Sequence record: PZ386947.1
Strand: one strand, 5' to 3'
From: a phage
Length of the DNA stretch: 64,000 nucleotides
Part shown: positions 1 through 64,000 of the stretch, in pieces
How the letters are laid out: each line of letters starts with the position of its first letter
How positions within the stretch are numbered: position 1 is the stretch's first letter
Notes under the pieces: model-generated
Seen by the model: the letters and a program-made list of their open reading frames with translations, nothing else
Database searches by the model: none
What the model was told of the DNA's origin: nothing
Made by a program: the position numbers and the translations under genes

Positions 1-172
1 GAGCAGGTGCAGATTTAATTTTGTTCTGAATAACTTCCATTGCGTTATCAGAAAGAGACAAAACCCATGCTCGACGAATTTTATTTTGATTTTGTGGATT
101 TGATTCAGAACGCACGTGTTTTGGCTGAATATCTTTTACATCAACAGTATAATTCACAGTAATTTTAGTCAT
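1..172 (-). CDS. hypothetical protein, N-terminal part only (ORF runs off window start)
   Basis: ATG at 170-172 on minus strand, open frame to position 1 ([14 protein letters not shown]...); lies downstream of gene 46. Confidence 0.35.
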
Positions 173-181
173 AATACACCT

Positions 182-370
182 TTAATCATAATAATCAGTA
201 ACAGTCCAAGCTTCATTTCTATTGGACATTATTTTTGTATATTCTGCTTTAAATGCATTCTTAAGCATAGATTCAGTAACTATATGCTCTTCATTAGAAA
301 AATTATTTCTCAGAATATATCGTTTTATTTCAGGAATAGTTAATAGATGCTGTCCAGTTGAATATTCCAT
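182..370 (-). CDS. hypothetical small protein (62 aa)
   Basis: ORF track; same strand and tight packing with neighbours. Confidence 0.45.
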   Translation of the reverse strand: MEYSTGQHLLTIPEIKRYILRNNFSNEEHIVTESMLKNAFKAEYTKIMSNRNEAWTVTDYYD

Positions 371-425
371 GTTTTTCCTCCATAGAGATTATACTCTAAT
401 AAATTAAAGCATAATCTCTTATAAA

Positions 426-2108
426 TTAAACCATTACAGTAAATCGACCAACTTTCTTCATTTGAAGATGCTGACCATATTCTTGCGGGTCATGGTCTTT
501 ATGTGAAATTATAAAAACATTAGTGTTTTTCATTGAATTTATAATATTAGCTACACCTTTAATACCTTCGGCATCAAATGACCCATCAAACACTTCATCG
601 AGTATTAATGTACTAATACTAACACCAGATACAATAGAAGCAATATCACGCCAAGTAAATAAAAGAGCAATATCAATTCGTGCTTTTTCACCTTCACTAA
701 ATGAAGCATAACTAAAATCTTCACGACCACGGGATTTAATTGTCTCATTAAATTCTTCATCTAATGTAAACACATAATCCGCTTCCATTATTTTAAGATA
801 ATGGTTAATCTGCTTATTAAATAATGGAATGTACTTTTTAATAATAGCACCTTTAATACCAGAATCTTTGAGCATATCAGTCAAAATTCCTCGGTGGTAT
901 TTTTCCATTACTAAATTAGTTTTTGTCTTAACAATTTTATCAAGTTCTTCTTGAAGCAGTGCTATTTCATCAGCATGGTCAATAAACTCAGAAGATGCTT
1001 TTTCTATAGCCGCTTTAACTTTTTTGGCTTTATCTACCGTCGTGATTAGAGATTGCTTTTTATTGCGAATATCATTTGCCAACGACTGTTGGGTTTTAAT
1101 ATTATCTCGGTATTCATCAACAAGAACTTTTAAATTATCACGATGTGTTGAAAGCTGTTCAAACGAATGCGTACATTCAGAAACTTTATCTTTAATTTTA
1201 GAAACAACTTTATCACCGGAACTCAATTGTGACAAACAGGTTGGACATAATCCACCTTCGTGATACATATTAATGACTTTATTATACGAGTCAATTTTTG
1301 ATTTAATTAAAACTGCTTCTTGACCGATTTTATTAAATGCATCAGTCGGGTCTTCATCCAAAACAATATTAACTAATCTTTCGTTAGCTTCTTCTATTTC
1401 CGATTTTAGCGTTCTAGCTTCTTTTGCCAAATCATCATACATATTTTGCAGACGAGTAAGGTTGTCACCCGTTAATTTTTTCTGGCGTTCAACGTTATCA
1501 TTATATATTTTAATTTGTTGGATAATACTATCTTTTTTAACATCAAGCACTTGGTTCTGCGAATTTAATTCACGTATTAGTGCTTTATTAAGCTTATCCA
1601 TTTCAGCTAATGTTCCTACCTCAAGCAGGTCTTCCACAAGCTTTCTTCGCGCAGGGGTCGACAAACCCATGAAAGGGGTATACCCTGCTGTACCAAGGAC
1701 AACAATCTGCTTGAAACTGGCATATGACATTCCGATAAGCTGTTCAAATTCTGCTTGGAAATCTTTACTGCTGGCAGATTCATTAAGACGTGTACCGTTA
1801 ACGGTGATTTCGAAAACGTTTGGTTTTTGTCCTCTTTTGATATAGTACTTTTTCTCATCATATTCCATCCACAGTTCAACTAAAAGTTCTTTCTTATTTG
1901 TGCTGTTTATTAATTGACCTTTCTTTACATCACGAAATGGTTTGCCAAAAAGCCCAAATGTGATGGCTTCTAACATAGTAGACTTACCACCGCCATTTCG
2001 GCCAGTAATAAGAGTTTTTTGAACCTTATCTAATTGAATGTCAACTCCATTTTGACCAACTGACATTATATTTTTATATTTTACTCTATTAAGTTTAAAT
2101 GATTTCAT
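426..2108 (-). CDS. 46: recombination endonuclease subunit gp46 (Rad50/SbcC-like ATPase)
   Basis: 560 aa; Walker A GRNGGGKST near N-terminus, long coiled-coil middle with CPTC zinc hook, C-terminal LILDEVFDG Walker B/D-loop; length equals T4 gp46. Confidence 0.93.
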   Translation of the reverse strand: MKSFKLNRVKYKNIMSVGQNGVDIQLDKVQKTLITGRNGGGKSTMLEAITFGLFGKPFRDVKKGQLINSTNKKELLVELWMEYDEKKYYIKRGQKPNVFEITVNGTRLNESASSKDFQAEFEQLIGMSYASFKQIVVLGTAGYTPFMGLSTPARRKLVEDLLEVGTLAEMDKLNKALIRELNSQNQVLDVKKDSIIQQIKIYNDNVERQKKLTGDNLTRLQNMYDDLAKEARTLKSEIEEANERLVNIVLDEDPTDAFNKIGQEAVLIKSKIDSYNKVINMYHEGGLCPTCLSQLSSGDKVVSKIKDKVSECTHSFEQLSTHRDNLKVLVDEYRDNIKTQQSLANDIRNKKQSLITTVDKAKKVKAAIEKASSEFIDHADEIALLQEELDKIVKTKTNLVMEKYHRGILTDMLKDSGIKGAIIKKYIPLFNKQINHYLKIMEADYVFTLDEEFNETIKSRGREDFSYASFSEGEKARIDIALLFTWRDIASIVSGVSISTLILDEVFDGSFDAEGIKGVANIINSMKNTNVFIISHKDHDPQEYGQHLQMKKVGRFTVMV

Positions 2109-2123
2109 TTTGTATCCAATTGT

Positions 2124-2978
2124 TCACAATGAAGAAAATTCTTTAACTAAAGCCTGTAATGAAGCCTCTATTGGATATCCATTCTTAACTAACATTTTCC
2201 TAAACATTACATGTTTAGGACGATTATATGATATCCACAATTCATACAATTTATCTTTATTATCCCAATGATAGCCTTTTCGTCGAGATGCTATATGAGC
2301 TTTTCTAATCTCCGGATTTTTCCAACTAGCAGCTACTGAATTTGATATAGCTATTTTATATTCAGGTTTTGATAAAGCAGCACGAACAGCCTTTTGGTGT
2401 TTAATTTTATTTTCTTCGTTATTAAACCATTCCCTTGAAGCCATTGAAATTTTTTGTTTTGTTTTAAAATTATTTAATCTTTCTTTATTATCTTTCCTAT
2501 TTTTTGCTACTGAAAAATATTTTAATGCCCTTTCTCTAGCAGCATTTCTATTTTGCGGATTTGAATAATACTGTTGAAGCCTTTTTGATATTGTGTCACT
2601 TACATCTTGTTTTATAAAACTATATTCAGCAGCTATTAAATCAACTTCGGCTAAAGATAAATTTTTATATGTTTTTCCTGACATCATTCTATTTAAAGCA
2701 TTTAGCATTTTTCCATTTTTACCTTTTGCTAATAAGAAGTGTGCTTTAAAATGATTAAAATGACTTAAATTAACTAAATTCCATGTAGATTTTAAATATT
2801 CAGGAAATATTGATTTAGGAAGCACGTGGTGTGCTTCCGTTTTACCTGGAGTTTTAACAGTTGAATTCACAGAAATAAAATTAATGTAAGACTTGGCGTC
2901 TTCTTCACTCAACGCTAATTTTTCAACTAATTCCTTTATTAAAAATTCATCATTAATGTCAAGTTTAAAATTCTTCAC
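2124..2978 (-). CDS. HNH-family homing endonuclease (Mob-like)
   Basis: 284 aa; motif AHHVLPKSIFPEY...VNLSHFNHFKAHFLLAK; C-terminal region resembles ORF 22854-23633; GTG start, first codons duplicate the neighbour gene start. Confidence 0.75.
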   Translation of the reverse strand: MKNFKLDINDEFLIKELVEKLALSEEDAKSYINFISVNSTVKTPGKTEAHHVLPKSIFPEYLKSTWNLVNLSHFNHFKAHFLLAKGKNGKMLNALNRMMSGKTYKNLSLAEVDLIAAEYSFIKQDVSDTISKRLQQYYSNPQNRNAARERALKYFSVAKNRKDNKERLNNFKTKQKISMASREWFNNEENKIKHQKAVRAALSKPEYKIAISNSVAASWKNPEIRKAHIASRRKGYHWDNKDKLYELWISYNRPKHVMFRKMLVKNGYPIEASLQALVKEFSSL

Positions 2979-3190
2979 AAAAGATTCCTTTTAATGTATC
3001 TTTTAGACCATTCTATCATATCATCATAATCTAAAAAGTATTCATCAAATTCAGCCATGCAAACAACGCCTTGTGCTGCTTTTGATGTGATATAAATTAT
3101 TCCAACATATCTAGAATCTTCTTCGGTGTAATCAATATTTGCTATGAATTCATCATTAATGTCAAATGTCGAAAACTTCACAGTATGCAT
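2975..3190 (-). CDS. hypothetical small protein (46.1-like position)
   Basis: ORF track 2975-3238 trimmed to internal ATG (MHTVKFSTFDINDEF...) to resolve overlap with upstream ORF. Confidence 0.45.
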   Translation of the reverse strand: MHTVKFSTFDINDEFIANIDYTEEDSRYVGIIYITSKAAQGVVCMAEFDEYFLDYDDMIEWSKRYIKRNLL

Positions 3191-3425
3191 CCTTAATACA
3201 AGATACAGCCATATCTCGTAATGATTTAGGTGTGTCATTATCTAAAATGTTGAAGTTAAAAGATACAGCCCAGTCAGTGCAGACTGTAACCTTTTTAATA
3301 CAATTATCTTCAACCTCTAGCGGTTCAAACCAATATTCAATAATTTCTTTATGACCAATATCATCTTTTACTTCGCATTCAAAATGCTGACTCATCATAA
3401 CATTTTTAAATTCATCAAAAGTCAT
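3162..3425 (-). CDS. hypothetical small protein
   Basis: ORF track; 87 aa; start overlaps the gene 47 stop. Confidence 0.5.
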   Translation of the reverse strand: MTFDEFKNVMMSQHFECEVKDDIGHKEIIEYWFEPLEVEDNCIKKVTVCTDWAVSFNFNILDNDTPKSLRDMAVSCIKDAYCEVFDI

Positions 3426-4441
3426 TGTGTTGCCTCTACATATAGCTGATTCGCATATTGAATAAGTGCTTCACGGTCAGAATCAGTGATGTCTGGAATT
3501 GCATTAATGTATTCTTCCATCAACGTCTGAAGAGATTGAACTTCAACTTCTTCACTTTCATCTGACTCGACAGAGTTATCAATTTTTGACACAACTCGTA
3601 ATGAATGCACAACTTTTTCTAGTTCAGATTCGAACTTCGTCAGATTTTTGTCTACCTCAGTTACTATAACACGTACTGATAGATTTGTAAAATCTTTATA
3701 GTCAATTTTTCCTTTAAATGGATAATGAATTCTACGATGCCAGGTAGTATTGTTTGGAATAAATTCCATTCGTTCTGTTTCTGTATCAAACATCCAGAAC
3801 CCACGAGGGTCATTCTCGTCACCTGCAGTTAGTGTCCATGGTGTCCCAATATATCTGACGTTAGCAGCCTCAGAGATAGTATGGAAGTGACCAGACCACA
3901 CCTCTTTATAAGTCTTAAGGAAATCAGGTTCAAGACCGTGAGATTTCATTCCTTTATAAAAATAAAATCCATTCAGCTCCCAGTGACCAACACAAAAAGA
4001 AGCAGATGAAGTTTTGATGTGTTCAAGAATTTCACCAGTATTTTCTTCACACATCCAAGGAATTAAATCAATCAAACATCCGTCAAAATCTACTGTAGTA
4101 GGCTTATCATACACTTTAACATTAGGATATTTAGCCAAAAGCTCAGTAGAGGCATTTGGAGTTAAAGTATTTTTAAAGTGCATATCATGGTTTCCTACAA
4201 CAGTATGTAGGGTAATACCAGCATCATCAAGCATTTGAACTATTTCACGAGCGAACTCCATAGTTTTATGTGTGATTGCTTTTCGCACATCAAAAATATC
4301 ACCATATTGAATCCATACAGTAATTCCATTTTTCTTAGAATATTCTATCGCTTGCTTAATTCCATCAATTTGAATACCGCGAATCCACTCATCATCGGCT
4401 TTAACGCCTAAATGCCAATCACCTAAATTTAAAATTTTCAT
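3422..4441 (-). CDS. 47: recombination endonuclease subunit gp47 (Mre11/SbcD-like phosphoesterase)
   Basis: 339 aa; calcineurin-like phosphoesterase motifs (LGDWHLG, GDIFD, GNHD, GHWE, GHFH); length equals T4 gp47. Confidence 0.93.
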   Translation of the reverse strand: MKILNLGDWHLGVKADDEWIRGIQIDGIKQAIEYSKKNGITVWIQYGDIFDVRKAITHKTMEFAREIVQMLDDAGITLHTVVGNHDMHFKNTLTPNASTELLAKYPNVKVYDKPTTVDFDGCLIDLIPWMCEENTGEILEHIKTSSASFCVGHWELNGFYFYKGMKSHGLEPDFLKTYKEVWSGHFHTISEAANVRYIGTPWTLTAGDENDPRGFWMFDTETERMEFIPNNTTWHRRIHYPFKGKIDYKDFTNLSVRVIVTEVDKNLTKFESELEKVVHSLRVVSKIDNSVESDESEEVEVQSLQTLMEEYINAIPDITDSDREALIQYANQLYVEATQ

Positions 4442-4601
4442 ATATCAAGAACCGTCATTGAAATGCAAAATAAAATTATTGAAATAAACCCATCTGGTGT
4501 GCTAAAGAACCCAATCCAACATGCTCTAGTGAATAGATAAAATGCAAGAAAAAGTATCACATATCCAAGAAATATCATTATATCAAACTCCGTATAAAGC
4601 T

Positions 4602-4619
4602 AAAGGGCCGAAGCCCTTT
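4602..4619 (-). terminator. tetraloop hairpin (GGGC-UUCG-GCCC on minus strand) at the 3' end of a-gt
   Basis: plus sequence aaagggccgaagcccttt; overlaps the a-gt stop codon. Confidence 0.35.
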
Positions 4620-5820
4620 ATTTTGTAATAATGTCAAACTGTTCTTTAAAGCAGAAGCTTGAATCTTGATGCTGATACAAAAATTCATATGCTTTTTCTC
4701 GCTCACGGTCATAAAGAGCTCGGTCAGATGACAGTTCTTTAATACGTTCAAATGTTGATTCCATATCATTTTCATCAAACCAAATGATACCGCTATCATG
4801 CGAGGTCAAAGGAGTATTATCAACACGGAATTTTAAATTTTCGCCAGTAGATTTCCAAAATACCGGAATTGTTCCACATGCACCAAGCTCGAGATGAGTA
4901 TATTCTAAAGAACGTTGTAGATATTTTTTATCCAACTTACTCAACTGATAACCAAATCCGGATTTACTCATACGTTCAAGCATTTCGCTATTTACATAAC
5001 GGTCAAGAATTTGCGTTGGCAAATTAGGAGCAATTTTAATTTGGTCTACTTGATGAAGACGATAATACTCGTATGGAATTCCTTTTTCTTTAATAGGAAT
5101 GAACGCTGGAGAACGTTCCAGACCTTCCATAATAGTACTTAGTCCTGCAGGTTTAAGATGTTTTTCGTGAAAATCAAACATCTGATAAAAACCTTTCCAT
5201 GTAGTCGTACGACCAATCCAACGGTTGATATTCATGTTAATTTCAGAAACATCTTTCCAGTAGGTTGACCGAACCTTCGCAATATCCATAGGAGGCTGAA
5301 AGTTATATACTGTCGGTGCTTCTTCAATATCATCAAACAGAGAAACTGTTTCTGGATACCATTCTTTCATCAGAACTTTATTAAAATCGCCATTATCAGA
5401 ATGACTAAAAATAACATCAGCTCGACGAACAGTTTCTTCTAATCCCAAATTTCGGCGCAAAGAAAGAGAAGAATGGTCATGTTGATAAACTACAACACGA
5501 ACAGAAGGTTTAATGTTATCAATAATTTTTTTATAGTTATTAATAGTGTCTTCTTCAACCGAAGTAGCAGGAACTGAATTGATAATTAGAATATCACAAT
5601 CATTTACCAGCTTAAGTGTTTTATCATATTCTTTTGCCAATAAAACCGGAATTGAAAATGATTTATAATCATGCGCGCAATTACGAGTAAATGATTTATC
5701 TTTAGCATAAACCAAAGTTACTTCATGACCATTTTTAATAAACCAATCACGTTGCTCAAGAGAAAATTTAGTTACACCACAACCTTCAAGACCTCGAGCC
5801 ATAAAAATACATACTTTCAT
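4618..5820 (-). CDS. a-gt: DNA alpha-glucosyltransferase
   Basis: 400 aa; near-identical in recalled sequence to T4 AGT (MRxCIFMARGLEGCGVTKFSLEQRDWFIKNGHEVTLVYAKDKSF...). Confidence 0.93.
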   Translation of the reverse strand: MKVCIFMARGLEGCGVTKFSLEQRDWFIKNGHEVTLVYAKDKSFTRNCAHDYKSFSIPVLLAKEYDKTLKLVNDCDILIINSVPATSVEEDTINNYKKIIDNIKPSVRVVVYQHDHSSLSLRRNLGLEETVRRADVIFSHSDNGDFNKVLMKEWYPETVSLFDDIEEAPTVYNFQPPMDIAKVRSTYWKDVSEINMNINRWIGRTTTWKGFYQMFDFHEKHLKPAGLSTIMEGLERSPAFIPIKEKGIPYEYYRLHQVDQIKIAPNLPTQILDRYVNSEMLERMSKSGFGYQLSKLDKKYLQRSLEYTHLELGACGTIPVFWKSTGENLKFRVDNTPLTSHDSGIIWFDENDMESTFERIKELSSDRALYDREREKAYEFLYQHQDSSFCFKEQFDIITK

Positions 5821-5870
5821 TTAATATCCTCTTTGTTTTGGTTTATTTTACCAAAAATTTATAAAGCAAT

Positions 5871-5890
5871 ATAGGAGCCGAAGCTCCTAT
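5871..5890 (-). terminator. tetraloop hairpin (GGAGC-UUCG-GCUCC)
   Basis: plus sequence ataggagccgaagctcctat, upstream of a-gt. Confidence 0.3.
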
Positions 5891-6060
5891 CCACATAATA
5901 CGCCATACAGAGACTCGTTAGAACTTTTAAATTTTATGCGCTTATATGTTATAGTTCCTTCTGCTTTAGCTTTATCATGAGACTCTTTAAAGCGTCTCAT
6001 CATTTCCTCTTTAGAGGAACGAATTTTATTATAATCTATTTCAGAAGTCTGGATGTTCAT
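5887..6060 (-). CDS. hypothetical small protein (57 aa)
   Basis: hand-translated ORF MNIQTSEIDYNKIRSSKEEMMRRFKESHDKAKAEG...; below ORF-track size cutoff. Confidence 0.3.
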   Translation of the reverse strand: MNIQTSEIDYNKIRSSKEEMMRRFKESHDKAKAEGTITYKRIKFKSSNESLYGVLCG

Positions 6061-6063
6061 CTT

Positions 6064-6270
6064 TCACAGTTGCCACCATTTTTTGACTTGATAAGAATCA
6101 ACCCACACTTTCATATTAGGGTCTGCTCTTACAATAGGAGGATTAACTTCTTTAATTGAACTATCATGGTATTCTTTTTCAGAAATTTTCACACAAAGAT
6201 GACCATTCAAAGATTCAGTAAATCCTGCATTAATTTTAAGACGCTTGAATTTTACGTGTGTAAGCATCAA
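6064..6270 (-). CDS. hypothetical protein (68 aa)
   Basis: ORF track. Confidence 0.45.
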   Translation of the reverse strand: MMLTHVKFKRLKINAGFTESLNGHLCVKISEKEYHDSSIKEVNPPIVRADPNMKVWVDSYQVKKWWQL

Positions 6271-6553
6271 TCATATCCTCAATTTGCGATCTAGTAGTCT
6301 TCCAAAGAATACTGATGAGTTCATCGTTATATGGCTGTTTTAGAATATCCCGACTTTTCTTGATAGCATATTCGTATTGAGCAAAATTATTGTTTTCAGC
6401 TGCGATCTGAGCGTGCTTATAAAGACGATTCAGTTCGCGTTTGTTTTTAGACAATAACTTATTTGCTTTTCTTTCTGCTTCAAGACGGTTCTTTTCTTCA
6501 ATAGAAGAAATAAGCTTTTCCACTTCATCATTAATTTCGGGTTTATCAGTCAT
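6236..6553 (-). CDS. hypothetical protein (105 aa)
   Basis: ORF track; charged, helical-looking sequence. Confidence 0.5.
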   Translation of the reverse strand: MTDKPEINDEVEKLISSIEEKNRLEAERKANKLLSKNKRELNRLYKHAQIAAENNNFAQYEYAIKKSRDILKQPYNDELISILWKTTRSQIEDMIDAYTRKIQAS

Positions 6554-6554
6554 A

Positions 6555-6773
6555 TTATTTCTCTAATATAAAATAAAAATCATCATCTGTTAAATGATAC
6601 CTGTAATTTAATTCTACACCATTAGATTTAAAAGCGGTATCATACGGATTTTCTGGATCAATATCAATGTCAAGAGCTAAAACTTCCCTGAGATACATTT
6701 TAAGTAAATAGGGAATAGCTTCAACTTCAGGTATTTCTTCCAAGAATCCGGAGAGGTTAATCGTTAGCCTCAT
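6555..6773 (-). CDS. hypothetical protein (72 aa)
   Basis: ORF track. Confidence 0.5.
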
Positions 6774-7314
6774 ATAAAAAATCCAAACTAGGAGAATCGT
6801 CTACAACACTTTTCTTTTCAGCCCCCGGTGTTCTATAGGTTGATTCTTCGTAATGCGTCATTTTATCGTAAATGTCTTGAATAAAAGTTTCATCTACTAA
6901 CGCAACCATATCGTCGTCACGGCTGTCATAGACATTGTGAACGAAGTAACTATATTTCTTTGCAACTTCCTTACGTTCTTTTTTAATACGTTGGACGAAT
7001 GCATTAAAACAAGCTTGAGTTATATACGCATGTGGGTTTTTATATTTCGTTTCATCAAAATTATGAAGCCCCTTAATAGAAGCTTCTATACCATCTGCAA
7101 TCATTTCTTGTTTCCAAGACTGGGTGTATCCTGAAAAGTTGAAACGTTTAGATAAGCCTTCTGCAATAAGCATAATGGCTAATCCGATAGTATCATTCTG
7201 ACGAACTACTTTATTTGGGTCTTTATTATTTGCTAATTCTGTTTTCCAATCAATAATAGCTTGTAAAAGCTCTTTATTGTTTACGTAATTATATTTAGGC
7301 TTAGTTTCTGACAT
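6757..7314 (-). CDS. 55: late-transcription sigma factor gp55
   Basis: starts [24 protein letters not shown]...; 185 aa from second ATG, matching T4 gp55. Confidence 0.9.
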
Positions 7315-7392
7315 TTTCACCTCTTAGCTCAATTCATAGATCTATTATATCATAATATTTGAAGATCTATCTTAAAGCATAGAGGATATCAG

Positions 7393-7662
7393 TTATCTAA
7401 GTAAACAGTATGCTTGGAACACTTTATCCATCATCTTTTTAAATTCATGAATATCTATATAATGACTAGTTAGATCAGCATGATATAAAAAGTCTAAAAA
7501 CTTTTCATGTGTACTAACATATTCACTTTCATTTAATTCAGAAACATGACTTTCCCAATATCCAACACCAGTCTTATTTGGGAAAAATGAAATTTTCATG
7601 TATTGGTCAACATAGAAAATGCCATAATTTTCAATAGTAATAGAAATATTAATAAATTTCAT
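7393..7662 (-). CDS. hypothetical protein (89 aa)
   Basis: ORF track. Confidence 0.45.
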   Translation of the reverse strand: MKFINISITIENYGIFYVDQYMKISFFPNKTGVGYWESHVSELNESEYVSTHEKFLDFLYHADLTSHYIDIHEFKKMMDKVFQAYCLLR

Positions 7663-7880
7663 ACATTCATCAACTTAGCCGCTTCAAGAGCTGCATCTAG
7701 TGAATCAAATTGATCAACATATTCAATCAATTCGCCGTAATTGGCATATAACCACCATTGGCTAAATTCATACTCAAGGATGAATCCGTTTCCTTCAATT
7801 TGAGTTAAACCAATGCCATTTGTATTTACTTCATATCCGGCAAGACGCAAATCGTTAATAAGAGCTTCGTTCATATTCAT
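7659..7880 (-). CDS. hypothetical protein (73 aa)
   Basis: ORF track. Confidence 0.45.
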   Translation of the reverse strand: MNMNEALINDLRLAGYEVNTNGIGLTQIEGNGFILEYEFSQWWLYANYGELIEYVDQFDSLDAALEAAKLMNV

Positions 7881-8203
7881 ACCTTAGCAATTTTCAGGTC
7901 TGCAAATTTTTTCTTGCGTTGATTTTTCATGCGACGAATAGTTTTATCGGAAATTTCATGCTTTTGATAAGCTTTAGATTCTACGCCAAAAGCTTTAACA
8001 TCAAATTCCGACAAGATATATTGAACCAGCAATTCACGGACAGTATTACGTCCAATCTTCTGATCATTCTGTTTCATCGTCTGATGAAGCTCTTTTTCCC
8101 ATTTATCCAAAATTTGAGGAGTTACAATATCGCCTTTTTCTAACAAAGAAACTACTTTATCATATGCGTAAGAATTGATGGCGTTTTTAATTTGAATAGT
8201 CAT
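7877..8203 (-). CDS. hypothetical protein (108 aa)
   Basis: ORF track. Confidence 0.5.
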   Translation of the reverse strand: MTIQIKNAINSYAYDKVVSLLEKGDIVTPQILDKWEKELHQTMKQNDQKIGRNTVRELLVQYILSEFDVKAFGVESKAYQKHEISDKTIRRMKNQRKKKFADLKIAKV

Positions 8204-8241
8204 ACATTATCCTCAATTACGTTAAAATTTTATTATCCAAA

Positions 8242-8257
8242 AAGGGCCGAAGCCCTT
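8242..8257 (-). terminator. tetraloop hairpin (GGGC-UUCG-GCCC)
   Basis: plus sequence aagggccgaagccctt, same motif as 4602-4619. Confidence 0.3.
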
Positions 8258-8456
8258 AGCTAAACTTTTTGGCACCCTTCCAGCCTTCATACATCATTGC
8301 GGCTGATATTAATATTGCTCCTGAGCAACTTGAATATTTGTGATTCCAAAACCAGTTTAGAAAAACTTCATCATCAATACCTTGGGCTATCATATTTTCA
8401 AAGAACTGACGACGAGATTCGGCAATTCGTTGTGATAATTTAGATTCAGGATTCAT
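8256..8456 (-). CDS. hypothetical protein (66 aa)
   Basis: ORF track. Confidence 0.45.
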   Translation of the reverse strand: MNPESKLSQRIAESRRQFFENMIAQGIDDEVFLNWFWNHKYSSCSGAILISAAMMYEGWKGAKKFS

Positions 8457-8672
8457 TTAAATTTTCCAGTTACCGTTTTCATCAATAAATTTAATCCAGT
8501 CATTTACTGACCACTTAGTTGTATCGCCTTTTGGAGTAGCATTTAAAGTATATAGTCCTTGCTTAAAAAGCATTCGTTTGATATTCATATTTTCCTCAGC
8601 TATAACGATAACACTCGTTTGATTTACGTTTAGCAACTCGTTGAGAAGTATTATAATCAAAATCATCGTCAA
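8457..8672 (-). CDS. hypothetical small protein (possibly shorter, start at 8588)
   Basis: ORF track; N-terminal part overlaps next ORF in another frame, internal ATG MNIKRMLF more likely. Confidence 0.35.
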   Translation of the reverse strand: MTMILIIILLNELLNVNQTSVIVIAEENMNIKRMLFKQGLYTLNATPKGDTTKWSVNDWIKFIDENGNWKI

Positions 8673-8889
8673 TGTAAACAGATTTTTTCAACTTTCTTAC
8701 TTCGCCGCGTAATTGACGATTTAGCTCATCTTTAACTTCTGAATCAATACCTTTCATTCTACGCCATTTATCTGAGCGAAAAATGTTTTCAACCATATCT
8801 TTATGACTTACACCATCAGGAGCTTTACGCTTTCCGAAATAGTCATAATCACGCACTTTTAAGTCTTTACGACGATACGTTTTACCCAT
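8596..8889 (-). CDS. hypothetical basic protein
   Basis: ORF track 8596-8934 trimmed to ATG MGKTYRRKDLK... Confidence 0.4.
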   Translation of the reverse strand: MGKTYRRKDLKVRDYDYFGKRKAPDGVSHKDMVENIFRSDKWRRMKGIDSEVKDELNRQLRGEVRKLKKSVYIDDDFDYNTSQRVAKRKSNECYRYS

Positions 8890-9064
8890 GGAGTTTAATT
8901 TCCTTAGCAACTGAACTAAATACAGCACGATCACAAATCATACGTTTATGTAACTTGAGTATAATATAGCAAACTTCAAAACTATTTACATGAGTAACAC
9001 GAACAGCATTACCATTAATGAGATAATACTGTCCCTTTTTAATTTCTTTATCAACCACAACCAT
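8882..9064 (-). CDS. hypothetical small protein (60 aa)
   Basis: ORF track; early promoter immediately upstream. Confidence 0.45.
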   Translation of the reverse strand: MVVVDKEIKKGQYYLINGNAVRVTHVNSFEVCYIILKLHKRMICDRAVFSSVAKEIKLHG

Positions 9065-9092
9065 ATCAATTCCTCAAAGGTAATTCATATGT

Positions 9093-9125
9093 TAATAATA
9101 CCACGGTTTGAACTTGTTGTAAACA
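9093..9125 (-). promoter_or_regulatory. T4-type early promoter (GTTTAC -35, 18 nt spacer, TATTAT -10)
   Basis: minus strand reads aaagttGTTTACaacaagttcaaaccgtggTATTATtaac. Confidence 0.55.
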
Positions 9126-9203
9126 ACTTTGTGAAAATTATTTTAGGGAATGATAAGAAAGGAACGATAGCTTAGAATGGTAATATACAGAATGTGAGAA
9201 AGA

Positions 9204-9220
9204 AAGGCCCAGAGGGCCCG
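9204..9220 (-). terminator. GC-rich hairpin followed by U-rich tract, downstream of nrdH
   Basis: plus sequence ggcccagagggcc; minus strand hairpin then tttctttc. Confidence 0.4.
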
Positions 9221-9222
9221 TC

Positions 9223-9531
9223 TTAATCTTCTATGATATCTCTATCATATCCAAGTGAAATGAGAGTTTCTTTGAAGTGTTTAATGTTCTTTTGTCTAGA
9301 ATCATTAATGAAAATGACTGGATAACGAATGTTAAGAGATGTGAATCCAGCGCGTTTAGCAAGAGATACAATCAGTGGACGATCATACTCAATCTTACCG
9401 TTATTTGTAAGAACTTTATAGAAAGTAAAAGGAGCATTGAGCTCCTTTAGAAGTTTTGTAACTGATTGACATCCAGGACAACGACCTACTTCATCTGGAA
9501 TTCCATAGACTTCAATCTTATTTTGTTTCAC
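9223..9531 (-). CDS. nrdH: glutaredoxin-like redoxin
   Basis: 102 aa; CPGC redox motif; sits next to nrdG/nrdD as in T4. Confidence 0.65.
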   Translation of the reverse strand: MKQNKIEVYGIPDEVGRCPGCQSVTKLLKELNAPFTFYKVLTNNGKIEYDRPLIVSLAKRAGFTSLNIRYPVIFINDSRQKNIKHFKETLISLGYDRDIIED

Positions 9532-9533
9532 AA

Positions 9534-9746
9534 CTATTCCTTACTAAGAGCAGCATTCAGCTTGTTAGTAATTTTATCCAGACGCTCATTGAACTCACTA
9601 GAAGATAAGCCTTTTTCTGGAGAAATTAAGCTAATCACGAAAAATACAACAATAAAAGGAATAAGGAAAATAGCTCCAACTGCCATAAACAGAAAGAATG
9701 TTACAGTTGTAAGAAAATCAGCTAAACCTTTACGAAATTTATACAT
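9534..9746 (-). CDS. small membrane protein
   Basis: 70 aa; single long hydrophobic segment. Confidence 0.5.
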   Translation of the reverse strand: MYKFRKGLADFLTTVTFFLFMAVGAIFLIPFIVVFFVISLISPEKGLSSSEFNERLDKITNKLNAALSKE

Positions 9747-9861
9747 ATTTTACCCTTAATTGATTAACCAAGCATTGATAAGCACTAAACTATACTGCGA
9801 ATAAAATTCTGGACCAAAATGAAAAATCATATCATTTATAGTATCCATAATGTAATTCAAT

Positions 9862-10332
9862 TTAATCATGTTTCCACACCCCATCGGTATTTGACCAAAG
9901 CCGCTGATTATCTGATCCTCTCCACAGCTTTTTGGTCGGAAGATTTTTCTCATACTTCCCATCAATAATAACATCAACATATTTAAGCATTTCTAGTTGT
10001 TTAATATCTTCAAACTTATATCCTGTCCACAACCAAATGCTTTTATTTGGATAAAGATTTTTTACTGTTTGAACAATGCAATGAATAACATCTCGATTAT
10101 CAGGATAGAGAGGGTCTCCTCCAGTTATAGTTAATCCTTCTATATAATCATTATTCAAACATTCAATTAATTGTTCTAGTGTTTCACCAGTAAATGGAAT
10201 ACCATTTCTAGCATTCCATGTTGATTTATTATAACACCCTTCGCATTTATGCAAACAACCTGTAACGAAAAGAACGGCCCTGCATCCAGGGCCGTTCACA
10301 AAATCGCAAGGATAAAATCTATCATAATTCAT
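9862..10332 (-). CDS. nrdG: anaerobic ribonucleotide reductase activating protein (radical SAM)
   Basis: 156 aa; CxxxCxxC-type cluster (GCLHKCEGCYN); directly downstream of nrdD. Confidence 0.9.
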   Translation of the reverse strand: MNYDRFYPCDFVNGPGCRAVLFVTGCLHKCEGCYNKSTWNARNGIPFTGETLEQLIECLNNDYIEGLTITGGDPLYPDNRDVIHCIVQTVKNLYPNKSIWLWTGYKFEDIKQLEMLKYVDVIIDGKYEKNLPTKKLWRGSDNQRLWSNTDGVWKHD

Positions 10333-12146
10333 TGGTGTTTAACCCTATGCATGATTTCTTTATTTTTACCGAGATTAAATCCGCGTTCGTTCGGATTTCC
10401 CAAATAACCACATGTTCTTCTTATTGTGTTCATCTTTTTAGGATCAGTTTCTCCACAAATAGAACAAACAAATCCGTTTTCAGTAGGAGTCATTTCATGG
10501 GTACTTCCACATGTAAAACATTTATCTACTGGCATATTAACACCAAAATAATCTAAATGTTGTGCAGCATAATCCCATACGGCCTCAAGACCCTTTAAGT
10601 TATTTTTCATATCAGGAAGTTCAACATAAGAAATGTGACCACCTGTCGCAATGAAATGATATGGCGCTTCACGAGAAATCTTTTCAAACGGAGTAATATT
10701 TTCTTCTACTGAAACGTGGAAACTGTTAGTGTACCAGCCTTTATCGGTAACATCTTTTACACTTCCATATTTTTCTGTATCAAGTTTACAGAAGCGATAA
10801 CAAAGGTTTTCAGCAGGAGTCGAATATAAACTAAAAGCAAATCCAGTTCTTTCAGTCCACTGTTTAAGATGAGCATTCATTTTAGTTAAAATTTCTTGTC
10901 CAATATCACGACCGACAAGAATATTCAATTCGTGAATACCAATGTATCCTAGGGACACTGAACTTCTACCGTTTTTAAATAACTCAATTATGTCGTCATC
11001 AGGTTTAAGACGAACCCCGAATGCACCTTCTTGGTAAAGAATAGGAGCAACAGTAGCTTTAACTCCTTTTAAGGAACTAATTCTACACATCAATGCTTCA
11101 AAACATAAATCCATTCGTTCATTGAACAATTCAACAAATTTCTGTTCATTGAATTGTGTTCCAATATAAGAATCTAACGCGATGCGAGGAAGATTCAATG
11201 TTACAACACCAAGATTATTACGTCCATCAAGAATTTCATTGCCAGTCGAATCTTTCCATACGCTCAAGAAACTACGGCATCCCATCGGAGAAACAGGAAC
11301 AGATGAACCAGTGATAGCTTTATTGTTCTTAGCCGAAATGATGTCAGGATACATTCTTTTGCTTGCGCACTCTAAAGCAAGCTGCTTAATATCATAGTTC
11401 GGGTCGTCTTTATAAAGATTAACACCTTCTTCAACGAACATAACAAGCTTAGGGAAAATAGGAGTTATCCCATCACGACCAAGACCTTTAATACGATTTT
11501 TCAGAATTGCTTTCTGAATCATTCGTTCAGTCCAGTCAGTTCCCGTACCAAATGTAATTGTTACAAAAGGCGTTTGTCCGTTTGAACTAAAGAGAGTATT
11601 TACTTCATATTCATAAGCTTGGAATGCATCGTATACGTCTTTTTCTGTTTTAGATTGAGCATAATTTAACGCATCAGCGATTTGCCATTTTTCTGCATCC
11701 TCAATATGTTTTGCATAGGTGCGTTTAACATAAGGAGAAAGTACTTTATCTACATTAGCAAAAGTCGTTCCGCCGTATTGATGGGAAGCAACCTGTGCAG
11801 TAATTTGTGCCATAATTGCAGTAGCAACACCGATTGATTTAGGAGTTTCAATCTGTGCATTACCAAGCTTAAATCCATTCTCAAGCATTCCTTTTAAATC
11901 TACTAAACAACAATTAGTAAATGGAAGAGCAGGGGAATAATCAATATCGTGGAAATGAATAATTCCGCTTTCATGCGCTTTCATAATAAAAGACGGGACC
12001 ATATTTTTGGCAATGTGTTTAGACACAATACCAGCCATAAGGTCCCGTTGAGTTGGAAAAACACGAGAATCTTTATTAGCATTCTCGTTTAAAAGGTCTT
12101 TATTAGTTTTATGAATCAATCCTTCAATTTCTTTTTCAATTGTCAT
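10329..12146 (-). CDS. nrdD: anaerobic ribonucleoside-triphosphate reductase, uninterrupted
   Basis: 605 aa; C-terminal glycyl radical motif RRTCGYLG and zinc ribbon CFTCG...CSICG; continuous ORF. Confidence 0.93.
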   Translation of the reverse strand: MTIEKEIEGLIHKTNKDLLNENANKDSRVFPTQRDLMAGIVSKHIAKNMVPSFIMKAHESGIIHFHDIDYSPALPFTNCCLVDLKGMLENGFKLGNAQIETPKSIGVATAIMAQITAQVASHQYGGTTFANVDKVLSPYVKRTYAKHIEDAEKWQIADALNYAQSKTEKDVYDAFQAYEYEVNTLFSSNGQTPFVTITFGTGTDWTERMIQKAILKNRIKGLGRDGITPIFPKLVMFVEEGVNLYKDDPNYDIKQLALECASKRMYPDIISAKNNKAITGSSVPVSPMGCRSFLSVWKDSTGNEILDGRNNLGVVTLNLPRIALDSYIGTQFNEQKFVELFNERMDLCFEALMCRISSLKGVKATVAPILYQEGAFGVRLKPDDDIIELFKNGRSSVSLGYIGIHELNILVGRDIGQEILTKMNAHLKQWTERTGFAFSLYSTPAENLCYRFCKLDTEKYGSVKDVTDKGWYTNSFHVSVEENITPFEKISREAPYHFIATGGHISYVELPDMKNNLKGLEAVWDYAAQHLDYFGVNMPVDKCFTCGSTHEMTPTENGFVCSICGETDPKKMNTIRRTCGYLGNPNERGFNLGKNKEIMHRVKHQ

Positions 12147-12616
12147 TTTAAACTCTTTCTAAGCTGCTTCTTAAATGAAGCTATTAATTGTGTTTTGGTG
12201 TCAGATTCATTATATTCAAATCCTCTTTGAAGCATCTCGGCCATCATTTCCTCTTTTCCTAAACGAGAAAATTCCTTTGTTTTATCTCCAACAAAGTTAG
12301 GGTGAATATTATTTTGGGTGTAATCGGATTTTAAATAAGTAAGTAAATTTTCTAACCATTCAAGATAATCAACACCTTGTCCCTTTAAGCCAGAACGATT
12401 AAATTTGTGCTTCATTTGACCTTCTGCGGCATTACAGAGATTACAAAGCAATCCACGTACCTTTCCTGCTTTTGGTCCATTTAATTCATGGTCATGATCA
12501 AGATGATTAGCTTGAACATCAGGATTTAGTTCTCGTTGGCAAATTAAGCATTTACCGTTTTGTGCATCATAAAATTTCTGTTTTTCTTCTTTATATAATT
12601 TGCCAGTCAATAACAT
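12143..12616 (-). CDS. 49: endonuclease VII (Holliday junction resolvase)
   Basis: 157 aa; zinc motif CLICQ...HLDHDH...CNLCN; length matches T4 gp49. Confidence 0.9.
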   Translation of the reverse strand: MLLTGKLYKEEKQKFYDAQNGKCLICQRELNPDVQANHLDHDHELNGPKAGKVRGLLCNLCNAAEGQMKHKFNRSGLKGQGVDYLEWLENLLTYLKSDYTQNNIHPNFVGDKTKEFSRLGKEEMMAEMLQRGFEYNESDTKTQLIASFKKQLRKSLK

Positions 12617-12657
12617 AATAAACCCTTACCTTAAATAGATAAGGGTATTTATTATTT

Positions 12658-13143
12658 TCAAGTATTGTAAAACATTTGATGCAATCGCTTATATTGCCGA
12701 ATCTTTTGGTCAGAAAAAGAAATTTGGGTTTCAAGCCATTCAATATATTCTGCCGCAGCTTGCATCAAATTTCCTTCATAGCCATCGTTATTTTCTTGTG
12801 CAGCTAATTTAGCTAATGCGTATGAAATACGTTCACCCTGAAAATCGGCTTTAGGCTTCTGAACAACTTGATTAGTTCGCTCTACAACTTCTTCAATTTC
12901 GCCATTTTCGACTGATTCAGTATTCCACAAACACCAATACGTAATTGGCTTATCGTAGATGTTAATAATCTTTCCATCAGAAAGTTCAATTTCAATAATT
13001 CCAGTATCAGGTTCTATATCATCTTCACATTCTTTTGCAAGTTCACGAACCTTAAAGACAGTACCTGCACTAAGTTCCGGCCAGTAATTACACAGCCCTG
13101 TATCAGCACGATTAATTCTAAACCACTTATCTACTGTAATCAT
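12658..13143 (-). CDS. hypothetical protein, possibly Pin (protease inhibitor)
   Basis: 161 aa from internal ATG (T4 Pin is 161 aa) and position after gene 49; sequence identity not confirmed. Confidence 0.4.
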   Translation of the reverse strand: MITVDKWFRINRADTGLCNYWPELSAGTVFKVRELAKECEDDIEPDTGIIEIELSDGKIINIYDKPITYWCLWNTESVENGEIEEVVERTNQVVQKPKADFQGERISYALAKLAAQENNDGYEGNLMQAAAEYIEWLETQISFSDQKIRQYKRLHQMFYNT

Positions 13144-13266
13144 GTCCCATCTCCATATCAATTAAGTCATTTATCGTTGGTTCATTATATACTGTTTCTT
13201 CATCAGTGTAAACCGGTTCTTCCGGCTCTGGCTCTACAGTTTCCCATCTAGCCGCCCACCAAGGTT

Positions 13267-13587
13267 TTATAGCGTAATCCATTCTCGTACTGTCTGAGTT
13301 ACTACACGTTCATGGGGCTCGACTAGTTCAACAGTCGGAACTGCATAATACCAGTCAGAATGATAAGAACCTGACCGAGATTCATTTACCGCTACATGTA
13401 CATTATGTTTTGGACTAAAGTAAACAAACTGACGATATTGGCATTTACCATCTTGCACCCAGTCTTCTATTTCGATAGGTTTAAGATAGTCGGAAAAATC
13501 GAAATCATAGTTTTCCGAAAATGCATCATGGTCTTCAATGATTTCGCTCAGAACTGCATCAACATCTAATTTATTTTCAATAGTCAT
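13267..13587 (-). CDS. hypothetical protein (106 aa)
   Basis: ORF track. Confidence 0.5.
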   Translation of the reverse strand: MTIENKLDVDAVLSEIIEDHDAFSENYDFDFSDYLKPIEIEDWVQDGKCQYRQFVYFSPKHNVHVAVNESRSGSYHSDWYYAVPTVELVEPHERVVTQTVREWITL

Positions 13588-13597
13588 TTTTCACCAA

Positions 13598-13807
13598 TTA
13601 ATTTCGCAATTTATTAAGTTCTTCATAATCAATCCAGGATTCTAATCCTGATGGCAAATCACATTCAATTTCCCAAAGAAGTTCTTCAATTTTATGAAGA
13701 CGATCTAGTTCTTCAGCAGGAATAGTAACCATTGACGGAGCTCTTGCTACATTAATATCGTAAATCATATTTACACCAGTTTGACCATACAATCGCCGTA
13801 TTTCCAC
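13598..13807 (-). CDS. hypothetical protein (69 aa)
   Basis: ORF track. Confidence 0.45.
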   Translation of the reverse strand: MEIRRLYGQTGVNMIYDINVARAPSMVTIPAEELDRLHKIEELLWEIECDLPSGLESWIDYEELNKLRN

Positions 13808-13986
13808 TTAGAAATAGACTTTTCACCATTAGAATAATAAACTTCAAGTTTAGCACGATTATTTTTAATTTGAATAACCTTTGCTGTCATCAAAGTTCCA
13901 TACCCATAATAAACTGCAACTTCATCACCTACATATACAGCGCTTCCGCGGTAATCGTGAATATAGTCAGTTCCTTCGAGCATCAT
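13771..13986 (-). CDS. hypothetical protein (71 aa)
   Basis: ORF track. Confidence 0.45.
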   Translation of the reverse strand: MMLEGTDYIHDYRGSAVYVGDEVAVYYGYGTLMTAKVIQIKNNRAKLEVYYSNGEKSISKWKYGDCMVKLV

Positions 13987-14246
13987 TTAAAATATTCTCG
14001 CAGTTGGTCAAATCCACCAATATGACTTCCATCAGGAGCAAATACCTGAGGCATTGTCAAGCCGATTTGAGTATCACGACCTAGTTTAGTCAGAAGCTCA
14101 GCGATTTTCTCATCATCAAAAACACCTTTTTCCGGCATAATGTTGATAAATTCAAACGGCTGTTTCTTCACGGTCAAAAGACGTTTTGCATTATCGCAAT
14201 ACACACATTTATGAATGTTGCTATCATAACCATATACTTTAAACAT
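13983..14246 (-). CDS. nrdC: thioredoxin/glutaredoxin
   Basis: 87 aa; CVYC active site, MFKVYGYDSNIHKCVYCDNAKRLL...; length matches T4 NrdC. Confidence 0.88.
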   Translation of the reverse strand: MFKVYGYDSNIHKCVYCDNAKRLLTVKKQPFEFINIMPEKGVFDDEKIAELLTKLGRDTQIGLTMPQVFAPDGSHIGGFDQLREYFK

Positions 14247-14247
14247 A

Positions 14248-14490
14248 TTATTCCTTAATTCCTAGTACTTGTTTAAAAGTCTCGTCGTAATCAAGACTTT
14301 GGCCCGTTTGTTCTTTATGTTTGTATATAATATCACTTACTTCTGATAGCATATTTTTATATGAACGAGTTAAAGCAGATTTAAGCACGCTGTATCTATC
14401 AGGAAATTTACCATGTTCATTATAATAAGCTATTGCTAATTCATGGACTGCCTTTTCAGCAGCCTCCATATATTCTTTACGCTTGGTCAT
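14248..14490 (-). CDS. hypothetical protein (80 aa)
   Basis: ORF track. Confidence 0.5.
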
Positions 14491-14492
14491 TT

Positions 14493-14882
14493 TTAATCCA
14501 AAATATTATTAGGCATTGGTTGAACACTCACAAGTTCTTTAAAGAACTCAGTAGAGTCAGGCAATTTAACCATTTCCGGAGCATGCTTACTGAATTTATG
14601 TTTACATTGACGGCATTTATATTCAAGCTCTGGTTTACGCCAGTTAATCAATTGAACTTGTTCAGTACCGCATTCAGGGCAATTAGGAACGTTTTTAGAA
14701 GCTCTTTCACGTCGTTCAACCATAGCCATAATAGCATCCCATGCTGGAGGTTTAAAATCTAAATCGTCGCAGCCGTGAATCTTTCCACGCATTTCCATAT
14801 CATCTTCCTCACCAGCCATAATAATTTTAATTAGACTAGAATTACTTGAAGCTGCAATATCTTCTAATAAACGCTTTTTCAT
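14493..14882 (-). CDS. zinc-ribbon protein
   Basis: 129 aa; CPECG...CRQCK four-cysteine motif. Confidence 0.5.
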
Positions 14883-15805
14883 TTCAGTACCTCAATAGCA
14901 TCACGTAAACCATTTGCTTTGGCGGTTAAAGCCTTAAGAACTTTAGTATGCTCTTCAATTTGTTTTTCAACTTCAATCAAACGAGCATTGAGATATTCGC
15001 GTTCTTCTTTCATAGTATCATTTCCATGATTAGATTTTGGTGTAGGTTTAAATTCACTAGGGTCCTTTAATTTAATAACAAATTTAGTTTCAAACAGTGA
15101 AAGACCATAATTCGTATTATCATCAAAGGATTTGACTACATCCATATCAGATAATAACACGCGCAAATTATAAGCCAAAGAACTAATAGTTTCATTGTGT
15201 TTATTAGCTTCGCGTGGTTTCATATACGGAAGATTTTTATATATCTCATGCGGAGCGCAAACGATAATTGACAATTCAAATTGTCCATTCTGGGACGATG
15301 GAATGAATTTAGCCGTAACCCAGTCTTTTACATTCACATTAATAGTACGGTTATCACCATGACAAAACAGTCTACGAGAATGCTTAAAAAGCATATTCAC
15401 GTTATTATTGAATTCGTGTGAAAATTCACTAGCAAATTTTTCTTTACTATCTTTAGAAAACCATTCTTCTAAATAAGTTCTTTTCACATCGTTAATAATA
15501 TTAAATGTAACAACACTAGCATTTGATACATTAGTCTCAATGTAGCTTGGATACATAAATTTTTTAACATTATTAACAGCTATCACAGAAGATAGTAATC
15601 GGGAACGTTTGAACCACTCGAGCAAAGAACCAAGAGAATGTGAATACGCATTTTGTGTATCTTTACAAATATGGTTTTCCCATCCAATATAGTCTAAAAA
15701 ATCACGAAGAATATTATTGATTACTGCTCTGTGTCCTATCTGATAATCACGATGTTTAGTAATAAGACTGTCAAAATAATCAATATAATGTTTACGAGTT
15801 TTCAT
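14879..15805 (-). CDS. hypothetical protein with C-terminal coiled coil
   Basis: 308 aa; heptad-like C-terminus [33 protein letters not shown]. Confidence 0.55.
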   Translation of the reverse strand: MKTRKHYIDYFDSLITKHRDYQIGHRAVINNILRDFLDYIGWENHICKDTQNAYSHSLGSLLEWFKRSRLLSSVIAVNNVKKFMYPSYIETNVSNASVVTFNIINDVKRTYLEEWFSKDSKEKFASEFSHEFNNNVNMLFKHSRRLFCHGDNRTINVNVKDWVTAKFIPSSQNGQFELSIIVCAPHEIYKNLPYMKPREANKHNETISSLAYNLRVLLSDMDVVKSFDDNTNYGLSLFETKFVIKLKDPSEFKPTPKSNHGNDTMKEEREYLNARLIEVEKQIEEHTKVLKALTAKANGLRDAIEVLK

Positions 15806-15859
15806 GTTCTTCTCACTTGGTTAATGATTTATACTCCGAGCCATCCTTGGCTTTAAATT

Positions 15860-16858
15860 TTACTTAATTAACTGTAAAGCTTGTTCAAGACGATCCAAGC
15901 GATTGACAGATTCTTCCCAAATCCTTTTAGCCTGCTCATATTCTTTCTGCGCTTTATTAGAAATTTCTAGAACTTCTTTATAAGCTTTTTCTAATGCAAT
16001 AACTTCTGGACGAATTTCTACCGGTTCAGGTGAATCATCAAGACATTCCATTAGTTCCTCAAGGGTAGTTTCTTCTTTAGGAGTATTCACAATTTCATCA
16101 CATTTTTGTTGGTAAATTTCTTTACTAGTAGGTGAATAAGTACATTTCACTTCACGAAGACTAACTACAATTTTATATCCTTCCCAACCGCATATATTCT
16201 TAAAAGGATATGTATGAATATTTTCTACTGTTTCCATACAGCCCAAAACCGCCTTTAATTGATAAGTTATAGTGCTAGCAATTGAGAAAAATTTATTAAT
16301 ATTCTTTTGGTTAGCGTTTGGTGTAAAAAATCCATAATTCACAAAAATAGCTACTTTATTTTCATCAAGCTCATATTCTTTTACGATAATCATATCAGAA
16401 GCCAAAGGATGAATTTGACGATAATCGCCATAACATAATTTAGAAGCTGATTTTAGAATTTGTCCTTTGAAAAGTCTGAAATTACTAATCCAACGACGAG
16501 TAAAAATATTCTCAGGGGCTTCTTTATTAAGATGATAAGAATTAACATCACCGAACCAATTATATCCTACTACATCTTTAGTTCGTTTAATTTCTTTCCC
16601 AAATTTACTAAGAATATCTCTGTTGACTAAGTATGAAAGAAGACGAGACCCTTTAAAGGTTTTCTTAATGTCATCTTTATCTACACGGCTAGAAATTTCA
16701 CGAACTTCATGAATAAATTTGCCGGAAGAAACAATACTTGCATCAGTATTATTGAGCCATTGATTGATAATAGAAATCACACTATTCTTACTAGACATAG
16801 GTTTAACTTTATCATCAATAACGCTATTGAATGATTTGATATATTCGTTACGAGTCAT
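15860..16858 (-). CDS. hypothetical protein with C-terminal coiled coil
   Basis: ORF track 15860-16909 trimmed to ATG after GAGGAG (MTRNEYIKSF...); C-terminus LEISNKAQKEYEQAKRIWEESVNRLDRLEQALQLIK. Confidence 0.55.
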   Translation of the reverse strand: MTRNEYIKSFNSVIDDKVKPMSSKNSVISIINQWLNNTDASIVSSGKFIHEVREISSRVDKDDIKKTFKGSRLLSYLVNRDILSKFGKEIKRTKDVVGYNWFGDVNSYHLNKEAPENIFTRRWISNFRLFKGQILKSASKLCYGDYRQIHPLASDMIIVKEYELDENKVAIFVNYGFFTPNANQKNINKFFSIASTITYQLKAVLGCMETVENIHTYPFKNICGWEGYKIVVSLREVKCTYSPTSKEIYQQKCDEIVNTPKEETTLEELMECLDDSPEPVEIRPEVIALEKAYKEVLEISNKAQKEYEQAKRIWEESVNRLDRLEQALQLIK

Positions 16859-16884
16859 AATAATCTCCTCAGTAGAAAGTAAGA

Positions 16885-16917
16885 ACATTATACCACATCC
16901 TTGTGGCAAAGTAAACT
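16885..16917 (-). promoter_or_regulatory. T4-type early promoter (GTTTAC, 18 nt spacer, TATAAT)
   Basis: minus strand GTTTACtttgccacaaggatgtggTATAATgttc, then GAGGAG and ATG. Confidence 0.6.
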
Positions 16918-17935
16918 AGTTCAGTGCATTTAGTGCATTGTTCAGTTTAGAACGTTGCTTCGTGAGATTTTTGACTTTTTCTTGAGCTTTTTCTAGCATC
17001 TTTTCAGCTTCTAGCACTTCATTGGTCGCTTTAACGAGTTCATCATCTACTGCCTTGATAGACTTCTCAATCGCATCCGCGTGCCATTTTTCAACAGGTT
17101 TAAGACTCGGATTTTCAATAGGAAGAAAATTCACTTTATTGAATTTCCATGCATCTTTATTACCTGAACTATACATCCAAAATTTAGGATCGTTTGATGA
17201 GTAATTAGATGAATTTAAGTTATCTTGCACTTCTTGCTTTTTCTCTTGCGGGACTTCGTCCTTTCTCAAAAAATCGTATTTAAATGAAACGATCATATCA
17301 AGTTCATATGTTGTTGTATGTTCCCAATTTCGCTCAAAACGAGGTAAAATCTTAGAATGAACAGCGGCAACAACATCCATATACTTAAATGCTTCTGTCA
17401 ACTGCGATTTAAGGCATTCGCAAATTGAAAGAGAATTTTTTGTATTAGGTTTAAAGCTAATTCGTGCAGTTCTATTATTTTCTTTTAATGGTCTTACTTC
17501 CATCTGAAGAGTATAACCATCAAATTTCAGGTTCTTTAAGTTAATATCAGAACCTTTTAATCGACTAGCCGTCGACAAAATTTGCTTTAATTGTTTACGG
17601 AATAGAGCAATAAATCTCCATTCAATACGATAATGATTTGGATTGAAAAATCCAGATGATAAATCGACCTTACTCTGACCAACACCTTGAACAAACAGAG
17701 GATTTTTATAATCAATAGTTTTACAGAAATCGGTGAGCTGCTCACGAGCAGTCATTTGTGTAATATATCCCGCTTTACTAAAATGACGTAACCATTCACT
17801 GCTATTCATATACTTAAAGTGAATGGAACTATTAACTCTATCAGGGTCTAAATTATTTTGGCACAAAAATGTCATAACATCACGAGTATAGCTGGCATTA
17901 CGAACCATATCTTCAATTTGAGAACGAGTTTTCAT
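16916..17935 (-). CDS. hypothetical protein with C-terminal coiled coil
   Basis: 339 aa; C-terminus LVKATNEVLEAEKMLEKAQEKVKNLTKQRSKLNNALNALN. Confidence 0.55.
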   Translation of the reverse strand: MKTRSQIEDMVRNASYTRDVMTFLCQNNLDPDRVNSSIHFKYMNSSEWLRHFSKAGYITQMTAREQLTDFCKTIDYKNPLFVQGVGQSKVDLSSGFFNPNHYRIEWRFIALFRKQLKQILSTASRLKGSDINLKNLKFDGYTLQMEVRPLKENNRTARISFKPNTKNSLSICECLKSQLTEAFKYMDVVAAVHSKILPRFERNWEHTTTYELDMIVSFKYDFLRKDEVPQEKKQEVQDNLNSSNYSSNDPKFWMYSSGNKDAWKFNKVNFLPIENPSLKPVEKWHADAIEKSIKAVDDELVKATNEVLEAEKMLEKAQEKVKNLTKQRSKLNNALNALN

Positions 17936-17943
17936 AGTGTTCC

Positions 17944-18846
17944 TTAAGATTTAAGTAAATCAACAATTTTAATTAATTTTTCACGCTCAGATTTAGCTTT
18001 ACTACTCAATCCAGATAGTCTGAAAATTTCATCGTCATATTGTTGAATAGAAATATTCAGCTCTTCAATTTGCTTATTAAAATAATCAATTTGTTCAGAA
18101 TGTTTTTCGTTACTACGAACTGGTACAGGTTTTGTAGGCAATTTAGTTGAACTGGATTCATCCGGGCGATAAATTAAAATACAACTTGAACCAATAGGGC
18201 ATTTAGCACCAGATGAATATTCTAACGTTCCAGCTTCTTTTAAAACTTCAAAAGCTAAACAGAGATGATGCCCCATATTAACATAATCTGTAGAGCGAGC
18301 TCTGATATAATAATCATCGCCGCGAATACTAAATTTAAAGCATTTAAGGTCTTCTGTATTATTGGTCTTAAAAATCATTTGTTTATCTAGACCTTTAGCT
18401 AATCGAGCGCCTAATGCTAATAATCGTCGTTGATTTTCCCACAAATCCGCAATCATTTGATCGAATGATAATTTCGGCATTAGTCGACCATAAAGGTCAT
18501 ATCCTTTATTATAATTGCGAAGGATTTCACTCGCATTAATACGAGACAACGCTCCAATTTTATTAAGGGCTTTCATAATGCGATTAGATAAACCCATTCC
18601 AGACCCGTTTGTTCGTTGTAAATGTTTATCTAATCCAAACCCAATATCAACTTTAAATTTATCTAAAATTTCAGCATGAACATCTCTGTCAATAACATTC
18701 AAATCCAAAGTTGGGTTAAATCTATGAAAAAATTTATCTGGCTCTCCACGACGAAGTACAGTCCATTCATTTAATTTTTTATTAACTAAAGATTTAATTA
18801 CTGCATTGACATTATTAATTACTACTGACATATTTTTCTCACTCAA
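17944..18846 (-). CDS. hypothetical protein with C-terminal coiled coil
   Basis: 300 aa; C-terminus IDYFNKQIEELNISIQQYDDEIFRLSGLSSKAKSEREKLIKIVDLLKS. Confidence 0.55.
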   Translation of the reverse strand: MSEKNMSVVINNVNAVIKSLVNKKLNEWTVLRRGEPDKFFHRFNPTLDLNVIDRDVHAEILDKFKVDIGFGLDKHLQRTNGSGMGLSNRIMKALNKIGALSRINASEILRNYNKGYDLYGRLMPKLSFDQMIADLWENQRRLLALGARLAKGLDKQMIFKTNNTEDLKCFKFSIRGDDYYIRARSTDYVNMGHHLCLAFEVLKEAGTLEYSSGAKCPIGSSCILIYRPDESSSTKLPTKPVPVRSNEKHSEQIDYFNKQIEELNISIQQYDDEIFRLSGLSSKAKSEREKLIKIVDLLKS

Positions 18847-19247
18847 TTTTCAATTTTACTAAATACACAGAATATGATGGAAAAGACTATATAAGCACAA
18901 CACACAGATTGAACTAATACCATTCCAAAGAACCAAACAATATTATCAAACAATGTCTGTTTTACGTCGAAAGGACGTAAACTTACAGTAATATTATCGC
19001 CTTTTTCTATTGATGAATACATCTCTGGTGAAATATATTCGCTAAATCTATAACCGTCATTGAGTTCATATACGGCAATAAACGATAAACTAGACCCCTT
19101 TCCTTGAGTTCCTGTAAGGGTATTAACTACAGTAACATCATAATCTTTATAATGCATATAATCATTAATTGCGTAATAACCATATGCAACTACTACACAT
19201 AAACAACATATCAATAAATTCAATCTTTTAATTATCAACTGTTTCAT
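18843..19247 (-). CDS. membrane protein (two hydrophobic segments)
   Basis: 134 aa; N- and C-terminal hydrophobic stretches. Confidence 0.5.
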   Translation of the reverse strand: MKQLIIKRLNLLICCLCVVVAYGYYAINDYMHYKDYDVTVVNTLTGTQGKGSSLSFIAVYELNDGYRFSEYISPEMYSSIEKGDNITVSLRPFDVKQTLFDNIVWFFGMVLVQSVCCAYIVFSIIFCVFSKIEN

Positions 19248-19302
19248 AATAATCTCAATTAAAAGGGCTTAGAACCATTATACCATCCTTGGTATAAAGC
19301 GG

Positions 19303-19830
19303 TTATGCGAGTACCGTCTTTAACCGTTCTTCAAACTTCCGAAGAGTATTCTGGCGTTCAGCTCTTTGCTTTTTGTAAGTTTCAATACGCTCTGAAATGA
19401 GAGTGTATCGTTCATTTACTGATTCTTTCATAAAATCAGGAATTTCACGAGAAGCTTTAATCTCATCAAATTTATCAATAACAGCTTGCTCTTCAGCAAT
19501 TAAGTTATCATACATCAAAATATCTTTCTTGATGAACTCAATATCTTCTTGAGTTACACGAGATAACTTAGATGCTTTATCCTTTTTGTACTGTTCGTTA
19601 GTATCACGAGACCAGTGTAATGTACGATTTTTATTCGTATTCTTGTAAATTTCTACAATACCAATCTCATCAATAATAACGATCCAATTCCAACGAGATT
19701 TGTAAATTTGTCCTCCGTCAACCGTGATTTCACCTCCGATTGAGATGTCATTAAAGAACTTGCTTTGTGCTTCTGATTTAAATTTACCATCGTTGTAATT
19801 TACCAGGTTGAAAATATCTTTAGCGTTCAT
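19303..19830 (-). CDS. hypothetical protein with C-terminal coiled coil
   Basis: ORF track 19303-19890 trimmed to MNAKDIF...; the upstream 20 codons are a translated promoter. Confidence 0.5.
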   Translation of the reverse strand: MNAKDIFNLVNYNDGKFKSEAQSKFFNDISIGGEITVDGGQIYKSRWNWIVIIDEIGIVEIYKNTNKNRTLHWSRDTNEQYKKDKASKLSRVTQEDIEFIKKDILMYDNLIAEEQAVIDKFDEIKASREIPDFMKESVNERYTLISERIETYKKQRAERQNTLRKFEERLKTVLA

Positions 19831-19856
19831 TTTGTGTTCCTCCGTAGTTGATAGTT

Positions 19857-19890
19857 GTATAGTACCACAGAGGAACGGTCTTGTAAACAA
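19857..19890 (-). promoter_or_regulatory. T4-type early promoter (GTTTAC, 18 nt spacer, TGgTACTAT)
   Basis: minus strand GTTTACaagaccgttcctctgtggTACTATacaactatcaac. Confidence 0.6.
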
Positions 19891-20205
19891 CTAAAAGAAA
19901 CTTCTTTCACAATTTTTTCCACTGAACCACGCACTCACTGCTTTCTTAGTCTCAGGAGCAGTGTTATCCATAAACCATTCAAAGGCAGCCTTTTTATGAT
20001 TCTGGAGGTCTTCTCGGGCTTTAATCTGCTCACGGTCTATTAACACTAACATATGAGCCTTTCTTGTCACCATGGGCTTCTTATGATTTTTTGAATACTC
20101 CCAGTCATTTGTCCATCGCATTGTCGTTGCGAATTGAAATACAGCTTCTTTAATTTTAGTTTCGTAAATTTCACGAGCCTTTGAGTATAACATCATTACC
20201 TCCAT
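19891..20205 (-). CDS. hypothetical protein (104 aa)
   Basis: ORF track. Confidence 0.5.
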   Translation of the reverse strand: MEVMMLYSKAREIYETKIKEAVFQFATTMRWTNDWEYSKNHKKPMVTRKAHMLVLIDREQIKAREDLQNHKKAAFEWFMDNTAPETKKAVSAWFSGKNCERSFF

Positions 20206-20294
20206 TTACCAGTTTAATTCTAGTCATCTTTTTGATGGCAGTCCATATAATCTATTTCTGAACTGCCTTTTTATCTTAGAAGGCCTCTTATGAA

Positions 20295-21281
20295 TTATTT
20301 CAGAAGAGTAACCTCAGCGATTTCTTCCCAACCGTTTTTGTCGGTCATAATAAAGTCAGCAAGATAAAGAGCAGTACGCAGTGAAACATTGCGTAAACGA
20401 TTAACATTGACTTTCATCCATGATAATGCTTTATAAGTTTCTTCATCAGAAAGACCGCGCTTTTGCATCATGTCAGTTGAAAGAATAACATCTTCAACCC
20501 TGACCATAATTTCTTCATTAGTGTGAACACCCAAATCTAAATAAACTGAGCGGGACACTAATGCTTGTAAATGTGGAGCAAGTTTAGTACCACGGTCTAA
20601 TTCGCGGTCAATATCAACGTTTGTGATAAAAACAATCGTTCCTTTAAATTCAAACTCACGCTCAATGCCTTTTTCTTCTAAGTAAGAAGATGCAGTGCTC
20701 CAGCAGACTTTACGGGTCTCTCCGGTGTCCAGAGCAGCTTTCAGAAGATTAAGAATGTCCATATCAGAGAAAACATCCACATCATCAATCAAAAGGACAG
20801 AATTCTCTTCACGATTATTCCAAAGCTGTTCATAAAGACCGATACCAGAGATTTTACCATTAATGCTTTTATACTCAATGTATCCAATATCATTTGCTTT
20901 ATTTAAAGCTTTATCTAAAGAATACGTTTTACCAATACCTGCTGCTCCCGAGATAATTAATGAACGAATGTTTCCGTTAATAATACCATTCGTCATCATT
21001 CCCATAACATTAAATCTTTTATTAATGCGGGTTTTCATATCTTCATACGATTCTTTAACTTCTTCAACTTTTACACCATCATATGAAATGTCTGATTTGT
21101 AAACCCAAACACCGCGACGTTTACCGTCAATTTCAACAAAAACTTTACCATCTCCTTGTGCATCTACCGGAGCATTATCTGGGAACCATTCGCCTAAGAG
21201 CTCAAAAGTTCCAGAGATTTCTTTACCGAAGTAGATACCCTTATTGATAGTTACAGTTTTCATTTTGTTCTCCAATTTCAC
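20295..21281 (-). CDS. P-loop ATPase (AAA-like)
   Basis: 328 aa; Walker A GAAGIGKTY, Walker B VLLIDDVD. Confidence 0.6.
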   Translation of the reverse strand: MKLENKMKTVTINKGIYFGKEISGTFELLGEWFPDNAPVDAQGDGKVFVEIDGKRRGVWVYKSDISYDGVKVEEVKESYEDMKTRINKRFNVMGMMTNGIINGNIRSLIISGAAGIGKTYSLDKALNKANDIGYIEYKSINGKISGIGLYEQLWNNREENSVLLIDDVDVFSDMDILNLLKAALDTGETRKVCWSTASSYLEEKGIEREFEFKGTIVFITNVDIDRELDRGTKLAPHLQALVSRSVYLDLGVHTNEEIMVRVEDVILSTDMMQKRGLSDEETYKALSWMKVNVNRLRNVSLRTALYLADFIMTDKNGWEEIAEVTLLK

Positions 21282-21332
21282 ATTTGTTTTGATAGGGTAA
21301 TAATATCACACTACTACCCTGCTGTAAACAAT

Positions 21333-21596
21333 TTATTTTAATGTTTGCCAAATTTTTACTGCTTCACGACGAGATACTTCTACAGCTCCAAGTTCTACAG
21401 CTTTTTGGCGTCGCCGAGCGTGTAAGTCATAATGTTTAATGCGTTTATCTTGAAACCAAGAACGTTTCATTCCTATTGCTTCTGCCATTTCATGAAGCTC
21501 TTCAATATCTCCATCAGTGAACATATGACAATTTTTAGTTGGATGACCGCGAAGTTTCCATCCATGATTCATTAAAACATCTACGTAAACTGTCAT
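21333..21596 (-). CDS. hypothetical protein (87 aa)
   Basis: ORF track. Confidence 0.5.
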   Translation of the reverse strand: MTVYVDVLMNHGWKLRGHPTKNCHMFTDGDIEELHEMAEAIGMKRSWFQDKRIKHYDLHARRRQKAVELGAVEVSRREAVKIWQTLK

Positions 21597-21742
21597 TGAT
21601 TCTTCTCCAAATAAGTTTCGATAATTTTCTGAGCGAGATAAACTGCATTATCTTCAGTTGCATCTTCTAAGAAACTTTCAAAACACTCTGAAATTTCTTC
21701 TGTGTCAATCAACTTTTTTACTTCAATTGGTGTAATTTTCAT
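21593..21742 (-). CDS. hypothetical small protein (49 aa)
   Basis: ORF track 21593-21811 trimmed to MKITPIEV...; upstream part is a translated promoter. Confidence 0.4.
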   Translation of the reverse strand: MKITPIEVKKLIDTEEISECFESFLEDATEDNAVYLAQKIIETYLEKNQ

Positions 21743-21777
21743 TTTGTTTTTCCGTTTAAGTGTTTGTTTTGATAGTT

Positions 21778-21810
21778 GTATAGTACCATAAAGCTTTATG
21801 CTTGTAAACA
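21778..21810 (-). promoter_or_regulatory. T4-type early promoter (GTTTAC, 18 nt spacer, TGgTACTAT)
   Basis: minus strand GTTTACaagcataaagctttatggTACTATacaactatc. Confidence 0.6.
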
Positions 21811-21831
21811 ATTTTGTGAAAAATTTTTGAA

Positions 21832-21857
21832 ATAAAAAAGGGAGCCCGAAGGCTCCC
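21832..21857 (-). terminator. intrinsic terminator (GGGAGCC-UUCG-GGCUCCC then U-run)
   Basis: plus sequence aaaaaagggagcccgaaggctccc; directly after the nucleotidyltransferase ORF. Confidence 0.6.
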
Positions 21858-21859
21858 TA

Positions 21860-22870
21860 TCATTTATAATAACTTCGGTGGTTTTCAAGATAAACCCTCT
21901 CAAGGAAGTCATCCCAAAAACCCATGTCTACTTTTTGCTGCATACCGTTCTTAGAAGCTTCAGTAGATGCTGCTTCTACTTGATCGACCACATCTTCCAA
22001 AAACTCTTGAACCGTTTTAAATGGATGTTTACCCAACTTCACGTCGAGAATAAATGGAGCATCTTGGAGTGGATAAACCAAGTCACCAGTTTTGTAAATT
22101 TCCAATAGTTGGAGTCCACCACGGCAAGCATGACTCATAGCTTTCCAGTCAATACCTTCATTGGCTTCGGCCTTACGAGCACGTTCACCGTATTCAGCAT
22201 CTAATTTGTTCAGTGACTGCTTAAGCTCAATAAGAGAAAGCGTTGTCTGATATTTACGACCCAACACTGTGTAAAACGTCTGTGGGCCTGTTTTCTCATG
22301 ATTATGGAACACCCATTCACAGAATTCGTTTTCTGGAAGACGATGCTTAATATCTTCAACTTTAGTACGACGCTGCTTAATGGAACCGTCTTCTTGGTAA
22401 TCAACCCATTGCTCAGGGATTTGATTAACTACTTTCAATACATCGCGTAATGCAGCCAAACGAGAACCCTTAACGCCGTATTTAGAAGCTTGCTTACGGA
22501 CATATCCTAAATAGGATTTCATGTTAGTCGTATAAAAACGAGAACGGTTGTCTTGAATAAACTTCCACACATCAGGCAAATCAGATTTAACCACTAACTC
22601 AGGTGGAGTGTGAAGCATATCTAACGCTACAGTTTCACCATCTGCTGCTAATTTAAAGAAATATTTAAGACTATACAATTCGTGGTCAATATCATCTTTA
22701 GTGTTTTTAGATGATGTGTTGTTAGTGTTTTTACTCATATGCTCTTTAACATTTCCGATAAGAATATCGCGAGCAGGAGGAACAAAAATTTCTTTAAAAT
22801 CTACATCAGATTCTGGAGTAGAAGTTCCATAAAGATGACTACCAAAATAAGACTTAACTACAGTTTTCAT
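21860..22870 (-). CDS. predicted nucleotidyltransferase (Pol-beta superfamily-like)
   Basis: N-terminal motif YFGSHLYGTSTPESDVDFKEIF (GS...SDxD); trimmed to ATG MKTVVKSY preceded by AAAGG. Confidence 0.55.
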   Translation of the reverse strand: MKTVVKSYFGSHLYGTSTPESDVDFKEIFVPPARDILIGNVKEHMSKNTNNTSSKNTKDDIDHELYSLKYFFKLAADGETVALDMLHTPPELVVKSDLPDVWKFIQDNRSRFYTTNMKSYLGYVRKQASKYGVKGSRLAALRDVLKVVNQIPEQWVDYQEDGSIKQRRTKVEDIKHRLPENEFCEWVFHNHEKTGPQTFYTVLGRKYQTTLSLIELKQSLNKLDAEYGERARKAEANEGIDWKAMSHACRGGLQLLEIYKTGDLVYPLQDAPFILDVKLGKHPFKTVQEFLEDVVDQVEAASTEASKNGMQQKVDMGFWDDFLERVYLENHRSYYK

Positions 22871-23633
22871 TATTAGACCTTTCATAATCTTCATTAAATT
22901 GTACAATCAATCGATGATAATTAGATTTTGGATATCCTAATTTACTTATATAAGTTCCGAATGACCCACGTTTAGGTCTATTTAATTTAATCCATAACTT
23001 ATAAAGTAAGTCATAGTCTTGCCAATGTTTACCAGTTCTTTGTCTAATTTTAGATGAATTTGATTGTTTCTTTTTAGTTTCAAAATTATTCAAAGATTTT
23101 TTGACTGCAGCAGAGTGTTTTTCTTTAACTCCCGGTCGTTTAAAAGCAGCTTTCACCCCTTTAGATATTTTTTCTTTAACTTCCGGTTTGTTTTGTGCTT
23201 CTAACTGGGATTCTGAAATTTTAGCCCTTATTTCAGGAAGACTTAATGTTATCGAACGTTTTTCTCTGTATTCATTAGACTTCCACATTTCTTTCATTGT
23301 ATTAGAATGTATTTTTGAAAATTTTTCTCTAACTAACTGATATCCTCTTGAAGTTAATTTGAGATTTCTTCCTAAAGAATCTTCTCCAAAATTATAAAAT
23401 GACCACCATGCATAAATTAATCCAGGCGAATTATAATGAATTTTAGCTAAAAGCCAATGGGCTATAAAATGCTCTCTAGCTGTTAATAAAACTAGATTAT
23501 CAGAATCATCATTACCACCAATACAAGATGGAATAATATGATGCTTTTCCGTATAAAAATTTAATTTAGATTTATCTAATTTTCTGAGTTTTCCTTTCTT
23601 AATTAAATTATTATATACTTTAGTATAATTCAT
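22854..23633 (-). CDS. HNH-family homing endonuclease (Mob-like)
   Basis: 259 aa; motif KHHIIPSCIGGNDDSDNLVLLTAREHFIAHWLLAK; C-terminal module shared with ORF 2124-2978. Confidence 0.75.
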   Translation of the reverse strand: MNYTKVYNNLIKKGKLRKLDKSKLNFYTEKHHIIPSCIGGNDDSDNLVLLTAREHFIAHWLLAKIHYNSPGLIYAWWSFYNFGEDSLGRNLKLTSRGYQLVREKFSKIHSNTMKEMWKSNEYREKRSITLSLPEIRAKISESQLEAQNKPEVKEKISKGVKAAFKRPGVKEKHSAAVKKSLNNFETKKKQSNSSKIRQRTGKHWQDYDLLYKLWIKLNRPKRGSFGTYISKLGYPKSNYHRLIVQFNEDYERSNNENCS

Positions 23634-23707
23634 TGGTTTTTCGTCTCATTTAATTTTGCTTTGCATTTATAACACATGTCTGTTCCACTTGAAATAAACA
23701 TATTTCC

Positions 23708-24265
23708 TCACTTTGAAATCATAGTTGGAATGACAGAATCAAGATAAGTCTTTAGTGCAATAGCTTCGTCTTTGGTAAATGTGACAATATGTGCTCGAAA
23801 ATCATCAATTTGACGAATAGTTAAGACATCTCCATCTTCATAACATTTTGATACGTTTAAAACAGTTTCATCATTCTGATTGCAAGCGTTAGTAATAATA
23901 GCATTGCAATTTTTAAACCATTTTAAACTATGTTTTCTTTCATTAGAATAATAAAAATATTTAATCTTATCTATAAAACTATCCCAATGGATAACTGATA
24001 AACACATTGACTCACTTTTAATATTAAATCCTGGGCATGAAGAATAAAAATGAATTTTGTGCTCATCATTGATGCTTACTATTTTATCAGTATAAGGATA
24101 TTCAATTTGGGTTAAATGAATGATTTCACTAGGCGTAAAATATAGCATATCGTCTTCTTGTGTCAAACGATACATATTATTTACTTTTTCTATAGCTAAT
24201 TCACCAAAAAGCGGACTAACTTCTAATACTAATCGTTTCATATTGATTCTCTTCGACTCACTCAC
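23708..24265 (-). CDS. hypothetical protein (185 aa)
   Basis: ORF track; GTG start, alternative ATG at 24241. Confidence 0.5.
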   Translation of the reverse strand: MSESKRINMKRLVLEVSPLFGELAIEKVNNMYRLTQEDDMLYFTPSEIIHLTQIEYPYTDKIVSINDEHKIHFYSSCPGFNIKSESMCLSVIHWDSFIDKIKYFYYSNERKHSLKWFKNCNAIITNACNQNDETVLNVSKCYEDGDVLTIRQIDDFRAHIVTFTKDEAIALKTYLDSVIPTMISK

Positions 24266-24267
24266 AA

Positions 24268-24372
24268 TTACATACTCCTTTGAATAATATCAATAATGTT
24301 GTTCACCAGATTATAAGTAAACATTGGATAATTATATTGAATCATCACATACACAACAAACAAAACTTTCAT
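24268..24372 (-). CDS. hypothetical micro-protein (34 aa, hydrophobic)
   Basis: hand-translated; AAGGAGA Shine-Dalgarno 6 nt upstream of ATG; MKVLFVVYVMIQYNYPMF... Confidence 0.3.
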   Translation of the reverse strand: MKVLFVVYVMIQYNYPMFTYNLVNNIIDIIQRSM

Positions 24373-24399
24373 TCTCTTCTCCTTGGAAGTTGACAAGAT

Positions 24400-24431
24400 T
24401 ACTATACCATAACCTTGCCAACTTGTAAACC
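24400..24431 (-). promoter_or_regulatory. T4-type early promoter (GTTTAC, 18 nt spacer, TATAGT)
   Basis: minus strand GTTTACaagttggcaaggttatggTATAGTaat. Confidence 0.5.
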
Positions 24432-24432
24432 A

Positions 24433-24606
24433 TTAAATGGCGTTTTCAATAAAATTCTGAAGCTTTGTGTGAGCATCAACCATGATTTTCATTTCTTCTT
24501 TGGCGAAAGCTGTACCTCTTTCCCGAGAAGAACATTCATAGTCAGAAACTGCATTAGCATATTCTTCAATTAGTTTCATTAAAAACATCTGCTTTTCAGT
24601 TTTCAT
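24433..24606 (-). CDS. hypothetical small protein (57 aa)
   Basis: hand-translated ORF MKTEKQMFLMKLIEEYANAVSDYE...; below ORF-track cutoff. Confidence 0.3.
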   Translation of the reverse strand: MKTEKQMFLMKLIEEYANAVSDYECSSRERGTAFAKEEMKIMVDAHTKLQNFIENAI

Positions 24607-24790
24607 TATTCCACCTAATCATTTCAAGATATTGAACTAACTTAGCTTTAGATTTATCCAAATCCTTTTTAGCTGCTTCTATACCATCGTATGAATATCC
24701 TTCACAATGCTCAACTGCTAATTGATATGAATCTATTTCAATATCACGTGCTAATTTAATGATTTTTTCAAACTGTTCGCGTGTTAGCAT
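24596..24790 (-). CDS. hypothetical protein (64 aa)
   Basis: ORF track. Confidence 0.45.
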   Translation of the reverse strand: MLTREQFEKIIKLARDIEIDSYQLAVEHCEGYSYDGIEAAKKDLDKSKAKLVQYLEMIRWNNEN

Positions 24791-24792
24791 AC

Positions 24793-24996
24793 TTACACTC
24801 TCGTATTATGATCGATAATTTCATCAAGAAACATATCTAACGCTTCTATAGCATTATCCACTTTAGTTTCAAAGTCTTTAATGCCTTTATTCGAAATACC
24901 CGATGAATACCAAGCAAAGTCAATCAGCTCTTCATCTGCTTTACGAATTGAAGCCACTAATTCCTTGATTTTATCTGCTTGCTCTATACTAATCAT
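24793..24996 (-). CDS. hypothetical protein
   Basis: ORF track 24793-25032 trimmed to [13 protein letters not shown]... Confidence 0.45.
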   Translation of the reverse strand: MISIEQADKIKELVASIRKADEELIDFAWYSSGISNKGIKDFETKVDNAIEALDMFLDEIIDHNTRV

Positions 24997-25184
24997 TATT
25001 CCACCACATATGACAGAGAGAATATTGCACACGCCATGTGAGTTGCAACTTCATCACACATATCATAACGTTTCTTAAGAAGTTCTACAAGTTCTTCACT
25101 AGTGACTTCATCCATGTCGACGAAAAAATCACCATTAATGATGACATAGATATTTCCTTCTTGATTAAGTGCTTCAATTTTCAT
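24996..25184 (-). CDS. hypothetical acidic small protein
   Basis: ORF track 24996-25229 trimmed to MKIEALNQ...; upstream part is a translated promoter. Confidence 0.45.
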
Positions 25185-25209
25185 GATGTTCTCCTCTTTA
25201 TCCGATGGT

Positions 25210-25243
25210 TGTATAGTACCACAGCTCAAACGGAAAGTAAACC
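25210..25243 (-). promoter_or_regulatory. T4-type early promoter (GTTTAC, 18 nt spacer, TGgTACTAT)
   Basis: minus strand GTTTACtttccgtttgagctgtggTACTATacaacc. Confidence 0.6.
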
Positions 25244-25252
25244 GGTAAAATG

Positions 25253-25274
25253 AAAAAAGTCTCCCGAAGGAGAC
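25253..25274 (-). terminator. intrinsic terminator (GUCUCC-UUCG-GGAGAC then U-run)
   Basis: plus sequence aaaaaagtctcccgaaggagac; directly after ORF 25280-25666. Confidence 0.6.
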
Positions 25275-25279
25275 TAATG

Positions 25280-25666
25280 TTATTCGAGGGAAAGAAGATA
25301 CTTACTCTGGTAAAACATTCCAGTAATATCATCTATCGTGCTTTGGATGGCTGGAGGCATTTCTTTATAAATGCTGTTAGATTGGTCTAGTATGTGATCA
25401 ATCATTCTAATTGTGTCGGTAGGAAGTTTACTAGCATCTGGAATTGAAGGTGTGTATTTTCTACCAGAATACCCCAAATATTGCTCACCAAATTTATCAA
25501 TCAAATCTGGCAACTCGGAGAAAATAAAATCGTATGCTTTGTGTCTAGCATAACTTTTAGTTTCAAAATGTGCAGAATGAAAATAAGCTTGTGCAGCCAT
25601 TAATAAACCTAAGTATTCATCTGCCTTTGAAGGTTTTCCACTTTGTGAAAAGTCGCTGAATTTCAT
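25280..25666 (-). CDS. hypothetical protein (128 aa), rI-adjacent
   Basis: ORF track; downstream neighbour of rI. Confidence 0.5.
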
Positions 25667-25956
25667 TCAGTCTCCAATTTAATGTTCATAATTCTAGCGT
25701 ATGATTGTGCCATCTCCGCGCCTCGCTCTATACATTCAAAATCGGAAGAGCACGGGTCATTTTTATAAGTCGTTCGCATAAAACTATAGAACTGTTCAGA
25801 TGATTCTACGCTTTTGTTTTCAAAAAGCATATAAACGTGTCTAATACCAGATTCCATAAATTTATCAAAATGAGGATCGACATTCGCTTCAATTGGTGGA
25901 GATAAAGCAAACGCTAATCCTAGCATGGCAAATAGTGCCGTTGCTTTTAAGGCCAT
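25663..25956 (-). CDS. rI: lysis inhibition regulator RI
   Basis: 97 aa; N-terminal signal/anchor MALKATALFAMLGLAFALSPPIEA; matches recalled T4 RI sequence and length. Confidence 0.85.
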   Translation of the reverse strand: MALKATALFAMLGLAFALSPPIEANVDPHFDKFMESGIRHVYMLFENKSVESSEQFYSFMRTTYKNDPCSSDFECIERGAEMAQSYARIMNIKLETE

Positions 25957-25968
25957 AAAGGCCTCCTA

Positions 25969-26181
25969 TCATTTTTGTCCTGTATTTACTTTATGCCGAT
26001 GCACGGCCTTAACTTTATCAAGGTATTTTTCAAAATTTCGCAATCTAGTATAGTCTGCCGGAGATTGGTTGAGTGATACTTCTCGACGCAAAGCTGAAAT
26101 GATATTTCCAACTTCCCTACGAATTTCATCTAATTGAAGAACAGTAAGATTGCGAAGTTGCTTTTCAGTTAATTGTAGCAT
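25969..26181 (-). CDS. hypothetical protein (70 aa)
   Basis: ORF track. Confidence 0.5.
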
Positions 26182-26223
26182 ATATACCCCTTTAGTTAGA
26201 TAAACCTATTTATAACTTTTGCA

Positions 26224-26805
26224 CTAACCGAGCTTTTTAGTTAATTCATTCCAATGTTTTCTACACAAAGAAACATAAATTTCATCACCAATACAGATTT
26301 GATTACCTTCTTTAACTGGTGTTCCATCTTCCATTAATCGAGCTGTCATAATAGCTTTTTTACCACAATGACAAACTGCCTTTAGTTCAATAAGTTTATC
26401 TGCAATCGCCAAAAGTTCTTTAGAACCTTCAAATAATTTTCCAGCGAAATCAGTCCTTAGCCCATAAGCCATAACAGGAACATTATATGTATCAACAATT
26501 CGACTTAATTGATGCACCTGTTTAGTTTTTAAAAACTGAGCTTCATCTACAAATACACAATGAATATCTTTTTGTGCTTCAGCCCATTTATAGAACTCAA
26601 AAATATCCATATCATCCGTAATAATATTCGCTTCCTGCTTAATTCCAATGCGAGAAACGACTTCACAGACAGAATCACGAGTATCAATAGCAGGCTTAAG
26701 AACTAATACACCCATTCCGCGTTCTTTATAATTATGTGCAGCAGTCAAAAGAGAAGCAGATTTTCCAGCATTCATTGCTGCGTAAGTAAAAATTAAACTC
26801 GCCAT
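26224..26805 (-). CDS. tk: thymidine kinase
   Basis: 193 aa; P-loop AMNAGKSA; C-terminal zinc ribbon CHCGKKA...C; length matches T4 Tk. Confidence 0.9.
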   Translation of the reverse strand: MASLIFTYAAMNAGKSASLLTAAHNYKERGMGVLVLKPAIDTRDSVCEVVSRIGIKQEANIITDDMDIFEFYKWAEAQKDIHCVFVDEAQFLKTKQVHQLSRIVDTYNVPVMAYGLRTDFAGKLFEGSKELLAIADKLIELKAVCHCGKKAIMTARLMEDGTPVKEGNQICIGDEIYVSLCRKHWNELTKKLG

Positions 26806-26814
26806 ATCACCTTC

Positions 26815-27000
26815 TTAAAGCGTATTCACATAAGCTATTAATTCGTTTTCTTTCTTATCAAACCGATCAGCAAATTCTTCTTGCTGATCGGGAGATAGCG
26901 GGCCGTATTCATCATAAAAGGTGTTTGCTTCTGTATGCTCATCTAGAAGTTCATGGATAAGCTCAAACAATTTATCTTTTTGTTCTTTACTCAGACTCAT
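26815..27000 (-). CDS. hypothetical acidic small protein (61 aa)
   Basis: ORF track. Confidence 0.5.
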   Translation of the reverse strand: MSLSKEQKDKLFELIHELLDEHTEANTFYDEYGPLSPDQQEEFADRFDKKENELIAYVNTL

Positions 27001-27170
27001 ATATTAATTTCCAGGAGTTTTAAAATAATTCGCTTTTGCTTAAATATTTCCATAGTTAAATGACCAGTATCTTTTTGACCGATTCCAATGGCAAAACCTT
27101 TATTGACAGCGAGTTCAATTAAATTATCAAGCTCACGTAACACTTCATATTGTAACTCAAAACTATTCAT
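26997..27170 (-). CDS. hypothetical small protein (57 aa)
   Basis: hand-translated MNSFELQYEVLRELDNLIELAVNKGF...; ATGA overlap with next gene. Confidence 0.3.
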   Translation of the reverse strand: MNSFELQYEVLRELDNLIELAVNKGFAIGIGQKDTGHLTMEIFKQKRIILKLLEINI

Positions 27171-27394
27171 TTCGGTTTACCTTCTTTAACGAAATCAGGA
27201 TAAGGATAAAATCCTGAATAAAATCCTTCACCTTTATGATTGATGCATCCTTTATTAGAACAATAGCACCAATAATCGAAATCACAAGCCATTTCATCAT
27301 TACATAAAGCAAAAACAACTGGCCATTCACACTTTTCGCAGTGGGCATTTTTAAGAATACTGGTTTGGCTCATAACCATGTAACCTTTAAACAA
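27167..27394 (-). CDS. cysteine-rich small protein (putative zinc-binding)
   Basis: 75 aa; 9 Cys, CEKCEW...CNDEMACDFDYWCYCSNKGC. Confidence 0.5.
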   Translation of the reverse strand: MFKGYMVMSQTSILKNAHCEKCEWPVVFALCNDEMACDFDYWCYCSNKGCINHKGEGFYSGFYPYPDFVKEGKPK

Positions 27395-27582
27395 TATTCT
27401 TCTACATGTTGTTTACGACCTTTCCTATCAATAAAGGTATATTCAACGAATGTTCCAATATAGTCTTTATCTACATCATGTGGACTATTAATTGGGCATT
27501 TAGTACGGCAAATGCGTTCCCATTGACGAATAATTTCCACTTTGTTTTTAGGATCAAACGGATGCGGGTAATGTACTTTCAT
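27370..27582 (-). CDS. hypothetical protein (70 aa)
   Basis: ORF track; contains CPINSPHD. Confidence 0.45.
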   Translation of the reverse strand: MKVHYPHPFDPKNKVEIIRQWERICRTKCPINSPHDVDKDYIGTFVEYTFIDRKGRKQHVEEYCLKVTWL

Positions 27583-28033
27583 AATCCACCACTATTAAAT
27601 CAATATCAGGAGTAAACATGTCGATTAATTTAGAAACCTTATCCCAATCGCCGCCAGCAATACCGCAACCTATGCGTGGAATGTAAATTACTGGTTTAAA
27701 CAAAAGGGTTTCTGCCTGTAGATTTAATTCTATCATGCAGTTTACTAAAGCACCATAATCAAGATTAGGACCCGGTTCGTATTGTGTATACAGGTTATAG
27801 CATATACCAAATCCCGTAGGACTATGTTTAAAAACAATAGACATATCGCCTAATTTATCACGAGAACCGTACTCGGTAGTGGTTTTATCTATTTCTAAAA
27901 TTTTGGGATAGGCTCTTGCTAATTGACCCGCTACGCCAGAGCCCATTGTGTGGAAGCAATTGCACCCGTGCGCAATAATATTACCTTGAAGAAATAGGGC
28001 GACAATATCGCCCTTGATATATTTTACAATCAT
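27554..28033 (-). CDS. macro-domain-like protein (ADP-ribose binding/processing fold)
   Basis: 159 aa; N-terminal GDI...GNIIAHGCNCFHTMGSGVAGQLARAYP and later CGIAGG resemble macro domain signatures. Confidence 0.5.
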   Translation of the reverse strand: MIVKYIKGDIVALFLQGNIIAHGCNCFHTMGSGVAGQLARAYPKILEIDKTTTEYGSRDKLGDMSIVFKHSPTGFGICYNLYTQYEPGPNLDYGALVNCMIELNLQAETLLFKPVIYIPRIGCGIAGGDWDKVSKLIDMFTPDIDLIVVDYESTLPASV

Positions 28034-28371
28034 CTAGTACTCAATCCTCGATTATAAGAATCTACTAAACGGTCAACCATTGAATGACAAGCGGCTTTAT
28101 CTTTCTCCTCCGCAACTGAACATTCTAAAGTATTCCACTTTTTAGCATATCGTTTTAACAATGTATCATTTTTATATCTGCTTGATTTATCTCTTTCTCC
28201 GTCTTTATATGCATATATTAATTTCTGCGCAAATTCAGCTTGGCATGCTTTATTTTTCCCACAATAATCCGCGGCAGTACGGTTTACATACTCTCTAATT
28301 TCAGTATATGATGTATCTGCTAACGCAGAAAATGAAATTAATCCTATACATAAAACCAAAATTTTAGTCAT
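28030..28371 (-). CDS. small secreted protein (signal peptide)
   Basis: 113 aa; N-terminal MTKILVLCIGLISFSALA; four Cys. Confidence 0.5.
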   Translation of the reverse strand: MTKILVLCIGLISFSALADTSYTEIREYVNRTAADYCGKNKACQAEFAQKLIYAYKDGERDKSSRYKNDTLLKRYAKKWNTLECSVAEEKDKAACHSMVDRLVDSYNRGLSTR

Positions 28372-28909
28372 TTACTATTTCCAAAAGTTTATTATTTTTA
28401 AGGTAATTAGCCTTTTCTAGGACTTCAGAAGCATATTTAGAACCAGCTTTAACATTCCATCCCGAATTATAAGAGGATATTGCTTTTCTTATATCGCCCT
28501 TATGTATATTTAACCAATAAGAAAGTTCAATGTACGCCCAGGAAGCTGAATTGGATCGTTTATTCAACATTCTTTTTATTTCAGCATCGGTCATATTATA
28601 ACCAAGTTCCTTAACTCTTGCTCGCATAGTAGGCAAATAATTTTGGAACATTCCATAAGCGTGATGCTTTGGTTTAGATTTTAAATTAACTCCGCCAGAG
28701 CTTTCTTGCCATAAAATAGCAGCCATTATATGACCTAATCCGCTCTTGTGGATATTTTTGTGTGTTTTATATTTTCCATCCTTAGAAAATTGTTCCCCGA
28801 ATTGATACGCGTAACGCATGTTATCGAGTTGGACATTACTGAAAGTATGCTCGGAGCTATGTGCCATCATTGAAATGGCCAATAGACCAGCGAGTAGTGC
28901 TTTTCTCAT
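28364..28909 (-). CDS. secreted lytic transglycosylase-like protein
   Basis: 181 aa; signal peptide MRKALLAGLLAISMMAHS; core AAILWQESSG...GMFQN resembles SLT-domain catalytic region. Confidence 0.5.
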   Translation of the reverse strand: MRKALLAGLLAISMMAHSSEHTFSNVQLDNMRYAYQFGEQFSKDGKYKTHKNIHKSGLGHIMAAILWQESSGGVNLKSKPKHHAYGMFQNYLPTMRARVKELGYNMTDAEIKRMLNKRSNSASWAYIELSYWLNIHKGDIRKAISSYNSGWNVKAGSKYASEVLEKANYLKNNKLLEIVND

Positions 28910-28916
28910 GCTTACC

Positions 28917-29378
28917 TCATTGAGTTTTAATTACTGCTTTAGAAGCCTTTCCTGGTAAACGACGACTGTTAATAATTGCCATCCTACATTGAAGTGACGG
29001 GTCTTTGAACTTCGCATTAGGTTTACAAACTGTAAATCCAAGCCAAAGATTTCCATCTGTGATTTCTAAACGTCCAGGACGGTATTCAACCCCATCAATA
29101 AAATCCTCGTCAATGTCAGGACGCGGAGGCATACTCAGGAATTCATTAACTTCTAAAACATGGTCTTTTATTTTGTGGAATAATTCAAAAACATATGTCT
29201 CATCAATCTCCCGTTGAATTGCACGATCAAGAAGATGCTGAGAATATTTTAGATGAAACGATGAGACCCCTGCTGCTTTTGATGCCTCACGAATCTCATT
29301 GTTAATTTGACGAAACTCCGACTCAAAGTGACGACGAAGCTTATTTCGACGGATAAAAACTTCTGTGTTGATAGTCAT
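28917..29378 (-). CDS. regB: endoribonuclease RegB
   Basis: 153 aa; matches recalled T4 RegB sequence (MTINTEVFIRRNKLRRHFESEF...) and length. Confidence 0.85.
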   Translation of the reverse strand: MTINTEVFIRRNKLRRHFESEFRQINNEIREASKAAGVSSFHLKYSQHLLDRAIQREIDETYVFELFHKIKDHVLEVNEFLSMPPRPDIDEDFIDGVEYRPGRLEITDGNLWLGFTVCKPNAKFKDPSLQCRMAIINSRRLPGKASKAVIKTQ

Positions 29379-29404
29379 GTTATTCTCCTCTTAACTGATA
29401 GAAA

Positions 29405-29435
29405 AATTATACCACAGTCAAGAGGAAAAGTAAAC
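29405..29435 (-). promoter_or_regulatory. T4-type early promoter (GTTTAC, 17 nt spacer, TATAAT) upstream of regB
   Basis: minus strand GTTTACttttcctcttgactgtggTATAATttttc. Confidence 0.6.
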
Positions 29436-29437
29436 AG

Positions 29438-29716
29438 TTATTCTTTAAATCTAATCAATTTATTCATAGACTTTGAAACTTCTGCACGGACCTCATGAAG
29501 GTTTTTGAGCTGTTCAAGACGTTGCTCATAGTAAGCAATTTCATCTTCTTCAAGACAGTCCTGTGAATCTTCTTTAAGATAACGTGCATAGTCCTGAAAA
29601 GCTTTACGGACTACTTCCTGGAAGTCATCAAGACTTTGAATTTTCTTAGGAGCAGCAGACACACGACGAGGGGCAGTATAATACTCATAACCAAACCCTG
29701 CGCTTAATTGAGCCAT
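29438..29716 (-). CDS. hypothetical protein
   Basis: ORF track 29438-29758 trimmed to [13 protein letters not shown]... Confidence 0.4.
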
Positions 29717-30018
29717 TAGTATTTTTCCTCTGGTTGGAACACAGCACGACAAGCCCACATACTGGCTTCTTTGAGTTTCGTTTTAGCAATAGCTAAATGA
29801 TCGAGGCTTTCAGCGTAATTCTTCGCGAGTTCAAAGTCTTCGCAATTATCTAGTGCTTCCCAGAATTCATCATATAAAGCATCAAAGATAAGTCCTAAAC
29901 GAACTTCAGCGTCTTTAATAGCATTTACTTTACCGATTTTTTCGTCGGTATGTGGCTTATAACCTTTAATATCTTCAATCATATTTGACTTCCTCACCAG
30001 TACATAAATCGTATTCAA
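29716..30018 (-). CDS. hypothetical protein (100 aa)
   Basis: ORF track. Confidence 0.5.
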
Positions 30019-30196
30019 CTAAACGAATAGGTTCATGAATGCCATATCCTTGAACAGAAATTTCTGTCGTAGGATAAATTCCATTAATATCACCCATGTT
30101 CCATGCTTCGTTAAATTGCTGTTCGCCTGAATTACTAAACCACTCGGCGAAAGCATTTAGCACATCTTCAGAACCTTCAATAATTATCTTTGCCAT
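29975..30196 (-). CDS. hypothetical protein (73 aa)
   Basis: ORF track. Confidence 0.45.
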   Translation of the reverse strand: MAKIIIEGSEDVLNAFAEWFSNSGEQQFNEAWNMGDINGIYPTTEISVQGYGIHEPIRLVEYDLCTGEEVKYD

Positions 30197-30558
30197 TACA
30201 AACTCTCGGTGAAGGTACGAGCGATAACGTCGCGCTGCTGTTCCGGAGTCAGAGAGTTAAAGCGAACTGCATAACCGGATACACGGATGGTCAGCTGCGG
30301 ATATTTTTCCGGATGCTTAACTGCATCTTCCAGAGTTTCACGACGCAGAACGTTAACGTTCAGGTGTTGACCACCTTCAATTTTAACTGTAGGCTGTTGC
30401 TCAATTTCAATTTCACGGGCATGCAAACCATAGAAAATTTCTGGGTCTACAAAAGAGTCCTCTTTAAAGGTTTTAGAGACAATAATTCGTGCTTGAATAC
30501 CATCTTCAAAATAAATAGTACCTTTATGTGTGCCTTCAAGAATTTGATATGCTTTCAT
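30196..30558 (-). CDS. autonomous glycyl radical cofactor (GrcA/YfiD-like)
   Basis: 120 aa; C-terminal ~75 aa essentially identical to recalled E. coli GrcA ([60 protein letters not shown]). Confidence 0.85.
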
Positions 30559-30564
30559 ATAACC

Positions 30565-30891
30565 TCAATTAGAAAATAAATTTATCCAAGATTGTTCTTT
30601 AATTAAAAATGGCTCAGAATCATATGCCATTAAACTCTGTGTGATTAGTCCTTTAAAAGGCCCATCAATAAATTCCATGGTAAAATATGGAATTTTATTC
30701 ATTAGCCGTGCATTAGGAGCCGTGCACAAAACTCTGCATCCTTTGAATACGCCTTTTTGTAATTTGTATTGCTTGGGATAAAATTCGCTCAAAATGTTAT
30801 TTTTTGCCAAAATTTCAAAATGATTCACCAATTTATTTTTAATAGTTTTTGGCGAAAAATAAAGATATTCGAAAAGCTGAGTGTCTGTCAT
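30565..30891 (-). CDS. hypothetical protein
   Basis: ORF track 30565-30945 trimmed to MTDTQLFEY... Confidence 0.4.
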   Translation of the reverse strand: MTDTQLFEYLYFSPKTIKNKLVNHFEILAKNNILSEFYPKQYKLQKGVFKGCRVLCTAPNARLMNKIPYFTMEFIDGPFKGLITQSLMAYDSEPFLIKEQSWINLFSN

Positions 30892-31478
30892 CATTGCATT
30901 CCGATTACGAAAAACTGTGGACGAGTAATACCACCAATGCAACATTTAATATTACAGCAGCAGTGTACAGTGTCAATATGGACACTATAAATCTTATCCA
31001 TATCAGGAGATTTGACAGGCTCATCAATTATATACAAAATTCGCGAAAGCGATAAACCTCTGAACTTGCTTCCTTTATTACCAATAAAACTGCGCACAGA
31101 ATCAGTAAATAAACGAAAACGTATATCATCATTAGAATAACGCGAAAATTCCTTTTTAATATTATCTGCGGAAATTTTAGCGTAAGCTGAAGTATTAGAA
31201 AGAACAATAACTGTTCCACCGTCATACAACCAATTAGCGGCAAAATTAGTTACTGCAGTTGATTTACCAGATTGACGCCCACCATCTAGTCGAAGTGTAC
31301 AATACTGTTTAAGTAAGTCTTCAAATGGCGGGATATATTCGTTTTTACAAATTTCTTCTACTCTAGCATCAGAATGGTGTGTAAAAGCATTCATCAGGGA
31401 TAGATAAGGACCAGTTAAAAATGTTCTCATTTTGTTCTCTCTAGGTTTGGGCCATTCCATGGCGCATGAATTGTCCAT
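30891..31478 (-). CDS. small P-loop NTPase-like protein
   Basis: 195 aa; Walker A GGRQSGKST, Walker B-like ILYIIDEP; start may be internal (MRTFLTGPY). Confidence 0.45.
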   Translation of the reverse strand: MDNSCAMEWPKPRENKMRTFLTGPYLSLMNAFTHHSDARVEEICKNEYIPPFEDLLKQYCTLRLDGGRQSGKSTAVTNFAANWLYDGGTVIVLSNTSAYAKISADNIKKEFSRYSNDDIRFRLFTDSVRSFIGNKGSKFRGLSLSRILYIIDEPVKSPDMDKIYSVHIDTVHCCCNIKCCIGGITRPQFFVIGMQ

Positions 31479-31575
31479 TTCTGTATTTACCCATTACCGC
31501 ACTTGGGCTCGACCTTATTACAGGTTGGCGGGAATCCCTCACAGAATCATGAGGTCCAGGTTATTCCCATGTTAT

Positions 31576-31992
31576 TTAAATGTAAATATTTTTGCCGTAA
31601 TACTTATACCAGTGTGGCTTCATTAAAATTTTTTCATCGAGTCGTTGTTGACTCAACTTAATAGCTGATTTGCATGGATTATAATCATTTTTCCATTCTA
31701 CTGGAATATCGCTGATGTCAGGAACTTCAGTATCTTTTATACTGAACCCGCGTTTTAAGCATTCCGTTATAATGTCCGATTGACGCTTTCGCAAAAATTC
31801 TAACTTATCGTAAAAGAAAGTAACATGACCAGAACCTAAAATAAATTTAGAAGATATTTTAAAATCTTTAACGCGCTTACCGTTTGCCACATGCTTACGA
31901 ACTATACCAAAAACACGCGGCAATTCACGGTATTCTGCGATTAAATGTTGATCAGCAAGTTCAGATACTAAAGTCAAATTAATACGAGTCAT
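31576..31992 (-). CDS. denV: endonuclease V (pyrimidine dimer DNA glycosylase)
   Basis: 138 aa; [29 protein letters not shown]... matches recalled T4 endo V with substitutions. Confidence 0.9.
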
Positions 31993-32015
31993 TTTATCCC
32001 TCCAAGTAACTGTGA

Positions 32016-32049
32016 ATATACTATCACAATTCTAGGAGAAAGTAAACAA
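32016..32049 (-). promoter_or_regulatory. candidate early promoter upstream of denV
   Basis: minus strand GTTTACtttctcctagaattgtgaTAGTAT; spacer about 19 nt. Confidence 0.4.
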
Positions 32050-32051
32050 CT

Positions 32052-32582
<531 letters not shown>

Positions 32583-33038
32583 TTAAAAGAGGCTGTTCAT
32601 TATTCGGTAAAGTGAAGGACCCATCACATATTGCCACTGAGTACGAGGAATAAGGGCAAAAGCATCCATCTCTGGAATCATAACACCATCTTTATTTTCA
32701 AAATAAGACTCGCAATGGCAATTTCTGAACATCTCATGCTCTACTGGAATCGTATAATAAAATAACTGTAAGTCTTTATTACTAGAATATTTAAATACAC
32801 CTAGGTCTTCTAGAAGGTCTGGATTATAATTGCTAAAACCGGTCTCTTCTAAGCATTCTCTTTTTGCAGCTTCCAGTGCATTCAAATCAGAACTTTCTAC
32901 GCGGCCCTTTGGAATATCCCAGCGATGTGCCATCATTCCAGGCTTACGAGAACCAGTAACCCGACCCATAAATAAATCTTTATCTTCTGTCATAAAGATA
33001 ATACCAGCTGATAGTGTTTTCATTTTAATTTCCTGCAT
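32583..33038 (-). CDS. nudE: Nudix hydrolase
   Basis: 151 aa; Nudix box GRVESSDLNALEAAKRECLEETGF; position next to e as in T4. Confidence 0.8.
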   Translation of the reverse strand: MQEIKMKTLSAGIIFMTEDKDLFMGRVTGSRKPGMMAHRWDIPKGRVESSDLNALEAAKRECLEETGFSNYNPDLLEDLGVFKYSSNKDLQLFYYTIPVEHEMFRNCHCESYFENKDGVMIPEMDAFALIPRTQWQYVMGPSLYRIMNSLF

Positions 33039-33211
33039 TCAGTGATAAAGTTATTTAAATTTTGAGTATATTTCTTTTCATCAAAAATCTTTTGTTGTCT
33101 GCGTAAACGCCATGGCATTTCAATGAACATACGCCATATTCCTGATAATACTGCTGCTGTAAAAATATTAACAAGTATAGTTAAAAGAACCCAATCTCCT
33201 ATTCTGTCCAT
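33020..33211 (-). CDS. hypothetical small membrane protein (63 aa)
   Basis: ORF track; hydrophobic N-terminus. Confidence 0.4.
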   Translation of the reverse strand: MDRIGDWVLLTILVNIFTAAVLSGIWRMFIEMPWRLRRQQKIFDEKKYTQNLNNFITECRKLK

Positions 33212-33509
33212 TGGATTTTTTTATAAAAAAGTAAAATACGAACGATGATATAGGAAGACTAATGATATACCACAGAAGAACCTTCTTATCTGTGAACCAA
33301 TCAGCATTCGTTAACTTAGCGCGACCGTTTTGAATACATACGAACTTATCATCTGTTACAGTAAATGGCTTAGCTGCTTGATATCCCATTCTAAACTCCC
33401 TAATCAACAAATTTTTCATATCTTCGGAACAACCATTCCAGTCAACTCTATCAACTGAAATGCCATCATCCCCATCATCTAAATCATACCAGCGAGTTTT
33501 TAAAATCAT
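33168..33509 (-). CDS. hypothetical protein (113 aa)
   Basis: ORF track. Confidence 0.45.
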   Translation of the reverse strand: MILKTRWYDLDDGDDGISVDRVDWNGCSEDMKNLLIREFRMGYQAAKPFTVTDDKFVCIQNGRAKLTNADWFTDKKVLLWYIISLPISSFVFYFFIKKSNGQNRRLGSFNYTC

Positions 33510-33868
33510 TTAATTTTCCTACAATCACTCACAAACTCTTTCATTGACTCATTTTCAATATAAGACATGTAGCTATTATATTCTTTTAATTGTATTTTGT
33601 AATCTTTTTTTCTTTGCCAATTTATTTTAAAATTATCATAATGAAAATATAAAATGATACCAAAGAATGAAAACAATGAAATAATTTTAGTATAACAAAG
33701 CTCACTCCAAACTTCTGTTATATTTACTGTGCCGTCGATGTTTAAAATAAGACAGTCAATTAACAATCCAAAAAGACTACCTGCAAGAGCTGCAGCCAAC
33801 GCCACAGCAAAAATTAAAAATGACTCAGAAAACGAATATTTGACTTTATTTAGTTTTGGCTTTTGCAT
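33506..33868 (-). CDS. membrane protein
   Basis: 120 aa; two hydrophobic segments. Confidence 0.5.
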   Translation of the reverse strand: MQKPKLNKVKYSFSESFLIFAVALAAALAGSLFGLLIDCLILNIDGTVNITEVWSELCYTKIISLFSFFGIILYFHYDNFKINWQRKKDYKIQLKEYNSYMSYIENESMKEFVSDCRKIK

Positions 33869-34263
33869 CGTGATTCCTTAACAAATTTCATAATTTCATC
33901 AAATTCATACGCAGCAAGTTTAAGCTGATGTTCCTTTTTAATCTTTTTACACTGTGCTTTCCAATCACGCACGCGTTTACGATAATGCCTTCCTTGATAC
34001 CAGTATCCTACCCAATTTACGGGTACTAATAAAAGTGGAACTATTAATGGAAGAATTAGCATTAACACAAGTATTTCGCCAGAATCAATATCAGTCATAA
34101 CATCTAAAACACCTCCAATAATCAATAGAATTACAAATGATATGAGTATAACAGGACCTATTAACACATCAGTAGAAATTATCTGACGCTTTAATTCATA
34201 CTTCAACGGTTTACTTGGAAGGTATAGTGATGGCTTTGACATATTCTCTACATTCCTTAACAA
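33850..34263 (-). CDS. membrane protein
   Basis: 137 aa; two hydrophobic segments. Confidence 0.5.
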   Translation of the reverse strand: MLRNVENMSKPSLYLPSKPLKYELKRQIISTDVLIGPVILISFVILLIIGGVLDVMTDIDSGEILVLMLILPLIVPLLLVPVNWVGYWYQGRHYRKRVRDWKAQCKKIKKEHQLKLAAYEFDEIMKFVKESRCKSQN

Positions 34264-34825
34264 ATTTTTCTAGTAATAAATCACTTTCAAAATTGGGATT
34301 TTCTACAAATTTATCAAAAAGATCATCAACAATAGTTAAGATATTCTTTTTACTAAGAATACGTTTATTTTCATGCTTCGTTTCAGAATCAACTATAAGA
34401 GTAAAGAAATATTTCTTGCCCTGAAATTTTACAGTAGTATCAATATAAAATAAATTTGACTTTTGTAAATTACGTTTAAACCATGCGTCACTTAAACTAT
34501 AAACACCGAGATAATCAAAATCGTCGTTTAAATAACAAACCGTCCATTCAGGAGAAATGAAATCAGTAAATTCAACATCAAAATCACACGTCAATGAATG
34601 AATTGATTCAATACTGTTAATGAGTATTCCAGGACGTATTAAAGACTTTTTACCTCTAGAAAATCTTCCGGAAAGGCTTTCATCAGTTTCATATGAAGAC
34701 CCCCAATAGTAATTACGTCCTTCTGCCATGCGTTTAAGAGCATTTAGTAATTGGTCTGGAACATCAACCTGTCTTTGGAACTCTTCAAACATTGAATTGA
34801 AATCACTTTGCATTTTCATTTTCAT
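34211..34825 (-). CDS. hypothetical protein (204 aa)
   Basis: ORF track. Confidence 0.5.
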   Translation of the reverse strand: MKMKMQSDFNSMFEEFQRQVDVPDQLLNALKRMAEGRNYYWGSSYETDESLSGRFSRGKKSLIRPGILINSIESIHSLTCDFDVEFTDFISPEWTVCYLNDDFDYLGVYSLSDAWFKRNLQKSNLFYIDTTVKFQGKKYFFTLIVDSETKHENKRILSKKNILTIVDDLFDKFVENPNFESDLLLEKFVKECREYVKAITIPSK

Positions 34826-34842
34826 TCCTATTTACTCCAAGT

Positions 34843-34864
34843 ATAAGGGGCCGAAGCCCCTTAT
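34843..34864 (-). terminator. tetraloop hairpin (GGGGC-UUCG-GCCCC), no clear U-run
   Basis: plus sequence ataaggggccgaagccccttat. Confidence 0.3.
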
Positions 34865-34866
34865 CA

Positions 34867-35460
34867 TTATTTCAGAGAATTAATGTATTCCTGAACATCG
34901 GCAGAGGTAGTTTCAACCCCAGAAATATTACCGTTAAAGGTTTCAACTCGAGCAAGGGTATCTTCAATATCAACCTTAGTCAGTGCTGCAATTTCAACTA
35001 CATCATCAGCAGTACTAATTCCAAGGGCATTTGCTGCACGAGTTTCACGGATATATTCCAATTTAACTGCAAGTTCTTGGCGAGCATCATCCAATTCAAC
35101 TACTTTCTTGGCGATTTCAATTCGCATTTCAGCATAACCATCAGCTTTAGTAGTCAACTGTTCAGCTGTTCGACGATATAGCAAGCCGAGTTTAGCATGC
35201 ATTGTTACATCTTGACTTTCAGAAAGAAGCTTGCGAATTTCACGCTCTTTTGATTCGGCCTGTCGATTCTTTTCGACAATAAGTTCACGAATACGTTTTT
35301 CTTCATTAATAGATTTAACAGAAGCAGTTTTTAGATCTTTAATTTTATCAAGTAGTTTTGCTGCTGCAGCAGTATACTGTTCTTCGACAGATAGATTTTT
35401 AGCCATAGCAGAACCAAGTTTAGTGCGAATAAACTCAACAATTTTCTTCAGTGTGTTCAT
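34867..35460 (-). CDS. coiled-coil protein, possibly PspA/IM30-like
   Basis: 197 aa; predominantly heptad-patterned helical sequence with amphipathic N-terminus; family assignment is a guess from pattern. Confidence 0.4.
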
Positions 35461-35503
35461 AGTATTTCCTTAGGTTGATTAAGATTTAAAATCCGTGAGA
35501 GTA

Positions 35504-35680
35504 TTATACTCCGGATAGTTTGTAAACTATTTCAACATCGCCTTTTGCTGCTTTATAACCTTCAGCCCAAGATATAACCGAGTTTTTATCTGAAGATTCA
35601 AATTCTGGCATTGGGCTTTCGCCAATGTTCACGCAGTATGTTTCTTCATTTTCGTCGAACCAAATAATTAAAGTAGTCAT
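35504..35680 (-). CDS. hypothetical small acidic protein (58 aa)
   Basis: hand-translated MTTLIIWFDENEETYCVNIGESPMPEFE...; GGAGA 7 nt upstream of ATG. Confidence 0.35.
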   Translation of the reverse strand: MTTLIIWFDENEETYCVNIGESPMPEFESSDKNSVISWAEGYKAAKGDVEIVYKLSGV

Positions 35681-35748
35681 TTATTTCTCCGTTTCTGTAT
35701 TTGTTTTGATAAGTCTATAATAACACCGTCCTTGGTGTTTGTACACAA

Positions 35749-36012
35749 TTATTTCATATTATTGAAATATTCTTCTGCGATTTCGTCGTTATCATGGTAA
35801 ACTTTAGAAGACAGTTTAACATAACCTTCAGCAGTGAACATGTTAATCACAACCTTTACAGTATACCACTGACCATCTTCATTACCCATTACTGCGTAAG
35901 TTTCAAACATCGGATGGTCAGGACCGATAACTTTAATATCATTCACTGTACGACCGAAATCTTCTGAAACACATTTCATAAAGAAGTTGAACAGCTCACC
36001 GTAATTATCCAT
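35749..36012 (-). CDS. hypothetical protein
   Basis: ORF track 35749-36075 trimmed to MDNYGELFNFF...; upstream part is a translated promoter. Confidence 0.5.
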   Translation of the reverse strand: MDNYGELFNFFMKCVSEDFGRTVNDIKVIGPDHPMFETYAVMGNEDGQWYTVKVVINMFTAEGYVKLSSKVYHDNDEIAEEYFNNMK

Positions 36013-36053
36013 TTCATTCTCCAAGTTGTTTTCTGTATCAGTAGTTGATAGTT

Positions 36054-36086
36054 GTATAGTACCATGGAAGGACAAGGATGTAAACC
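36054..36086 (-). promoter_or_regulatory. T4-type early promoter (GTTTAC, 18 nt spacer, TGgTACTAT)
   Basis: minus strand GTTTACatccttgtccttccatggTACTATacaactatcaac. Confidence 0.6.
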
Positions 36087-36218
36087 GTTTTGTGAAAAAA
36101 TTTTTAAAAAGTTTTGGGGAATTCTAGGGCAGGAAGGGGAAATCAAAGGATAGGATAATATATTATAAAGGGTAGAAACTAAATGATGTCTAGAGAGGCC
36201 TGGAAAGGCCTAGATACC

Positions 36219-36245
36219 AAAAAGCCCCAACCTTTCGGTCGGGGC
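36219..36245 (-). terminator. intrinsic terminator (9 bp stem, UUUC-type loop, U5), copy 1
   Basis: minus strand GCCCCGACCgaaaGGTTGGGGCttttt; directly after ORF 36254-36727; identical copy at 36774-36800. Confidence 0.65.
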
Positions 36246-36253
36246 TAAGAATG

Positions 36254-36727
36254 TTATTTGATTTGTTTAGCAGACCAAATGCGATCTTTAATAATTTTTT
36301 GGATGTCTTCAACATACTCAAGAGAGTGAGCATGTGGATTATCTTTGAAACTATAAGCACGAGCTAGTTTTTGGCCTTCAGTTTTGATTACTAAAAGCTC
36401 TTTAAGGATAGCTTCATATTTGGAGATAATTCCTTTAACAATATTTTTTTCTTGTGCAGCTTTAGGATCTGCTTTAGGAGCAGGTTTACCCGAAGCCTTT
36501 GCAAAAGCAGCGCCAGTAGCAACTAAACTTTTCCAGGCCATACTAACTGCATTTCCCGTAAATCCTTCCGCTTTCATGTCGCGTGCGAACTGGAATCGCG
36601 ATTCATCAGAAGCATCTTTATAAGAATATTTACCCGCTGCAATGGCTGCTTTTGCGACAGCTTGAATTTCGGTGCTAGATGCTTCATTTAACACCGCTTC
36701 ATTTAAAAATTGAGTATATGATTTCAT
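36254..36727 (-). CDS. basic Ala/Lys-rich protein with internal-protein-like N-terminus (candidate head internal protein)
   Basis: 157 aa; N-terminus MKSYTQFLNEA resembles T4 IP capsid-targeting sequence MKTYQEFIAEA; TATAAATA late promoter 36 nt upstream. Confidence 0.55.
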   Translation of the reverse strand: MKSYTQFLNEAVLNEASSTEIQAVAKAAIAAGKYSYKDASDESRFQFARDMKAEGFTGNAVSMAWKSLVATGAAFAKASGKPAPKADPKAAQEKNIVKGIISKYEAILKELLVIKTEGQKLARAYSFKDNPHAHSLEYVEDIQKIIKDRIWSAKQIK

Positions 36728-36763
36728 CTTATTTCCTGTTTTAATTCGTGGTTTTAATATACT

Positions 36764-36771
36764 TATTTATA
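36764..36771 (-). promoter_or_regulatory. late promoter TATAAATA
   Basis: minus strand TATAAATA upstream of ORF 36254-36727. Confidence 0.45.
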
Positions 36772-36773
36772 CT

Positions 36774-36800
36774 AAAAAGCCCCAACCTTTCGGTCGGGGC
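36774..36800 (-). terminator. intrinsic terminator, copy 2 (identical to 36219-36245)
   Basis: same 27 nt hairpin plus U-run; closes the unit between ORF 37111-37461 and the IP-like gene. Confidence 0.6.
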
Positions 36801-37110
36801 TAAGCCTTGCGGCAACCTTGTCGGGGTTCCACCTGCTAAGGCAAGTGTTTGTACGAAACGCCGGGATTCGAACCCGGTTATTAAGCAGTTGACGCTACTC
36901 AATATTTTTAAAAGGCCATATCTCGACCATATCCGAACGTTCCGTCAAAAACGCTACTCGGCTTACGGCAAAGATATTTCCTCGAATCGATAATTCGGTG
37001 CGCCGTTTCTGCTGTGATGTAAGAGGGCATCAATAAACGCAAAGATTATTAACGCAATTCCTTACTCAGGGAACATCAGTCCGACGACTTACCGGTAGCG
37101 ACCCGGTTTC

Positions 37111-37461
37111 TTAATATTCTTTTAAAGCATCAATCTGTTTACGGCGTTCACGCCATAAATCAATTGCTTCATACGCGGATTCAACATTTCGAATTGGACG
37201 GCATTTATATAAAGATTTGTGATTTTGATATTGCGTAGATAACGGAATTTTATCTAAAAGGTCTTTACGTTCAAAGTATTCGTAACCATCTAAGCCAAAT
37301 GAACGATTTTTGAGAAATTGCCAATGACCAAATTCGTTTTGAATATAAATATAATCCGCATGTTGATAAAGTAAATTAATTTCACGAAATGAGATATGTT
37401 TTTCATATTCATTGAAGTAAAATGTTAAATCATGAACTACTAAATAAACATTACCTTTCAT
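37111..37461 (-). CDS. hypothetical protein (116 aa)
   Basis: ORF track; immediately downstream of tRNA-Arg. Confidence 0.5.
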   Translation of the reverse strand: MKGNVYLVVHDLTFYFNEYEKHISFREINLLYQHADYIYIQNEFGHWQFLKNRSFGLDGYEYFERKDLLDKIPLSTQYQNHKSLYKCRPIRNVESAYEAIDLWRERRKQIDALKEY

Positions 37462-37479
37462 ATTTTCCTCACTTATAAT

Positions 37480-37555
37480 TGGTCGAGGCAGTAGGGATCG
37501 AACCTACGACCTAGGACTTAGAAGGTCCTTGCTCTTCCTTCTGAGCTATGCCCCG
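37480..37555 (-). tRNA. tRNA-Arg (anticodon UCU)
   Basis: hand-folded cloverleaf: 7 bp acceptor stem, T-arm GTAGG-TTCGATC-CCTAC, anticodon loop CTTCTAA, encoded CCA. Confidence 0.85.
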
Positions 37556-37659
37556 TAATTGGGGTGACCGATGGGAGTCGAACCACCCGAGTCGCAATGA
37601 CAATGGATTTACAGTCCACACCGCTACCTCTACGGGATAACTCCCCTTAATTCTTAATT
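37556..37659 (-). ncRNA. tRNA-like element of uncertain identity (degenerate tRNA or stable small RNA)
   Basis: fills the gap between tRNA-Ile and tRNA-Arg; has GGTTCGACTCC T-loop-like motif, acceptor-like 3' end ending CCCCA, and a hairpin with GUA in a 7 nt loop, but no canonical cloverleaf. Confidence 0.3.
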
Positions 37660-37734
37660 TGGTGGCCCTGGGTGGAATTGAACCACCATCTGGCGATTAT
37701 GAGTCGCTTGCTTGAACCTTCCAGCTACAGGGCC
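37660..37734 (-). tRNA. tRNA-Ile (anticodon CAU, presumably modified to read AUA)
   Basis: matches recalled T4 tRNA-Ile; T-arm GGTGG-TTCAATT-CCACC; anticodon loop CTCATAA; encoded CCA. Confidence 0.85.
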
Positions 37735-37735
37735 T

Positions 37736-37811
37736 TGGTGCTGATTGACGGAATCGAACCGCCGACCTTCTCATTACAAGTGAGTTGCTCTACCTACTGA
37801 GCTAAATCAGC
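37736..37811 (-). tRNA. tRNA-Thr (anticodon UGU)
   Basis: GCTGATTTAGCTCAGTAGG...ACTTGTAATGA...GGTTCGATTCC...CAGCACCA; 1 nt spacer from tRNA-Ile. Confidence 0.85.
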
Positions 37812-37816
37812 AAAAC

Positions 37817-37906
37817 TGGCGGAGGCGATAGGATTTGAACCTATGAGTCGCCGGAGCGACTGCCGGTTTTCAAGACCGGTGCATTAAACCACTCTGCCAC
37901 GCCTCC
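37817..37906 (-). tRNA. tRNA-Ser (anticodon UGA), long variable arm
   Basis: matches recalled T4 tRNA-Ser (GGAGGCGTGGCAGAGTGG...CTTGAAAA...GGTTCAAATCC...CCTCCGCCA). Confidence 0.9.
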
Positions 37907-37912
37907 AAATAT

Positions 37913-38563
37913 TTATATATTGTTAATTTGATTTAGAATTCTTTTTGCTTGAGTATGACTTACGCCAATATGCTTAGCATATTTAGACAATTCGCCACGT
38001 TTAGAAAAATCATATAATTTAGAAATTTCTATTCTTCTTTTTCTTTCATCCGCAGAAACTTTTGCTTCGTTTGCTTTTGCTATTTTACGTTTAGCTTCTT
38101 GAGAATGAGTTTTACCAGCAAAGCCATTCTTCATTAATCCATTTGAAGACCATCCTTTTAATTTTCCGTTAGAATGTGCCTTTTTAACACCCAATGAAAT
38201 TAATTCGCGTTGCTGATCTGTCATAGGATAATTATTTATATGATCCCATCCACCTTCACCTCCAAGTTTTAAATTATACACATCTGGTCTATTTAAAAAC
38301 TCTTCTGTGACAATATTTTTCTCGGCTTCAAGCATAGATTCTTTATCGTCAAAATACTCTAATATTTCTTTAGAAAAATTTTCTATACCATATTTATCTT
38401 GGGCTCTTTTTAATAATTTACCAGAACCCATATATCCATCATCTAAATTTTCGGTAGAATGCACACCAATATAAATTTTATTATTAATTTTATTTGTTAT
38501 TTTATAAAGATAAAAATGCATATCAGTCCCTAATAAAGAACTGAGCGTCTCACGACGAGTCAT
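37913..38563 (-). CDS. GIY-YIG homing endonuclease (Seg-like) inside the tRNA cluster
   Basis: 216 aa; GIY-YIG core YLYKITNKINNKIYIGVHS...GYMGSGKLL; C-terminal HTH-like region; wedged between tRNA-Gly and tRNA-Ser. Confidence 0.8.
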   Translation of the reverse strand: MTRRETLSSLLGTDMHFYLYKITNKINNKIYIGVHSTENLDDGYMGSGKLLKRAQDKYGIENFSKEILEYFDDKESMLEAEKNIVTEEFLNRPDVYNLKLGGEGGWDHINNYPMTDQQRELISLGVKKAHSNGKLKGWSSNGLMKNGFAGKTHSQEAKRKIAKANEAKVSADERKRRIEISKLYDFSKRGELSKYAKHIGVSHTQAKRILNQINNI

Positions 38564-38567
38564 AAAT

Positions 38568-38641
<74 letters not shown>

Positions 38642-38646
38642 AAATT

Positions 38647-38733
38647 TGGTGCGAGAAGTGGGACTCGAACCCACAAGGAAATCATTCCGCAGCATTTTAA
38701 GTGCTGTGCCTTTACCAATTTGACCATTCTCGC
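38647..38733 (-). tRNA. tRNA-Leu (anticodon UAA), long variable arm
   Basis: matches recalled T4 tRNA-Leu (GCGAGAATGGTCAAATTGG...CTTAAAA...GGTTCGAGTCC...TCGCACCA). Confidence 0.9.
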
Positions 38734-38739
38734 GCTATA

Positions 38740-39372
38740 TTATTTATTACGTGAAAAAGACTGTTCTATCAATTCTGGACACTTTCGTTCTATCCATTTT
38801 CTAGCTTTTTGTGGGCTTATACCTATTATTTTAGCAGCTTTACTAACCCATCCAAATTTAGAATAATCGATTTTAACTAATTCTTCGTAAATTTCATCAG
38901 TTAAAATCTTTTCATTAATATTTACCAGTAAATGATATAATTTATTATCATTAGCAATTTTAATGAATCTTTTATAGTTTCCGCCTTTACTTAAACCTAA
39001 TGAAGTAATTGCAGATGATATAGTAGCCGAATTTAATAGTGCGTTTAAAATTTCTTCATCACTAACATTATAACGCTTTTTATTATTTTTAATATTTTTA
39101 CCAGCAAAAGTATCAGTTTGCGAATGGCAGTTTGGACATAATAATCTTAAATTTGATTTAAGATGATTTTTGTTATTTCCATCAATATGGTCTAATTGCA
39201 GAACAATATGCTTATTTTGCCATTTTGAAATTTTACAAATTGCACACTCATATGGAAAAATATTTTCTTTTATTATTTTGTCTTTCAGCTTTCCTGTACT
39301 AAAATTTGGATGTTTTCCTTCAAAAATTTCAGCTAATTTAGTATCCATAATATGATTCCCAATTATTAACAA
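38740..39372 (-). CDS. HNH homing endonuclease abutting tRNA-Leu
   Basis: 210 aa; CAIC...LQLDHIDGNNKNH...LRLLCPNCH HNH/zinc-finger core; C-terminal HTH-like segment; stop 7 nt from the tRNA-Leu 5' end. Confidence 0.75.
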   Translation of the reverse strand: MLIIGNHIMDTKLAEIFEGKHPNFSTGKLKDKIIKENIFPYECAICKISKWQNKHIVLQLDHIDGNNKNHLKSNLRLLCPNCHSQTDTFAGKNIKNNKKRYNVSDEEILNALLNSATISSAITSLGLSKGGNYKRFIKIANDNKLYHLLVNINEKILTDEIYEELVKIDYSKFGWVSKAAKIIGISPQKARKWIERKCPELIEQSFSRNK

Positions 39373-39447
39373 AGGCTCTCTAACAAGAACCCTTGATGAT
39401 AGAGGGTATTAATCAGTGCGGTATGAGTTAATAATAACAAATAATTC

Positions 39448-39963
39448 TTAAAGCAAATTAAACATTTTAACGGTCGGCAAAACAATTTCTTTTTCTATAT
39501 AAGAGTATTTAACACTCTCAACTACACGCAAAAAATCATAATCATAATACTCAGAAGCATTACCTAAAATATTAATAAGTCCTTCAAGCACTTTATTACC
39601 ATTCACAAAGAATAAGTCAAATACGCGTTCTTCGTCTTCTTCGGATTTATTACCAAGGTCAACTTCTATATCAAAGACCTTTTTAATGAATTCTGGATAA
39701 AGTTGTTCTGAGAACAGTCCTTCAACCAAGTATTCATAAATAAAAAGCGATTGCTCGCTGAACAAGCCATTACCACAATAACGTTCAGCTTTAGTACTAG
39801 AATGTCTACTTTTAAACTTCTTTAAAAGATATTGAAATTGTAAGATTTCATGCTCTTCTACGCCAAACAGTGTTTTAGTTTTATAGTTGTCACCATCATT
39901 TTCCCAGGTAGTGACATCAATTACGTAACCCTGTGGAATTGTAGTACCTAAACAAATATTCAT
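39448..39963 (-). CDS. hypothetical protein (171 aa)
   Basis: ORF track; internal GLFSEQ repeat. Confidence 0.5.
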   Translation of the reverse strand: MNICLGTTIPQGYVIDVTTWENDGDNYKTKTLFGVEEHEILQFQYLLKKFKSRHSSTKAERYCGNGLFSEQSLFIYEYLVEGLFSEQLYPEFIKKVFDIEVDLGNKSEEDEERVFDLFFVNGNKVLEGLINILGNASEYYDYDFLRVVESVKYSYIEKEIVLPTVKMFNLL

Positions 39964-40253
39964 TTGCTCACCATATTAATGTAAGTATATTCAATACATT
40001 CAAGACCCAAAGGATTCTTGAAAATATCATATTCAAGAGGACCTTTTTCTGTTTCAATAAAGAAATCAAAATTTACTGTATTAAATTTACGGTCTTCCTT
40101 CACTAATTTAACCTGAGAAGATGAACGGTCAATGTAAACCTTTTCAACTTCAAAACATGTTAAAACGCCATAATCATCAATCAAGGCTTTAGCCGCGTCT
40201 TGATCATATTTATATCCATTTTCAATTGACGATACTTTAGCATAAAGAATCAT
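39960..40253 (-). CDS. hypothetical protein (97 aa)
   Basis: ORF track. Confidence 0.5.
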   Translation of the reverse strand: MILYAKVSSIENGYKYDQDAAKALIDDYGVLTCFEVEKVYIDRSSSQVKLVKEDRKFNTVNFDFFIETEKGPLEYDIFKNPLGLECIEYTYINMVSK

Positions 40254-40255
40254 TA

Positions 40256-40675
40256 TCAGCCTTCATCAACAATAGTATGAGTGTGGGCATTTACAATTTG
40301 CCACCAATCAAAGCGATTAGAACCACACATCGGTTTGTTTTCATTTTCTTTGATAATATCACGAAGTTCATCTTCGGTAGCGGCTTTCGCGATTAAATCA
40401 GCATATCCACCGCGAGGATAATAATTATCACCTGCAAAAAGTAAAAAGTTCGGTTTAATATTATTGAACTCTTCAAGAGTAATAACTTTTCCTGTCGGTT
40501 GAACAATCTCTACATATTTATATCCTAATTTTTGAGCAGCATCTACTGCTTCAAGCAAAGTATCATGAGCCCATCCAATTTGACAACCTGGCTTTTCAGA
40601 TGGATTAGCCTGATAATCCGCGTACACTTTATACATTCTATTCACCTTTAGAAATTTTATCCATAACGATAGCAA
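40256..40675 (-). CDS. hypothetical protein (139 aa or shorter)
   Basis: ORF track; start may be the internal ATG MYKVYADY. Confidence 0.5.
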   Translation of the reverse strand: MLSLWIKFLKVNRMYKVYADYQANPSEKPGCQIGWAHDTLLEAVDAAQKLGYKYVEIVQPTGKVITLEEFNNIKPNFLLFAGDNYYPRGGYADLIAKAATEDELRDIIKENENKPMCGSNRFDWWQIVNAHTHTIVDEG

Positions 40676-40823
40676 TTAAACCAATTAAAAATGCTACTAC
40701 AAGTGAAAAAACATTTTCTGCTGTAGTTAATAATCCGCATATAAATCCAACAAACATTGAAAAACTAAAAGCAGAAGCAGAAATTGCAATAGCAACATTT
40801 CGAATTAATTCACAACGTTTCAT
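40638..40823 (-). CDS. small membrane protein
   Basis: ORF track 40638-40892 trimmed to MKRCELIRN...; hydrophobic; upstream part is a translated promoter. Confidence 0.4.
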   Translation of the reverse strand: MKRCELIRNVAIAISASAFSFSMFVGFICGLLTTAENVFSLVVAFLIGLIAIVMDKISKGE

Positions 40824-40849
40824 TTTATTCTCCTCAGTAGCTGATAGGG

Positions 40850-40882
40850 TAATAGTATCACTACTAAAACCCAATGTAAACA
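40850..40882 (-). promoter_or_regulatory. early promoter, copy 1 of a 4-copy repeat module
   Basis: minus strand GTTTACattgggttttagtagtgaTACTATtaccctatcag. Confidence 0.55.
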
Positions 40883-40884
40883 AT

Positions 40885-41109
40885 TTATTCAACGCCAGCG
40901 GCTTTCAAAAGTTTCTTAAGATTGGCAACACCTTGAGCAGAAAATGTGACCTTGCCACCTTTTTCACTGATAGAACCAACCAATTTAGCAAGTTTATCAT
41001 TAGGAATTTTTTTAAAATCAGCCAATGTTCCATCAAAGGTTTTTGAAACAAAAGGCAGTTCGTCTTCGCGTCTTTTAGCTTCTACAATAAATTCTTGATA
41101 TGTTTTCAT
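40885..41109 (-). CDS. candidate head internal protein (CTS-bearing)
   Basis: begins MKTYQEFIVEA, matching the T4 internal-protein capsid-targeting sequence; GGAAA SD; own promoter copy upstream. Confidence 0.6.
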   Translation of the reverse strand: MKTYQEFIVEAKRREDELPFVSKTFDGTLADFKKIPNDKLAKLVGSISEKGGKVTFSAQGVANLKKLLKAAGVE

Positions 41110-41143
41110 TTTAGTTTCCATTTGAGTGTTTGTTTTGATAGGG

Positions 41144-41176
41144 TAATAGTATCACTACTAAAACCCAATGTAAACA
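41144..41176 (-). promoter_or_regulatory. early promoter, copy 2 of repeat module
   Basis: minus strand GTTTACattgggttttagtagtgaTACTATtaccctatcaaaac. Confidence 0.6.
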
Positions 41177-41193
41177 ACTTTGTGAAAAATTTA

Positions 41194-41481
41194 TTACAAA
41201 AGATTTTTAGCAATAATCTTGAGATGTGCCGCAGAAATGTGTTTAGCTTTAAACAACGCAGTTTCTTCAGCAGGAGAGATAACGATTGTAGCACCATCCT
41301 TTTTAGCAGACCACCCATCGCCTAGGTAAACAGTACCTTTGATTTCTTCGCCATCAACCAGACTAATCATTGGTTTACCTTCTCGTCCTTTATTTGCTTT
41401 AATAACTTCAGAAGTAAGAGTAGCTTCGGTAATAGTAGAAACCGGGGTAGTTGTAGAAGTAAATTCTTTGAAAGTTTTCAT
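41194..41481 (-). CDS. candidate head internal protein (CTS-like N-terminus)
   Basis: 95 aa; begins MKTFKEFTSTTTPVSTITE; GGAAA SD; own promoter copy upstream. Confidence 0.55.
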   Translation of the reverse strand: MKTFKEFTSTTTPVSTITEATLTSEVIKANKGREGKPMISLVDGEEIKGTVYLGDGWSAKKDGATIVISPAEETALFKAKHISAAHLKIIAKNLL

Positions 41482-41509
41482 TTTATTTTCCTAATTAATT
41501 TTGATAGGG

Positions 41510-41542
41510 TAATAGTATCACAACTAAAACCCTATGTAAACA
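41510..41542 (-). promoter_or_regulatory. early promoter, copy 3 of repeat module
   Basis: minus strand GTTTACatagggttttagttgtgaTACTATtaccctatcaa. Confidence 0.6.
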
Positions 41543-41553
41543 ACTTTGTGAAA

Positions 41554-41811
41554 TTATTTTAAATCTTCTAATCGTTTCTTCATCTTAGAACCGTTCTTAG
41601 CGATTTCGCCTGCATCAGAGCATAATGCTAAAAGCGCTTTAACTTTAGTTTGGTCTCCTTTAAAAGATGAAGGATCAACAGCAGCAGCAAGTTCTTTAAT
41701 ACGAGAGAAAAGACGCTCAGCTTCAGCTAAAGCCATTCCAAGCTTTACTTCCATACCGCGGGAAGATTCAGTAATAGTAGTTTTTGTAGCAAACTCTTTG
41801 AAAGTTTTCAT
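41554..41811 (-). CDS. candidate head internal protein (CTS-like N-terminus)
   Basis: 85 aa; begins MKTFKEFATKTTITE; own promoter copy upstream. Confidence 0.55.
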   Translation of the reverse strand: MKTFKEFATKTTITESSRGMEVKLGMALAEAERLFSRIKELAAAVDPSSFKGDQTKVKALLALCSDAGEIAKNGSKMKKRLEDLK

Positions 41812-41839
41812 TTTATTTTCCTAATTAATTTTGATGAGG

Positions 41840-41872
41840 TAATAGTATCACTACCTCATCAGTATGTAAACA
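41840..41872 (-). promoter_or_regulatory. early promoter, copy 4 of repeat module
   Basis: minus strand GTTTACatactgatgaggtagtgaTACTATtacctcatcaa. Confidence 0.6.
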
Positions 41873-41883
41873 ACTTTGTGAAA

Positions 41884-42568
<685 letters not shown>

Positions 42569-42569
<1 letters not shown>

Positions 42570-43294
42570 TATAGTACCTTTAGTGTATTTTTAATTTTAG
42601 AAAAAAGTTCTTCAAGAGAACCATCGTTTGTAATTACTAAATCGCCATCACGAATTGGCAATCCAGCTTCTGTAATATGTGTATCATTGGATTTTTGACC
42701 AGGACGAACTACATGAATTACTGTAGCACCCATCGCCCTAGCCGCATCCATTTCATGATCTTGACGGGTATCAGGAACGATATAATAATCATAACCTGAG
42801 TTAAATTTATCAAGATAATCTAAAGCAAATAATTTTACCCAGTACATGCGGTCGAAGTTATTAACAATCAAATCCGTACCTAGGGCTTGCATCAGACGAC
42901 GGACTGACCATTGATCTTCAATATTATTTATAACGTCAATAATCTTGTTAAATGCTACGGAATTAACTGATTCTTGTCCTTCGTCATCAAAAACAAACAC
43001 ACCCTTAATTGGGCTTTTACCGTTAAGATAGCAAAATGCTTGTTCCATAATCGTGATTACTTCTGATTTAGTCAGATTTAAATTAGTCTCACGATCATAG
43101 TCAATTCCTTCAAACTCTTTACGAGTTAAGCAAGGATAGTCAGTGTTTGCTGCAAATACTCCCCATGCATAAGCCAATGCATCCTTAATAGGACCAGCAA
43201 GTTGGTATTTAACTGCAGAATAATTGCTCATGATAAAATCAGCAGTAGTATCTTTTCCACTACGCTTTACACCGCTTAAAAAGATTAGTTTCAT
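42569..43294 (-). CDS. 1: deoxynucleoside monophosphate kinase
   Basis: 241 aa from ATG MKLIFLSGVKRSGKDTTADF...; matches recalled T4 gp1 and length. Confidence 0.9.
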
Positions 43295-43343
43295 GTGTTT
43301 CTCCTCAAATTTAATTAAGATTATAACACACAAAACTGAAGCA

Positions 43344-43874
43344 TTAAACTTCTGCTATAATTTTACCATCTTTTTCTACTTGAAAATACGTATAAGGAAT
43401 CGTAGCTGTACATACTAAAGCCGGGTCTGAATCTTCTGTGTAGCTAAATTCTACTTCAGATAGGTCAGAAACCCAAGGCTTATAAAAATTTATTGACATC
43501 ACGATTTCAGTTTTGCTATTATCTAAGATGTAAAGCGTAATGTACTCAGGACCTGTTTTTTGGGCAGTATTTTCACCTGTAAGATAGTTGCTAGTTCCTA
43601 GCATCCATTCATACATTCCTATCCACGACTTAAGTTCTTCATCAACTATAAATCTCACAATGAGTGGATCATACTCAAATGTAACACCTGGACGTTGTGC
43701 TCTACCCAGTCCAAACGGCCCAGTCACGGTATCAGTAACAGGTATTCTAATTCCTGGAATAGGAACTGACTGAGCATTTAAAGTAAAAGCAGATGTAGTA
43801 TTACTATGTGGTATTGATACTACAAAGTTAGTTGTATTTGCTTGGTTAAAAATTTGTTGCAGAGCTTGCGACAT
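43344..43874 (-). CDS. 3: tail completion / sheath stabilizer protein gp3
   Basis: 176 aa from ATG MSQALQQIFNQANTTNF... (GAGGAA SD); matches T4 gp3 length and N-terminus. Confidence 0.85.
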   Translation of the reverse strand: MSQALQQIFNQANTTNFVVSIPHSNTTSAFTLNAQSVPIPGIRIPVTDTVTGPFGLGRAQRPGVTFEYDPLIVRFIVDEELKSWIGMYEWMLGTSNYLTGENTAQKTGPEYITLYILDNSKTEIVMSINFYKPWVSDLSEVEFSYTEDSDPALVCTATIPYTYFQVEKDGKIIAEV

Positions 43875-43980
43875 ATATTCCTCATAATGCTTTATAACTG
43901 TTGGTGGTATAATGGGTCTAAGTCCCTTCCATTCAATTCCATTTAGAACAAACAACAGAAAAGAATGGAAGATAATAGAA

Positions 43981-44805
43981 TTAGATATTTGACCAGACTT
44001 TGTTTGCAGAGAAACGTTTTCCTTTTGAAACGAACTGCTGAAGTGGCATCAACACAACGTTCGCCCAGTCTTTCGGGGCGATTTCAACAAGGCTACCCAT
44101 AATATTACCAGGTATATATGCCTTAATCATTTGGTCTGCACCCCTAAATCCTTTCACTTGACTCCAATCAATTTTTAATTTCGTTTTATTAGTAATAGTA
44201 GGTGTATTTGCATATTGCTTTAAAAGCTCTTCTAGGAATTGCTGACGAGCTTTAGGTGGAATATAGTGCAAGTTTAATCCGTACATTAAATTATGCTTAC
44301 CTAAACCAAGGTAAATTATCAAAGGAAATTTATCCCAGTAAGGAAGAGTTTCCTTGTGTTTAGCATCATAAGCAAAAGCATATATTCGTCCCGGCTGCGG
44401 GCGAACAACTTTATGTCCTTTTACTTGCTTAATAGTTTCAGCAAACCATTTTCTGGTTTTATTATTAATTGCTGCACCTTCATTACGAATTTTATCACGC
44501 AATGTTTGTCTGAATGAATTTATCATAAGCAGTTGTCTTTCTTGCTTATTGAGCTTATTCATTGGTTTTGATTCAAGCTTTTGAATCTTTTCAGCCGTTT
44601 TAATTCCTGAAGCATATTTTGACATTGCCGAAGTAAACGTAGAGTATTTGATTCCTCTTTCTTCAGCAAATTGCTTTCCTGTCATTCCTTTTGCTTTGGC
44701 CTTTTTATATTCAAGACCTATCTGAATCCATTTCTTTTCGTTTAATGATTGCTTAACCTTTGGAACTTGGGGAGTGCTTTCATTAATTATTTGAAAAATA
44801 GCCAT
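43981..44805 (-). CDS. 2: DNA end protector protein gp2
   Basis: 274 aa, equal to T4 gp2; position between genes 4 and 3. Confidence 0.8.
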
Positions 44806-45257
44806 TATGCCCCCTTAAAGCCAAGAGCTCGTAATCCATCTTCTGTTAAAATTCTAAATTTTATTCCACGCTTTTCAGCTAAAGATTGTGCTGCTTTCCA
44901 TTTGTCGGTGTTAACAGACCAGGTATAAATTTCATTCATAAATCTTTTCTTCGCTGCGGTTGTTAGATGCGCCGGTTTAACTGGTGGTTGTGTTTCTTTT
45001 TTAGGTTTTATTTCAATAAAAAATTCTTGTCCAGAAGAATCTTTCATCCAAATATCCATGAAGTATCTACGTTTTTTCCCTTCTGCATTACAAAAATAAG
45101 GAATTACTGCTGTTTCACTACCCCATGCAATAATTTCTGGATTTTTATCTAACCATTCAAAAAAGAATTTTTCCCAATTTGATCTATACGTAATTTTTTT
45201 AGGGTCACCTCTATACTTTGATATATTTTTAGGAACCCATTTTCCAGAATATGCCAT
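44805..45257 (-). CDS. 4: head completion protein gp4
   Basis: 150 aa, equal to T4 gp4; late promoter upstream. Confidence 0.8.
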
Positions 45258-45268
45258 TGGATTCTCCT

Positions 45269-45276
45269 TATAAATA
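45269..45276 (+). promoter_or_regulatory. late promoter TATAAATA for gene 53
   Basis: TATAAATA 28 nt upstream of the gene 53 ATG. Confidence 0.6.
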
Positions 45277-45283
45277 GATAATA

Positions 45284-45291
45284 TATTTATA
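45284..45291 (-). promoter_or_regulatory. late promoter TATAAATA for gene 4 (divergent)
   Basis: minus strand TATAAATA 26 nt upstream of the gene 4 ATG. Confidence 0.55.
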
Positions 45292-45304
45292 AACAGGAGG
45301 GCCC

Positions 45305-45895
45305 ATGCTCTTTACATTTTTTGATCCGATTGAATATGCGGCCAAAACGGTGAATAAAAACGCGCCGACTATTCCTATGACAGATATTTTTAGAAACTAT
45401 AAAGACTATTTTAAACGCGCTCTTGCGGGATACCGCTTACGTACTTATTATATCAAAGGTTCACCACGCCCGGAAGAATTAGCAAATACTATATATGGAA
45501 ATCCACAGTTGTATTGGGTTTTATTGATGTGTAATGATAATTATGACCCGTATTATGGATGGATTACTTCACAAGAAGCAGCTTATCAAGCATCTATACA
45601 AAAATACAAAAATGTAGGTGGAGACCAAATAGTATATCATGTGAATGAGAACGGTGAAAAATTTTATAATTTAATATCATACGATGATAATCCATATGTT
45701 TGGTATGATAAAGGCGATAAAGCTAGAAAATATCCTCAATATGAAGGAGCACTTGCTGCGGTCGATACGTATGAAGCTGCTGTTCTTGAAAATGAAAAAC
45801 TTCGTCAAATAAAAATAATAGCAAAATCAGACATCAATTCATTTATGAACGACCTTATACGTATAATGGAGAAATCTTATGGAAATGATAAGTAA
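45305..45895 (+). CDS. 53: baseplate wedge protein gp53
   Basis: 196 aa, matches T4 gp53 length and position before gene 5. Confidence 0.85.
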   Translation: MLFTFFDPIEYAAKTVNKNAPTIPMTDIFRNYKDYFKRALAGYRLRTYYIKGSPRPEELANTIYGNPQLYWVLLMCNDNYDPYYGWITSQEAAYQASIQKYKNVGGDQIVYHVNENGEKFYNLISYDDNPYVWYDKGDKARKYPQYEGALAAVDTYEAAVLENEKLRQIKIIAKSDINSFMNDLIRIMEKSYGNDK

Positions 45896-47606
45896 TAACC
45901 TTAATTGGTTTGTTGGTGTTGTTGAAGATAGAATGGACCCATTAAAATTAGGTCGTGTTCGTGTTCGTGTGGTTGGTCTGCATCCACCTCAAAGAGCACA
46001 AGGCGATGTAATGGGTATTCCAACTGAAAAATTACCATGGATGTCAGTTATTCAACCTATAACTTCTGCAGCAATGTCTGGAATTGGAGGTTCTGTTACT
46101 GGTCCGGTAGAAGGAACTAGAGTCTATGGTCATTTTTTAGACAAATGGAAAACTAACGGAATTGTCCTTGGCACGTATGGTGGAATAGTTCGCGAAAAAC
46201 CTAATAGACTTGAAGGATTTTCTGATCCGACTGGACAGTATCCTAGACGTCTAGGAAATGATACTAACGTATTAAACCAAGGCGGAGAAGTAGGATATGA
46301 TTCGTCTTCTAATATTATCCAAGATAGCAATCTAGACACTGCGATAAATCCTGATGATAGACCACTATCAGAGATTCCAACTGATGATAATCCAAATATG
46401 TCAATGGCTGAAATGCTTCGCCGCGATGAAGGATTAAGACTAAAAGTTTATTGGGATACTGAAGGATATCCGACAATTGGTATTGGTCATCTTATCATGA
46501 AGCAGCCAGTTCGTGATATGACTCAAATTAATAAAGTTTTATCAAAACAGGTTGGTCGTGAAATTACCGGAAATCCAGGTTCTATTACAATGGAAGAAGC
46601 GGTAACTTTATTTGAACGTGATTTGGCTGATATGCAAAGGGATATTAAATCACATTCTAAAGTAGGACCAGTCTGGCAAGCTGTCAACCGTTCTCGTCAA
46701 ATGGCATTAGAAAATATGGCGTTTCAGATGGGTGTTGGCGGTGTAGCTAAATTTAACACAATGTTAACTGCTATGTTAGCCGGAGATTGGGAAAAAGCAT
46801 ATAAAGCCGGTCGTGATTCATTGTGGTATCAACAAACAAAAGGCCGTGCATCCCGTGTTACCATGATTATTCTTACGGGGAATTTGGAATCATATGGTGT
46901 TGAAGTGAAAACCCCAGCTAGGTCTCTATCAGCAATGGCTGCTACTGTAGCTAAATCTTCTGACCCGGCTGACCCTCCTATTCCAAATGACTCGAGAATT
47001 TTATTCAAAGAACCAGTTTCTTCATATAAAGGTGAATATCCTTATGTGCATACAATGGAAACTGAAAGCGGACATATTCAGGAATTTGATGATACTCCTG
47101 GGCAAGAACGATACAGATTAGTTCATCCGACTGGAACTTATGAAGAAGTATCACCGTCAGGAAGAAGAACAAGAAAAACTGTCGATAATTTGTATGATAT
47201 AACCAACGCTGATGGTAATTTTTTGATAGCCGGTGATAAAAAGACTAACGTCGGTGGATCAGAAATTTATTACAACATGGATAATCGTCTTCACCAAATA
47301 GATGGAAGCAATACAATATTTGTACGTGGCGATGAAACTAAGACGGTTGAAGGTAATGGAACTATCCTAGTTAAAGGTAATGTTACTATTGTAGTTGAAG
47401 GTAATGCTGACATCACAGTTAAAGGAGATGCTACCACTTTAGTTGAAGGTAATCAAACTAATACAGTAAATGGAAATCTTTCTTGGAAAGTTGCTGGGAC
47501 AGTTGATTGGGACGTTGGTGGTGATTGGACAGAAAAAATGGCATCTATGAGTTCTATTTCATCCGGTCAATACACAATTGATGGATCGAGGATTGACATT
47601 GGCTAA
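45879..47606 (+). CDS. 5: baseplate hub / cell-puncturing device with lysozyme domain gp5
   Basis: 575 aa; internal lysozyme domain (MAEMLRRDEGLRLKVYWDTEGYPTIGIGHL) paralogous to e; C-terminal VxGxxxV beta-helix repeats. Confidence 0.93.
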   Translation: MEMISNNLNWFVGVVEDRMDPLKLGRVRVRVVGLHPPQRAQGDVMGIPTEKLPWMSVIQPITSAAMSGIGGSVTGPVEGTRVYGHFLDKWKTNGIVLGTYGGIVREKPNRLEGFSDPTGQYPRRLGNDTNVLNQGGEVGYDSSSNIIQDSNLDTAINPDDRPLSEIPTDDNPNMSMAEMLRRDEGLRLKVYWDTEGYPTIGIGHLIMKQPVRDMTQINKVLSKQVGREITGNPGSITMEEAVTLFERDLADMQRDIKSHSKVGPVWQAVNRSRQMALENMAFQMGVGGVAKFNTMLTAMLAGDWEKAYKAGRDSLWYQQTKGRASRVTMIILTGNLESYGVEVKTPARSLSAMAATVAKSSDPADPPIPNDSRILFKEPVSSYKGEYPYVHTMETESGHIQEFDDTPGQERYRLVHPTGTYEEVSPSGRRTRKTVDNLYDITNADGNFLIAGDKKTNVGGSEIYYNMDNRLHQIDGSNTIFVRGDETKTVEGNGTILVKGNVTIVVEGNADITVKGDATTLVEGNQTNTVNGNLSWKVAGTVDWDVGGDWTEKMASMSSISSGQYTIDGSRIDIG

Positions 47607-47640
47607 TATACTTCCAATGAGCGCTGATTTAGGAGAATCC

Positions 47641-48135
47641 ATGGAAGGTTCTTCTATCGACGTCACCTTTACCGCTCAATTAGAAACAGGTGAAACGTTA
47701 GTATCTATAAATATAACTAGTTACGAAGAAACTCCTGGGGTTTTAGTAGAAGAAAATCGCTTATATGGAACATATGAATCTGTGTTTGGATTTGGAAATG
47801 ACGCGTTGAAATATCGTTTAGGCGATGAATTTAAAACTGCTGCTTCATGGGAAGAACTTCCTACTGATTCTGATACTCAGTTGTATTTGTGGAAAGCTCC
47901 TCAAAATCTCCAGAAGACATTCACTTACGAAGTAACATTAATATATGACTACCAAGAACAAAGTGAATCTGGAGGTTCTGGCAGTAATTCTAGGTCATCT
48001 TCTGATACTACTGAACCGACGGATCCTCCTGCTCCAGTAAGAAAAACTCTCGTTAAAAATTATACTAAAACTATAGTTGGAAATTGGAGTCGTTGGGCTA
48101 ATAAATTAAGAAGCTATGTGTATGAGAGGTCATAG
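47641..48135 (+). CDS. 5.1: gp5.1-like protein
   Basis: ORF track 47578-48135 trimmed to ATG MEGSS preceded by GGAG; Ser-rich segment. Confidence 0.55.
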
Positions 48136-48429
48136 ATGTCAGGATTAAGTTATGATAAATGTGTTACTGCTGGTCATGAAGCATGGCCTCCAACAGTTGT
48201 GAATGCTACACAAAGTAAAGTATTCACTGGAGGAATTGCTGTTCTCGTAGCAGGTGATCCAATTACAGAACATACAGAAATTAAAAAGCCATATGAAACA
48301 CATGGCGGAGTGACACAACCCAGAACTTCTAAGGTATATGTCACTGGAAAGAAAGCTGTTCAAATGGCTGATCCAATATCATGCGGTGATACTGTGGCTC
48401 AGGCATCATCTAAAGTATTCATTAAATAG
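48136..48429 (+). CDS. 5.4: spike-tip protein gp5.4 (PAAR-like)
   Basis: 97 aa, equal to T4 gp5.4; position after gene 5/5.1. Confidence 0.8.
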
Positions 48430-48437
48430 GATTTAAA

Positions 48438-50420
48438 ATGGCAAATACCCCTGTAAATTATCAATTAACAAGAACAGCAAATGCTATTCCCGAGATATTC
48501 GTCGGGGGTACGTTTGCTGAAATAAAACAAAATCTCATTGAATGGCTTAATGGCCAAAATGAATTTTTGGATTATGATTTTGAAGGCTCAAGATTAAACG
48601 TTCTGTGTGACCTTTTAGCTTATAATACATTGTACATTCAACAGTTTGGTAATGCTGCTGTGTATGAAAGCTTTATGCGTACTGCTAACTTACGAAGTTC
48701 AGTTGTTCAAGCTGCACAAGATAACGGATATTTACCTACTTCAAAATCCGCTGCGCAGACCGAAATTATGTTAACATGCACCGACGCATTGAATAGGAAT
48801 TACATTACTATTCCTCGCGGAACTCGCTTTTTAGCATATGCAAAAGATACTTCTGTTAATCCATATAACTTCGTTTCTACCGAAGACGTTATTGCTATTC
48901 GTGATAAAAATAACCAATATTTTCCGCGTTTAAAATTGGCCCAGGGACGTATAGTAAGAACTGAAATCATTTATGATAAATTAACACCTATTATCATTTA
49001 TGATAAAAATATTGATAGAAACCAGGTTAAATTATACGTTGATGGAGCAGAATGGATTAACTGGACAAGAAAGTCAATGGTTCATGCTGGTTCTACATCG
49101 ACAATTTACTACATGCGTGAAACTATTGATGGAAATACTGAATTCTATTTTGGTGAAGGTGAAATTTCTGTTAATGCTTCTGAAGGAGCTTTGACCGCTA
49201 ATTATATCGGAGGTCTTAAACCTACTCAGAACTCTACGATTGTTATTGAGTACATCAGTACTAATGGTGCTGACGCGAACGGAGCAGTCGGATTTTCATA
49301 CGCAGATACATTAACAAATATAACTGTCATCAATATTAATGAAAATCCAAACGATGACCCAGATTTTGTTGGGGCAGATGGCGGCGGTGATCCAGAAGAT
49401 ATTGAGCGTATCCGCGAATTGGGTACTATTAAACGCGAAACCCAGCAACGCTGCGTAACTGCGACTGACTATGATACATTCGTTTCAGAGAGATTTGGTT
49501 CTATTATTCAAGCAGTTCAGACTTTCACTGATTCTACTAAACCTGGTTATGCATTTATTGCTGCTAAACCTAAATCAGGTCTGTATTTAACTACCGTACA
49601 GCGTGAAGATATTAAAAATTATCTCAAAGACTATAATTTAGCTCCTATTACGCCATCAATTATTTCTCCTAATTATCTTTTTATTAAGACTAATTTAAAA
49701 GTCACATATGCTTTAAATAAACTGCAAGAATCCGAGCAGTGGCTTGAAGGTCAAATAATTGATAAAATTGATCGCTATTATACCGAAGATGTAGAAATTT
49801 TTAACTCGTCTTTCGCTAAATCTAAGATGTTGACATATGTAGATGATGCAGATCATTCTGTCATTGGTTCATCAGCGACTATTCAAATGGTTCGTGAAGT
49901 ACAAAACTTCTATAAAACGCCTGAAGCGGGTATTAAATATAATAATCAAATAAAAGATCGTTCTATGGAATCTAATACGTTTTCATTTAATTCTGGACGA
50001 AAGGTTGTAAATCCTGATACTGGTTTAGAAGAAGATGTATTATATGATGTTCGTATAGTATCAACAGACCGAGATTCTAAAGGAATTGGTAAAGTTATTA
50101 TTGGTCCATTTGCTTCTGGCGATGTTACAGAAAATGAAAACATTCAGCCGTATACAGGCAATGATTTTAATAAATTAGCAAATTCTGATGGACGTGACAA
50201 ATATTATGTTATCGGTGAAATAAATTATCCAGCTGACATGATTTATTGGAATATCGCTAAAATTAATTTAACATCTGAAAAATTTGAAGTTCAGACTATT
50301 GAATTATATTCTGACCCAACCGATGATGTTATCTTTACTCGCGATGGTTCACTGATTGTATTTGAAAATGATTTACGTCCGCAATACTTAACTATCGATT
50401 TGGAGCCTATATCACAATGA
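48438..50420 (+). CDS. 6: baseplate wedge protein gp6
   Basis: 660 aa, equal to T4 gp6. Confidence 0.9.
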   Translation: MANTPVNYQLTRTANAIPEIFVGGTFAEIKQNLIEWLNGQNEFLDYDFEGSRLNVLCDLLAYNTLYIQQFGNAAVYESFMRTANLRSSVVQAAQDNGYLPTSKSAAQTEIMLTCTDALNRNYITIPRGTRFLAYAKDTSVNPYNFVSTEDVIAIRDKNNQYFPRLKLAQGRIVRTEIIYDKLTPIIIYDKNIDRNQVKLYVDGAEWINWTRKSMVHAGSTSTIYYMRETIDGNTEFYFGEGEISVNASEGALTANYIGGLKPTQNSTIVIEYISTNGADANGAVGFSYADTLTNITVININENPNDDPDFVGADGGGDPEDIERIRELGTIKRETQQRCVTATDYDTFVSERFGSIIQAVQTFTDSTKPGYAFIAAKPKSGLYLTTVQREDIKNYLKDYNLAPITPSIISPNYLFIKTNLKVTYALNKLQESEQWLEGQIIDKIDRYYTEDVEIFNSSFAKSKMLTYVDDADHSVIGSSATIQMVREVQNFYKTPEAGIKYNNQIKDRSMESNTFSFNSGRKVVNPDTGLEEDVLYDVRIVSTDRDSKGIGKVIIGPFASGDVTENENIQPYTGNDFNKLANSDGRDKYYVIGEINYPADMIYWNIAKINLTSEKFEVQTIELYSDPTDDVIFTRDGSLIVFENDLRPQYLTIDLEPISQ

Positions 50421-53400
50421 CAGTAAAAGCACCTTCAGTCACTAGTCTCAGAATTTCCAAGTTATCCGCAAATCAGGTGCAAGTACGCTGGGATGACGTT
50501 GGTGCTAATTTCTACTATTTTGTAGAAATCGCTGAGACAAAAACAGACTCGGGGGAAAATCTCCCGAGTGATCAATATCGTTGGATTAATTTAGGATATA
50601 CAGCAAACAATAGTTTCTTTTTTGATGATGCTGATCCACTAACATCATACATCATTAGAGTAGCTACAGCTGCACAAGATTTTGAGCAATCTGATTGGGT
50701 TTATACGGAAGAGTTTGAAACTTTTGCTACGAATGCTTACACATTTCAAAACATGATTGAAATGCAATTAGCCAATAAATTCATTCAGGAAAAGTTTACT
50801 CTTAACAATTCTAATTATGTCAATTTTAATAATGACACTATAATGGCTGCATTGATGAATGAATCGTTCCAATTCAGCCCATCATATGTTGATGTTTCAT
50901 CAATCAGTAATTTTATTATTGGTGAAAATGAGTATCATGAAATACAAGGTTCCATTCAGCAAGTATGTAAGGATATTAACCGAGTTTATTTAATGGAATC
51001 AGAAGGGATTCTATATCTTTTTGAGCGTTATCAACCCGTGGTTAAAGTATCTAATGATAAAGGACAAACCTGGAAAGCTGTAAAGCTCTTCAATGACCGT
51101 GTAGGATATCCTTTATCTAAGACAGTATATTACCAATCTGCGAACACTACATACGTTCTAGGATACGACAAGATTTTCTATGGCCGCAAATCTACTGATG
51201 TTAGATGGTCAGCCGATGATGTCAGATTTAGTTCACAGGATATAACATTCGCTAAACTTGGCGACCAATTACATCTAGGATTTGATGTAGAAATTTTTGC
51301 CACTTACGCGACTTTACCAGCGAATGTATATCGTATAGCTGAAGCCATTACTTGTACGGATGATTATATCTATGTTGTCGCCAGAGACAAAGTTAGATAC
51401 ATAAAAACGAGTAATGCACCTATAGATTCTGATCCATTATCTCCAACATATTCGGAAAGACTTTTTGAACCTGATACCATGACTATAACCGGAAATCCTA
51501 AAGCAGTATGCTATAAAATGGATTCTATTGGTGATAAAGTTTTTGCTCTTATTATCGGTGAAGTTGAAACATTAAATGCTAATCCTAGAACGTCAAAAAT
51601 AATTGATTCTACTGATAAAGGAATATATGTTTTAAATCATGACACAAAAACGTGGAAAAGAGTTTTTGGCAACACTGAAGAAGAAAGAAGACGTATTCAA
51701 CCTGGGTATGCGAATATGTCAACTGATGGTAAATTAGTTTCTCTATCTTCGAGTAATTTTAAATTTTTAAATGATAACGTTGTTAATGACCCTGAAACTG
51801 TAGCAAAATATCAGTTAATCGGTGCCGTTAAATATGAATTTCCTCGTGAATGGTTAGCTGATAAGCATTATCATATGATGGCATTTATAGCAGATGAAAA
51901 GTCTGATTGGGAAACTTTTACGCCTCAGCCAATGAAATACTACGCAGAACCGTTCTTTAATTGGTCTAAAAAATCTAACACACGCTGTTGGATAAACAAC
52001 TCTAATAGAGCTGTAGTAGTTTATGCTGATTTAAAATACACTAAAGTTATAGAAAATATTCCGGAAACATCACCAGATAGATTAGTTCATGAATACTGGG
52101 ATGATGGTGATTGTACGATAGTAATGCCAAATGTTAAATTCACGGGATTTAAAAAATATGCGTCTGGGATGCTTTTTTATAAATCTTCTGGTGAAATAAT
52201 TTCTTATTATGATTTTAACTATCGTGTGAGAGATACAGTAGAAATTATTTGGAAGCCGACTGGAGTATTTTTAAAAGCATTTTTACAAAACCAAGAGCAT
52301 GAGACTCCTTGGTCGCCAGAAGAAGAGCATGGATTAGCTGACCCTGATTTAAGACCATTAATTGGCACAATGATGCCTGATTCTTATTTGTTGCAGGATT
52401 CGAATTTTGAGGCATTTTGTGAAGCATATATTCAATATCTTTCTGACGGATACGGAACTCAGTATAATAATTTACGAAATTTAATTCGTAATCAGTATCC
52501 ACGAGAAGAGCATGCGTGGGAATATTTGTGGTCAGAGATATATAAAAGAAACATTTATTTAAATGCTGACAAACGTGATGCTGTTGCAAGATTTTTTGAA
52601 TCACGTAGTTATGATTTTTATTCTACTAAAGGAATTGAAGCATCATACAAATTTCTTTTTAAAGTTCTTTATAATGAAGAAGTTGAAATTGAAATTGAAT
52701 CTGGAGCTGGTACTGAATATGATATAATCGTTCAATCTGATTCTTTGACTGAGGATTTAGTAGGACAAACGATTTATACAGCTACAGGAAGATGTAATGT
52801 TACTTATATAGAAAGAAGTTATTCTAACGGTAAATTGCAATGGACCGTGACTATACATAATCTTTTGGGGCGTTTAATAGCAGGGCAAGAAGTTAAAGCA
52901 GAAAGACTTCCTAGTTTTGAAGGCGAAATTATTCGTGGGGTTAAAGGAAAGGATTTGCTTCAAAATAATATAGACTATATTAATAGAAGTCGATCATATT
53001 ATGTAATGAAAATTAAATCCAATTTACCTTCTTCTCGTTGGAAATCTGACGTTATTCGTTTTGTTCATCCAGTAGGATTTGGATTTATAGCAATCACGCT
53101 TTTAACTATGTTTATTAATGTCGGTTTAACTCTTAAACACACAGAGACAATAATTAATAAATATAAAAACTACAAATGGGATTCTGGATTGCCTACTGAA
53201 TATGCTGATAGAGTAGCTAAATTAACTCCAACTGGCGAAATTGAACATGATTCAGTAACAGGAGAAGCAATTTATGAACCTGGCCCAATGGCTGGTGTAA
53301 AATATCCTCTTCCTGATGACTATAATGCTGAAAATAATAATTCAATATTTCAAGGTCAATTGCCTTCTGAACGACGCAAGTTAATGAGTCCTCTATTTGA

Positions 53401-53515
53401 CGCATCTGGAACAACATTTGCACAATTTAGGGATTTAGTTAATAAACGTCTAAAAGATAATATAGGAAATCCAAGAGACCCTGAAAATCCAACACAGGTT
53501 AAAATAGATGAATGA
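50417..53515 (+). CDS. 7: baseplate wedge protein gp7
   Basis: 1032 aa, equal to T4 gp7. Confidence 0.9.
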   Translation: MTVKAPSVTSLRISKLSANQVQVRWDDVGANFYYFVEIAETKTDSGENLPSDQYRWINLGYTANNSFFFDDADPLTSYIIRVATAAQDFEQSDWVYTEEFETFATNAYTFQNMIEMQLANKFIQEKFTLNNSNYVNFNNDTIMAALMNESFQFSPSYVDVSSISNFIIGENEYHEIQGSIQQVCKDINRVYLMESEGILYLFERYQPVVKVSNDKGQTWKAVKLFNDRVGYPLSKTVYYQSANTTYVLGYDKIFYGRKSTDVRWSADDVRFSSQDITFAKLGDQLHLGFDVEIFATYATLPANVYRIAEAITCTDDYIYVVARDKVRYIKTSNAPIDSDPLSPTYSERLFEPDTMTITGNPKAVCYKMDSIGDKVFALIIGEVETLNANPRTSKIIDSTDKGIYVLNHDTKTWKRVFGNTEEERRRIQPGYANMSTDGKLVSLSSSNFKFLNDNVVNDPETVAKYQLIGAVKYEFPREWLADKHYHMMAFIADEKSDWETFTPQPMKYYAEPFFNWSKKSNTRCWINNSNRAVVVYADLKYTKVIENIPETSPDRLVHEYWDDGDCTIVMPNVKFTGFKKYASGMLFYKSSGEIISYYDFNYRVRDTVEIIWKPTGVFLKAFLQNQEHETPWSPEEEHGLADPDLRPLIGTMMPDSYLLQDSNFEAFCEAYIQYLSDGYGTQYNNLRNLIRNQYPREEHAWEYLWSEIYKRNIYLNADKRDAVARFFESRSYDFYSTKGIEASYKFLFKVLYNEEVEIEIESGAGTEYDIIVQSDSLTEDLVGQTIYTATGRCNVTYIERSYSNGKLQWTVTIHNLLGRLIAGQEVKAERLPSFEGEIIRGVKGKDLLQNNIDYINRSRSYYVMKIKSNLPSSRWKSDVIRFVHPVGFGFIAITLLTMFINVGLTLKHTETIINKYKNYKWDSGLPTEYADRVAKLTPTGEIEHDSVTGEAIYEPGPMAGVKYPLPDDYNAENNNSIFQGQLPSERRKLMSPLFDASGTTFAQFRDLVNKRLKDNIGNPRDPENPTQVKIDE

Positions 53516-54512
53516 TTCAAGTGTTATCTATCGTGCGATAGTTACTTCAAAATTTAGAACAGAAAAAATGTTGAATTTTTATAATTCAATTGGGAGTGGT
53601 CCGGATAAAAACACTATCTTTATCACATTTGGAAGATCAGAACCGTGGTCATCAAATGAAAATGAGGTGGGCTTTGCCCCACCTTATCCAACCGATTCTG
53701 TATTAGGCGTAACTGACATGTGGACGCATATGATGGGAACAGTAAAAGTTCTTCCATCAATGCTTGACGCTGTTATTCCTCGCAGAGATTGGGGAGATAC
53801 TAGATATCCGGATCCATACACATTTAGAATTAACGATATTGTAGTGTGTAACTCAGCTCCTTACAACGCTACTGAATCAGGCGCAGGCTGGTTAGTATAT
53901 CGTTGTTTAGATGTTCCTGATACCGGAATGTGTTCAATAGCATCTTTAACTAATAAGGATGAATGCCTCAAATTAGGCGGAAAATGGACTCCTTCTGTTA
54001 GGTCAATGACTCCTCCTGAAGGTCGAGGAGATGCGGAAGGAACAATCGAACCTGGAGACGGATATGTTTGGGAATATCTTTTTGAGATTCCGCCCGATGT
54101 ATCTATAAATAGATGCACAAATGAATATATCGTAGTTCCTTGGCCTGAGGAATTAAAAGAAGATCCAACTAGATGGGGGTATGAAGATAATCTCACTTGG
54201 CAACAAGATGATTTTGGATTAATTTACCGGGTTAAGGCAAATACTATCCGTTTTAAAGCATATTTAGATTCAGTTTACTTTCCTGATGCTGCATTGCCAG
54301 GAAATAAAGGATTTAGACAAATATCAATAATCACAAATCCTCTTGAAGCTAAAGCTCATCCAAATGACCCAAATGTTAAAGCTGAAAAGGATTATTATGA
54401 TCCAGAAGATTTAATGAGGCATTCGGGCGAAATGATTTATATGGAAAATAGGCCACCTATTATCATGGCAATGGATCAGACAGAAGAAATCAATATTCTG
54501 TTTACATTTTAA
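53508..54512 (+). CDS. 8: baseplate wedge protein gp8
   Basis: 334 aa, equal to T4 gp8. Confidence 0.9.
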   Translation: MNDSSVIYRAIVTSKFRTEKMLNFYNSIGSGPDKNTIFITFGRSEPWSSNENEVGFAPPYPTDSVLGVTDMWTHMMGTVKVLPSMLDAVIPRRDWGDTRYPDPYTFRINDIVVCNSAPYNATESGAGWLVYRCLDVPDTGMCSIASLTNKDECLKLGGKWTPSVRSMTPPEGRGDAEGTIEPGDGYVWEYLFEIPPDVSINRCTNEYIVVPWPEELKEDPTRWGYEDNLTWQQDDFGLIYRVKANTIRFKAYLDSVYFPDAALPGNKGFRQISIITNPLEAKAHPNDPNVKAEKDYYDPEDLMRHSGEMIYMENRPPIIMAMDQTEEINILFTF

Positions 54513-54517
54513 ATTAA

Positions 54518-54541
54518 GGGAGCCCATGGGCTCCCTTTTTC
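54518..54541 (+). terminator. intrinsic terminator after gene 8
   Basis: GGGAGCCC-AUGG-GCUCCC hairpin followed by TTTTT. Confidence 0.7.
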
Positions 54542-54543
54542 TT

Positions 54544-54551
54544 TATAAATA
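54544..54551 (+). promoter_or_regulatory. late promoter TATAAATA for gene 9
   Basis: TATAAATA about 25 nt upstream of the gene 9 ATG. Confidence 0.6.
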
Positions 54552-54575
54552 CTATAAACTCATAAGGAAACCGCT

Positions 54576-55442
54576 ATGTTCATTCAAGAACCAAAGAAAT
54601 TGATTGATACCGGCGAAATTGGTAACGCTTCTACTGGTGATATCTTATTCGACGGTGGTAATAAAATTAATAGTGATTTTAACGCAATTTATAATGCGTT
54701 TGGCGATCAGCGTAAAATGGCAGTAGCAAATGGCACTGGAGCAGATGGTCAAATTATCCATGCTACTGGATATTATCAAAAACACTCTATTGCTGAGTAT
54801 GCAACTCCAGTAAAAGTTGGCACTAGACATGATATTGATACCTCTACTGTAGGTGTTAAAGTTATCATTGAAAGAGGAGAACTTGGCGATTGTGTTGAAT
54901 TCATTAATTCTAATGGATCAATATCAGTTACTAATCCTTTAACGATTCAGGCTATTGATTCAATTAAAGGTGTTTCAGGTAATTTGGTAGTAACTACTCC
55001 ATATAGTAAAGTTACTTTACGCTGTATTTCATCTGATAATTCTACGTCGATTTGGAATTATTCTATTGAAAGCATGTTTGGTCAAAAGGAATCACCAGTT
55101 GAAGGTACGTGGAATATTTCTACATCTGGATTAGTTGACATTCCATTGTTTCATCGCACTGAATATAACATGGCTAAATTGTTAGTTACATGCCAGTCAG
55201 CAGATGGAAGAAAAATTAAAACAGCAGAAATAAATATTCTTGTGGATATTGTTAATTCAGAGGTCATTTCTTCTGAATATGCTGTCATGCGAGTTGGGAA
55301 TGAAACCGAAGAAGACGAAATCGCTAATATTGCATTTAGTATTAAAGAAAATTATGTAACGGCGACTATAAGTTCTTCAACTGTCGGTATGAGAGCAGCA
55401 GTTAAAGTTATCGCTACGCAGAAAATCGGGGTGGCTCAATAA
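54576..55442 (+). CDS. 9: baseplate protein gp9 (long tail fiber attachment)
   Basis: 288 aa, equal to T4 gp9. Confidence 0.9.
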   Translation: MFIQEPKKLIDTGEIGNASTGDILFDGGNKINSDFNAIYNAFGDQRKMAVANGTGADGQIIHATGYYQKHSIAEYATPVKVGTRHDIDTSTVGVKVIIERGELGDCVEFINSNGSISVTNPLTIQAIDSIKGVSGNLVVTTPYSKVTLRCISSDNSTSIWNYSIESMFGQKESPVEGTWNISTSGLVDIPLFHRTEYNMAKLLVTCQSADGRKIKTAEINILVDIVNSEVISSEYAVMRVGNETEEDEIANIAFSIKENYVTATISSSTVGMRAAVKVIATQKIGVAQ

Positions 55443-57247
55443 TGAAACAAAATATTAATATCGGTAATGTTGTAGATGATGGTACCGGTGACTACCTGCG
55501 TAAAGGTGGTATAAAAATAAATGAAAACTTTGATGAGCTTTATTACGAGCTTGGTGACGGTGATGTTCCATATTCAGCTGGTGCCTGGAAAACTTATAAT
55601 GCTTCATCAGGACAAACATTAACAGCAGAATGGGGAAAATCATATGCCATTAACACTTCATCTGGAAGAGTAACTCTACAACTTCCTAAAGGAACCGTTA
55701 ATGATTATAATAAAGTAATTAAAGCTAGGGATGTATTTGCAACATGGAATGTTAATCCAGTTACTCTAGTAGCCGCTTCTGGTGATACTATTAAAGGATC
55801 ATCGTCATCAGTTGAAATTAATGTTCAATTTAGCGATTTAGAATTAGTTTATTGTGCTCCAGGACGTTGGGAATATGTCAAAAACAAACAAATTGACAAA
55901 ATTATTAGTTCAGATATTAGTAATGTAGCACGTAAAGAATTTTTAGTCGAAGTTCAAGGACAAACAGACTTTTTAGATGTTTTCCGTGGAACTAGCTATA
56001 ATGTTAATAACATCCGAGTAAAACACCGCGGTAATGAATTATATTATGGCGATGTATTTAGTGAAAACAGTGACTTTGGCTCTCCTGGGGAAAATGAAGG
56101 AGAATTGATTCCTCTTGATGGATTTAATATTAGGTTAAGACAGCCTTGTAATATTGGTGACACTGTTCAAATTGAAACATTTATGGATGGTGTATCACAA
56201 TGGAGAAGTTCATATACAAGACGCCAAATAAAAGTACTGGATTCAAAACTAACATCAAAGACTTCTTTAGAAGGAAGCATTTATGTTACTGATTTATCAG
56301 CGATGAAATCAATTCCATTTTCTGCATTTGGATTAATTCCTGGTGAACCCATTAATCCTAACTCTCTTGAGGTTCGTTTTAATGGAATTTTACAACAACA
56401 AGCTGGAACAGCCGGATATCCTCTGTTTTTGTGTGAAGGTGCTAATTCAGATACGCAAGAAGGATGTATATCTCTTGGTGGTGAATGGAAGGAATCGAAT
56501 ACAGATTATTCTATAGAATATGAAGATGGAAAACCTGTCAGTCTTTTATTTGATAGAAAATTTGAATCCGGTGATATAATCGTTATAACATGGTTCAATA
56601 ATGATTTAGGAACTCTTTTAGAAAAAGATGACATTATTGAATTAACTGATGACCGTTATGTTAGTAAAGGATCATCTACTGAAGTTACTGGTGATGTAGC
56701 CTTAACAGATTTTGATAAAATCGGTTGGCCAAATGTTGAAAAAGTTGATTCTTATACTAGAACGTATAATTCAATATCATCTATTTTCGACAGCATTTAT
56801 CCTGTTGGTTCAATTTATGAAAATGCTATAAATCCAAATAATCCAGTGACTTATATGGGATTTGGTTCATGGAAATTATTTGGTAAAGGGCAGGTTTTAG
56901 TAGGATGGAATGATGATGTTACAGATCCAAACTTTGCATTAAACAATAATGATTTAGATTCTAGCGGAAATCCTTCACATACCGCCGGTGGAACAGTTGG
57001 TACAACATCAGTAACGCTTGAAAACGCAAATCTTCCTGCGACTAAAACTGATGAAAGAGTTTTAATTGAAGACGAAAATGGATCAGTTATTATTGGAGGA
57101 TGTCAATATGACCCAGACGAAACTGGTCCTATATATACAAAATATCGTGAAGACTACGCAACAACAAACTCTTCACATACTCCTCCTACTAATATTAGTA
57201 ATATTCAACCGTCTATTACTGTATACCGTTGGATAAGGATTGCATAA
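55442..57247 (+). CDS. 10: baseplate wedge protein gp10
   Basis: 601 aa (T4 gp10 is 602). Confidence 0.9.
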
Positions 57248-57906
57248 TGAGTTTACTTAATAATAAAGCGGGAGTTATTTCCCGCTTAGCAGATTTTCTT
57301 GGTTTTAGAACTAAGAAAAATGATATTTCGGTTATGAATAATCAGCCGGTAGGCGCTGTAACAATTTCACAAATAGCAAAAGGTTTTTATGACCCAAATG
57401 TAGAATCTGCTATCAATGATGTTAGAAATATGGCAGAGCAACAGGTTGGAGCTGTATTAATTAATATAAGCGGCGTATCTCCTACTGGAGTGCAACAAAC
57501 AGACTATTGGTCATTTGAAGGAACTGTTACTGATACTTCAGCCAAACCAGGTGACCCAGTTATTGTTAACATGTTTGGTATTCCAGTTAAAGCTACTAAC
57601 GGAATGACTTCAATTGAATTTACCAGTGCCGTTAGAATAGCTCTACAGGAAATGGTTGCAAAATTTATTGCAATTGATTCATTTGAAGACCATCCTACCA
57701 TAGGAAATAAAATACAAGTTAAGTATTTAGATAACCAAGAACATATCTTAGAGCAATACTCTGATAAAGGAATTACTTTCAAGCAAGAAATAATTTCTCC
57801 TTCTAAACCTGGATATGGAACTTGGCAATTATTAGGTGCGCAAACTGTCACGTTAGATAGTCACACACAACCTACAGTATTTTATTATTTTGAGAGAATA
57901 GCATGA
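57247..57906 (+). CDS. 11: baseplate wedge protein gp11
   Basis: 219 aa from [23 protein letters not shown]...; matches T4 gp11. Confidence 0.88.
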
Positions 57907-59453
57907 GTAATAATACATATCAGCACGTATCAAATGAATCAAAATATGTTAAATTCGATCCCATTGGATCGAATTTTCCTGACACTGTTACGACGGTTCA
58001 GTCTGCATTATCAAAAATAAGTAATATCGGCGTAAATGGTATTCCTGATGCAACTATGGAAGTTAAAGGAATAGCAATGATTGCATCAGAGCAAGAGGTT
58101 TTAGATGGAACAAATAATTCTAAAATCGTTACACCAGCTACATTAGCAACAAGATTATTGTATCCAAATGCTACTGAAACTAAATATGGTTTAACGCGTT
58201 ATTCAACAAATGAAGAAACATTAGAAGGCTCAGATAATAATTCATCAATAACACCGCAAAAACTGAAATACCATACTGATGATGTGTTCCAAAATAGATA
58301 TTCGTCTGAGTCATCAAACGGGGTTATTAAAATATCATCTACGCCTGCAGCTTTGGCTGGTGTCGATGATACTACGGCGATGACTCCGCTGAAAACCCAA
58401 AAACTTGCAATAAAATTAATTTCACAAATAGCTCCTTCAGAAGACACTGCAACAGAATCTGTGAGAGGAGTAGTTCAATTATCTACTGTTGCACAAACTC
58501 GTCAAGGAACTCTCCGCGAAGGATATGCAATTTCCCCGTATACCTTTATGAATTCTGTTGCAACACAAGAATATAAGGGTGTTATACGTCTAGGAACACA
58601 AGCAGAAATTAATAATAATTTGGGGGATGTTGCAGTAACAGGTGAAACACTAAATGGTCGAGGAGCTACCGGTTCTATGCGTGGGGTAGTAAAATTAACG
58701 ACGCAAGCTGGTATTGCTCCTGAAGGTGATAGCTCTGGGGCATTAGCCTGGAACGCAGATGTAATTAATACTCGTGGTGGACAAACTATTAATGGTTCTT
58801 TAAATTTAGATCATCTCACAGCAAATGGAATTTGGTCGCGCGGCGGAATGTGGAAAAATGGCGATCAACCTGTTGCCACTGAAAGATATGCGTCCGAAAG
58901 GGTTCCGGTTGGAACTATTATGATGTTTGCGGGTGATTCAGCACCTCCAGGTTGGATTATGTGTCATGGTGGAACTGTGTCAGGAGACCAATATCCTGAT
59001 TATAGAAACACTGTTGGAACAAGATTTGGTGGGGATTGGAATAATCCAGGGATTCCTGATATGCGAGGTCTTTTTGTTAGAGGAGCGGGCACCGGTGGTC
59101 ATATTTTAAATCAACGAGGACAAGATGGTTATGGGAAGGATAGACTGGGCGTAGGATGTGACGGAATGCATGTTGGTGGTGTTCAGGCACAACAAATGTC
59201 ATACCATAAACATGCTGGTGGTTGGGGTGAATATAACAGAAGTGAAGGCCCATTTGGCGCGTCAGTTTATCAAGGATATCTTGGAACTAGAAAATATTCC
59301 GACTGGGATAATGCTTCATACTTCACTAATGATGGATTTGAATTAGGTGGACCGAGAGATGCTCATGGTACACTTAATCGTGAAGGATTAATTGGTTATG
59401 AAACTAGACCATGGAATATATCATTAAACTATATTATTAAAGTTCATTACTAA
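57903..59453 (+). CDS. 12: short tail fiber protein gp12
   Basis: 516 aa (T4 gp12 is 527); position between 11 and wac. Confidence 0.88.
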
Positions 59454-59462
59454 GGATTACAA

Positions 59463-60920
59463 ATGATTGAATTAAAAGAGTTACCTTTTGTTGATAGCGT
59501 TCCTGACGAAGGTCAGGAACGTATTTCATGGATTAAAAATGGTGAAGAAATATTAGGAGCTAGTACTAAGTATGGAAATGATGGATCAATGAATAGACCA
59601 ATTGTTTCCGTGTTTAAAAACGTCGAAGTTCTTGATGAAAATGTGGGAATTCTTAAAACTGCCATTGAAACATCACAGAAAGATATTAAAACAATTCAAG
59701 GAGTTTTAGATGTATCAGGAGATATAGAAGCACTATCGCAGATCAGTGTTAATAAAAATGACATATCGAATTTAAAGACACTTACCAGTGAACACACTGA
59801 TATATTAACTGGAACTAATAATACAGTTGACAAAATTATTGCTGATATAGGTCCATTTAATGATGAAGAAAACTCTGTTTATAGAACAATTAGAAATGAT
59901 TTATTGTGGATTAAACAGGAATTAGGACAATATTCTGGCCAAGACATTAACGGTCTTCCTGTTGTTGGTAATGCTAGCACAGGAATGAAACACAGAATAA
60001 TAACAAATAGTACATTATTATCTTCACAGGGCATTCGTTTAAGCGAATTAGAAAATAAATTTACTGAATCTGACGTAGGATCATTAACTGTTGAAGTTGG
60101 TAAATTACGTGATGAACTTGGTAATAAACCAGTAGATTTTGGGCCAAATATTTATAATAGATTAAACACCATAGATGATAAACAAACTTTAATAATTTCT
60201 GATATAGCAGAAATTAAATCTTCTATTGGATACCCAGAAAATGTTTCTATAATAACAGAAATTAATAATAACAAAAGTAGCATTGAAGCTATTAATAATG
60301 AATTAAATCAGAGTGAAGGTGTTAAACAGCGCTTAACGGCTATTGAAACTTCTATAGGTTCAGATGATATTCCTTCTAGTATTAAAGGAAAAATTAAAAA
60401 TCACACAACTTCTATTGAGTCTTTAAACGGAATTGTTGGTGAAAACACTTCGTCTGGTTTAAGAGCGAATGTTTCGTGGTTAAATCAAATTGTTGGAACT
60501 GACTCCAGCGGAGGACAACCGTCTCCTTCTGGATCTCTATTAAATAAAGTTTCAGTGCTTGAAGGAGAAGTTTCAGTTTTAAACAATAATGTTCAAAATA
60601 TACAAGTTGAAATAGGAAATAATAGAACAGGAATTAAAGGTCAAGTTATTGAACTTACTTCACTTATAAATGGAAATAATCCTGACGGATCAACTGTTGA
60701 AGAACGAGGATTAACTAATTCTATAAAAACGAATGAAACCAACATTGCGGCAGTCACACATGAAGTAAATACAGCTAAAGACAATATATCCTCTTTACAG
60801 AGCAGCGTTCAAGCTCTACAAGAAGCAGGTTATATTCCTGAAGCTCCAAAAGATGGCCAAGCTTACGTTCGTAAAGACGGCGAATGGGTACTACTTTCTA
60901 CCTTTTTATCACCAGCATAA
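59463..60920 (+). CDS. wac: fibritin (whisker antigen control)
   Basis: 485 aa; C-terminal foldon [27 protein letters not shown]; repetitive coiled-coil segments. Confidence 0.93.
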
Positions 60921-60923
60921 CAT

Positions 60924-60939
60924 GGGGCCGCAAGGCCCC
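60924..60939 (+). terminator. GNRA-tetraloop hairpin after wac (GGGGCC-GCAA-GGCCCC), no U-run
   Basis: seen directly; may be an RNA stability or processing element rather than a terminator. Confidence 0.35.
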
Positions 60940-60951
60940 AAAGGATTTTAA

Positions 60952-62654
<1,703 letters not shown>

Positions 62655-62695
62655 TAAATATTATAAACTAATTAAAGCCCAGATTAGGAGAAATC

Positions 62696-64000
<1,305 letters not shown>

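Follow-up and report, generated by a model that had tools for sequence, protein, structure and literature searches.

Host grcA sequence in the 3′ half of the T4-type phage gene vs.6: probable gene conversion, apparently on more than one occasion

Gene vs.6 of the Tequatrovirus (T4-type) genome segment analysed here (64,000 nt of sequence record PZ386947.1, referred to as "the window") is very likely an old phage gene, the 3′ half of which has been replaced with host grcA sequence by gene conversion, and apparently more than once, as judged from the sequence patterns in this and related phages. The gene encodes the phage autonomous glycyl radical cofactor (Y06I), a homolog of E. coli GrcA. A tract of 169 nt within it (gene nt 179–347, codons 60–116; window positions 30212–30380, minus strand) is 100% identical to nt 200–368 of E. 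coli grcA. By megablast, this tract gave the only match between an E. coli chromosome and the window, 64 kb from a phage that destroys the DNA of its host.

The vs.6 gene and its product

The vs.6 coding sequence (30196–30558; all protein-coding genes of the window described here are on the minus strand) is a 120-aa open reading frame (ORF) running from ATG to TAA, with a GAGG Shine-Dalgarno motif, read from the sequence, 4 nt before the ATG (30563–30566). The family phrog_1209 covers the full length of the protein (residues 1–120, E = 5.7e-63), the Pfam domain Gly_radical (PF01228) matches residues 60–101 (E = 2.5e-18), and E. coli GrcA (6OWR) is the best sequence match in the PDB. At the DNA level, the gene is 100% identical in phages Pinarejo and Lutter, and in T4 the identity is 98.6%; the protein shares 119 of its 120 residues with T4 GT7 vs.6. 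These matches confirmed an earlier note, made from the sequence without database searches, which had taken the ORF for a phage GrcA/YfiD homolog. The note was also right that, T4 Y06I being known, the gene was to be expected rather than new: by its sequence it is the already known Tequatrovirus vs.6, and its product is a stand-alone glycyl-radical domain of 14 kDa.

The position of the gene is kept as well, in the order vs.7-vs.6-vs.5-vs.4 between regB (28917–29378) and denV (31576–31992). Upstream of vs.6 are a vs.7-like ORF (30565–30945; phrog_2049) and an ORF of 195 aa (30891–31478) that matches AAA_14 weakly, and the lysozyme gene e (32052–32546) lies beyond denV. When called from their first start codons, the vs.7-like and 195-aa ORFs overlap by 55 nt; the true start of vs.7 is probably an internal Met, since the phrog_2049 match begins at residue 18. 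Downstream of vs.6 is vs.5 (29975–30196; 73 aa; phrog_1986), whose ATG overlaps the vs.6 stop codon (TAATG), followed by vs.4 (29716–30018; 100 aa), an Acb2/Tad1-family gene with a hairpin domain (Pfam PF24729, E = 2.3e-20). The family of vs.4, two genes downstream of vs.6, is a known family of anti-CBASS cyclic-nucleotide sponges. A promoter and terminator scan around vs.6 found nothing above shuffled expectation.

The vs.6 product is small and stands alone, being in essence just the C-terminal glycyl-radical domain of pyruvate formate-lyase (PFL), with residues 58–120 aligned to PflB 697–759. The RVSGYAV motif with the radical glycine is present, and the longer context RVSGYAVRF, to which the earlier note had drawn attention, occupies residues 92–100. 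The radical glycine, Gly95 (codon at 30274–30276), corresponds to Gly102 of E. coli GrcA and, according to published work (PMC8683613), its counterpart in PflB is Gly734. The N-terminus differs from that of E. coli GrcA, as had also been noted: residues 1–21 could not be aligned, and the rest of the N-terminal part is diverged, yet homologous to GrcA, as indicated by the 74/100 identities found by BLASTP over residues 22–120. The extent of the C-terminal match, put at about 75 residues in the same note, was overstated. It is the last 60 residues (61–120) that are 100% identical to E. coli GrcA; residue 60 is I in vs.6 and V in GrcA, and only 5/14 of the residues immediately before the identical block match. 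Scored against the NCBIfam equivalog model TIGR04365, which has a cut-off of 170 bits, the vs.6 protein reached 154.9 bits (residues 20–120), compared to 233.9 bits for E. coli GrcA and 121.9 bits for T5-like Gostya9. This shortfall is explained by the diverged N-terminus of the vs.6 protein, which thus belongs, among the autonomous glycyl radical cofactors (IPR011140), to a subfamily of phages rather than to the bacterial equivalog.

The two "spare part" proteins with biochemical validation are T4 Y06I and E. coli YfiD/GrcA, both of which receive their glycyl radical from the PFL-activating enzyme (PflA; Wagner et al. 2001, as summarised in PMC8683613). The radical-bearing proteins then bind PFL that has been cleaved by O2 at Gly734, and activity is restored (PMC8683613). 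The vs.6 protein described here would act like GrcA, a mechanism borrowed from the published work on the T4 protein, to which it is 119/120 identical. Host PflA would place the radical on the conserved glycine, and the activated protein would dock on O2-cleaved host PFL (Gly734), restoring its activity. In this way, vs.6 presumably sustains the fermentative energy metabolism of the infected cell under micro-oxic conditions. The earlier note had paired the gene with an intact anaerobic nrdD/nrdG system. Both genes are indeed intact in the window (NrdD, 10329–12146; NrdG, 9862–10332), ≈18 kb from vs.6. The link is only a thematic one, through anaerobic glycyl-radical chemistry, since the published activase of Y06I (PMC8683613) is the host PFL-activating enzyme and not NrdG.

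The host-identical tract and its flanks

Base-by-base alignment with E. coli grcA placed the tract between a phage-specific, AT-rich 5′ half of the gene (codons 1–59 and the first base of codon 60; 30381–30558) and a phage-type 3′ tail (the third base of codon 116 and codons 117–120, ending the protein in FTESL; 30199–30211). In the 43 nt 5′ of the tract, 22 positions are unlike E. coli grcA (≈50% nucleotide identity). The 13 nt of the 3′ tail contain five synonymous differences, and past the vs.6 stop codon this alignment showed no similarity to the grcA region. From gene nt 179 to 363, identity to grcA was 97.3% in all 5426 of 5426 complete E. coli genomes, with no match upstream. GC and GC3 are 0.50 and 0.46 in the 3′ part of vs.6 and 0.34 and 0.20 in the 5′ part, compared to 0.48 and 0.43 in E. 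coli grcA and a GC of 0.35 for the whole window. The gene thus has two features by which a conversion tract is recognized: a long run of identity (169/169) between flanks that are diverged on both sides (22/43 and 5/13), and a composition that is donor-like inside and recipient-like outside. The protein sequence encoded by the 5′ half is conserved among T4-like phages and is unlike the bacterial N-terminus.

Besides vs.6, megablast against E. coli assemblies matched just one other segment of the window, 37530–37652 (≈123 nt), in the tRNA cluster. This segment is 84% identical to tRNA-Tyr/Thr/Asn genes on E. coli plasmids of ≈110 kb, and was matched in 212 genomes, never on chromosomes. These plasmids are probably phage-plasmids with related tRNA genes.

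The gene as a whole appears to be long established in these phages. In the comparison of six T4-like genomes by Nolan et al. (PMC1524935), it was among the small number of ORFs present in all six, and it lies in the same gene neighbourhood in Karam-, Jiaoda- and Slopekvirus. The conserved vs.7-vs.6-vs.5-vs.4 context, together with the phage-specific AT-rich 5′ half, argues that the gene is old and was not recently acquired; since only the 3′ half is host sequence, it is best described as a conversion tract and not as a capture. A recent capture of the whole of E. coli grcA, with the N-terminus diverging afterwards, would also account for a 3′ half that is 97.3% identical to grcA with a host-like GC content, and for an N-terminal part that is still detectably GrcA-homologous at the protein level. 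However, the 5′ half, with its GC3 of 0.20 and ≈50% nucleotide identity beside the tract, is too diverged for this while the 169 adjacent nucleotides are identical, and distant T4-like genera share the N-terminus and the neighbourhood without having E. coli-like 3′ halves. Furthermore, none of the 753 phage records matching E. coli grcA spans ≥80% of that gene, and, among the matches listed for these records, the start always falls sharply at grcA nt 199–202. On these grounds (a sharp 5′ border, a 5′ half of phage type, conserved synteny), whole-gene capture is very improbable and was ruled out.

Phage homologs that have not undergone conversion served as a control for protein-level constraint. 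Over 183 nt of the C-terminal region, ≈100 phage homologs were set against 161 host alleles drawn from metagenomes and from genomes in GTDB. The homologs of T5-like phages (Tequintavirus/Epseptimavirus) and of Krisch-, Karam- and Slopekvirus are small proteins like vs.6 and share its invariant C-terminal motif, but they lack a host-identical tract of the kind found here, and their composition fits their own flanks. Their best host matches were 129–158 of the 183 nt (70–86%), with exact runs of ≈20–35 nt, whereas the E. coli T-even phages matched host grcA at 175–182 of 183 nt. At the divergence of the unconverted alleles, the probability of 169 straight identities is 2e-10 to 1e-15. The much lower similarity of the unconverted homologs to the host, together with this small probability, excludes protein constraint alone as the cause of the identity and implies the presence of recent host-derived DNA.

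The same data bear on the idea that there was no recent exchange, and that extreme purifying selection and codon-usage convergence in a highly expressed gene produced the match. The C-terminal 60 residues do in fact hardly vary across all of the phage and host homologs. However, RB49, T5-like Gostya9, Slopekvirus and YI837 differ from host grcA at 16–30% of positions, nearly all synonymous, while having the same or nearly the same C-terminus in the same host (RB49 and Gostya9) or in related hosts (Slopekvirus and YI837), and at that divergence 169 straight identities have P ≤ 2e-10. The five synonymous differences in the last 13 nt also indicate that synonymous sites are free to vary. Constraint or codon convergence, which we consider extremely unlikely, was therefore ruled out by the unconverted phage homologs. 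The earlier note had left the choice between recent acquisition from the host and strong constraint, and proposed a nucleotide-level comparison in which an identity to host grcA no higher than that of an ancient conserved phage gene would speak against recent transfer. In that comparison, the identity lay far above the level of an old phage gene. Recent host DNA is thus present in the 3′ half, while neither the acquisition of the whole gene nor constraint alone was upheld.

The C-terminal domain is otherwise invariant except at two variable sites, residues 77 and 81 (RRETL[E/L]DAV[K/E]HPEKY). In converted phages, these residues follow the host, being E..K in E. coli and its T-even phages and L..E in Klebsiella-type hosts and Jiaodavirus. 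Among unconverted phages there are exceptions, with L..E in RB49 (E. coli) and E..K in Enterobacter phage YI837.

Sequence identity by itself does not give the direction of transfer, and the 3′ half of E. coli (and Klebsiella) grcA could conceivably have come from a phage. However, both GC and GC3 of the tract are those of the host and not of the phage. The E. coli grcA gene is syntenic, as ung-grcA-eamB, across the Enterobacteriaceae, and its 3′ half is 88–93% identical to that of Citrobacter and other Enterobacteriaceae, as vertical descent predicts; the tract is present in this context in 5426/5426 E. coli genomes. In addition, divergence is far higher in phage alleles that belong to neither the T-even nor the Jiaodavirus group. 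The host composition of the tract and the conserved, syntenic E. coli gene with its usual divergence thus argue for transfer from host to phage, and leave hardly any likelihood for the reverse.

Probable recurrence among phages and the ends of the tract

With regard to mechanism, we infer from the sequence patterns that homologous recombination with chromosomal grcA would have overwritten the 3′ half of vs.6. Recombination in T4 can proceed with homology of no more than tens of base pairs, and the phage is well known to rescue markers from DNA that contains cytosine. The 5′ border of the tract would sit where nucleotide homology between phage and host ends, so that independent events would be expected to share that border.

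The synonymous divergence between Tequatrovirus and Mosigvirus alleles is 0.31–0.37 in codons 1–59, compared to 0–0.12 in codons 60–115 (Fisher p from 3e-5 to 0.03 for the contrast between tract and flank), indicating that the tract is younger than the split between these two genera. In the last five codons, there are at least eight haplotypes among 16 alleles, and some of the patterns are discontinuous. At one extreme, the 3′ end is fully phage-type (UFV-AREG1); this window, L091 and T4 are intermediate, in that order, and at the other extreme OES_C-2 is E. coli-type but for one difference. Phage OES_C-2 (Tequatrovirus, L171; vs.6 at 129–485) has the most host-like allele, with 182/183 nt in the C-terminal region. 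Two codons immediately before the tract border are also deleted from its vs.6 (EIEIE to EIE), leaving an annotated CDS of 357 nt. Within the tract, phage variants coincide with host polymorphisms at three sites (14T, 38C, 101A/T). The shared variants point to different donors in a way that is suggestive but not significant; as proof of multiple donors they were set aside, three shared sites being too few.

The clearest sign of repeated conversion comes from the Klebsiella phages of the genus Jiaodavirus, in which the sequences point to a Klebsiella-type donor. Their vs.6 3′ halves have 56% GC, compared to 38% in the flanks, and match Klebsiella-type grcA from metagenome contigs (L181/L179) at 170–173 of 183 nt, with exact runs of 68–140 nt. 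The 5′ border of the Jiaodavirus tract is the same as in the E. coli phages, and a phage-type tail has again been kept. L181 is a bacterial chromosomal locus, and its upstream intergenic region aligns best with Klebsiella/Raoultella loci. Among the GTDB species representatives, no host exceeded 88.5% identity to the Jiaodavirus sequence, and the close allele came only from the metagenome scan. The longest exact match to the Klebsiella-type grcA allele (140 nt) is in the 3′ part of vs.6 in a Jiaodavirus-like contig (L116, IMG/VR UViG_2974754850; vs.6 at 301–659). The gene in this contig has a frameshift around codon 43, and may be a pseudogene or reflect a sequencing error.

A simpler history, with a single host-to-phage conversion, phage-to-phage spread within the Tequatro- and Mosigviruses and later erosion of the 3′ end, would mean that conversion is not ongoing. 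All of the E. coli T-even alleles have the same 5′ border, T-even phages recombine readily among themselves, and crosses between phages could yield the mosaic tails. On the other hand, the shared border is expected in any case because homology ends there, and the Jiaodavirus tract is a separate one, with the same border and a different, Klebsiella-type donor. Several of the within-tract phage variants (14T, 38C, 101A/T) equal segregating host alleles, and the discontinuous patterns, such as OES_C-2 compared to T4, need several events of some kind. A single conversion is thus unlikely, though it retains appreciably more probability than the other alternatives considered above, and conversion on more than one occasion remains our preferred reading.

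Conversion does not track every host of isolation, and is thus too slow to keep up with each of them. No phage was ≥90% identical to Salmonella grcA, the best phage identity being 80–90%, and phages isolated on Salmonella, Yersinia and Hafnia carry the E. coli-type tract. A set of IMG/VR "viral" contigs (L119 and L160–L170) was considered as a source of intermediates and set aside, since these contain bacterial full-length grcA (MITGIQITKA...) or the 3′ end of pflB rather than a gene of the phage vs.6 type; fragments of bacterial DNA or the flanks of prophages have probably entered the viral collection here. A metagenome contig (L211, OHAV01008836.1; grcA at ≈301–681) has an E. coli-like full-length grcA in which an internal segment encodes the PflB-type sequence VMNREMLLDAMENPEKY; the gene has a 101-nt exact run in common with pflB C-termini. 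Either pflB has converted grcA within one genome or the assembly is chimeric; a real conversion would suggest that the glycyl-radical domain recombines among its paralogs as well.

The 3′ end of the tract lies close to the start of the next gene. The vs.5 ATG overlaps the vs.6 stop codon, placing the vs.5 translation-initiation region inside the vs.6 tail, and this tail has a GAGAG sequence 6 nt upstream of the vs.5 ATG that is probably the Shine-Dalgarno sequence of vs.5. The G of the GAG codon is kept in 15/16 T-even alleles, even between E. coli-like flanking sites; T4 itself has GAA in place of GAG at that codon. The tract would stop short of the last five codons because of the overlap with the vs.5 translation-initiation region, and it is plausible that selection on the vs.5 ribosome-binding site limits the 3′ end of the tract.

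The 3′ half of vs.6 may, with about an even chance, be a standing interface for recombination, at which strictly lytic, host-DNA-degrading phages of the T-even type repeatedly copy the grcA allele of their bacteria, from E. coli in Tequatro- and Mosigvirus and from Klebsiella in Jiaodavirus. Once gained, a perfect homology of 170 bp would favour further conversion. If such an interface exists, vs.6 would be a natural and easily sequenced reporter of the rate of host-to-lytic-phage recombination and of recent host history, and conversion may keep the phage spare part matched to the PflB and PflA of the host.

Comparison with known systems

For T4, both the gene and what its product does biochemically are textbook knowledge. 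No description of a host tract in vs.6 at the nucleotide level was found in the literature searched, the coverage of which leaves out key older T4 literature, and the recurrent host-to-lytic-phage conversion is possibly an unreported example. The vs.6 tract offers a concrete case of homologous recombination from host to lytic phage in enterobacterial T4-like phages.

T4 Y06I is the product of the same gene in the same place between vs.7 and vs.5, and T4 also has a host-identical tract. The exact match in T4 is 178 nt, compared to 169 nt here, where the 3′ end lies 9 nt earlier. The sole residue difference from T4 GT7 vs.6 is at position 54, which is Q here and P in T4. E. coli GrcA/YfiD is likewise a stand-alone glycyl-radical domain, and its last 60 residues and 169 nt of its gene are identical to those of the phage gene. 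The vs.6 protein is 7 residues shorter than E. coli GrcA, and residues 22–59 are only about one-third identical.

In cyanophages, psbA and psbD are reportedly mosaics of phage and host segments formed by recombination with the host copy, as put forward by Sullivan and co-workers in 2006. Like these, vs.6 is a host-derived auxiliary metabolic gene of T4-like phages that has become mosaic through recombination with the host. Unlike psbA and psbD, it has an enterobacterial host, and the copied segment is short (≈170 nt), essentially perfect and has a fixed 5′ border. The phages that carry it also differ from those of the psbA/psbD case in being hydroxymethyl-cytosine T-evens that degrade host DNA.

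Follow-up and report, generated by a model that had tools for sequence, protein, structure and literature searches.

A candidate internal protein gene between two copies of a terminator repeat at the e.8-rnaC site of T-even phages

Two Ip loci have been described for T-even phages, and the known internal proteins (IPs) are unrelated to one another apart from the leader (PMC12373910). In T4, Ip1, Ip2, and Ip3 each inhibit a distinct GmrSD type IV restriction enzyme and are delivered with the DNA (PMC12373910). In the phage DNA analyzed here (a stretch of 64 kb, referred to as the window), an open reading frame (ORF) at 36254-36727 begins with an IP-like leader and lies between two copies of the same hairpin, at neither of the described loci. 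This raises the question of whether a further IP is encoded here and how its gene came to be enclosed by a repeated terminator. We consider it probable that the ORF is a real, late-expressed gene for an unnamed T-even internal protein at a third IP locus (e.8-rnaC), and that it was lost from T4 via recombination between terminator copies.

The window belongs to the genus Tequatrovirus: over the 801 bases around the ORF, it matches Shigella phage CM8 (MK962750) at 100% identity and several hundred T4-like phages at 97-98%. It is collinear with the CM8 record save for a 974-bp tandem duplication in the ipI locus, where CM8 has the unit twice and the window has it once. The gene order of T4 is kept (denV, e, nudE, e.2-e.8, ORF 36254-36727, rnaC/rnaD, the tRNA cluster, the ipI locus, 57B, 57A, 1, and 3), all on the minus strand; the initial annotation is corrected in that the ORF is also read from this strand. 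Its existence and its start, MKSYTQFLNEA, were borne out by translation, which gives 157 amino acids. In the direction of transcription, the features of the site are as follows:

about 36997-37114, minus strand: homologue of T4 rnaD, 97% identity to the annotated T4 region
about 36852-36990, minus strand: homologue of T4 rnaC, 97% identity to the annotated T4 region
36769-36804, minus strand: upstream copy of a 36-nt direct repeat, an intrinsic terminator (stem-loop 36801-36778, U-run 36777-36773), from repeat and folding analysis
36771-36764, minus strand: putative late promoter octamer TATAAATA, T4-type, 36 nt before the ATG and partly overlapping the end of the upstream repeat copy
36732-36737, minus strand: Shine-Dalgarno sequence AGGAAA, read from the sequence, with 6 nt from GGA to ATG
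36683-36727, minus strand: leader codons 1-15, MKSYTQFLNE/AVLNE/A, with residues 1-10 as a propeptide resembling a capsid targeting sequence (CTS), according to the functional CTS map of PMC9026906
36254-36727, minus strand: coding sequence (stop codon included) of a candidate internal (packaged) protein, 157 aa, family phrog_2280, from ORF, homologue, and family evidence
36214-36249, minus strand: downstream copy of the 36-nt repeat, terminator of the ORF (stem-loop 36246-36223, U-run 36222-36218), starting 4 nt after the stop codon
36056-36084, minus strand: early promoter of the promoter-early stem-loop (PeSL) type, TTTACA-N17-TACTAT, which drives e.8 (consensus from PMC4122927)

By alignment with annotated T4, the tRNA operon closes with the rnaD and rnaC homologues (36852-37114) and terminates at the upstream hairpin. 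In the same alignment, this hairpin lies about 50 nt 3′ of the end of the rnaC homologue, and its position there identifies it as the terminator of the tRNA-rnaD-rnaC operon. Rfam matches near the cassette were confined to tRNAs. On the minus strand, each repeat copy folds into a 10-bp stem (7 G-C pairs) closed by a GAAA loop and followed by a U5 tail (-20.3 kcal/mol, z about -4.3); the plus-strand fold is weaker and has no U-run. Both copies have the G+C-rich stem-loop and the U-run on the transcribed strand that define an intrinsic (Rho-independent) terminator, and between 31 and 45 kb they rank first and second among terminator-like sites.

The initial annotation had described two identical 27-nt hairpins, at 36219-36245 and 36774-36800. 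Their identity stands and their extent does not, since the real repeat is 36 nt long: 36214-36249 and 36769-36804 are direct repeats with one mismatch over 36 nt and 31 nt of exact match. When up to 3 mismatches were allowed, these were the only two copies in the 64-kb window, and none of 100 shuffled sequences contained any match. A megablast search with the 36-mer found two places in the whole CM8 genome. A terminator repeat common throughout the genome, which the initial annotation had named as fatal to its reading, is ruled out by these counts.

With regard to expression, the octamer TATAAATA is located directly 3′ of the U-run of the upstream hairpin on the minus strand, which agrees with the earlier proposal of a late promoter upstream of the ORF. 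The octamer alone is commonplace (16 occurrences in the window against about 10 expected), so that its weight rests on its conserved position in relatives. In these, a terminator hairpin is followed at once by the late-promoter octamer, then by the gene, and then by another hairpin. At the hairpin-promoter junction, RB51 has TATAAATA, the Klebsiella phage KP1 has GGGGCTTTTTAGTATAAATA in the same junction as in the window, Cronobacter phage vB_Cdu_VP8 (VP8) has CCCTTTTGTGGTATAAATA, and the Mosigvirus JK36 matches the octamer at 7 of 8 positions. The AGGAAA ribosome-binding site of the ORF falls between TATAAATA and the ATG. On the other side of the ORF, the upstream part of the e.8 early promoter and the promoter repeats of the ipI locus are homologous, members of one repeat family.

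The leader resembles those of internal proteins. According to a review of Black's work, the first ten residues of IPIII suffice for packaging; residues 4 and 7 are the main determinants of targeting, and residues 8 and 10 determine processing (PMC9026906). T4 IPII and IPIII start with MKTYQEFIAE/A, and IPI starts with MKTFKEF...ITE/A. The leader of the ORF, MKSYTQFLNE/A, is identical to the T4 CTS at 6 of 11 residues (S3, T5, Q6, and N9 differ) and keeps L8 and E10 for processing; the targeting residues 4 and 7, Y/F and F in IPIII, are Y4 and F7 here. A gp21-type site of the form (I/L)-x-E is found at the leader end as L8-N9-E10/A and, through a 15-nt tandem duplication in the leader (FLNEA/VLNEA), again as L13-N14-E15/A, giving two candidate gp21 cleavage sites (LNE/A).

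Twelve family members were aligned, the most distant with 24% identity. M1 and F7 are among the only 8 invariant columns of this alignment, L8 is almost invariant, position 4 holds either Y or F throughout, and every member has an (L/I/V)xE site thereafter. The leader is among the best conserved parts of the family, even in these distant relatives. Its codons differ synonymously between genera (TAT/TAC, TTA/TTG), which argues for constraint on the peptide, that is, for selection. In a six-frame translation of the window, the motif MK[ST]?[YF].[EQ]F had four matches, namely the three ip genes of the ipI locus and ORF 36254-36727, and a relaxed leader motif recovered all three T4 IPs with one spurious match in 12 kb. 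The initial description of the ORF as internal-protein-like, with a CTS-like start, is thus supported by positions 4, 7, 8, and 10, by motif specificity, and by composition and pI.

The product is a 17-kDa protein with a pI of 9.5, 17% Ala, and 13% Lys, in line with the basic, Ala/Lys-rich character claimed for it at the outset; T4 IPII and IPIII are similar. Like other IPs, it is small, basic, and variably present among T-even phages, being absent from T4, T2, T6, and PST and present in 512 records. In an AlphaFold (AF2) model of medium confidence (mean pLDDT 73), the leader is disordered, residues 18-75 form a small helical domain, and a Pro/Ala/Lys linker connects it to a long helical hairpin of residues 88-154. 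Sequence searches of Pfam, NCBIfam, and the PDB with the product gave no match, the sole match in PHROGs was phrog_2280, which is annotated as of unknown function, and a Foldseek search of the AF2 model against the PDB and BFVD returned its own family only.

When the product was aligned with T4 IPII and IPIII, the sequence likeness was confined to the leader. A relocated ipII or ipIII is ruled out by the lack of similarity past the leader. Yersinia phage PST IpIV, which also has 157 aa and a CTS, is unrelated; it sits in the denV-e locus, and the PST site corresponding to that of the ORF is empty. No virion proteomics, genetic data, or earlier naming of the ORF as an IP was found in the searchable literature; Repoila et al. 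1994 or Comeau et al. 2007 may mention it.

A tblastn search found the ORF intact in 512 phage records, with identities of at least 95% in Tequatrovirus and about 72-75% in the Mosigvirus group; Klebsiella phages match over the N-terminal half. RB32ORF132c/RB51ORF140 is the same gene, with 99.4% protein identity to the window ORF. A word-indexed protein search and an exhaustive profile search of 1.8 billion representatives each gave 13 proteins (all T-even-like in the former); the profile search added only a handful of more distant members, one of them in VP8. The phrog_2280 family is spread over Tequatrovirus, Mosigvirus, Jiaodavirus, Muldoonvirus, and a Yersinia phage. Nearly all records of the gene are annotated as hypothetical protein; in UniRef, one entry (the homologue in Klebsiella phage KPKp) is named 'Internal head protein' and all others 'hypothetical'.

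The gene keeps its place across these genera. In JK36 and in KP1 (Jiaodavirus), the homologue directly follows the tRNA cluster and precedes the e.x/nudE block, and in VP8 (Muldoonvirus) it lies between the tRNAs and nudE. The VP8 homologue is preceded by an unrelated 72-aa ORF, MKSFTEFLTE/S, and both stand under one late promoter; two CTS-like ORFs in tandem indicate that the locus can hold more than one CTS-type gene. The e.8-rnaC site is separate from the ipI and denV-e loci and is syntenic in several genera. Besides the leader identity of 6 of 11 residues, the hypothetical annotations, and the commonplace octamer, two observations count against the IP reading: the gene lies outside both loci of the described ip genes, and its conservation and synteny go far beyond those of the ip genes, which are hypervariable. 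A different, housekeeping-type role could therefore fit. The described IP loci are denV-e and tRNA.4-57B, and the ORF is found between e.8 and rnaC; a definition by these two loci is a historical record of where IPs were sought, not a functional requirement.

The site is polymorphic. Aligned with the window, T4 shows a single hairpin, with no ORF, between e.8 and rnaC, and the window equals T4 plus exactly 555 bp, which comprise the ORF, the late promoter, and one hairpin copy. The left flank of the single T4 hairpin matches that of the downstream copy in the window and its right flank that of the upstream copy, and the flanks outside both hairpins of the window are continuous with T4. A search with the empty T4 junction separated two kinds of genomes, in which 301 bases are either contiguous or split by the insert. 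The empty site was found in T4, T6, F2, ACG-C40, and others (9 of 25 sampled full-length rows), and a single hairpin copy is also present in PST and T2. Among the matches listed, the occupied span was without exception 856-860 bases, that is, the empty 301 bp plus 555-559 bp. T4, T2, T6, PST, and, in the sample of matches listed, about a third of the full-length matches lack the gene. The exact 555-bp difference from T4 and the wide occurrence of both occupied and empty sites support the cassette-like arrangement, and the ORF shows the presence/absence polymorphism of a single site and not the behavior of a gene shuffled between loci.

The GenBank record of RB51 (NC_012635) describes RB32ORF132c as 'flanked by 34 bp imperfect direct repeat'; the downstream copy in RB51 differs at 3 positions and still folds. 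In JK36, both hairpin copies contain the arm CCCCTTCC, the Tequatrovirus counterpart of which is CCCCGACC. Copies inside one genome are thus more alike than orthologous copies, which suggests that they are kept alike within a genome. In KP1 and VP8, the downstream hairpin is unrelated to the upstream one; bracketing by terminators therefore appears to be general, and near-identity of the two copies a feature of Tequatrovirus and Mosigvirus. The initial annotation had proposed a look for the repeat at the cassette borders of related genomes, and it recurs there in RB51 and JK36 but not in KP1 and VP8, with their unlike hairpins. Since synteny of the gene extends over four genera, a deletion between the repeats is the most likely origin of the T4-type site; this synteny is what gives the direction, loss in T4 as opposed to gain elsewhere.

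The rest of the internal protein complement of the window is also rearranged relative to T4, as had been claimed, with nothing between denV and e and three genes instead of one at the ipI locus. The features concerned are as follows:

31993-32051, minus strand: e-denV gap, 59 bp, the empty ipII/ipIII locus, with one promoter/palindrome element
40885-41811, minus strand: ipI locus, three CTS-bearing ip genes, each preceded by the repeated promoter element
40885-41109, minus strand: 'Ip8', MKTYQEFIVEA, in the ipI locus
41194-41481, minus strand: IpI, in the ipI locus
41554-41811, minus strand: 'Ip5', in the ipI locus

The absence of ip genes between denV (31576-31992) and e (32052-32546), noted initially together with the distance of 59 bp, agrees with these coordinates and with the lack of any ORF in the gap. 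The gap is chimeric: its first part corresponds to the T4 e-ipIII spacer, with a TTTACT-N17-TAGTAT promoter and a GAATTGTGA...TCACA palindrome, and its last part matches the end of the T4 ipII-denV spacer. As read from this alignment, the joint left by the absence of ipIII and ipII is inside a repeated promoter element, as the Repoila/PeSL model predicts. The same contiguous denV-e junction occurs in about 245 phage records and is thus a common configuration. The ip complement of the window accordingly consists of 'Ip8', IpI, and 'Ip5' at the ipI locus and none at denV-e, plus the candidate at 36254-36727.

From these data, we infer a course for the late transcription, packaging, cleavage, injection, and function of the product. 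Transcripts of tRNA-rnaD-rnaC would stop at the upstream hairpin, and the putative late promoter TATAAATA would give a monocistronic mRNA of roughly 0.5 kb ending at the identical downstream hairpin. The 10-residue leader MKSYTQFLNE would act as a CTS by which the protein enters the prohead scaffolding core, where the prohead protease gp21 would cut after LNE (at E10, perhaps also at E15) and remove 10 (or 15) residues. The cut product, predicted to be basic, all-helical, and about 15.5-16 kDa, would stay with the DNA and be injected into the next host, where it would probably disarm a host defense at DNA entry, by analogy with Ip1, Ip2, and Ip3; such an anti-defense role is plausible. Homologous recombination between the 36-nt repeats would delete the ORF, the promoter, and one repeat copy and leave the site seen in T4, T2, T6, and PST. 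The reverse reaction, according to the PeSL mini-circle model, could reinsert an excised cassette.

Other readings of the locus have to be weighed against this one. The product might be a late, non-packaged cytoplasmic protein, for example one tied to the tRNA/rnaC region or to late expression, whose CTS likeness stems from AT-rich 5′ coding regions of T-even genes that recombine or favor translation. Such a protein would fit a gene that, in contrast to classical ip genes, always adjoins the tRNA cluster and is conserved between genera, and it would fit the likeness of the leaders at the DNA level, the annotations (nearly all 'hypothetical protein'), and the lack of similarity to any named IP past the leader. 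However, the classical IPs are likewise mutually unrelated except for the leader (PMC12373910), and the residues kept are exactly those mapped for targeting and cleavage (PMC9026906). These residues persist where overall identity is as low as 24-37%, with synonymous changes in their codons; the motif is otherwise seen only in ip genes, and a second CTS-like ORF occurs at the same locus in VP8. We regard a cytoplasmic protein as quite unlikely. The chief alternative to an anti-defense role is one in head assembly or DNA packing. Here, the protein would be packaged and would act mainly in head assembly or DNA condensation, as a scaffold-core or DNA-binding protein of the kind proposed for IPIII, and not in defense inhibition. 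This is unlikely in view of the dispensability of the gene, which T4, T2, T6, PST, and about a third of the full-length matches (in the sample of matches listed) do without, and of the GmrSD targets of all three T4 IPs (PMC12373910); on its side are the basic, Lys/Ala-rich, helical protein with a Pro/Lys/Ala linker, a cross-genus conservation more in keeping with a structural partner than with a host target that evolves fast, and the slower head assembly of IPIII mutants (PMC9026906).

A further reading concerns the repeats and not the protein. The two hairpins could be independent terminators that became alike by convergence, in an ordinary transcription unit with no recombination cassette: any monocistronic gene after an operon would have two flanking terminators, those of KP1 are unrelated, and the downstream copy of RB51 departs at 3 positions. 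This appears highly improbable, since the identity reaches past the stem into unpaired flanks (36 nt, 1 mismatch) and is not seen in shuffles, the junction of the T4-type empty site falls exactly inside the repeat, and occupied spans hardly vary in length (301 bp plus 555-559 bp, among the matches listed). In addition, the copies of JK36 share CCCCTTCC in place of the CCCCGACC of Tequatrovirus, so that copies within a genome are closer than orthologues.

The reading preferred here can be extended into a more tentative proposal, to which we give slightly less than an even chance. According to this proposal, T-even phages would have a third IP locus after the tRNA/rnaC operon, and phrog_2280 would be a family of CTS-targeted, injected proteins that was overlooked as T4, T2, and T6 lack the gene and that counters a defense outside the range of Ip1-3; the gene would be gained and lost by terminator-to-terminator recombination, in a late-promoter variant of PeSL. 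The flanking repeat is already on record in the GenBank note on RB51. That a conserved family is probably an IP encoded at a third locus appears not to have been recognized before.

More than 500 sequenced T-even genomes, many of them from therapeutic candidates, carry this CTS-bearing gene, and the laboratory phages T4, T2, and T6 are without it. Its wide presence, together with its absence from these three phages, makes it an obvious and cheap candidate for a new injected anti-defense factor. Host-range differences between T4 and wild Tequatroviruses could partly be due to it. As a clean natural case of a gene gained and lost at a repeated terminator, the site also extends the PeSL idea to repeats that consist of a terminator only.

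The view of ip genes as cassettes is said to go back to Repoila and co-workers in 1994. Indels at repeated regulatory elements, and mini-circles formed between them, have been documented in T4-type phages (PMC2839356, PMC4122927). Excision and reinsertion were shown experimentally for the PeSL-flanked ORFs of RB49 and phi1 (Arbiol et al. 2010, PMC2839356), and PeSL recombination was inferred for PST versus T4 (Comeau et al. 2014, PMC4122927). Like a PeSL cassette, the e.8-rnaC site has one accessory ORF between two copies of a short stem-loop regulatory element, a close relative (T4) has one element and no ORF, and recombination between the copies explains the pattern. The indel between close relatives has its junction inside the repeat, as in PeSL cassettes, with 555 bp between T4 and the window and the same pattern across many genomes. 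In contrast to PeSL cassettes, in which a sigma70-like early promoter and a stem-loop flank the ORF on both sides, the repeated unit here is a terminator alone, of 36 nt, and the promoter beside the ORF is of the late type (TATAAATA) and flanks it on a single side; about 140 nt separate the downstream copy from the PeSL-type early promoter, which is not within the repeat. The record of RB32ORF132c/RB51ORF140 (NC_012635) names a flanking repeat and gives no function or link to IPs, and the repeat is imperfect in RB51, whereas that of the window has 31 nt of exact match.

With Ip1, Ip2, and Ip3, the product may share the mode of action, being injected with the DNA and acting before phage gene expression, and this is an analogy only. 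Sequence or fold similarity to these GmrSD inhibitors is absent, with none to IPIII beyond the leader and none in the PDB or BFVD outside the family. T-even IPs are present in the mature head in processed form and are injected with the DNA, as is predicted for the product of the ORF. The ORF also differs from T-even ip genes in its position, at the third locus e.8-rnaC and not at denV-e or tRNA.4-57B, and in being conserved and syntenic in at least four genera, whereas ip genes are hypervariable. In addition, it has a late promoter and is bracketed by terminators, whereas the genes at the ipI locus of the window have repeated early-type promoters upstream. On the other hand, several traits are shared with the T-even IPs described in the literature (including Mullaney and Black 1996). 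The leader has the form MK(T/S)(Y/F)x(E/Q)F(I/L)xE and closes with an (I/L)xE site of the gp21 type, the product is small, basic, and rich in Ala and Lys, the gene is dispensable and occurs in some close relatives but not in others, regulatory sequences are repeated on either side of it, and likeness between members is confined to the leader. Judged by leader, cleavage site, size, charge, and dispensability, all of which it has in the form that defines IPs by sequence, the ORF would work like a T-even ip gene in a regulatory-repeat cassette.

The leader of the candidate internal protein encoded between e.8 and rnaC (157 aa; window 36254-36727, minus strand) contains two LxE sites, the gp21 cleavage-site type, because of a 15-nt tandem duplication:

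36683-36712, minus strand: 15-nt duplication in the leader, yielding FLNEA followed directly by VLNEA

This duplication is present in the Tequatrovirus-type members and missing from the Mosigvirus and Klebsiella phage members. At the syntenic locus of Cronobacter phage vB_Cdu_VP8 (OQ361773; L007 3786-4510), two ORFs with N-termini resembling the capsid targeting sequence (CTS) are arranged in tandem, with one terminator and the T4-type late promoter octamer TATAAATA in front of the pair and another terminator at its end:

VP8 ORF 1: 72 aa, CTS-like, beginning MKSFTEFLTES
VP8 ORF 2: 169 aa, CTS-like, beginning MKSFSSFLNEG

A fusion derivative was also detected on a metagenome contig. This protein (P0055, 94 aa) joins the N-terminus of a protein similar to window ORF 40256-40675 to the last 32 residues of the candidate internal protein, and implies a natural deletion that took out the whole tRNA cluster.

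In Mosigvirus JK36, the homologue is flanked by two hairpins (L003 4925-4955 and 5470-5500), both of which carry CCCCTTCC as an arm, together with a shared internal mismatch; the Tequatrovirus arm is CCCCGACC. The copies within one genome are closer to each other than to their orthologues, a pattern that suggests concerted evolution or gene conversion.

Rearrangement was also observed in the spacer between e and denV, which lacks ipIII and ipII:

31993-32051: chimeric e-denV spacer, composed of the T4 e-ipIII spacer and the end of the T4 ipII-denV spacer

The joint falls within a repeated promoter/palindrome element, and an identical junction occurs in approximately 245 phage records.

With regard to the ipI locus, a 974-bp tandem duplication covering ipI and ip5 and extending over the 5′ portion of 57B is present in the deposited record of Shigella phage CM8 (L001 13095-15217), while the window has a single copy (41224-42097); a few further differences lie at 40842-40844 and 41123-41160. 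Either the ip locus has undergone a genuine segmental amplification, or the duplication arose as an assembly artefact. Repeats are also found in this locus:

40842-41899: repeated element of 45-123 nt before each ip gene

These elements, which carry the promoter TTTACA-N17-TACTAT at spacings of 294, 366, and 330 nt, have been described in the literature as PeSL-type repeats. A related piece was found upstream of e.8 (36078-36110).

The tRNA region (37111-39372) differs from that of T4, and the features below are among the points of difference:

37111-37461: extra 116-aa ORF between rnaD and tRNA-Arg, annotated as "trna.2 protein"
37573-37644: sub-threshold tRNA-like match
37913-38563: SegB-like GIY-YIG gene
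38740-39372: HNH endonuclease gene

The region encodes six tRNAs (Arg, Met, Thr, Ser, Gly, and Leu), compared with eight in T4.

Follow-up and report, generated by a model that had tools for sequence, protein, structure and literature searches.

The 64,000-nucleotide stretch of phage sequence record PZ386947.1 that was analyzed here (hereafter referred to as the window) contains, on its minus strand, an interval without longer open reading frames that is bordered by an ORF at 37111-37461 on one side and by a transcription terminator on the other. A first reading had proposed that this interval gives rise to a structured, possibly stable RNA whose 3' domain carries a T-arm as in tRNA (hereafter the original prediction), which raises the questions of which RNA this is, how it folds and whether it serves a function. 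Positions 36852-36990 of the minus strand are rnaC, the 139 nt long species 1 stable RNA gene of T4-type phages; the predicted RNA in front of the terminator is thus the rnaC gene as annotated in phages T4, RB3 and Aplg8. The species 1 RNA gene has been known since the 1970s, and because the interval corresponds to the long-annotated rnaC of T4, our finding is a rediscovery of an already known gene. It mainly validates the first reading, which had recognized a long-known RNA gene using nothing but the sequence.

Identity of the gene followed from a BLAST search of region 36780-37110 against 50,697 phage records, which returned 806 matching records; in 680 of these, the match extended over at least 80% of the query. 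The records that annotate the region (Aplg8, RB3 and the T4 RefSeq entry) name it rnaD (species 2 RNA) and then rnaC (species 1 RNA), while in the T4 "wild" record KJ477684 rnaC is annotated and rnaD is not. Over 139/139 nt, rnaC of the window is 100% identical to its counterparts in RB3 and Aplg8 and 98.6–98.7% identical to that of T4, from which it differs by two substitutions; strand, annotated ends and location between rnaD and the operon terminator are all equal. Comparison with the T4 species 1 and 2 RNAs, which had been suggested as a check, therefore gave a clear answer, namely 98.6% identity to species 1 RNA, with rnaD located upstream. The predicted boundaries (36805-37000) do enclose rnaC, but they have to be corrected: the RNA gene is shorter, with its exact termini taken from GenBank annotation, and positions 36801-36851 represent a trailer of 51 nt preceding the terminator. 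Likewise, the ORF-free interval does not harbor a single RNA. Besides rnaC it holds a second known RNA, rnaD, which according to the alignment map is separated from rnaC by a spacer of 6 nt. The locations of all features are compiled in the table.

Expression of the RNA is documented for T4. RNAC was detected as a discrete RNA by Northern blotting in T4 infection, and the probe used for this purpose starts with TCGATTCGAGG, which corresponds to the window sequence from 36990 downward (PMC9697503). Transcription ends after the species I RNA gene, and rnaC is cotranscribed with the tRNAs (PMC2330249). RNAC and RNAD have been described as small stable RNAs that originate from the tRNA region of T4 and whose roles are unknown (PMC3014915), and reviews as well as a paper from 2025 still list the function of the species 1 and 2 RNAs as unknown (PMC3014915, PMC9697503, PMC12685909). 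No curated Rfam family reached the gathering threshold over positions 36700-37200, and there appears to be no Rfam model for rnaC. Most of the approximately 750 phage records containing rnaC leave the gene unannotated or overlay it with CDSs for a "hypothetical protein", and in a few records it is labelled tRNA-OTHER, tRNA-Lys or tRNA-Phe. The covariance model and the boundaries from the present analysis would mend the annotation of rnaC in these records.

Features of the rnaC locus in the window. Nucleotide i of the RNA lies at window position 36991 - i.
Feature	Position	Strand	RNA nt	Description and basis
rnaD, species 2 RNA gene, ~119 nt	36997..37115	-		Mapped from annotation of T4, Aplg8 and RB3
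rnaC	36852..36990	-		Homology to annotated rnaC, model R1, MFE
Acceptor-like stem, 5' strand CGAUUCG	36983..36989	-	2-8	Pairs with nt 131-137
Long arm	36913..36982	-	9-78	Base helix, three helical segments, internal loops
Hexaloop 1 UUGACG (apex of long arm)	36943..36948	-	43-48	Exact reverse complement of loop 2
Linker UUUAAAAA	36905..36912	-		Single-stranded, between long arm and hairpin 2; alignment
Hairpin 2	36879..36904	-	87-112	10-bp stem
Hexaloop 2 CGUCAA (hairpin 2)	36889..36894	-	97-102	
T-arm	36861..36877	-	114-130	5-bp stem CCGGG/CCCGG, 7-nt loop UUCGAAU
Acceptor-like stem, 3' strand CGUUUCG	36854..36860	-	131-137	No spacer after T-stem, as in tRNA
3' trailer	36801..36851	-		From annotated 3' end of rnaC to terminator; conserved in T4-type phages, outside mature RNA
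Intrinsic operon terminator	36774..36801	-		Scan: 10-bp stem with 7 G-C pairs, hairpin 36801-36778 plus T-run

Next, the surroundings of rnaC were inspected. The terminator that had been proposed to end the interval was recovered in the scan, and a terminator downstream of rnaC is also annotated in Aplg8. ARAGORN and Rfam detected a cluster of tRNA genes at 37480-38733 (minus strand), comprising Leu, Gly, Ser, Thr, Met(CAU) and Arg. The gene order, i.e. tRNA cluster, rnaD, rnaC, terminator, agrees with T4, RB3 and Aplg8. The fold signal of rnaD is weak (z = -1.56), and its occurrence is limited to T4-type phages and a few related genera; it is missing from many genera that possess rnaC. A covariance model derived from rnaC (R1, see below) detected a single copy in the window, which is rnaC itself (157 bits), and gave no match to rnaD or elsewhere in the window. 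The 3' end of rnaD reads GCGCACCA in T4 and RB3, including a tRNA-like ACCA tail, and ACCG in the window. The 5' boundary of rnaD is approximate since an ORF is inserted upstream of it in PZ386947.1. This ORF (37111-37461, minus strand; 116 aa; phrog_3355, E = 7e-52; no Pfam match) separates tRNA-Arg from rnaD, two genes that are direct neighbors in T4, and overlaps with its stop codon the 5' end annotated for rnaD, with rnaC being untouched by the insertion. Aplg8 has the same gap of 365 bp, which is unannotated.

The tRNA cluster itself shows further peculiarities. The 104-nt gap between tRNA-Met(CAU) and tRNA-Arg contains a tRNA-like sequence at 37573-37644 (minus strand), which scored 22.7 bits with the Rfam tRNA model (gathering threshold 29) and was not called by ARAGORN. 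Its anticodon loop is CUGUAAA (GUA = Tyr), and the T-arm motif, GGTTCGACTCC, is intact. As RB3 and Aplg8 carry tRNA-Tyr at this place, followed by tRNA-Asn and in Aplg8 also by tRNA-His, the sequence is probably a decaying tRNA-Tyr. The slot that holds tRNA-Pro in T4, between tRNA-Gly and tRNA-Ser, is filled exactly by an ORF of 216 aa (37913-38563, minus strand; phrog_314, E = 1.5e-55), which according to Pfam encodes a GIY-YIG/NUMOD3 homing endonuclease. Directly upstream of tRNA-Leu, an ORF for an HNH endonuclease of 210 aa (38740-39372, minus strand; phrog_14736, E = 6e-124) occupies the site of the T4 tRNA-Gln. Neither tRNA-Pro nor tRNA-Gln was found in the 64,000-nt window. With both sites occupied, the cluster carries two homing-endonuclease genes at positions unlike that of segB in T4.

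To what extent does rnaC adopt a defined structure? The 139-nt RNA has a minimum free energy (MFE) of -50.2 kcal/mol (z = -4.55), and none of 200 shuffled sequences was as stable. As rnaC is near-invariant within the genus Tequatrovirus, divergent homologues were collected from Kanagawa-, Moon-, Karam-, Teguna-, Gelderland-, Winkler- and Marfavirus, from unclassified relatives and from viral and metagenomic contigs. Model R1, which was built from 19 divergent copies, detected 40 further copies in the collected loci; there were 35 distinct sequences with lengths of 138–142 nt, representing more than ten phage genera. Their consensus fold is a four-way junction. Assessed with 25 distinct sequences, 93.0% of the cells were paired as compared to 36–52% when partners were slid, and double-sided changes occurred in 29 of 48 pairs; none of 500 shuffles matched any of the observed measures. 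RNAalifold reported compensatory changes in 25 of 41 pairs. Thus, folding and covariance analysis, the checks that had been named for the prediction, confirmed that the fold of rnaC is above chance and supported by covariation.

The long arm has an invariant base helix, AGG/CCU (nt 9-11 with nt 76-78), and reaches nt 73. Its helices 3 to 5 display double changes in 17 of 18 pairs. The arm exists in two unrelated sequence versions, the whole sequence being swapped in the Gelderland- and Marfa-type and in some Kanagawa-type copies without loss of pairing or change in length. In the adjacent linker the core AAAAU is invariant in the alignment. In hairpin 2, which is separated from the T-arm by one unpaired A, 97% of the cells are paired and seven of nine counted pairs exhibit double changes. 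A repeated motif had also been noticed in the original prediction. The exact repeat is GAGTAGCGT (9 nt), present at 36951-36959 and at 36892-36900 (minus strand) in T4-type sequences, whereas CGAGTAGCG is found only once, in the first copy, and the second copy reads TGAGTAGCG. Outside the T4-type genera the full GAGTAGCGT repeat is lost, with the second copy keeping merely AGCGU. In view of this loss, we treat the repeat as lineage-specific rather than functional.

A central question concerns the helix that closes the tRNA-like domain. The T-arm CCGGG-TTCGAAT-CCCGG (36877..36861, minus strand) and the CGTTTCG following it (36860..36854) are present precisely as predicted. For the latter, the original prediction had proposed pairing with an AGAAACG about 140 nt upstream, resulting in a longer RNA (~36805-37010) whose 3' domain is closed by these two elements. 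AGAAACG indeed exists at 37010..37004, albeit at a distance of ~150 nt, and is complementary at 6/7 positions only. A 6-bp helix GAAACG/CGUUUC is possible and appears in the MFE structure of the 344-nt precursor comprising rnaD, rnaC and the trailer; it might arise transiently in the unprocessed transcript of T4-type phages. However, the element resides within the 3' part of the annotated rnaD, where it precedes the mature 5' end of rnaC by 20 nt, and it is confined to T4-type genomes. In non-T4-type lineages the 3' strand of the stem is CGUUCCG or CGGACUG, and in none of the 17 lineages was a complement of at least 6/7 positions detectable within 200 nt upstream. Instead, the strand CGAUUCG at the very 5' end of rnaC (CGRUYCG across homologues) covaries with the 3' strand: the pair A4-U135 is replaced by G-C in 18/25 distinct sequences and in every non-T4-type copy. 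The longer architecture with AGAAACG as closing strand is therefore very unlikely. Another candidate, an internal helix formed by ACGGAACG (nt 46-53) with CGUUUCGU, was suggested by a weak alignment to the tRNA-Sec model. It exhibits no compensatory change and is broken in 12/19 sequences, at the column where the terminal stem covaries. As only CGAUUCG covaries with the 3' strand, in distinction to both other candidates, it is, judged by this pattern, the true partner of CGUUUCG. In the middle of this stem, tandem U.U mismatches (nt 5-6/133-134; 36985-36986 and 36857-36858) are kept in 33/35 distinct homologues and replaced by U-A and C-G solely in the Tegunavirus clade. The conserved tandem U.U may represent a recognition feature.

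The acceptor-like stem with its seven positions and the 5-bp T-stem are contiguous and form a minihelix of 12 positions, which has the dimensions of a tRNA. The T-stem was paired in 100% of the cells and contains two covarying pairs (G-C to U-A or A-U). With six occurrences in the window (0.17 expected), all of them within the tRNA cluster or rnaC, the T-loop motif GGTTCRANTCC is enriched. In most genera the T-loop conforms to UUCRANY, but it is UGCAUNC in the Kanagawa- and Winklervirus copies, so that a canonical T-loop is inessential to the role of rnaC. The likeness to tRNA ends here. Two of the seven acceptor-like positions are the conserved U.U mismatches, unlike in tRNAs, and the positions of the D-arm and the anticodon arm are filled by the 70-nt long arm and the 10-bp hairpin. 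Lacking an anticodon arm, rnaC cannot decode. ARAGORN called neither a tRNA nor a tmRNA at rnaC, and the Rfam tRNA model gave no match at the gathering threshold or at E ≤ 10. The sole match to a tRNA-type Rfam model was tRNA-Sec with 16.6 bits (threshold 47), which relies on the internal helix rejected by covariation, and the best match to a tmRNA-type model reached 10.1 bits (threshold 47) and included the T-arm only. A CCA sequence is not encoded at the 3' end of rnaC, where the flank reads GUA/CAAA, the slash marking the end of the gene.

Inspection of the loops revealed a further element of the structure. The hexaloops of the long arm and of hairpin 2 are complementary at 6/6 positions in 35/35 distinct sequences, and the helix between them was 100% paired in a pseudoknot-aware count. 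Two random hexaloops would be complementary by chance with a probability of ~2.4e-4. The state UUGACG/CGUCAA is found in 27/35 distinct sequences, UUGGCG/CGCCAA in 6/35 (Marfavirus clade) and UUGAUG/CAUCAA in 2/35 (Tegunavirus clade). Evidence for kissing consists in two double changes that arose independently and became established in one multi-member clade each; both are reachable through G.U intermediates, and the loop-loop duplexes have calculated energies of -4.1 to -7.6 kcal/mol. Relaxed scans of viral and metagenome contigs yielded no third substitution event, but solely the same two variant clades. As the hexaloops are exact complements and co-change in two separate clades, the comparison indicates that they form a kissing-loop contact. 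Such a contact would likely lock the body of the RNA; alternatively, and equally compatible with the sequences, the hexaloops could join two rnaC molecules to a dimer. The searchable literature, to which the original sequencing papers do not belong, makes no mention of a kissing-loop contact in rnaC. This detail may hence be new, although we do not claim priority. In any case, the covarying hexaloop pair provides a concrete, mutable handle for probing the function of an RNA that has been an orphan for 50 years.

How is rnaC maintained across phages? It is at least 95% identical in 684/751 phage records, while rnaD is only 80–90% identical in 480/736 records. Its length stays within 138–142 nt even though the long-arm sequence has been replaced, and constraint is tightest on the parts that are foreign to tRNA, i.e. 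the loops, the linker, the base helix and the total length. The tRNA operon of T4-type genomes ends with rnaC. Other phages carry it amid tRNA genes, in the order Trp-rnaC-Gly in Pet-CM3-4, VPA32, Melville and COW86c, Met-rnaC-Gly in Moon and Phe-rnaC-Trp in LC53. In these non-T4-type genera the CCA of the upstream tRNA precedes rnaC by 5–6 nt and the next tRNA gene follows after 6–8 nt. Since more than ten genera of T4-like phages have kept its length and fold, sometimes between tRNA genes, rnaC appears to be functional rather than a relic, and its conservation argues for a function.

Nonetheless, the alternative that rnaC is a decayed tRNA or a passive processing spacer, which retains only the features for excision and has no function of its own, deserves consideration. 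The gene sits in tRNA slots and has kept the acceptor/T minihelix with the anticodon arm missing, a truly decaying tRNA-Tyr-like sequence is located 600 nt away in the same cluster, and T4 mutants with deletions of the tRNA region are viable on laboratory hosts. A relic, however, would not be expected to retain a 70-nt arm and a tertiary contact, nor a fixed length and, in more than ten genera, 29 pairs that covary. Constraint on the non-tRNA parts, with hexaloops that are invariant or co-substituted and with invariant AAAAU and AGG/CCU elements, and the far slower evolution of rnaC than of the adjoining rnaD in T4-type phages argue against a mere relic, and we regard this explanation as unlikely. 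Practically negligible is the probability that one or more small proteins are encoded here instead, even though many GenBank records place a "hypothetical protein" in the interval. The absence of minus-strand ORFs of 60 aa or more, as reported in the original prediction, is correct, the longest ones having 53 and 44 aa, and the plus strand has an ORF of 81 aa with a GTG start (36748-36993), which is open in a purely mechanical sense. Yet, whichever strand and frame is considered, at most 15 of the 35 distinct homologues keep it open, indels of 1–2 nt are tolerated, and substitutions are compensatory with respect to RNA pairing. Moreover, tRNA genes lie 5–8 nt away on either side in several genera, leaving no room for translation signals.

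A different possibility is that rnaC represents a chargeable tRNA-like or minimal tmRNA-like RNA, which is provided with CCA, charged with an amino acid and active at the ribosome. For the CCA-adding enzyme and some synthetases, an acceptor/T minihelix constitutes the minimal substrate, and both the weak match to tRNA-Sec and the tRNA labels assigned by some annotation pipelines point in this direction. But ARAGORN was negative, the Rfam tRNA and tmRNA models came nowhere near their thresholds, and the tRNA-Sec alignment makes use of a helix that is refuted by covariation. In addition to the missing CCA, a G3.U70 pair is present in one clade only, there is no reading frame for a tag, and 139 nt are too short for the pseudoknots of tmRNA. 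Accordingly, a chargeable RNA has a very low probability.

How, then, could the RNA be made and what could it do? rnaC is transcribed in one precursor with the tRNAs that ends at the terminator just downstream, and the tRNA-processing machinery of the host would excise it, with RNase P cutting at its 5' end and exonucleases trimming its 3' end. We infer this latter step also from background on tRNA processing in T4; for the precursor and for RNase P we rely on PMC2330249 and PMC11143913 as well. Release by the tRNA machinery would be the most economical account, because rnaC provides an acceptor/T minihelix and occupies a tRNA-sized slot at a distance of 5–8 nt from flanking tRNA genes. A strict 12-bp ruler places the predicted RNase P cleavage before C2 rather than before the annotated U1. 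As to function, we can only infer a role as tRNA mimic or decoy. Our best guess, which is tentative and of rather low probability, is that rnaC mimics a tRNA without decoding and engages a factor recognizing the acceptor/T-arm end of tRNAs. Of low probability is also the extended version, according to which this mimic is shaped by the kissing loop or dimerized and occupies a host factor for tRNA ends in trans; a tRNA-directed defence or processing enzyme of the host would be a possible class of target. If true, such a trans-acting mimic would give the oldest orphan RNA of T4 a function. Taken as a whole, our best explanation for this locus, namely the rnaC gene with a four-way-junction fold and, as suggestions, tRNA-type excision and a non-decoding mimic role, is in our view highly probable.

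Finally, rnaC can be compared with known systems. It shares with rnaD of T4 the operon, the precursor and the status of a stable RNA of unknown function. However, both RNAs are unrelated in sequence, and rnaD has the weaker fold signal, is more variable and less widespread. In common with canonical tRNAs (RF00005), rnaC has a 7-position acceptor stem stacked on a 5-bp T-stem and the UUCGAAU loop, and likewise the setting in a tRNA array, the tRNA-like spacing and the cotranscription. It differs from them by its length of 139 nt, the tandem U.U and the lack of D arm, anticodon arm and encoded CCA. In the tRNA-like domain of tmRNA, an acceptor stem and a T-arm close a large insert that is not of tRNA type, as is the case in rnaC. 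Both are stable RNAs, and tRNA-type processing, which for rnaC is a prediction, would be a further commonality. In contrast to tmRNA, rnaC has no tag ORF, no series of pseudoknots and no conserved G3.U70, and it reaches only one-half to one-third of the size. The mascRNA, the precursor of the C4 RNA of phages P1 and P7 and the 3' tRNA-like structures (TLS) of plant viruses are non-decoding RNAs as well, whose acceptor/T-arm shape is recognized by tRNA enzymes. There is no kinship in sequence or family between these RNAs and rnaC, and the long arm and the kissing hairpin of the latter are unlike any of them. It is in its working mode that rnaC would resemble the tRNA-like RNAs released by RNase P and the viral TLS, an analogy drawn from PMC11143913 and general background.

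Follow-up and report, generated by a model that had tools for sequence, protein, structure and literature searches.

The interval 37556-37659 is very probably a hybrid tRNA pseudogene that was left behind by a single 269-bp deletion within a T4-like tRNA cluster. It lies in a phage stretch of 64,000 nt, which is called the window here. A 601-nt query around the interval matched Shigella phage CM8 at 100% identity (MK962750.1, a Tequatrovirus; host E. coli BL21). Six tRNA genes were identified in the CM8 window by ARAGORN and Rfam, all on the minus strand (Leu, Gly, Ser, Thr, CAT-anticodon, Arg), and according to ARAGORN the interval consists of exactly the 104 nt separating the CAT-anticodon tRNA from tRNA-Arg, the length that had also been given for this gap in the original prediction. 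Overlapping mechanical open reading frames reach just 28-36 aa at this position. In the direction of the minus strand, the interval and its two neighbours are composed as follows.

37660-37734, minus strand: intact CAT-anticodon tRNA, the upstream neighbour (Rfam tRNA, 59.9 bits)
37647-37659, minus strand: 13-nt spacer AATTAAGAATTAA, 3′ of the CAT-anticodon tRNA, the same as positions 1501-1513 of the Ozark locus extract
37585-37646, minus strand: 62-nt 5′ part derived from tRNA-Tyr, in alignments identical to Ozark tRNA-Tyr and one nucleotide off T6 and KIT03
37574-37584, minus strand: deletion junction with the single remaining copy of the 11-nt repeat GGTTCGACTCC, a T-loop common to tRNA-Tyr and tRNA-His
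37560-37573, minus strand: 14-nt 3′ end derived from tRNA-His, identical to the tRNA-His 3′ ends of Ozark and KIT03
37556-37559, minus strand: ATTA, the usual spacer between tRNA-His and tRNA-Arg, with the same 4 nt in Ozark and KIT03
37480-37555, minus strand: intact tRNA-Arg(TCT), the downstream neighbour (ARAGORN; Rfam tRNA, 66.1 bits)

The flanking genes had been taken for tRNA-Ile and tRNA-Arg. The latter assignment holds; the upstream gene is Met(CAT) according to ARAGORN, and its homologue is Ile2-CAT in the Ozark record. In a manual count from the alignment roughly 60% of the aligned positions were alike between this gene and T4 tRNA-Ile, and it is therefore regarded as a T2/T6-type gene and not as the T4 one. 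The spacer AATTAAGAATTAA that follows is the one usually found ahead of tRNA-Tyr in relatives. The 62 nt derived from tRNA-Tyr comprise the acceptor 5′ strand GGGGAGT, the D arm, the anticodon arm, the long variable arm and the first part of the T stem, and the 14 nt derived from tRNA-His contribute CAT as the 3′ strand of the T stem, the acceptor 3′ strand CGGTCAC, C73 and CCA. All features that had been noticed in the letters alone are present and could be assigned. The T-loop-like sequence on the minus strand is GGTTCGACTCC at 37584-37574, the acceptor-like 3′ end CGGTCAC-C-CCA is present at 37570-37560 (minus strand), and the 5-bp hairpin with loop CTGTAAA and GUA in anticodon position is formed by GTGGA/TCCAT, with GTA at 37612-37610 on the same strand. 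Alignments and an in-silico deletion identify the CCA end as the 3′ end of tRNA-His. Indeed, a Tyr front joined to a His tail explains why both the anticodon arm and the CCA end look genuine.

In related phages the order of this region is CAT-anticodon tRNA, tRNA-Tyr, tRNA-Asn, a 114-nt spacer, tRNA-His and tRNA-Arg, and the Tyr-Asn-spacer-His block is present at the locus in KIT03, Ozark and dozens of relatives. In related phages the match to the CM8 query is split into two pieces, with about 270 bp between them. These pieces align the interval to tRNA-Tyr and tRNA-His with 100% identity (best E-value 1e-37), and at the sequence level this resemblance is far above chance. Alignments with KIT03, phiC600P9, Ozark and T6 show that CM8 follows tRNA-Tyr from its first base to the T loop and continues with the 3′ end of tRNA-His and then ATTA. 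In the Ozark locus GGTTCGACTCC occurs at just two places, 1576 (Tyr) and 1845 (His), which are 269 bp apart, and no other exact repeat pair of 11 nt exists in the tRNA cluster of this phage. In-silico removal of the 269 bp between the two copies yielded the CM8 interval at 104 of 104 positions. The lost segment comprises the last 14 nt of tRNA-Tyr, the whole tRNA-Asn, the 114-nt spacer and the first 51 nt of tRNA-His. Depending on the assignment of the shared 11-nt repeat, the contribution of Tyr amounts to 62-73 nt and that of His to 14-25 nt; the sequence specific for the junction is GGGTGGTTCGACTCCCATCGG. The number of intact tRNA genes is 6 in CM8 compared to 10 in KIT03 and Ozark.

The original prediction had considered a tRNA in decay whose anticodon resembles that of Tyr. 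This was correct for the 5′ 62-73 nt, which are tRNA-Tyr(GUA), and has to be revised for the kind of change, a single 269-bp deletion and not decay by point mutations. The ancestor had the order CAT-anticodon tRNA, Tyr, Asn, 114-nt spacer, His and Arg, and carried GGTTCGACTCC in the T-loops of both Tyr and His. The two copies recombined or annealed with each other, so that one copy was left and the intervening DNA was lost. Gene loss of this sort is ordinary among T4-like phages, and the interval is not a new RNA class.

Two further features of the locus in relatives were observed. In Ozark, tRNA-Asn and tRNA-His are separated by the 114-nt spacer (locus extract 1680-1793), which opens with a perfect hairpin, GTGACAACTGTCAC. 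CM8 has lost this spacer, for which no Rfam match was obtained at E-values up to 1. Phage phiC600P9 has the arrangement Tyr-Asn-Arg and, compared to KIT03, is devoid of the 114-nt spacer and tRNA-His, with the boundary at locus extract 1656-1664. The boundary falls at CCAAAT/CCCAAT, which follows the terminal CCA in both Asn and His, and these short repeats may mark a second polymorphism of the deletion type.

As Tyr strands stand opposite non-complementary His strands, the acceptor and T stems of the chimera are unpaired and the cloverleaf cannot form. The acceptor strands GGGGAGU and CGGUCAC allow three of seven standard pairs, compared to seven of seven in each of the parental tRNAs, and the T-stem strands GGUGG and CCCAU allow three of five (parental Tyr: five of five). 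The original prediction had already described the pairing of both stems as non-canonical, in agreement with these counts. The anticodon arm, which stems from tRNA-Tyr, is intact (GUGGA/CUGUAAA/UCCAU; anticodon GUA, 5-bp stem, 7-nt loop, U33 and a purine at position 37). When the minimum-energy fold of tRNA-Tyr was forced on the chimera, an energy of −4.8 kcal/mol resulted, compared to −29.2 kcal/mol for its own minimum, which is not a cloverleaf. Its fold was no better than that of dinucleotide shuffles (z = −0.67; 52 of 200 shuffles equal or better), and an independent structured RNA was rejected for this reason.

ARAGORN called no tRNA within 37556-37659. A covariance-model search, which had been proposed as a check, was performed with Rfam and did give a tRNA match (RF00005), with a score of 22.7 bits under the gathering threshold of 29 bits. 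Besides this sub-threshold tRNA, a permissive Rfam search of the element returned only chance-level matches to unrelated families. The RF00005 match is carried by the D and anticodon arms of Tyr. In the cmscan alignment the Tyr 5′ strand is paired with ACUCC(C) of the junction and the T arm is skipped, resulting in a tRNA-like fold devoid of a T arm. This fold was rejected as well, as its energy is −13 kcal/mol compared to −29.2 kcal/mol for the minimum-energy fold and the cmscan score is below threshold. The function as a tRNA is almost certainly lost in the hybrid.

A second proposal for the interval was homology to rnaC or rnaD, the stable RNAs of T4 (species 1 and 2). It has only its position in favour, since the interval adjoins tRNA-Arg as rnaD does in T4. 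Nevertheless, the T4 RNAs map elsewhere in the window:

36997-37111, minus strand: homologue of T4 rnaD (species 2 RNA; blastn, 99.1% over 116 nt)
36852-36990, minus strand: homologue of T4 rnaC (species 1 RNA; blastn, 98.6% over 139 nt)

Alignment of T4 rnaC and rnaD to 37556-37659, likewise proposed as a check, gave no match by blastn or blastn-short (word sizes 7 and 11, E-values up to 1), and the interval is wholly explained by Tyr and His. The proposal is thus refuted, and the probability that the interval represents one of these RNAs is negligible. Both homologues are unannotated in the CM8 record. In T4 tRNA-Arg is directly followed by rnaD and rnaC; in CM8 an open reading frame of 116 aa (CM8_00128, 37111-37461, minus strand) is located between tRNA-Arg and the rnaD homologue. 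The frame is also present in KIT03, phiC600P9 and IME339, and a Pfam search of its 116-aa product gave no match. Since rnaD directly follows tRNA-Arg in T4 and Ozark, the frame represents an insertion/deletion polymorphism.

How widespread the junction is was determined with a 32-nt query that can be matched by the chimera only. Among 50,697 phage records, CM8 and vB_EcoM_IME339 were the only phages with a match (four records including RefSeq copies), and the exact junction was not found in IMG/VR. For a survey of environmental sequences a Tyr T-arm pattern was used that is common to the intact tRNA-Tyr and the chimera. None of the 108 environmental loci with this pattern (37 from metagenomes, 71 from IMG/VR) contained the chimera; all 108 go on with the Tyr-type T stem and acceptor strand. 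Because the intact arrangement is common in isolates and the sole one in environmental loci, we regard the chimera as a rare derived state. The same distribution argues against the reverse history, in which the chimera would be ancestral and an insertion would have brought Tyr, Asn and His into the relatives. Such an insertion must produce two tRNAs with perfect pairing from a single unpaired hybrid, and KIT03, the closest relative of CM8 by flanking sequence (98.97%), is intact. No points in favour of an ancestral chimera were found, and we consider it exceedingly improbable.

The junction of IME339 (MH051915.1) is located at 1501-1605 of the locus extract; the record of this phage has no tRNAs annotated. 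Within the 104 nt the chimeras of CM8 and IME339 differ at three positions. In the His acceptor strand IME339 reads CCCCCCC compared to CACCCC in CM8, and this difference in a C homopolymer is possibly a read error. Over the 1.6 kb downstream of the junction CM8 is 98.97% identical to KIT03 and just 94.7% identical to IME339. The flank identity of 94.7% together with the three differences favours independent deletions at the same repeat in the two phages. Based on these sequence comparisons we lean towards two independent events, the alternative being that a short tract may have been transferred.

Both phages that carry the junction were propagated on E. coli BL21, given as BL21(DE3) in the case of IME339, and the deletion may therefore date from laboratory passage. 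A literature search for the two phages returned nothing relevant. The common host, together with the lack of the junction from all environmental contigs and with a homopolymer in IME339 that resembles a read error, speaks for an artefact of assembly or sequencing, or for a minority variant that became fixed on BL21, in place of a natural allele. However, a repeat of 11 nt is far below the k-mers of assemblers, so that a collapse appears unlikely, and the junction was obtained from two genomes that differ in background and were sequenced independently. A deletion derived from passage would still be real and due to the same mechanism. We therefore judge an artefact or a mere passage variant to be very unlikely.

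The breakpoints coincide with a motif known from homing endonucleases of T-even phages. The recognition consensus of SegB begins with GGTTCRANTCC, and its preferred site in T2L is located within tRNA-Asn (PMC2330249). The junction repeat GGTTCGACTCC fits the core GGTTCRANTCC exactly, and tRNA-Asn, home of the preferred site, falls inside the segment deleted in CM8. In T6, SegB cuts in tRNA genes at RAWTSGAAC, which is the T loop in reverse complement, and drives a rearrangement around tRNA-Tyr that depends on UvsX/UvsY (PMC13096335). The T loop of the chimera is one mismatch off RAWTSGAAC, and GAGTCGAAC is absent from the exact matches. As a separate observation, the T-loop of the rnaC homologue (36865-36873) matches RAWTSGAAC exactly. 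The tRNA cluster of CM8 itself contains a candidate gene for such an enzyme:

37913-38521, minus strand: gene for a SegB-like homing endonuclease of the GIY-YIG type (SegB-like in MK962750; Pfam GIY-YIG 27 bits, NUMOD3)

The gene is flanked by tRNA-Gly and tRNA-Ser, a place taken by tRNA-Pro in Ozark, IME339 and T4. A second frame, annotated as HNH, extends from 38740 to 39348 (minus strand) upstream of tRNA-Leu, where KIT03, IME339 and T4 have tRNA-Gln; its Pfam HNH score of just 17.3 bits is below the cut-off. Both genes are free-standing in the cluster.

A SegB-type enzyme would introduce a double-strand break between the repeats, and resection followed by annealing of the two 11-mers would yield the chimera. 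The location of the breakpoints and the SegB-like gene nearby suggest a SegB-type break as the likely cause of the 269-bp deletion. Simple slippage, or illegitimate recombination of one repeat with the other, appears about equally possible as a route. Within its tRNA array IME339 has no open reading frame at the position where KIT03, CM8 and T4 carry segB; according to this, an endonuclease encoded at that position is not required for the junction. The mismatch of the chimera's T loop to RAWTSGAAC likewise speaks against an obligatory role.

No terminator-like site was found on the minus strand from 38523 to 36801, and a strong terminator-like hairpin follows the rnaC homologue (36801-36778, minus strand). 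As the array is free of such sites, the remnant is probably co-transcribed with the neighbouring tRNAs. Its RNA would come free once RNase P has processed the 5′ end of tRNA-Arg, and would be degraded as spacer RNA. Devoid of an acceptor/T-arm helix it should neither mature nor be charged, and it would not decode. In T6, tRNA-Tyr is a substrate of Septu, which cuts it at C48, and in abundance this tRNA counteracts Septu (PMC13096335). Since T6 tRNA-Tyr aids in the evasion of Septu, CM8 should lack this resource without a tRNA-Tyr. The loss leads to the modest prediction that CM8 is more sensitive than its T6-like relatives to defences that cut tRNA-Tyr.

A stable hybrid RNA with a new role would be a different outcome. 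The D, anticodon and variable arms of tRNA-Tyr are complete in it, and the retained 62-73 nt are one base off T6 tRNA-Tyr, which is both target and counter of Septu (PMC13096335). The presence of the same junction in two phages with 94.7% identical flanks could moreover reflect selection. However, the hybrid fold is neither more stable than shuffles nor tRNA-like, the chimera is absent from the 108 environmental loci as well as from the genomes of all other related isolates, and its recurrence is expected regardless, as the repeat is the sole exact 11-nt pair in the cluster. Nucleases that recognise tRNAs usually need the L-shape, which the chimera should be unable to adopt. On balance a new role of the hybrid RNA is very doubtful.

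Two bolder ideas are given very little credence. With its intact D, anticodon and variable arms the RNA might be a stable, uncharged mimic of tRNA-Tyr that absorbs variable-loop nucleases; its targets would be host anti-phage nucleases directed against tRNA-Tyr's variable loop. Alternatively, the deletion might have been selected as an escape from SegB, as loss of the preferred site in tRNA-Asn would confer immunity to the homing endonuclease of co-infecting relatives. If true, either the mimic or the escape would account for the same junction in two divergent backgrounds.

For annotation, the value of the pseudogene reading is that an unannotated 104-nt "spacer" becomes legible as the footprint of three tRNA genes lost in one step. 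It also provides a natural example of T-loops, which are SegB recognition cores, as endpoints of a deletion in the T-even tRNA region, a region that matters for the evasion of tRNA-cleaving defences such as Septu.

Deletion-generated hybrid tRNA genes have reportedly been described in phage T4 mutants by McClain and Foss in Cell 1984;38:225. A further search of the literature on hybrid tRNA genes yielded nothing useful. The CM8 chimera resembles these T4 genes in that the 5′ and 3′ parts of two genes of a T-even cluster are joined at a short sequence common to both, with loss of the genes between the fusion partners. Like such a hybrid gene it is collinear with Tyr in its 5′ part and with His in its 3′ part, with a short shared junction and the intervening DNA absent. 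The T4 hybrids are reportedly laboratory-selected mutants derived from the tRNA set of T4 itself, whereas the CM8 chimera comes from a sequenced isolate, its parental Tyr and His genes are absent from T4, and its stems are unpaired. Compared to the Tyr-Asn-His block (tRNA-Tyr(GUA) of T6/T2; Ozark, KIT03), the chimera has the same ends, but neither gene is complete.

The rearrangements attributed to SegB, namely its homing in the tRNA region in T4 x T2 crosses (PMC2330249) and the SegB-linked segmental amplification of tRNA-Tyr in T6 (PMC13096335), share with CM8 the locus, a SegB-like gene in the cluster and breakpoints at the T-loop motif GGTTCRANTCC. The outcome is a deletion in CM8, in contrast to homing and amplification in T4 x T2 and T6, and the part played by an endonuclease in CM8 is a putative one. 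With T4 rnaC and rnaD the interval has in common that it is small and non-coding and belongs to the same transcription unit near tRNA-Arg, and rnaC also has a tRNA-like T-arm. It differs from them in that there is no sequence similarity, the true homologues being located about 450-700 bp further downstream. The CM8 chimera is a further natural instance of a T-even deletion-hybrid tRNA gene.

Follow-up and report, generated by a model that had tools for sequence, protein, structure and literature searches.

The locus examined here raises a question through its layout: why do three neighbouring genes on the minus strand begin alike, continue with unrelated bodies and follow copies of one repeated module, and what might their products do? 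The genes lie in a 64-kb window, the term used for the whole stretch of phage DNA analysed (record PZ386947.1). In all likelihood the genes make up the ipI-type internal-protein (IP) locus of a Tequatrovirus, essentially that of Shigella phage CM8, located between gene 57B (Acb1) and trna.4. CM8 matches the locus at 100% over 1401 bp, and its RefSeq record already names the three genes Ip5, IpI and Ip8. The 57B-trna.4 interval, where ipI is found in T4, is one of two polymorphic IP loci; the other, denV-e, is empty in the window, with 59 bp between denV (31576-31992) and e (32052-32546). The conserved left anchor, 57B (41884-42342, minus strand), encodes the anti-CBASS phosphodiesterase Acb1 (PF23474, E 7.5e-60, 201 bits against a cut-off of 27) and is annotated as 57B in T4, RB14 and CM8. 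The conserved right anchor is a trna.4-like gene (40638-40823, minus strand) that is annotated as Trna.4 in T4, RB14 and PP01 and encodes a 61-aa predicted membrane protein (phrog_1692, E 6e-35) without a capsid-targeting (CTS) leader. Neither this ORF nor the trna.3-like ORF has a Pfam family above threshold, and an Rfam scan of 40000-42600 (E <= 1) found no family.

Between these anchors, the three minus-strand genes encode an 85-aa internal-protein precursor, Ip5 (41554-41811, leader MKTFKEFATKTTITE), the 95-aa IPI precursor (ipI, 41194-41481, beginning MKTFKEFTSTTTPVSTITE) and a 74-aa precursor, Ip8 (40885-41109, leader MKTYQEFIVE). The ORF predictions, leaders and BLASTP results agree with the claim of the initial annotation that these genes combine a T4 capsid-targeting leader with unrelated bodies. 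All three open with the N-terminal leader MKT(Y/F)(Q/K)EF, and when all 64 kb of the window were scanned for ORFs starting with MK[ST][YF]x[EKT]F, these genes alone were returned. A 157-aa ORF at 36254-36727 has a late promoter and an N-terminus resembling the CTS. Each IP gene matches a PHROG 'internal head/virion protein' family, namely phrog_3499 'internal head protein' for Ip5 (E 1e-48) and phrog_8765 'internal virion protein' for Ip8 (E 2e-25) among them, whereas the mature bodies are mutually unrelated in an all-against-all BLASTP comparison (E of at least 2) and have in common that they are small and basic (pI 9.0-9.8). The Ip5 label is used in the CM8, RB14, PP01 and RB70 records, and the gene at 40885-41109 carries the RefSeq note 'Ip8', a protein present in 108 phage records from Tequatrovirus, Dhakavirus, Jiaodavirus and Citrobacter phage Merlin.

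The T4 prohead protease recognizes the motif (I/L)-x-E. Such a site, followed by a small residue, ends the leader of Ip5, IPI and Ip8 alike. Cleavage is predicted after E15 in Ip5 (I-T-E; ITE15/S), giving a mature protein of ~7.5 kDa and pI 9.5, and after E10 in Ip8 (I-V-E; IVE10/A), giving ~6.9 kDa and pI 9.8. The IPI leader comprises 19 residues ending in I-T-E (ITE19/A), and cleavage after E19 is supported by the solved mature chain, which begins exactly at residue 20: residues 20-95 are 100% identical to residues 1-76 of PDB 2JUB chain A, the solved IPI*. The same residues match PF11634 (IPI_T4; E 7.3e-54, 180 bits against a cut-off of 25), a family that Ip5 and Ip8 do not match. Judged by its sequence, the middle gene is T4 IPI itself, the mature form of which (IPI*, residues 20-95 here) is injected and inhibits the type IV restriction enzyme GmrS/GmrD. 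The initial annotation had put forward all three cargos as candidates for uncharacterised effectors, which fails for this gene, the very precedent it cited.

The intergenic regions contain a 45-nt direct repeat in four copies (40842-40886, 41136-41180, 41502-41546 and 41832-41876) that are 78-100% identical. In all four modules a -35 and a -10 element at 17-nt spacing are followed by a Shine-Dalgarno sequence and a start codon, and GTTTAC-N18-TACTAT is present in each (equivalent to TTTACA-17-TACTAT, with TG upstream of the -10), as the initial annotation had stated. Module 1, between 57B and Ip5 (41812-41883, minus strand), has its -35 GTTTAC at 41866-41871 and -10 TACTAT at 41842-41847, 10-bp inverted arms TGATGAGGTA (41852-41861) and TACCTCATCA (41832-41841), and the Shine-Dalgarno sequence TAGGAAAATAAA immediately before the ATG; it is identical to the module upstream of T4 ipI. 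Module 2, between Ip5 and IPI (41482-41553, minus strand), has its promoter at 41512-41541 and an ATAGGGT/ACCCTAT stem, and module 3, between IPI and Ip8 (41110-41193, minus strand), has its promoter at 41146-41175 and a GGGT..ACCC stem with an inner TAGTA/TACTA stem. Module 4 (40824-40884, minus strand; promoter 40852-40881) has the same stem as module 3 and lies between Ip8 and trna.4. Three copies each precede an IP gene, while the fourth precedes and would drive the trna.4-like gene, which does not encode an internal protein; the pattern is one of n IP genes with n+1 modules. Modules 1 and 2 are embedded in a 123-nt repeat of 88% identity (41777-41899 and 41447-41569) extending from the closing codons of the preceding gene, among them those of 57B (..DLK-stop), through the leader codons, and the module-3 counterpart (41081-41203) is only 61% identical.

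A 40-nt module pattern has 3 matches against 0.00 expected, and GTTTAC-N18-TAYWAT has 14 matches in the 64-kb window against 0.09 expected, all on the minus (transcribed) strand. The latter core is the general T4 early-promoter pattern, and the locus-specific part is the spacer/stem sequence only. A generic σ70 scan of the region showed no enrichment (34 matches against 27.8 expected), and of the two patterns the T4-specific one alone is informative. A late-promoter motif, TATAAATA, is located at 42925-42932 within gene 1, upstream of the locus, which it could also feed.

[quoted passage not shown] Folding was performed for each module separately, as a column-wise covariation count is unsuited to stems whose registers differ by module type (i+j = 79, 73 or 74). 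The 44-nt cores of modules 1 to 4 fold at -17.4, -13.7, -11.9 and -11.7 kcal/mol, with shuffle means of about -4 and z-scores of -6.1, -4.9, -4.0 and -3.1; for 60-71-nt stretches that include flanks the z-scores are -5.7, -3.8, -3.0 and -1.8. Among the ten other early promoters of the window, nine form weaker structures (-1.4 to -8.2 kcal/mol) and one, at ~21.3 kb, a comparable hairpin (-12.9 kcal/mol). The modules of related phages also form stem-loops with differing stem sequences: the stems GATGAGGTA/TACCTCATC and GATAGGGTA/TACCCTATC are two compensatory pairs apart, and Mosigvirus and Dhakavirus modules have distinct stems. That a stem is kept in four genera while its sequence and register vary implies that the structure itself is under selection. 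Together with the rarity of comparable hairpins at the other early promoters, this favours a somewhat unlikely alternative: the main function of the inverted repeat spanning the -10 would be regulation, either as an operator for a DNA-binding protein or as a hairpin, in RNA or DNA, that limits read-through or sets promoter strength, with recombination as a by-product. None of the four stems is followed by a U-run, which counts against this alternative and leaves a classical terminator role unsupported. To our knowledge, no protein binds the inverted repeat of IP modules, a further point against it. The promoter-early stem-loops (PeSLs) of RB49 are reported to terminate transcription in a reporter assay; however, Arbiol 2010 describes the stems associated with T-even IP genes as weaker, more AT-rich analogues. 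A regulatory role would in any case be compatible with a role in recombination rather than exclusive of it.

The recombination role, which would have the modules act as substrates for cassette exchange as the initial annotation had proposed, is the preferred reading and agrees with comparison of the 57B-trna.4 interval in 15 related genomes, which hold different cassette sets bounded by the modules. T4, NBG1, phiD1 and Manna carry ipI alone, ime09, PP01, RB68 and ESh25 carry Ip5 alone, and pSe_SNUABM_01 carries Ip6 alone; two-gene sets are found in RB14 (Ip5 and ipI), JK38 and teqdroes (ipI and Ip6) and LF82-2 (ipI and a 102-aa IP). The window shares Ip5, ipI and Ip8 with CM8 and T4_ev240, which are the only two of 750 matching records with this combination. 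The modules thus flank genes that vary between close relatives and contain the boundaries of the insertions and deletions. Relative to T4, JK38 and RB14, the breakpoints lie in the modules or no further than ~23 nt into the leader. Module 2 of RB14 is a hybrid of two stem types, and chimeric leaders are found on Ip6 (with MKTFKEF or MKTYQEF) and on Ip5 (with ..ATKTTITE or ..ATETIITE). This analysis adds base-level detail: breakpoints lie inside modules and leaders, some modules are hybrid and some leaders chimeric, and stems show compensatory changes across genera.

A contrasting explanation is that one ancestral IP gene was duplicated in tandem and its copies diverged in place, the repeats being leftovers and not active recombination substrates. 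The 88% identity of the 5' 123-nt region, comprising module and leader, between the Ip5 and IPI cassettes is in keeping with this, and tandem duplication at this locus is possible, as seen in the CM8 GenBank record (NC_054939.1), where the locus has an apparent extra 974-bp tandem copy; microhomology was sought at the junction of this duplication and none was found. However, divergence in place is highly improbable, given the absence of detectable similarity between the bodies and their differing folds (a predicted helical hairpin in Ip5, a predicted α/β domain in Ip8 and the solved structure of IPI*). Bodies that are 80-100% identical recur, differently combined and positioned, in phages with flanks of ~95-97% identity, and the hybrids among the modules and chimeras among the leaders indicate that exchange has been recent. 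The presence and absence of cassettes across genomes already suggests that the bodies are incongruent with the flanking 57B and trna.4 trees, which would count against divergence in place.

The locus carries three independent cassettes, Ip5, IPI and Ip8, each made up of an early-promoter module whose -10 is surrounded by an inverted repeat, then a Shine-Dalgarno sequence, a CTS-encoding leader and an unrelated small basic body. Under the exchange model, the recombination would proceed as follows. Near-identical flanks of ~45-120 bp, made up of module and leader, would support homologous recombination within a genome or between co-infecting phages, adding, deleting or swapping cassettes so that promoter and packaging signal travel with each one. 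Host RNA polymerase would transcribe every cassette from its own early promoter, as the consensus match and the identity to the T4 ipI promoter region suggest, and the CTS would direct the precursor into the prohead scaffolding core, as is established for T4 IPs. The prohead protease would then cut after the Glu of (I/L)-x-E, at the position supported by the start of 2JUB for IPI and at the predicted E15 and E10 for Ip5 and Ip8, and the basic products of ~7-8 kDa would be injected alongside the DNA; presence in the mature head and injection are established for T4 IPI, and for Ip5 and Ip8 they are inferred from the leader and cleavage motif. Once in the cell, IPI* would block the GmrSD type IV restriction enzyme that cuts glucosyl-hmC DNA, a function established for T4 IPI, with which its mature sequence is identical.

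The roles of Ip5 and Ip8 are less readily predicted. Neither protein has a Pfam family above threshold or a significant hit in PDB sequence searches. AlphaFold models Ip5 as a helical hairpin (mean pLDDT 72) and Ip8 as a small α/β domain (mean pLDDT 69), folds of moderate confidence for which comparison with the PDB gave no informative structural neighbours, the Ip5 model retrieving generic helical hairpins only (E of at least 0.6); the predicted folds are uninformative. Nor are these two cargos wholly uncharacterised, since both are named families in the RefSeq record of CM8 and have already been tried as GmrSD inhibitors. In Silas et al. 2025, each of the T4 proteins Ip1-3 was shown to block a different GmrSD, and ip4-10, assayed as well, did not reproducibly inhibit the GmrSD variants tried. 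IPIII is required for ECOR17 infection. By analogy with T4 Ip1, Ip2 and Ip3, Ip5 and Ip8 would most likely neutralise other first-line host defences. That one or both are injected inhibitors of defences other than the tested GmrSD variants, possibly of another class than type IV restriction, is proposed tentatively, with a likelihood falling a little short of even.

An unlikely alternative is that Ip5 and Ip8 are packaged without an anti-defence role, as basic counter-ions, DNA-condensing head filler or dispensable passengers. Their small size and high pI would suit such a role, as would the lack of reproducible activity of ip4-10 on the tested GmrSD systems, and lysines of internal proteins are reported in the literature to touch packaged DNA. 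However, distinct folded bodies would be unnecessary for filler, and all three of the T4 IPs that have been properly tested are specific GmrSD inhibitors. Mean column identity within each body family is 88-94% although presence is patchy across phages, as would be expected of accessory functions specific to particular hosts. If the anti-defence role proposed for Ip5 and Ip8 is correct, a phage that has Acb1 next to Ip5, IPI and Ip8 would possess a compact anti-defence island with multiple targets. The host targets of Ip5 and Ip8 are a question that the field already recognises, and an answer would extend the arms race described for Ip1-3 and GmrSD.

Several known systems resemble this locus to differing degrees. 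Integron cassette arrays offer a functional analogy only, in that small accessory genes stand in tandem between repeated recombination sites and can be exchanged; they employ an integrase, attC/attI sites and a single common promoter, whereas the window would rely on general homologous recombination and has a promoter for each cassette. An integron-like system was rejected, as no integrase or att site is present. The PeSLs of RB49/phi1, PST/T4 and nt-1/KVP40 (Arbiol 2010; Comeau 2014) are closer: like the modules, they combine an intergenic early promoter, stem-loop, Shine-Dalgarno sequence and start codon, flank variable genes and mark insertion/deletion boundaries, and the PST/T4 consensus TTTACW-N17-TAYWAT is matched by the modules. 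Activity has been shown, by reporter, for the RB49 PeSLs only. Arbiol 2010 regards the T-even IP elements as analogues and not homologues of these, with T4-type promoters and weaker AT-rich stems lacking polyG/polyC; the window modules, with GTTTAC...TACTAT and AT-rich stems, likewise do not share the σ70-perfect promoter and polyG/polyC stem of RB49/phi1. They differ from PeSLs further in that the block of homology reaches into the coding leader.

The closest counterparts are the T-even internal proteins themselves, for which the background (Repoila 1994, Miller 2003) is taken here as relayed by Arbiol 2010, Comeau 2014, Rao & Black 2010 and Silas 2025. The IPI of the window shows no difference from T4 IPI/IPI* (PDB 2JUB) in mature sequence or 19-residue cleaved leader, and Ip5 and Ip8 have only the leader in common with it. 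T4 Ip2 and Ip3 (ipII/ipIII) share the leader type and the packaging and injection route and specifically inhibit GmrSD, but are encoded at the denV-e locus and have unrelated bodies. The tandem array of CTS-bearing IP genes, each behind an early-promoter/stem-loop module, is confirmed in the window, though it is already published: Repoila, Tétart, Bouet & Krisch 1994 (EMBO J 13:4181), as summarised in Arbiol 2010 and Comeau 2014, described a polymorphic IP locus in which the leader is conserved, an early promoter with a stem-loop is repeated and recombination shuffles the genes. As far as those summaries extend, the loci are alike in their 57B-trna.4 position, in a conserved leader of ~10 aa, in an early promoter with a stem-loop between -35 and -10 flanking each ORF on both sides, and in ORF number, order and identity that vary by phage, with no difference in kind. 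The architecture and recombination model are thus already known and nothing in the window alters the picture; the locus is a textbook case of T-even phages diversifying their injected anti-restriction proteins by shuffling cassettes of promoter, packaging signal and cargo.

Eight ORFs lie on the minus strand between 40.6 and 43.3 kb, ordered from gene 1 (dNMP kinase; 42569-43333) through 57A (42339-42569), 57B (41884-42342) and three small ORFs of 85 aa (41554-41811), 95 aa (41194-41481) and 74 aa (40885-41109) to a 61-aa membrane ORF, trna.4 (40638-40823), and a trna.3-like ORF (40256-40636). The N-termini of the three middle ORFs (MKTFKEFATKTTITE, MKTFKEFTSTTTPVSTITE and MKTYQEFIVE) form the capsid-targeting leader of internal proteins (IPs), a motif present in these three ORFs only when the whole 64-kb window was scanned. 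The locus is 100% identical to that of Shigella phage CM8 (Tequatrovirus), in which the RefSeq gene labels are Ip5, IpI and Ip8. An all-against-all BLASTP of the mature parts detected no mutual similarity (E of at least 2), and the initial annotation of three consecutive minus-strand genes with leaders and unrelated bodies is borne out.

The middle gene product, IPI, matches Pfam IPI_T4 (E 7e-54) over residues 20-95, a stretch of 76 residues with 100% identity to mature T4 IPI* as solved by NMR (PDB 2JUB); this identity fixes the processing site after I-T-E19. Leader targeting and removal by the prohead protease are established for T4 IPs, and removal is supported here for IPI. Cleavage sites of the same kind are predicted at I-T-E15 in Ip5 and I-V-E10 in Ip8, and both proteins hit PHROG families whose annotation is internal head or virion protein. 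The mature products are small (6.9-8.0 kDa) and basic (pI 9.0-9.8). A PDB sequence search returned no relatives for Ip5 or Ip8, and their families are narrow, with 5 and 15 clusters, respectively, exclusively in T4-like phages.

The gene product of 57B is Acb1, an anti-CBASS cyclic-nucleotide phosphodiesterase (PF23474, E 7.5e-60), therefore the IP cassettes lie directly downstream of another anti-defence gene; its RefSeq label is still "RNA ligase". Just downstream of the IP locus, two minus-strand homing-endonuclease ORFs, one GIY-YIG/SegB-like (37913-38563) and one HNH (38740-39372), lie among tRNA genes, and the tRNA and endonuclease content of this area varies between the related phages compared. 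The second T4 IP locus, the denV-e interval in which ipII and ipIII sit in T4, is empty here, with a 59-bp gap separating denV (31576-31992) from lysozyme gene e (32052-32546).

Four intergenic copies of a promoter/stem-loop module (modules 1 to 4: 41812-41883, 41482-41553, 41110-41193 and 40824-40884) share a 45-nt direct repeat (41832-41876, 41502-41546, 41136-41180 and 40842-40886; 78-100% identity). Between modules 1 and 2 the similarity reaches 123 nt at 88% identity, starting in the final codons of the gene upstream and taking in the ribosome-binding site and approximately 11 leader codons; the equivalent stretch at module 3 has only 61% identity. As first described, all four copies contain GTTTAC, an 18-nt spacer and TACTAT (equivalent to TTTACA-17-TACTAT with an upstream TG). 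A 40-nt module pattern has three matches against 0.00 expected, and the GTTTAC-N18-TAYWAT core has 14 occurrences in the window (0.09 expected), all of them on the minus strand. This core is the general T4 early-promoter pattern and is not peculiar to the IP locus; what sets the modules apart from other early promoters is the spacer, an inverted repeat around the -10 element in 4/4 copies rather than the two initially reported. Folding energies are -17.4, -13.7, -11.9 and -11.7 kcal/mol versus approximately -4 for shuffles (z -6.1 to -3.1), and a separate folding run yielded these structures again. Among the ten early promoters elsewhere in the window, a comparable hairpin occurs at only one (~21.3 kb). 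This PeSL (promoter-early stem-loop)-like module outside the IP locus (~21286-21329, minus strand) consists of the early promoter GTTTACAGCAGGGTAGTAGTGTGATATTATTACCCTATCAAAAC and a stem-loop across the -10 (-12.9 kcal/mol), the 3' arm of which is TACCCTATC, as in the IP modules. Each of the three IP genes follows its own module as proposed, and the fourth module precedes the leaderless trna.4, giving a locus rule of n cassettes and n+1 modules. No U-run follows the stems in the four copies inspected, so a classical terminator role is unsupported; a regulatory role is possible.

The locus comparison suggested in the initial annotation was carried out by parsing the 57B-trna.4 interval of 14 other phages for leader-initiated ORFs and promoter modules, and cassette sets differ among them. 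This interval holds ipI in T4, NBG1, phiD1 and Manna; Ip5 in ime09, PP01, RB68 and ESh25; Ip5 and ipI in RB14; ipI and Ip6 in JK38 and teqdroes; Ip6 in pSe_SNUABM_01; ipI and a 102-aa IP in LF82-2 (Mosigvirus); a 69-aa IP, an Ip8 homologue and Ip9 in IME08 (Dhakavirus); and an Ip8 homologue alone in a Klebsiella Jiaodavirus. Among 750 matching records, the three-cassette arrangement of the window is common to CM8 and T4_ev240 only. In IME08 (HM071924.1; 1713-2500 of the compared stretch, L016), this position is taken up by three leader-bearing ORFs. No module separates the first of them (MKTYNEFLTEA) from 57B, whose stop codon it overlaps; the next encodes an Ip8 homologue (81% identity) that lacks annotation, and only the third, Ip9, is annotated.

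In pairwise alignments, all breakpoints map either inside a module or no further than ~23 nt into the leader. Module 1 is found in two contexts, before ipI in T4 and before Ip5 in the window. Module 2 of RB14 is a hybrid whose 5' and 3' arms belong to different stem types. Chimeric leaders are also seen: that of Ip6 begins MKTFKEF or MKTYQEF, and that of Ip5 ends ..ATKTTITE or ..ATETIITE. Stem sequences vary between module types with complementarity kept, two compensatory pairs separating stems GATGAGGTA/TACCTCATC and GATAGGGTA/TACCCTATC, and still other stems occur in Mosigvirus and Dhakavirus modules. These breakpoints support recombinational cassette shuffling, in agreement with the proposal that the repeats permit cassette exchange; homologous recombination would act between module and leader repeats. 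The CM8 record (NC_054939.1, 71366-73313; L001 3524-5471 in the compared stretch) has an additional tandem copy (974 bp) of window segment 41123-42096, covering Ip5, IPI and the C-terminal part of 57B; apart from this copy, which is absent from the window, the two sequences agree fully. The additional copy differs by eight substitutions clustered in the final IPI codons (window 41200-41223; AAHFKINDRILL vs AAHLKIIAKNLL), its junction shows no microhomology, and it is either a true duplication or an artefact of assembly.

A 157-aa ORF (36254-36727, minus strand), annotated everywhere as hypothetical (phrog_2280; RB32ORF132c-like), begins with MKSYTQFLNEA, a sequence that is similar to a capsid-targeting leader and includes an L-x-E site. 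The ORF was detected by tblastn in 512 phage records (T4 is absent among the 40 matches listed), and N-termini of homologues read MKTYNEFLNES, MKTYNEFL, MKSYAEFL or MKFKEFLAEAS. In place of an early-promoter module, the upstream region (36728-36800) has the late-promoter motif TATAAATA (36764-36771) and a hairpin with a T-run. This ORF may encode an unrecognised late-expressed head-internal protein outside both canonical IP loci.

In the proposed working of the locus, each cassette would be transcribed from its own early promoter, and the leader would send the precursor to the prohead core before being cut off by the prohead protease. The small basic products would exit the head along with the DNA, IPI* blocks the GmrS/GmrD type IV restriction enzyme and, by analogy, Ip5 and Ip8 may act on other first-line defences. 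The feature is real, was correctly described and was interpreted correctly in outline. The IP locus is already known and annotated; Repoila et al. (1994) had described the same phenomenon. The cargos had been considered uncharacterised, which does not hold for the middle gene, identified as IPI. Infection of ECOR17 requires IPIII (Srikant et al., 2022), and Ip1, Ip2 and Ip3 inhibit one distinct GmrSD each (Silas et al., 2025). The latter study also assayed ip4-10 against further GmrSD variants; what looked like hits, ip8 with CLS_018/019 among them, could not be reproduced. Injected anti-defence cargo, as put forward in the initial annotation, is therefore the field's working hypothesis, already partly tested. 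According to Arbiol et al. (2010), the T-even IP elements have T4 early promoters as their basis, their stem-loops are weaker and AT-rich, and these elements may account for IP shuffling. Comeau et al. (2014) restated the 1994 hypothesis and gave the PST/T4 PeSL promoter consensus as TTTACW-N17-TAYWAT, which the modules of the window fit.
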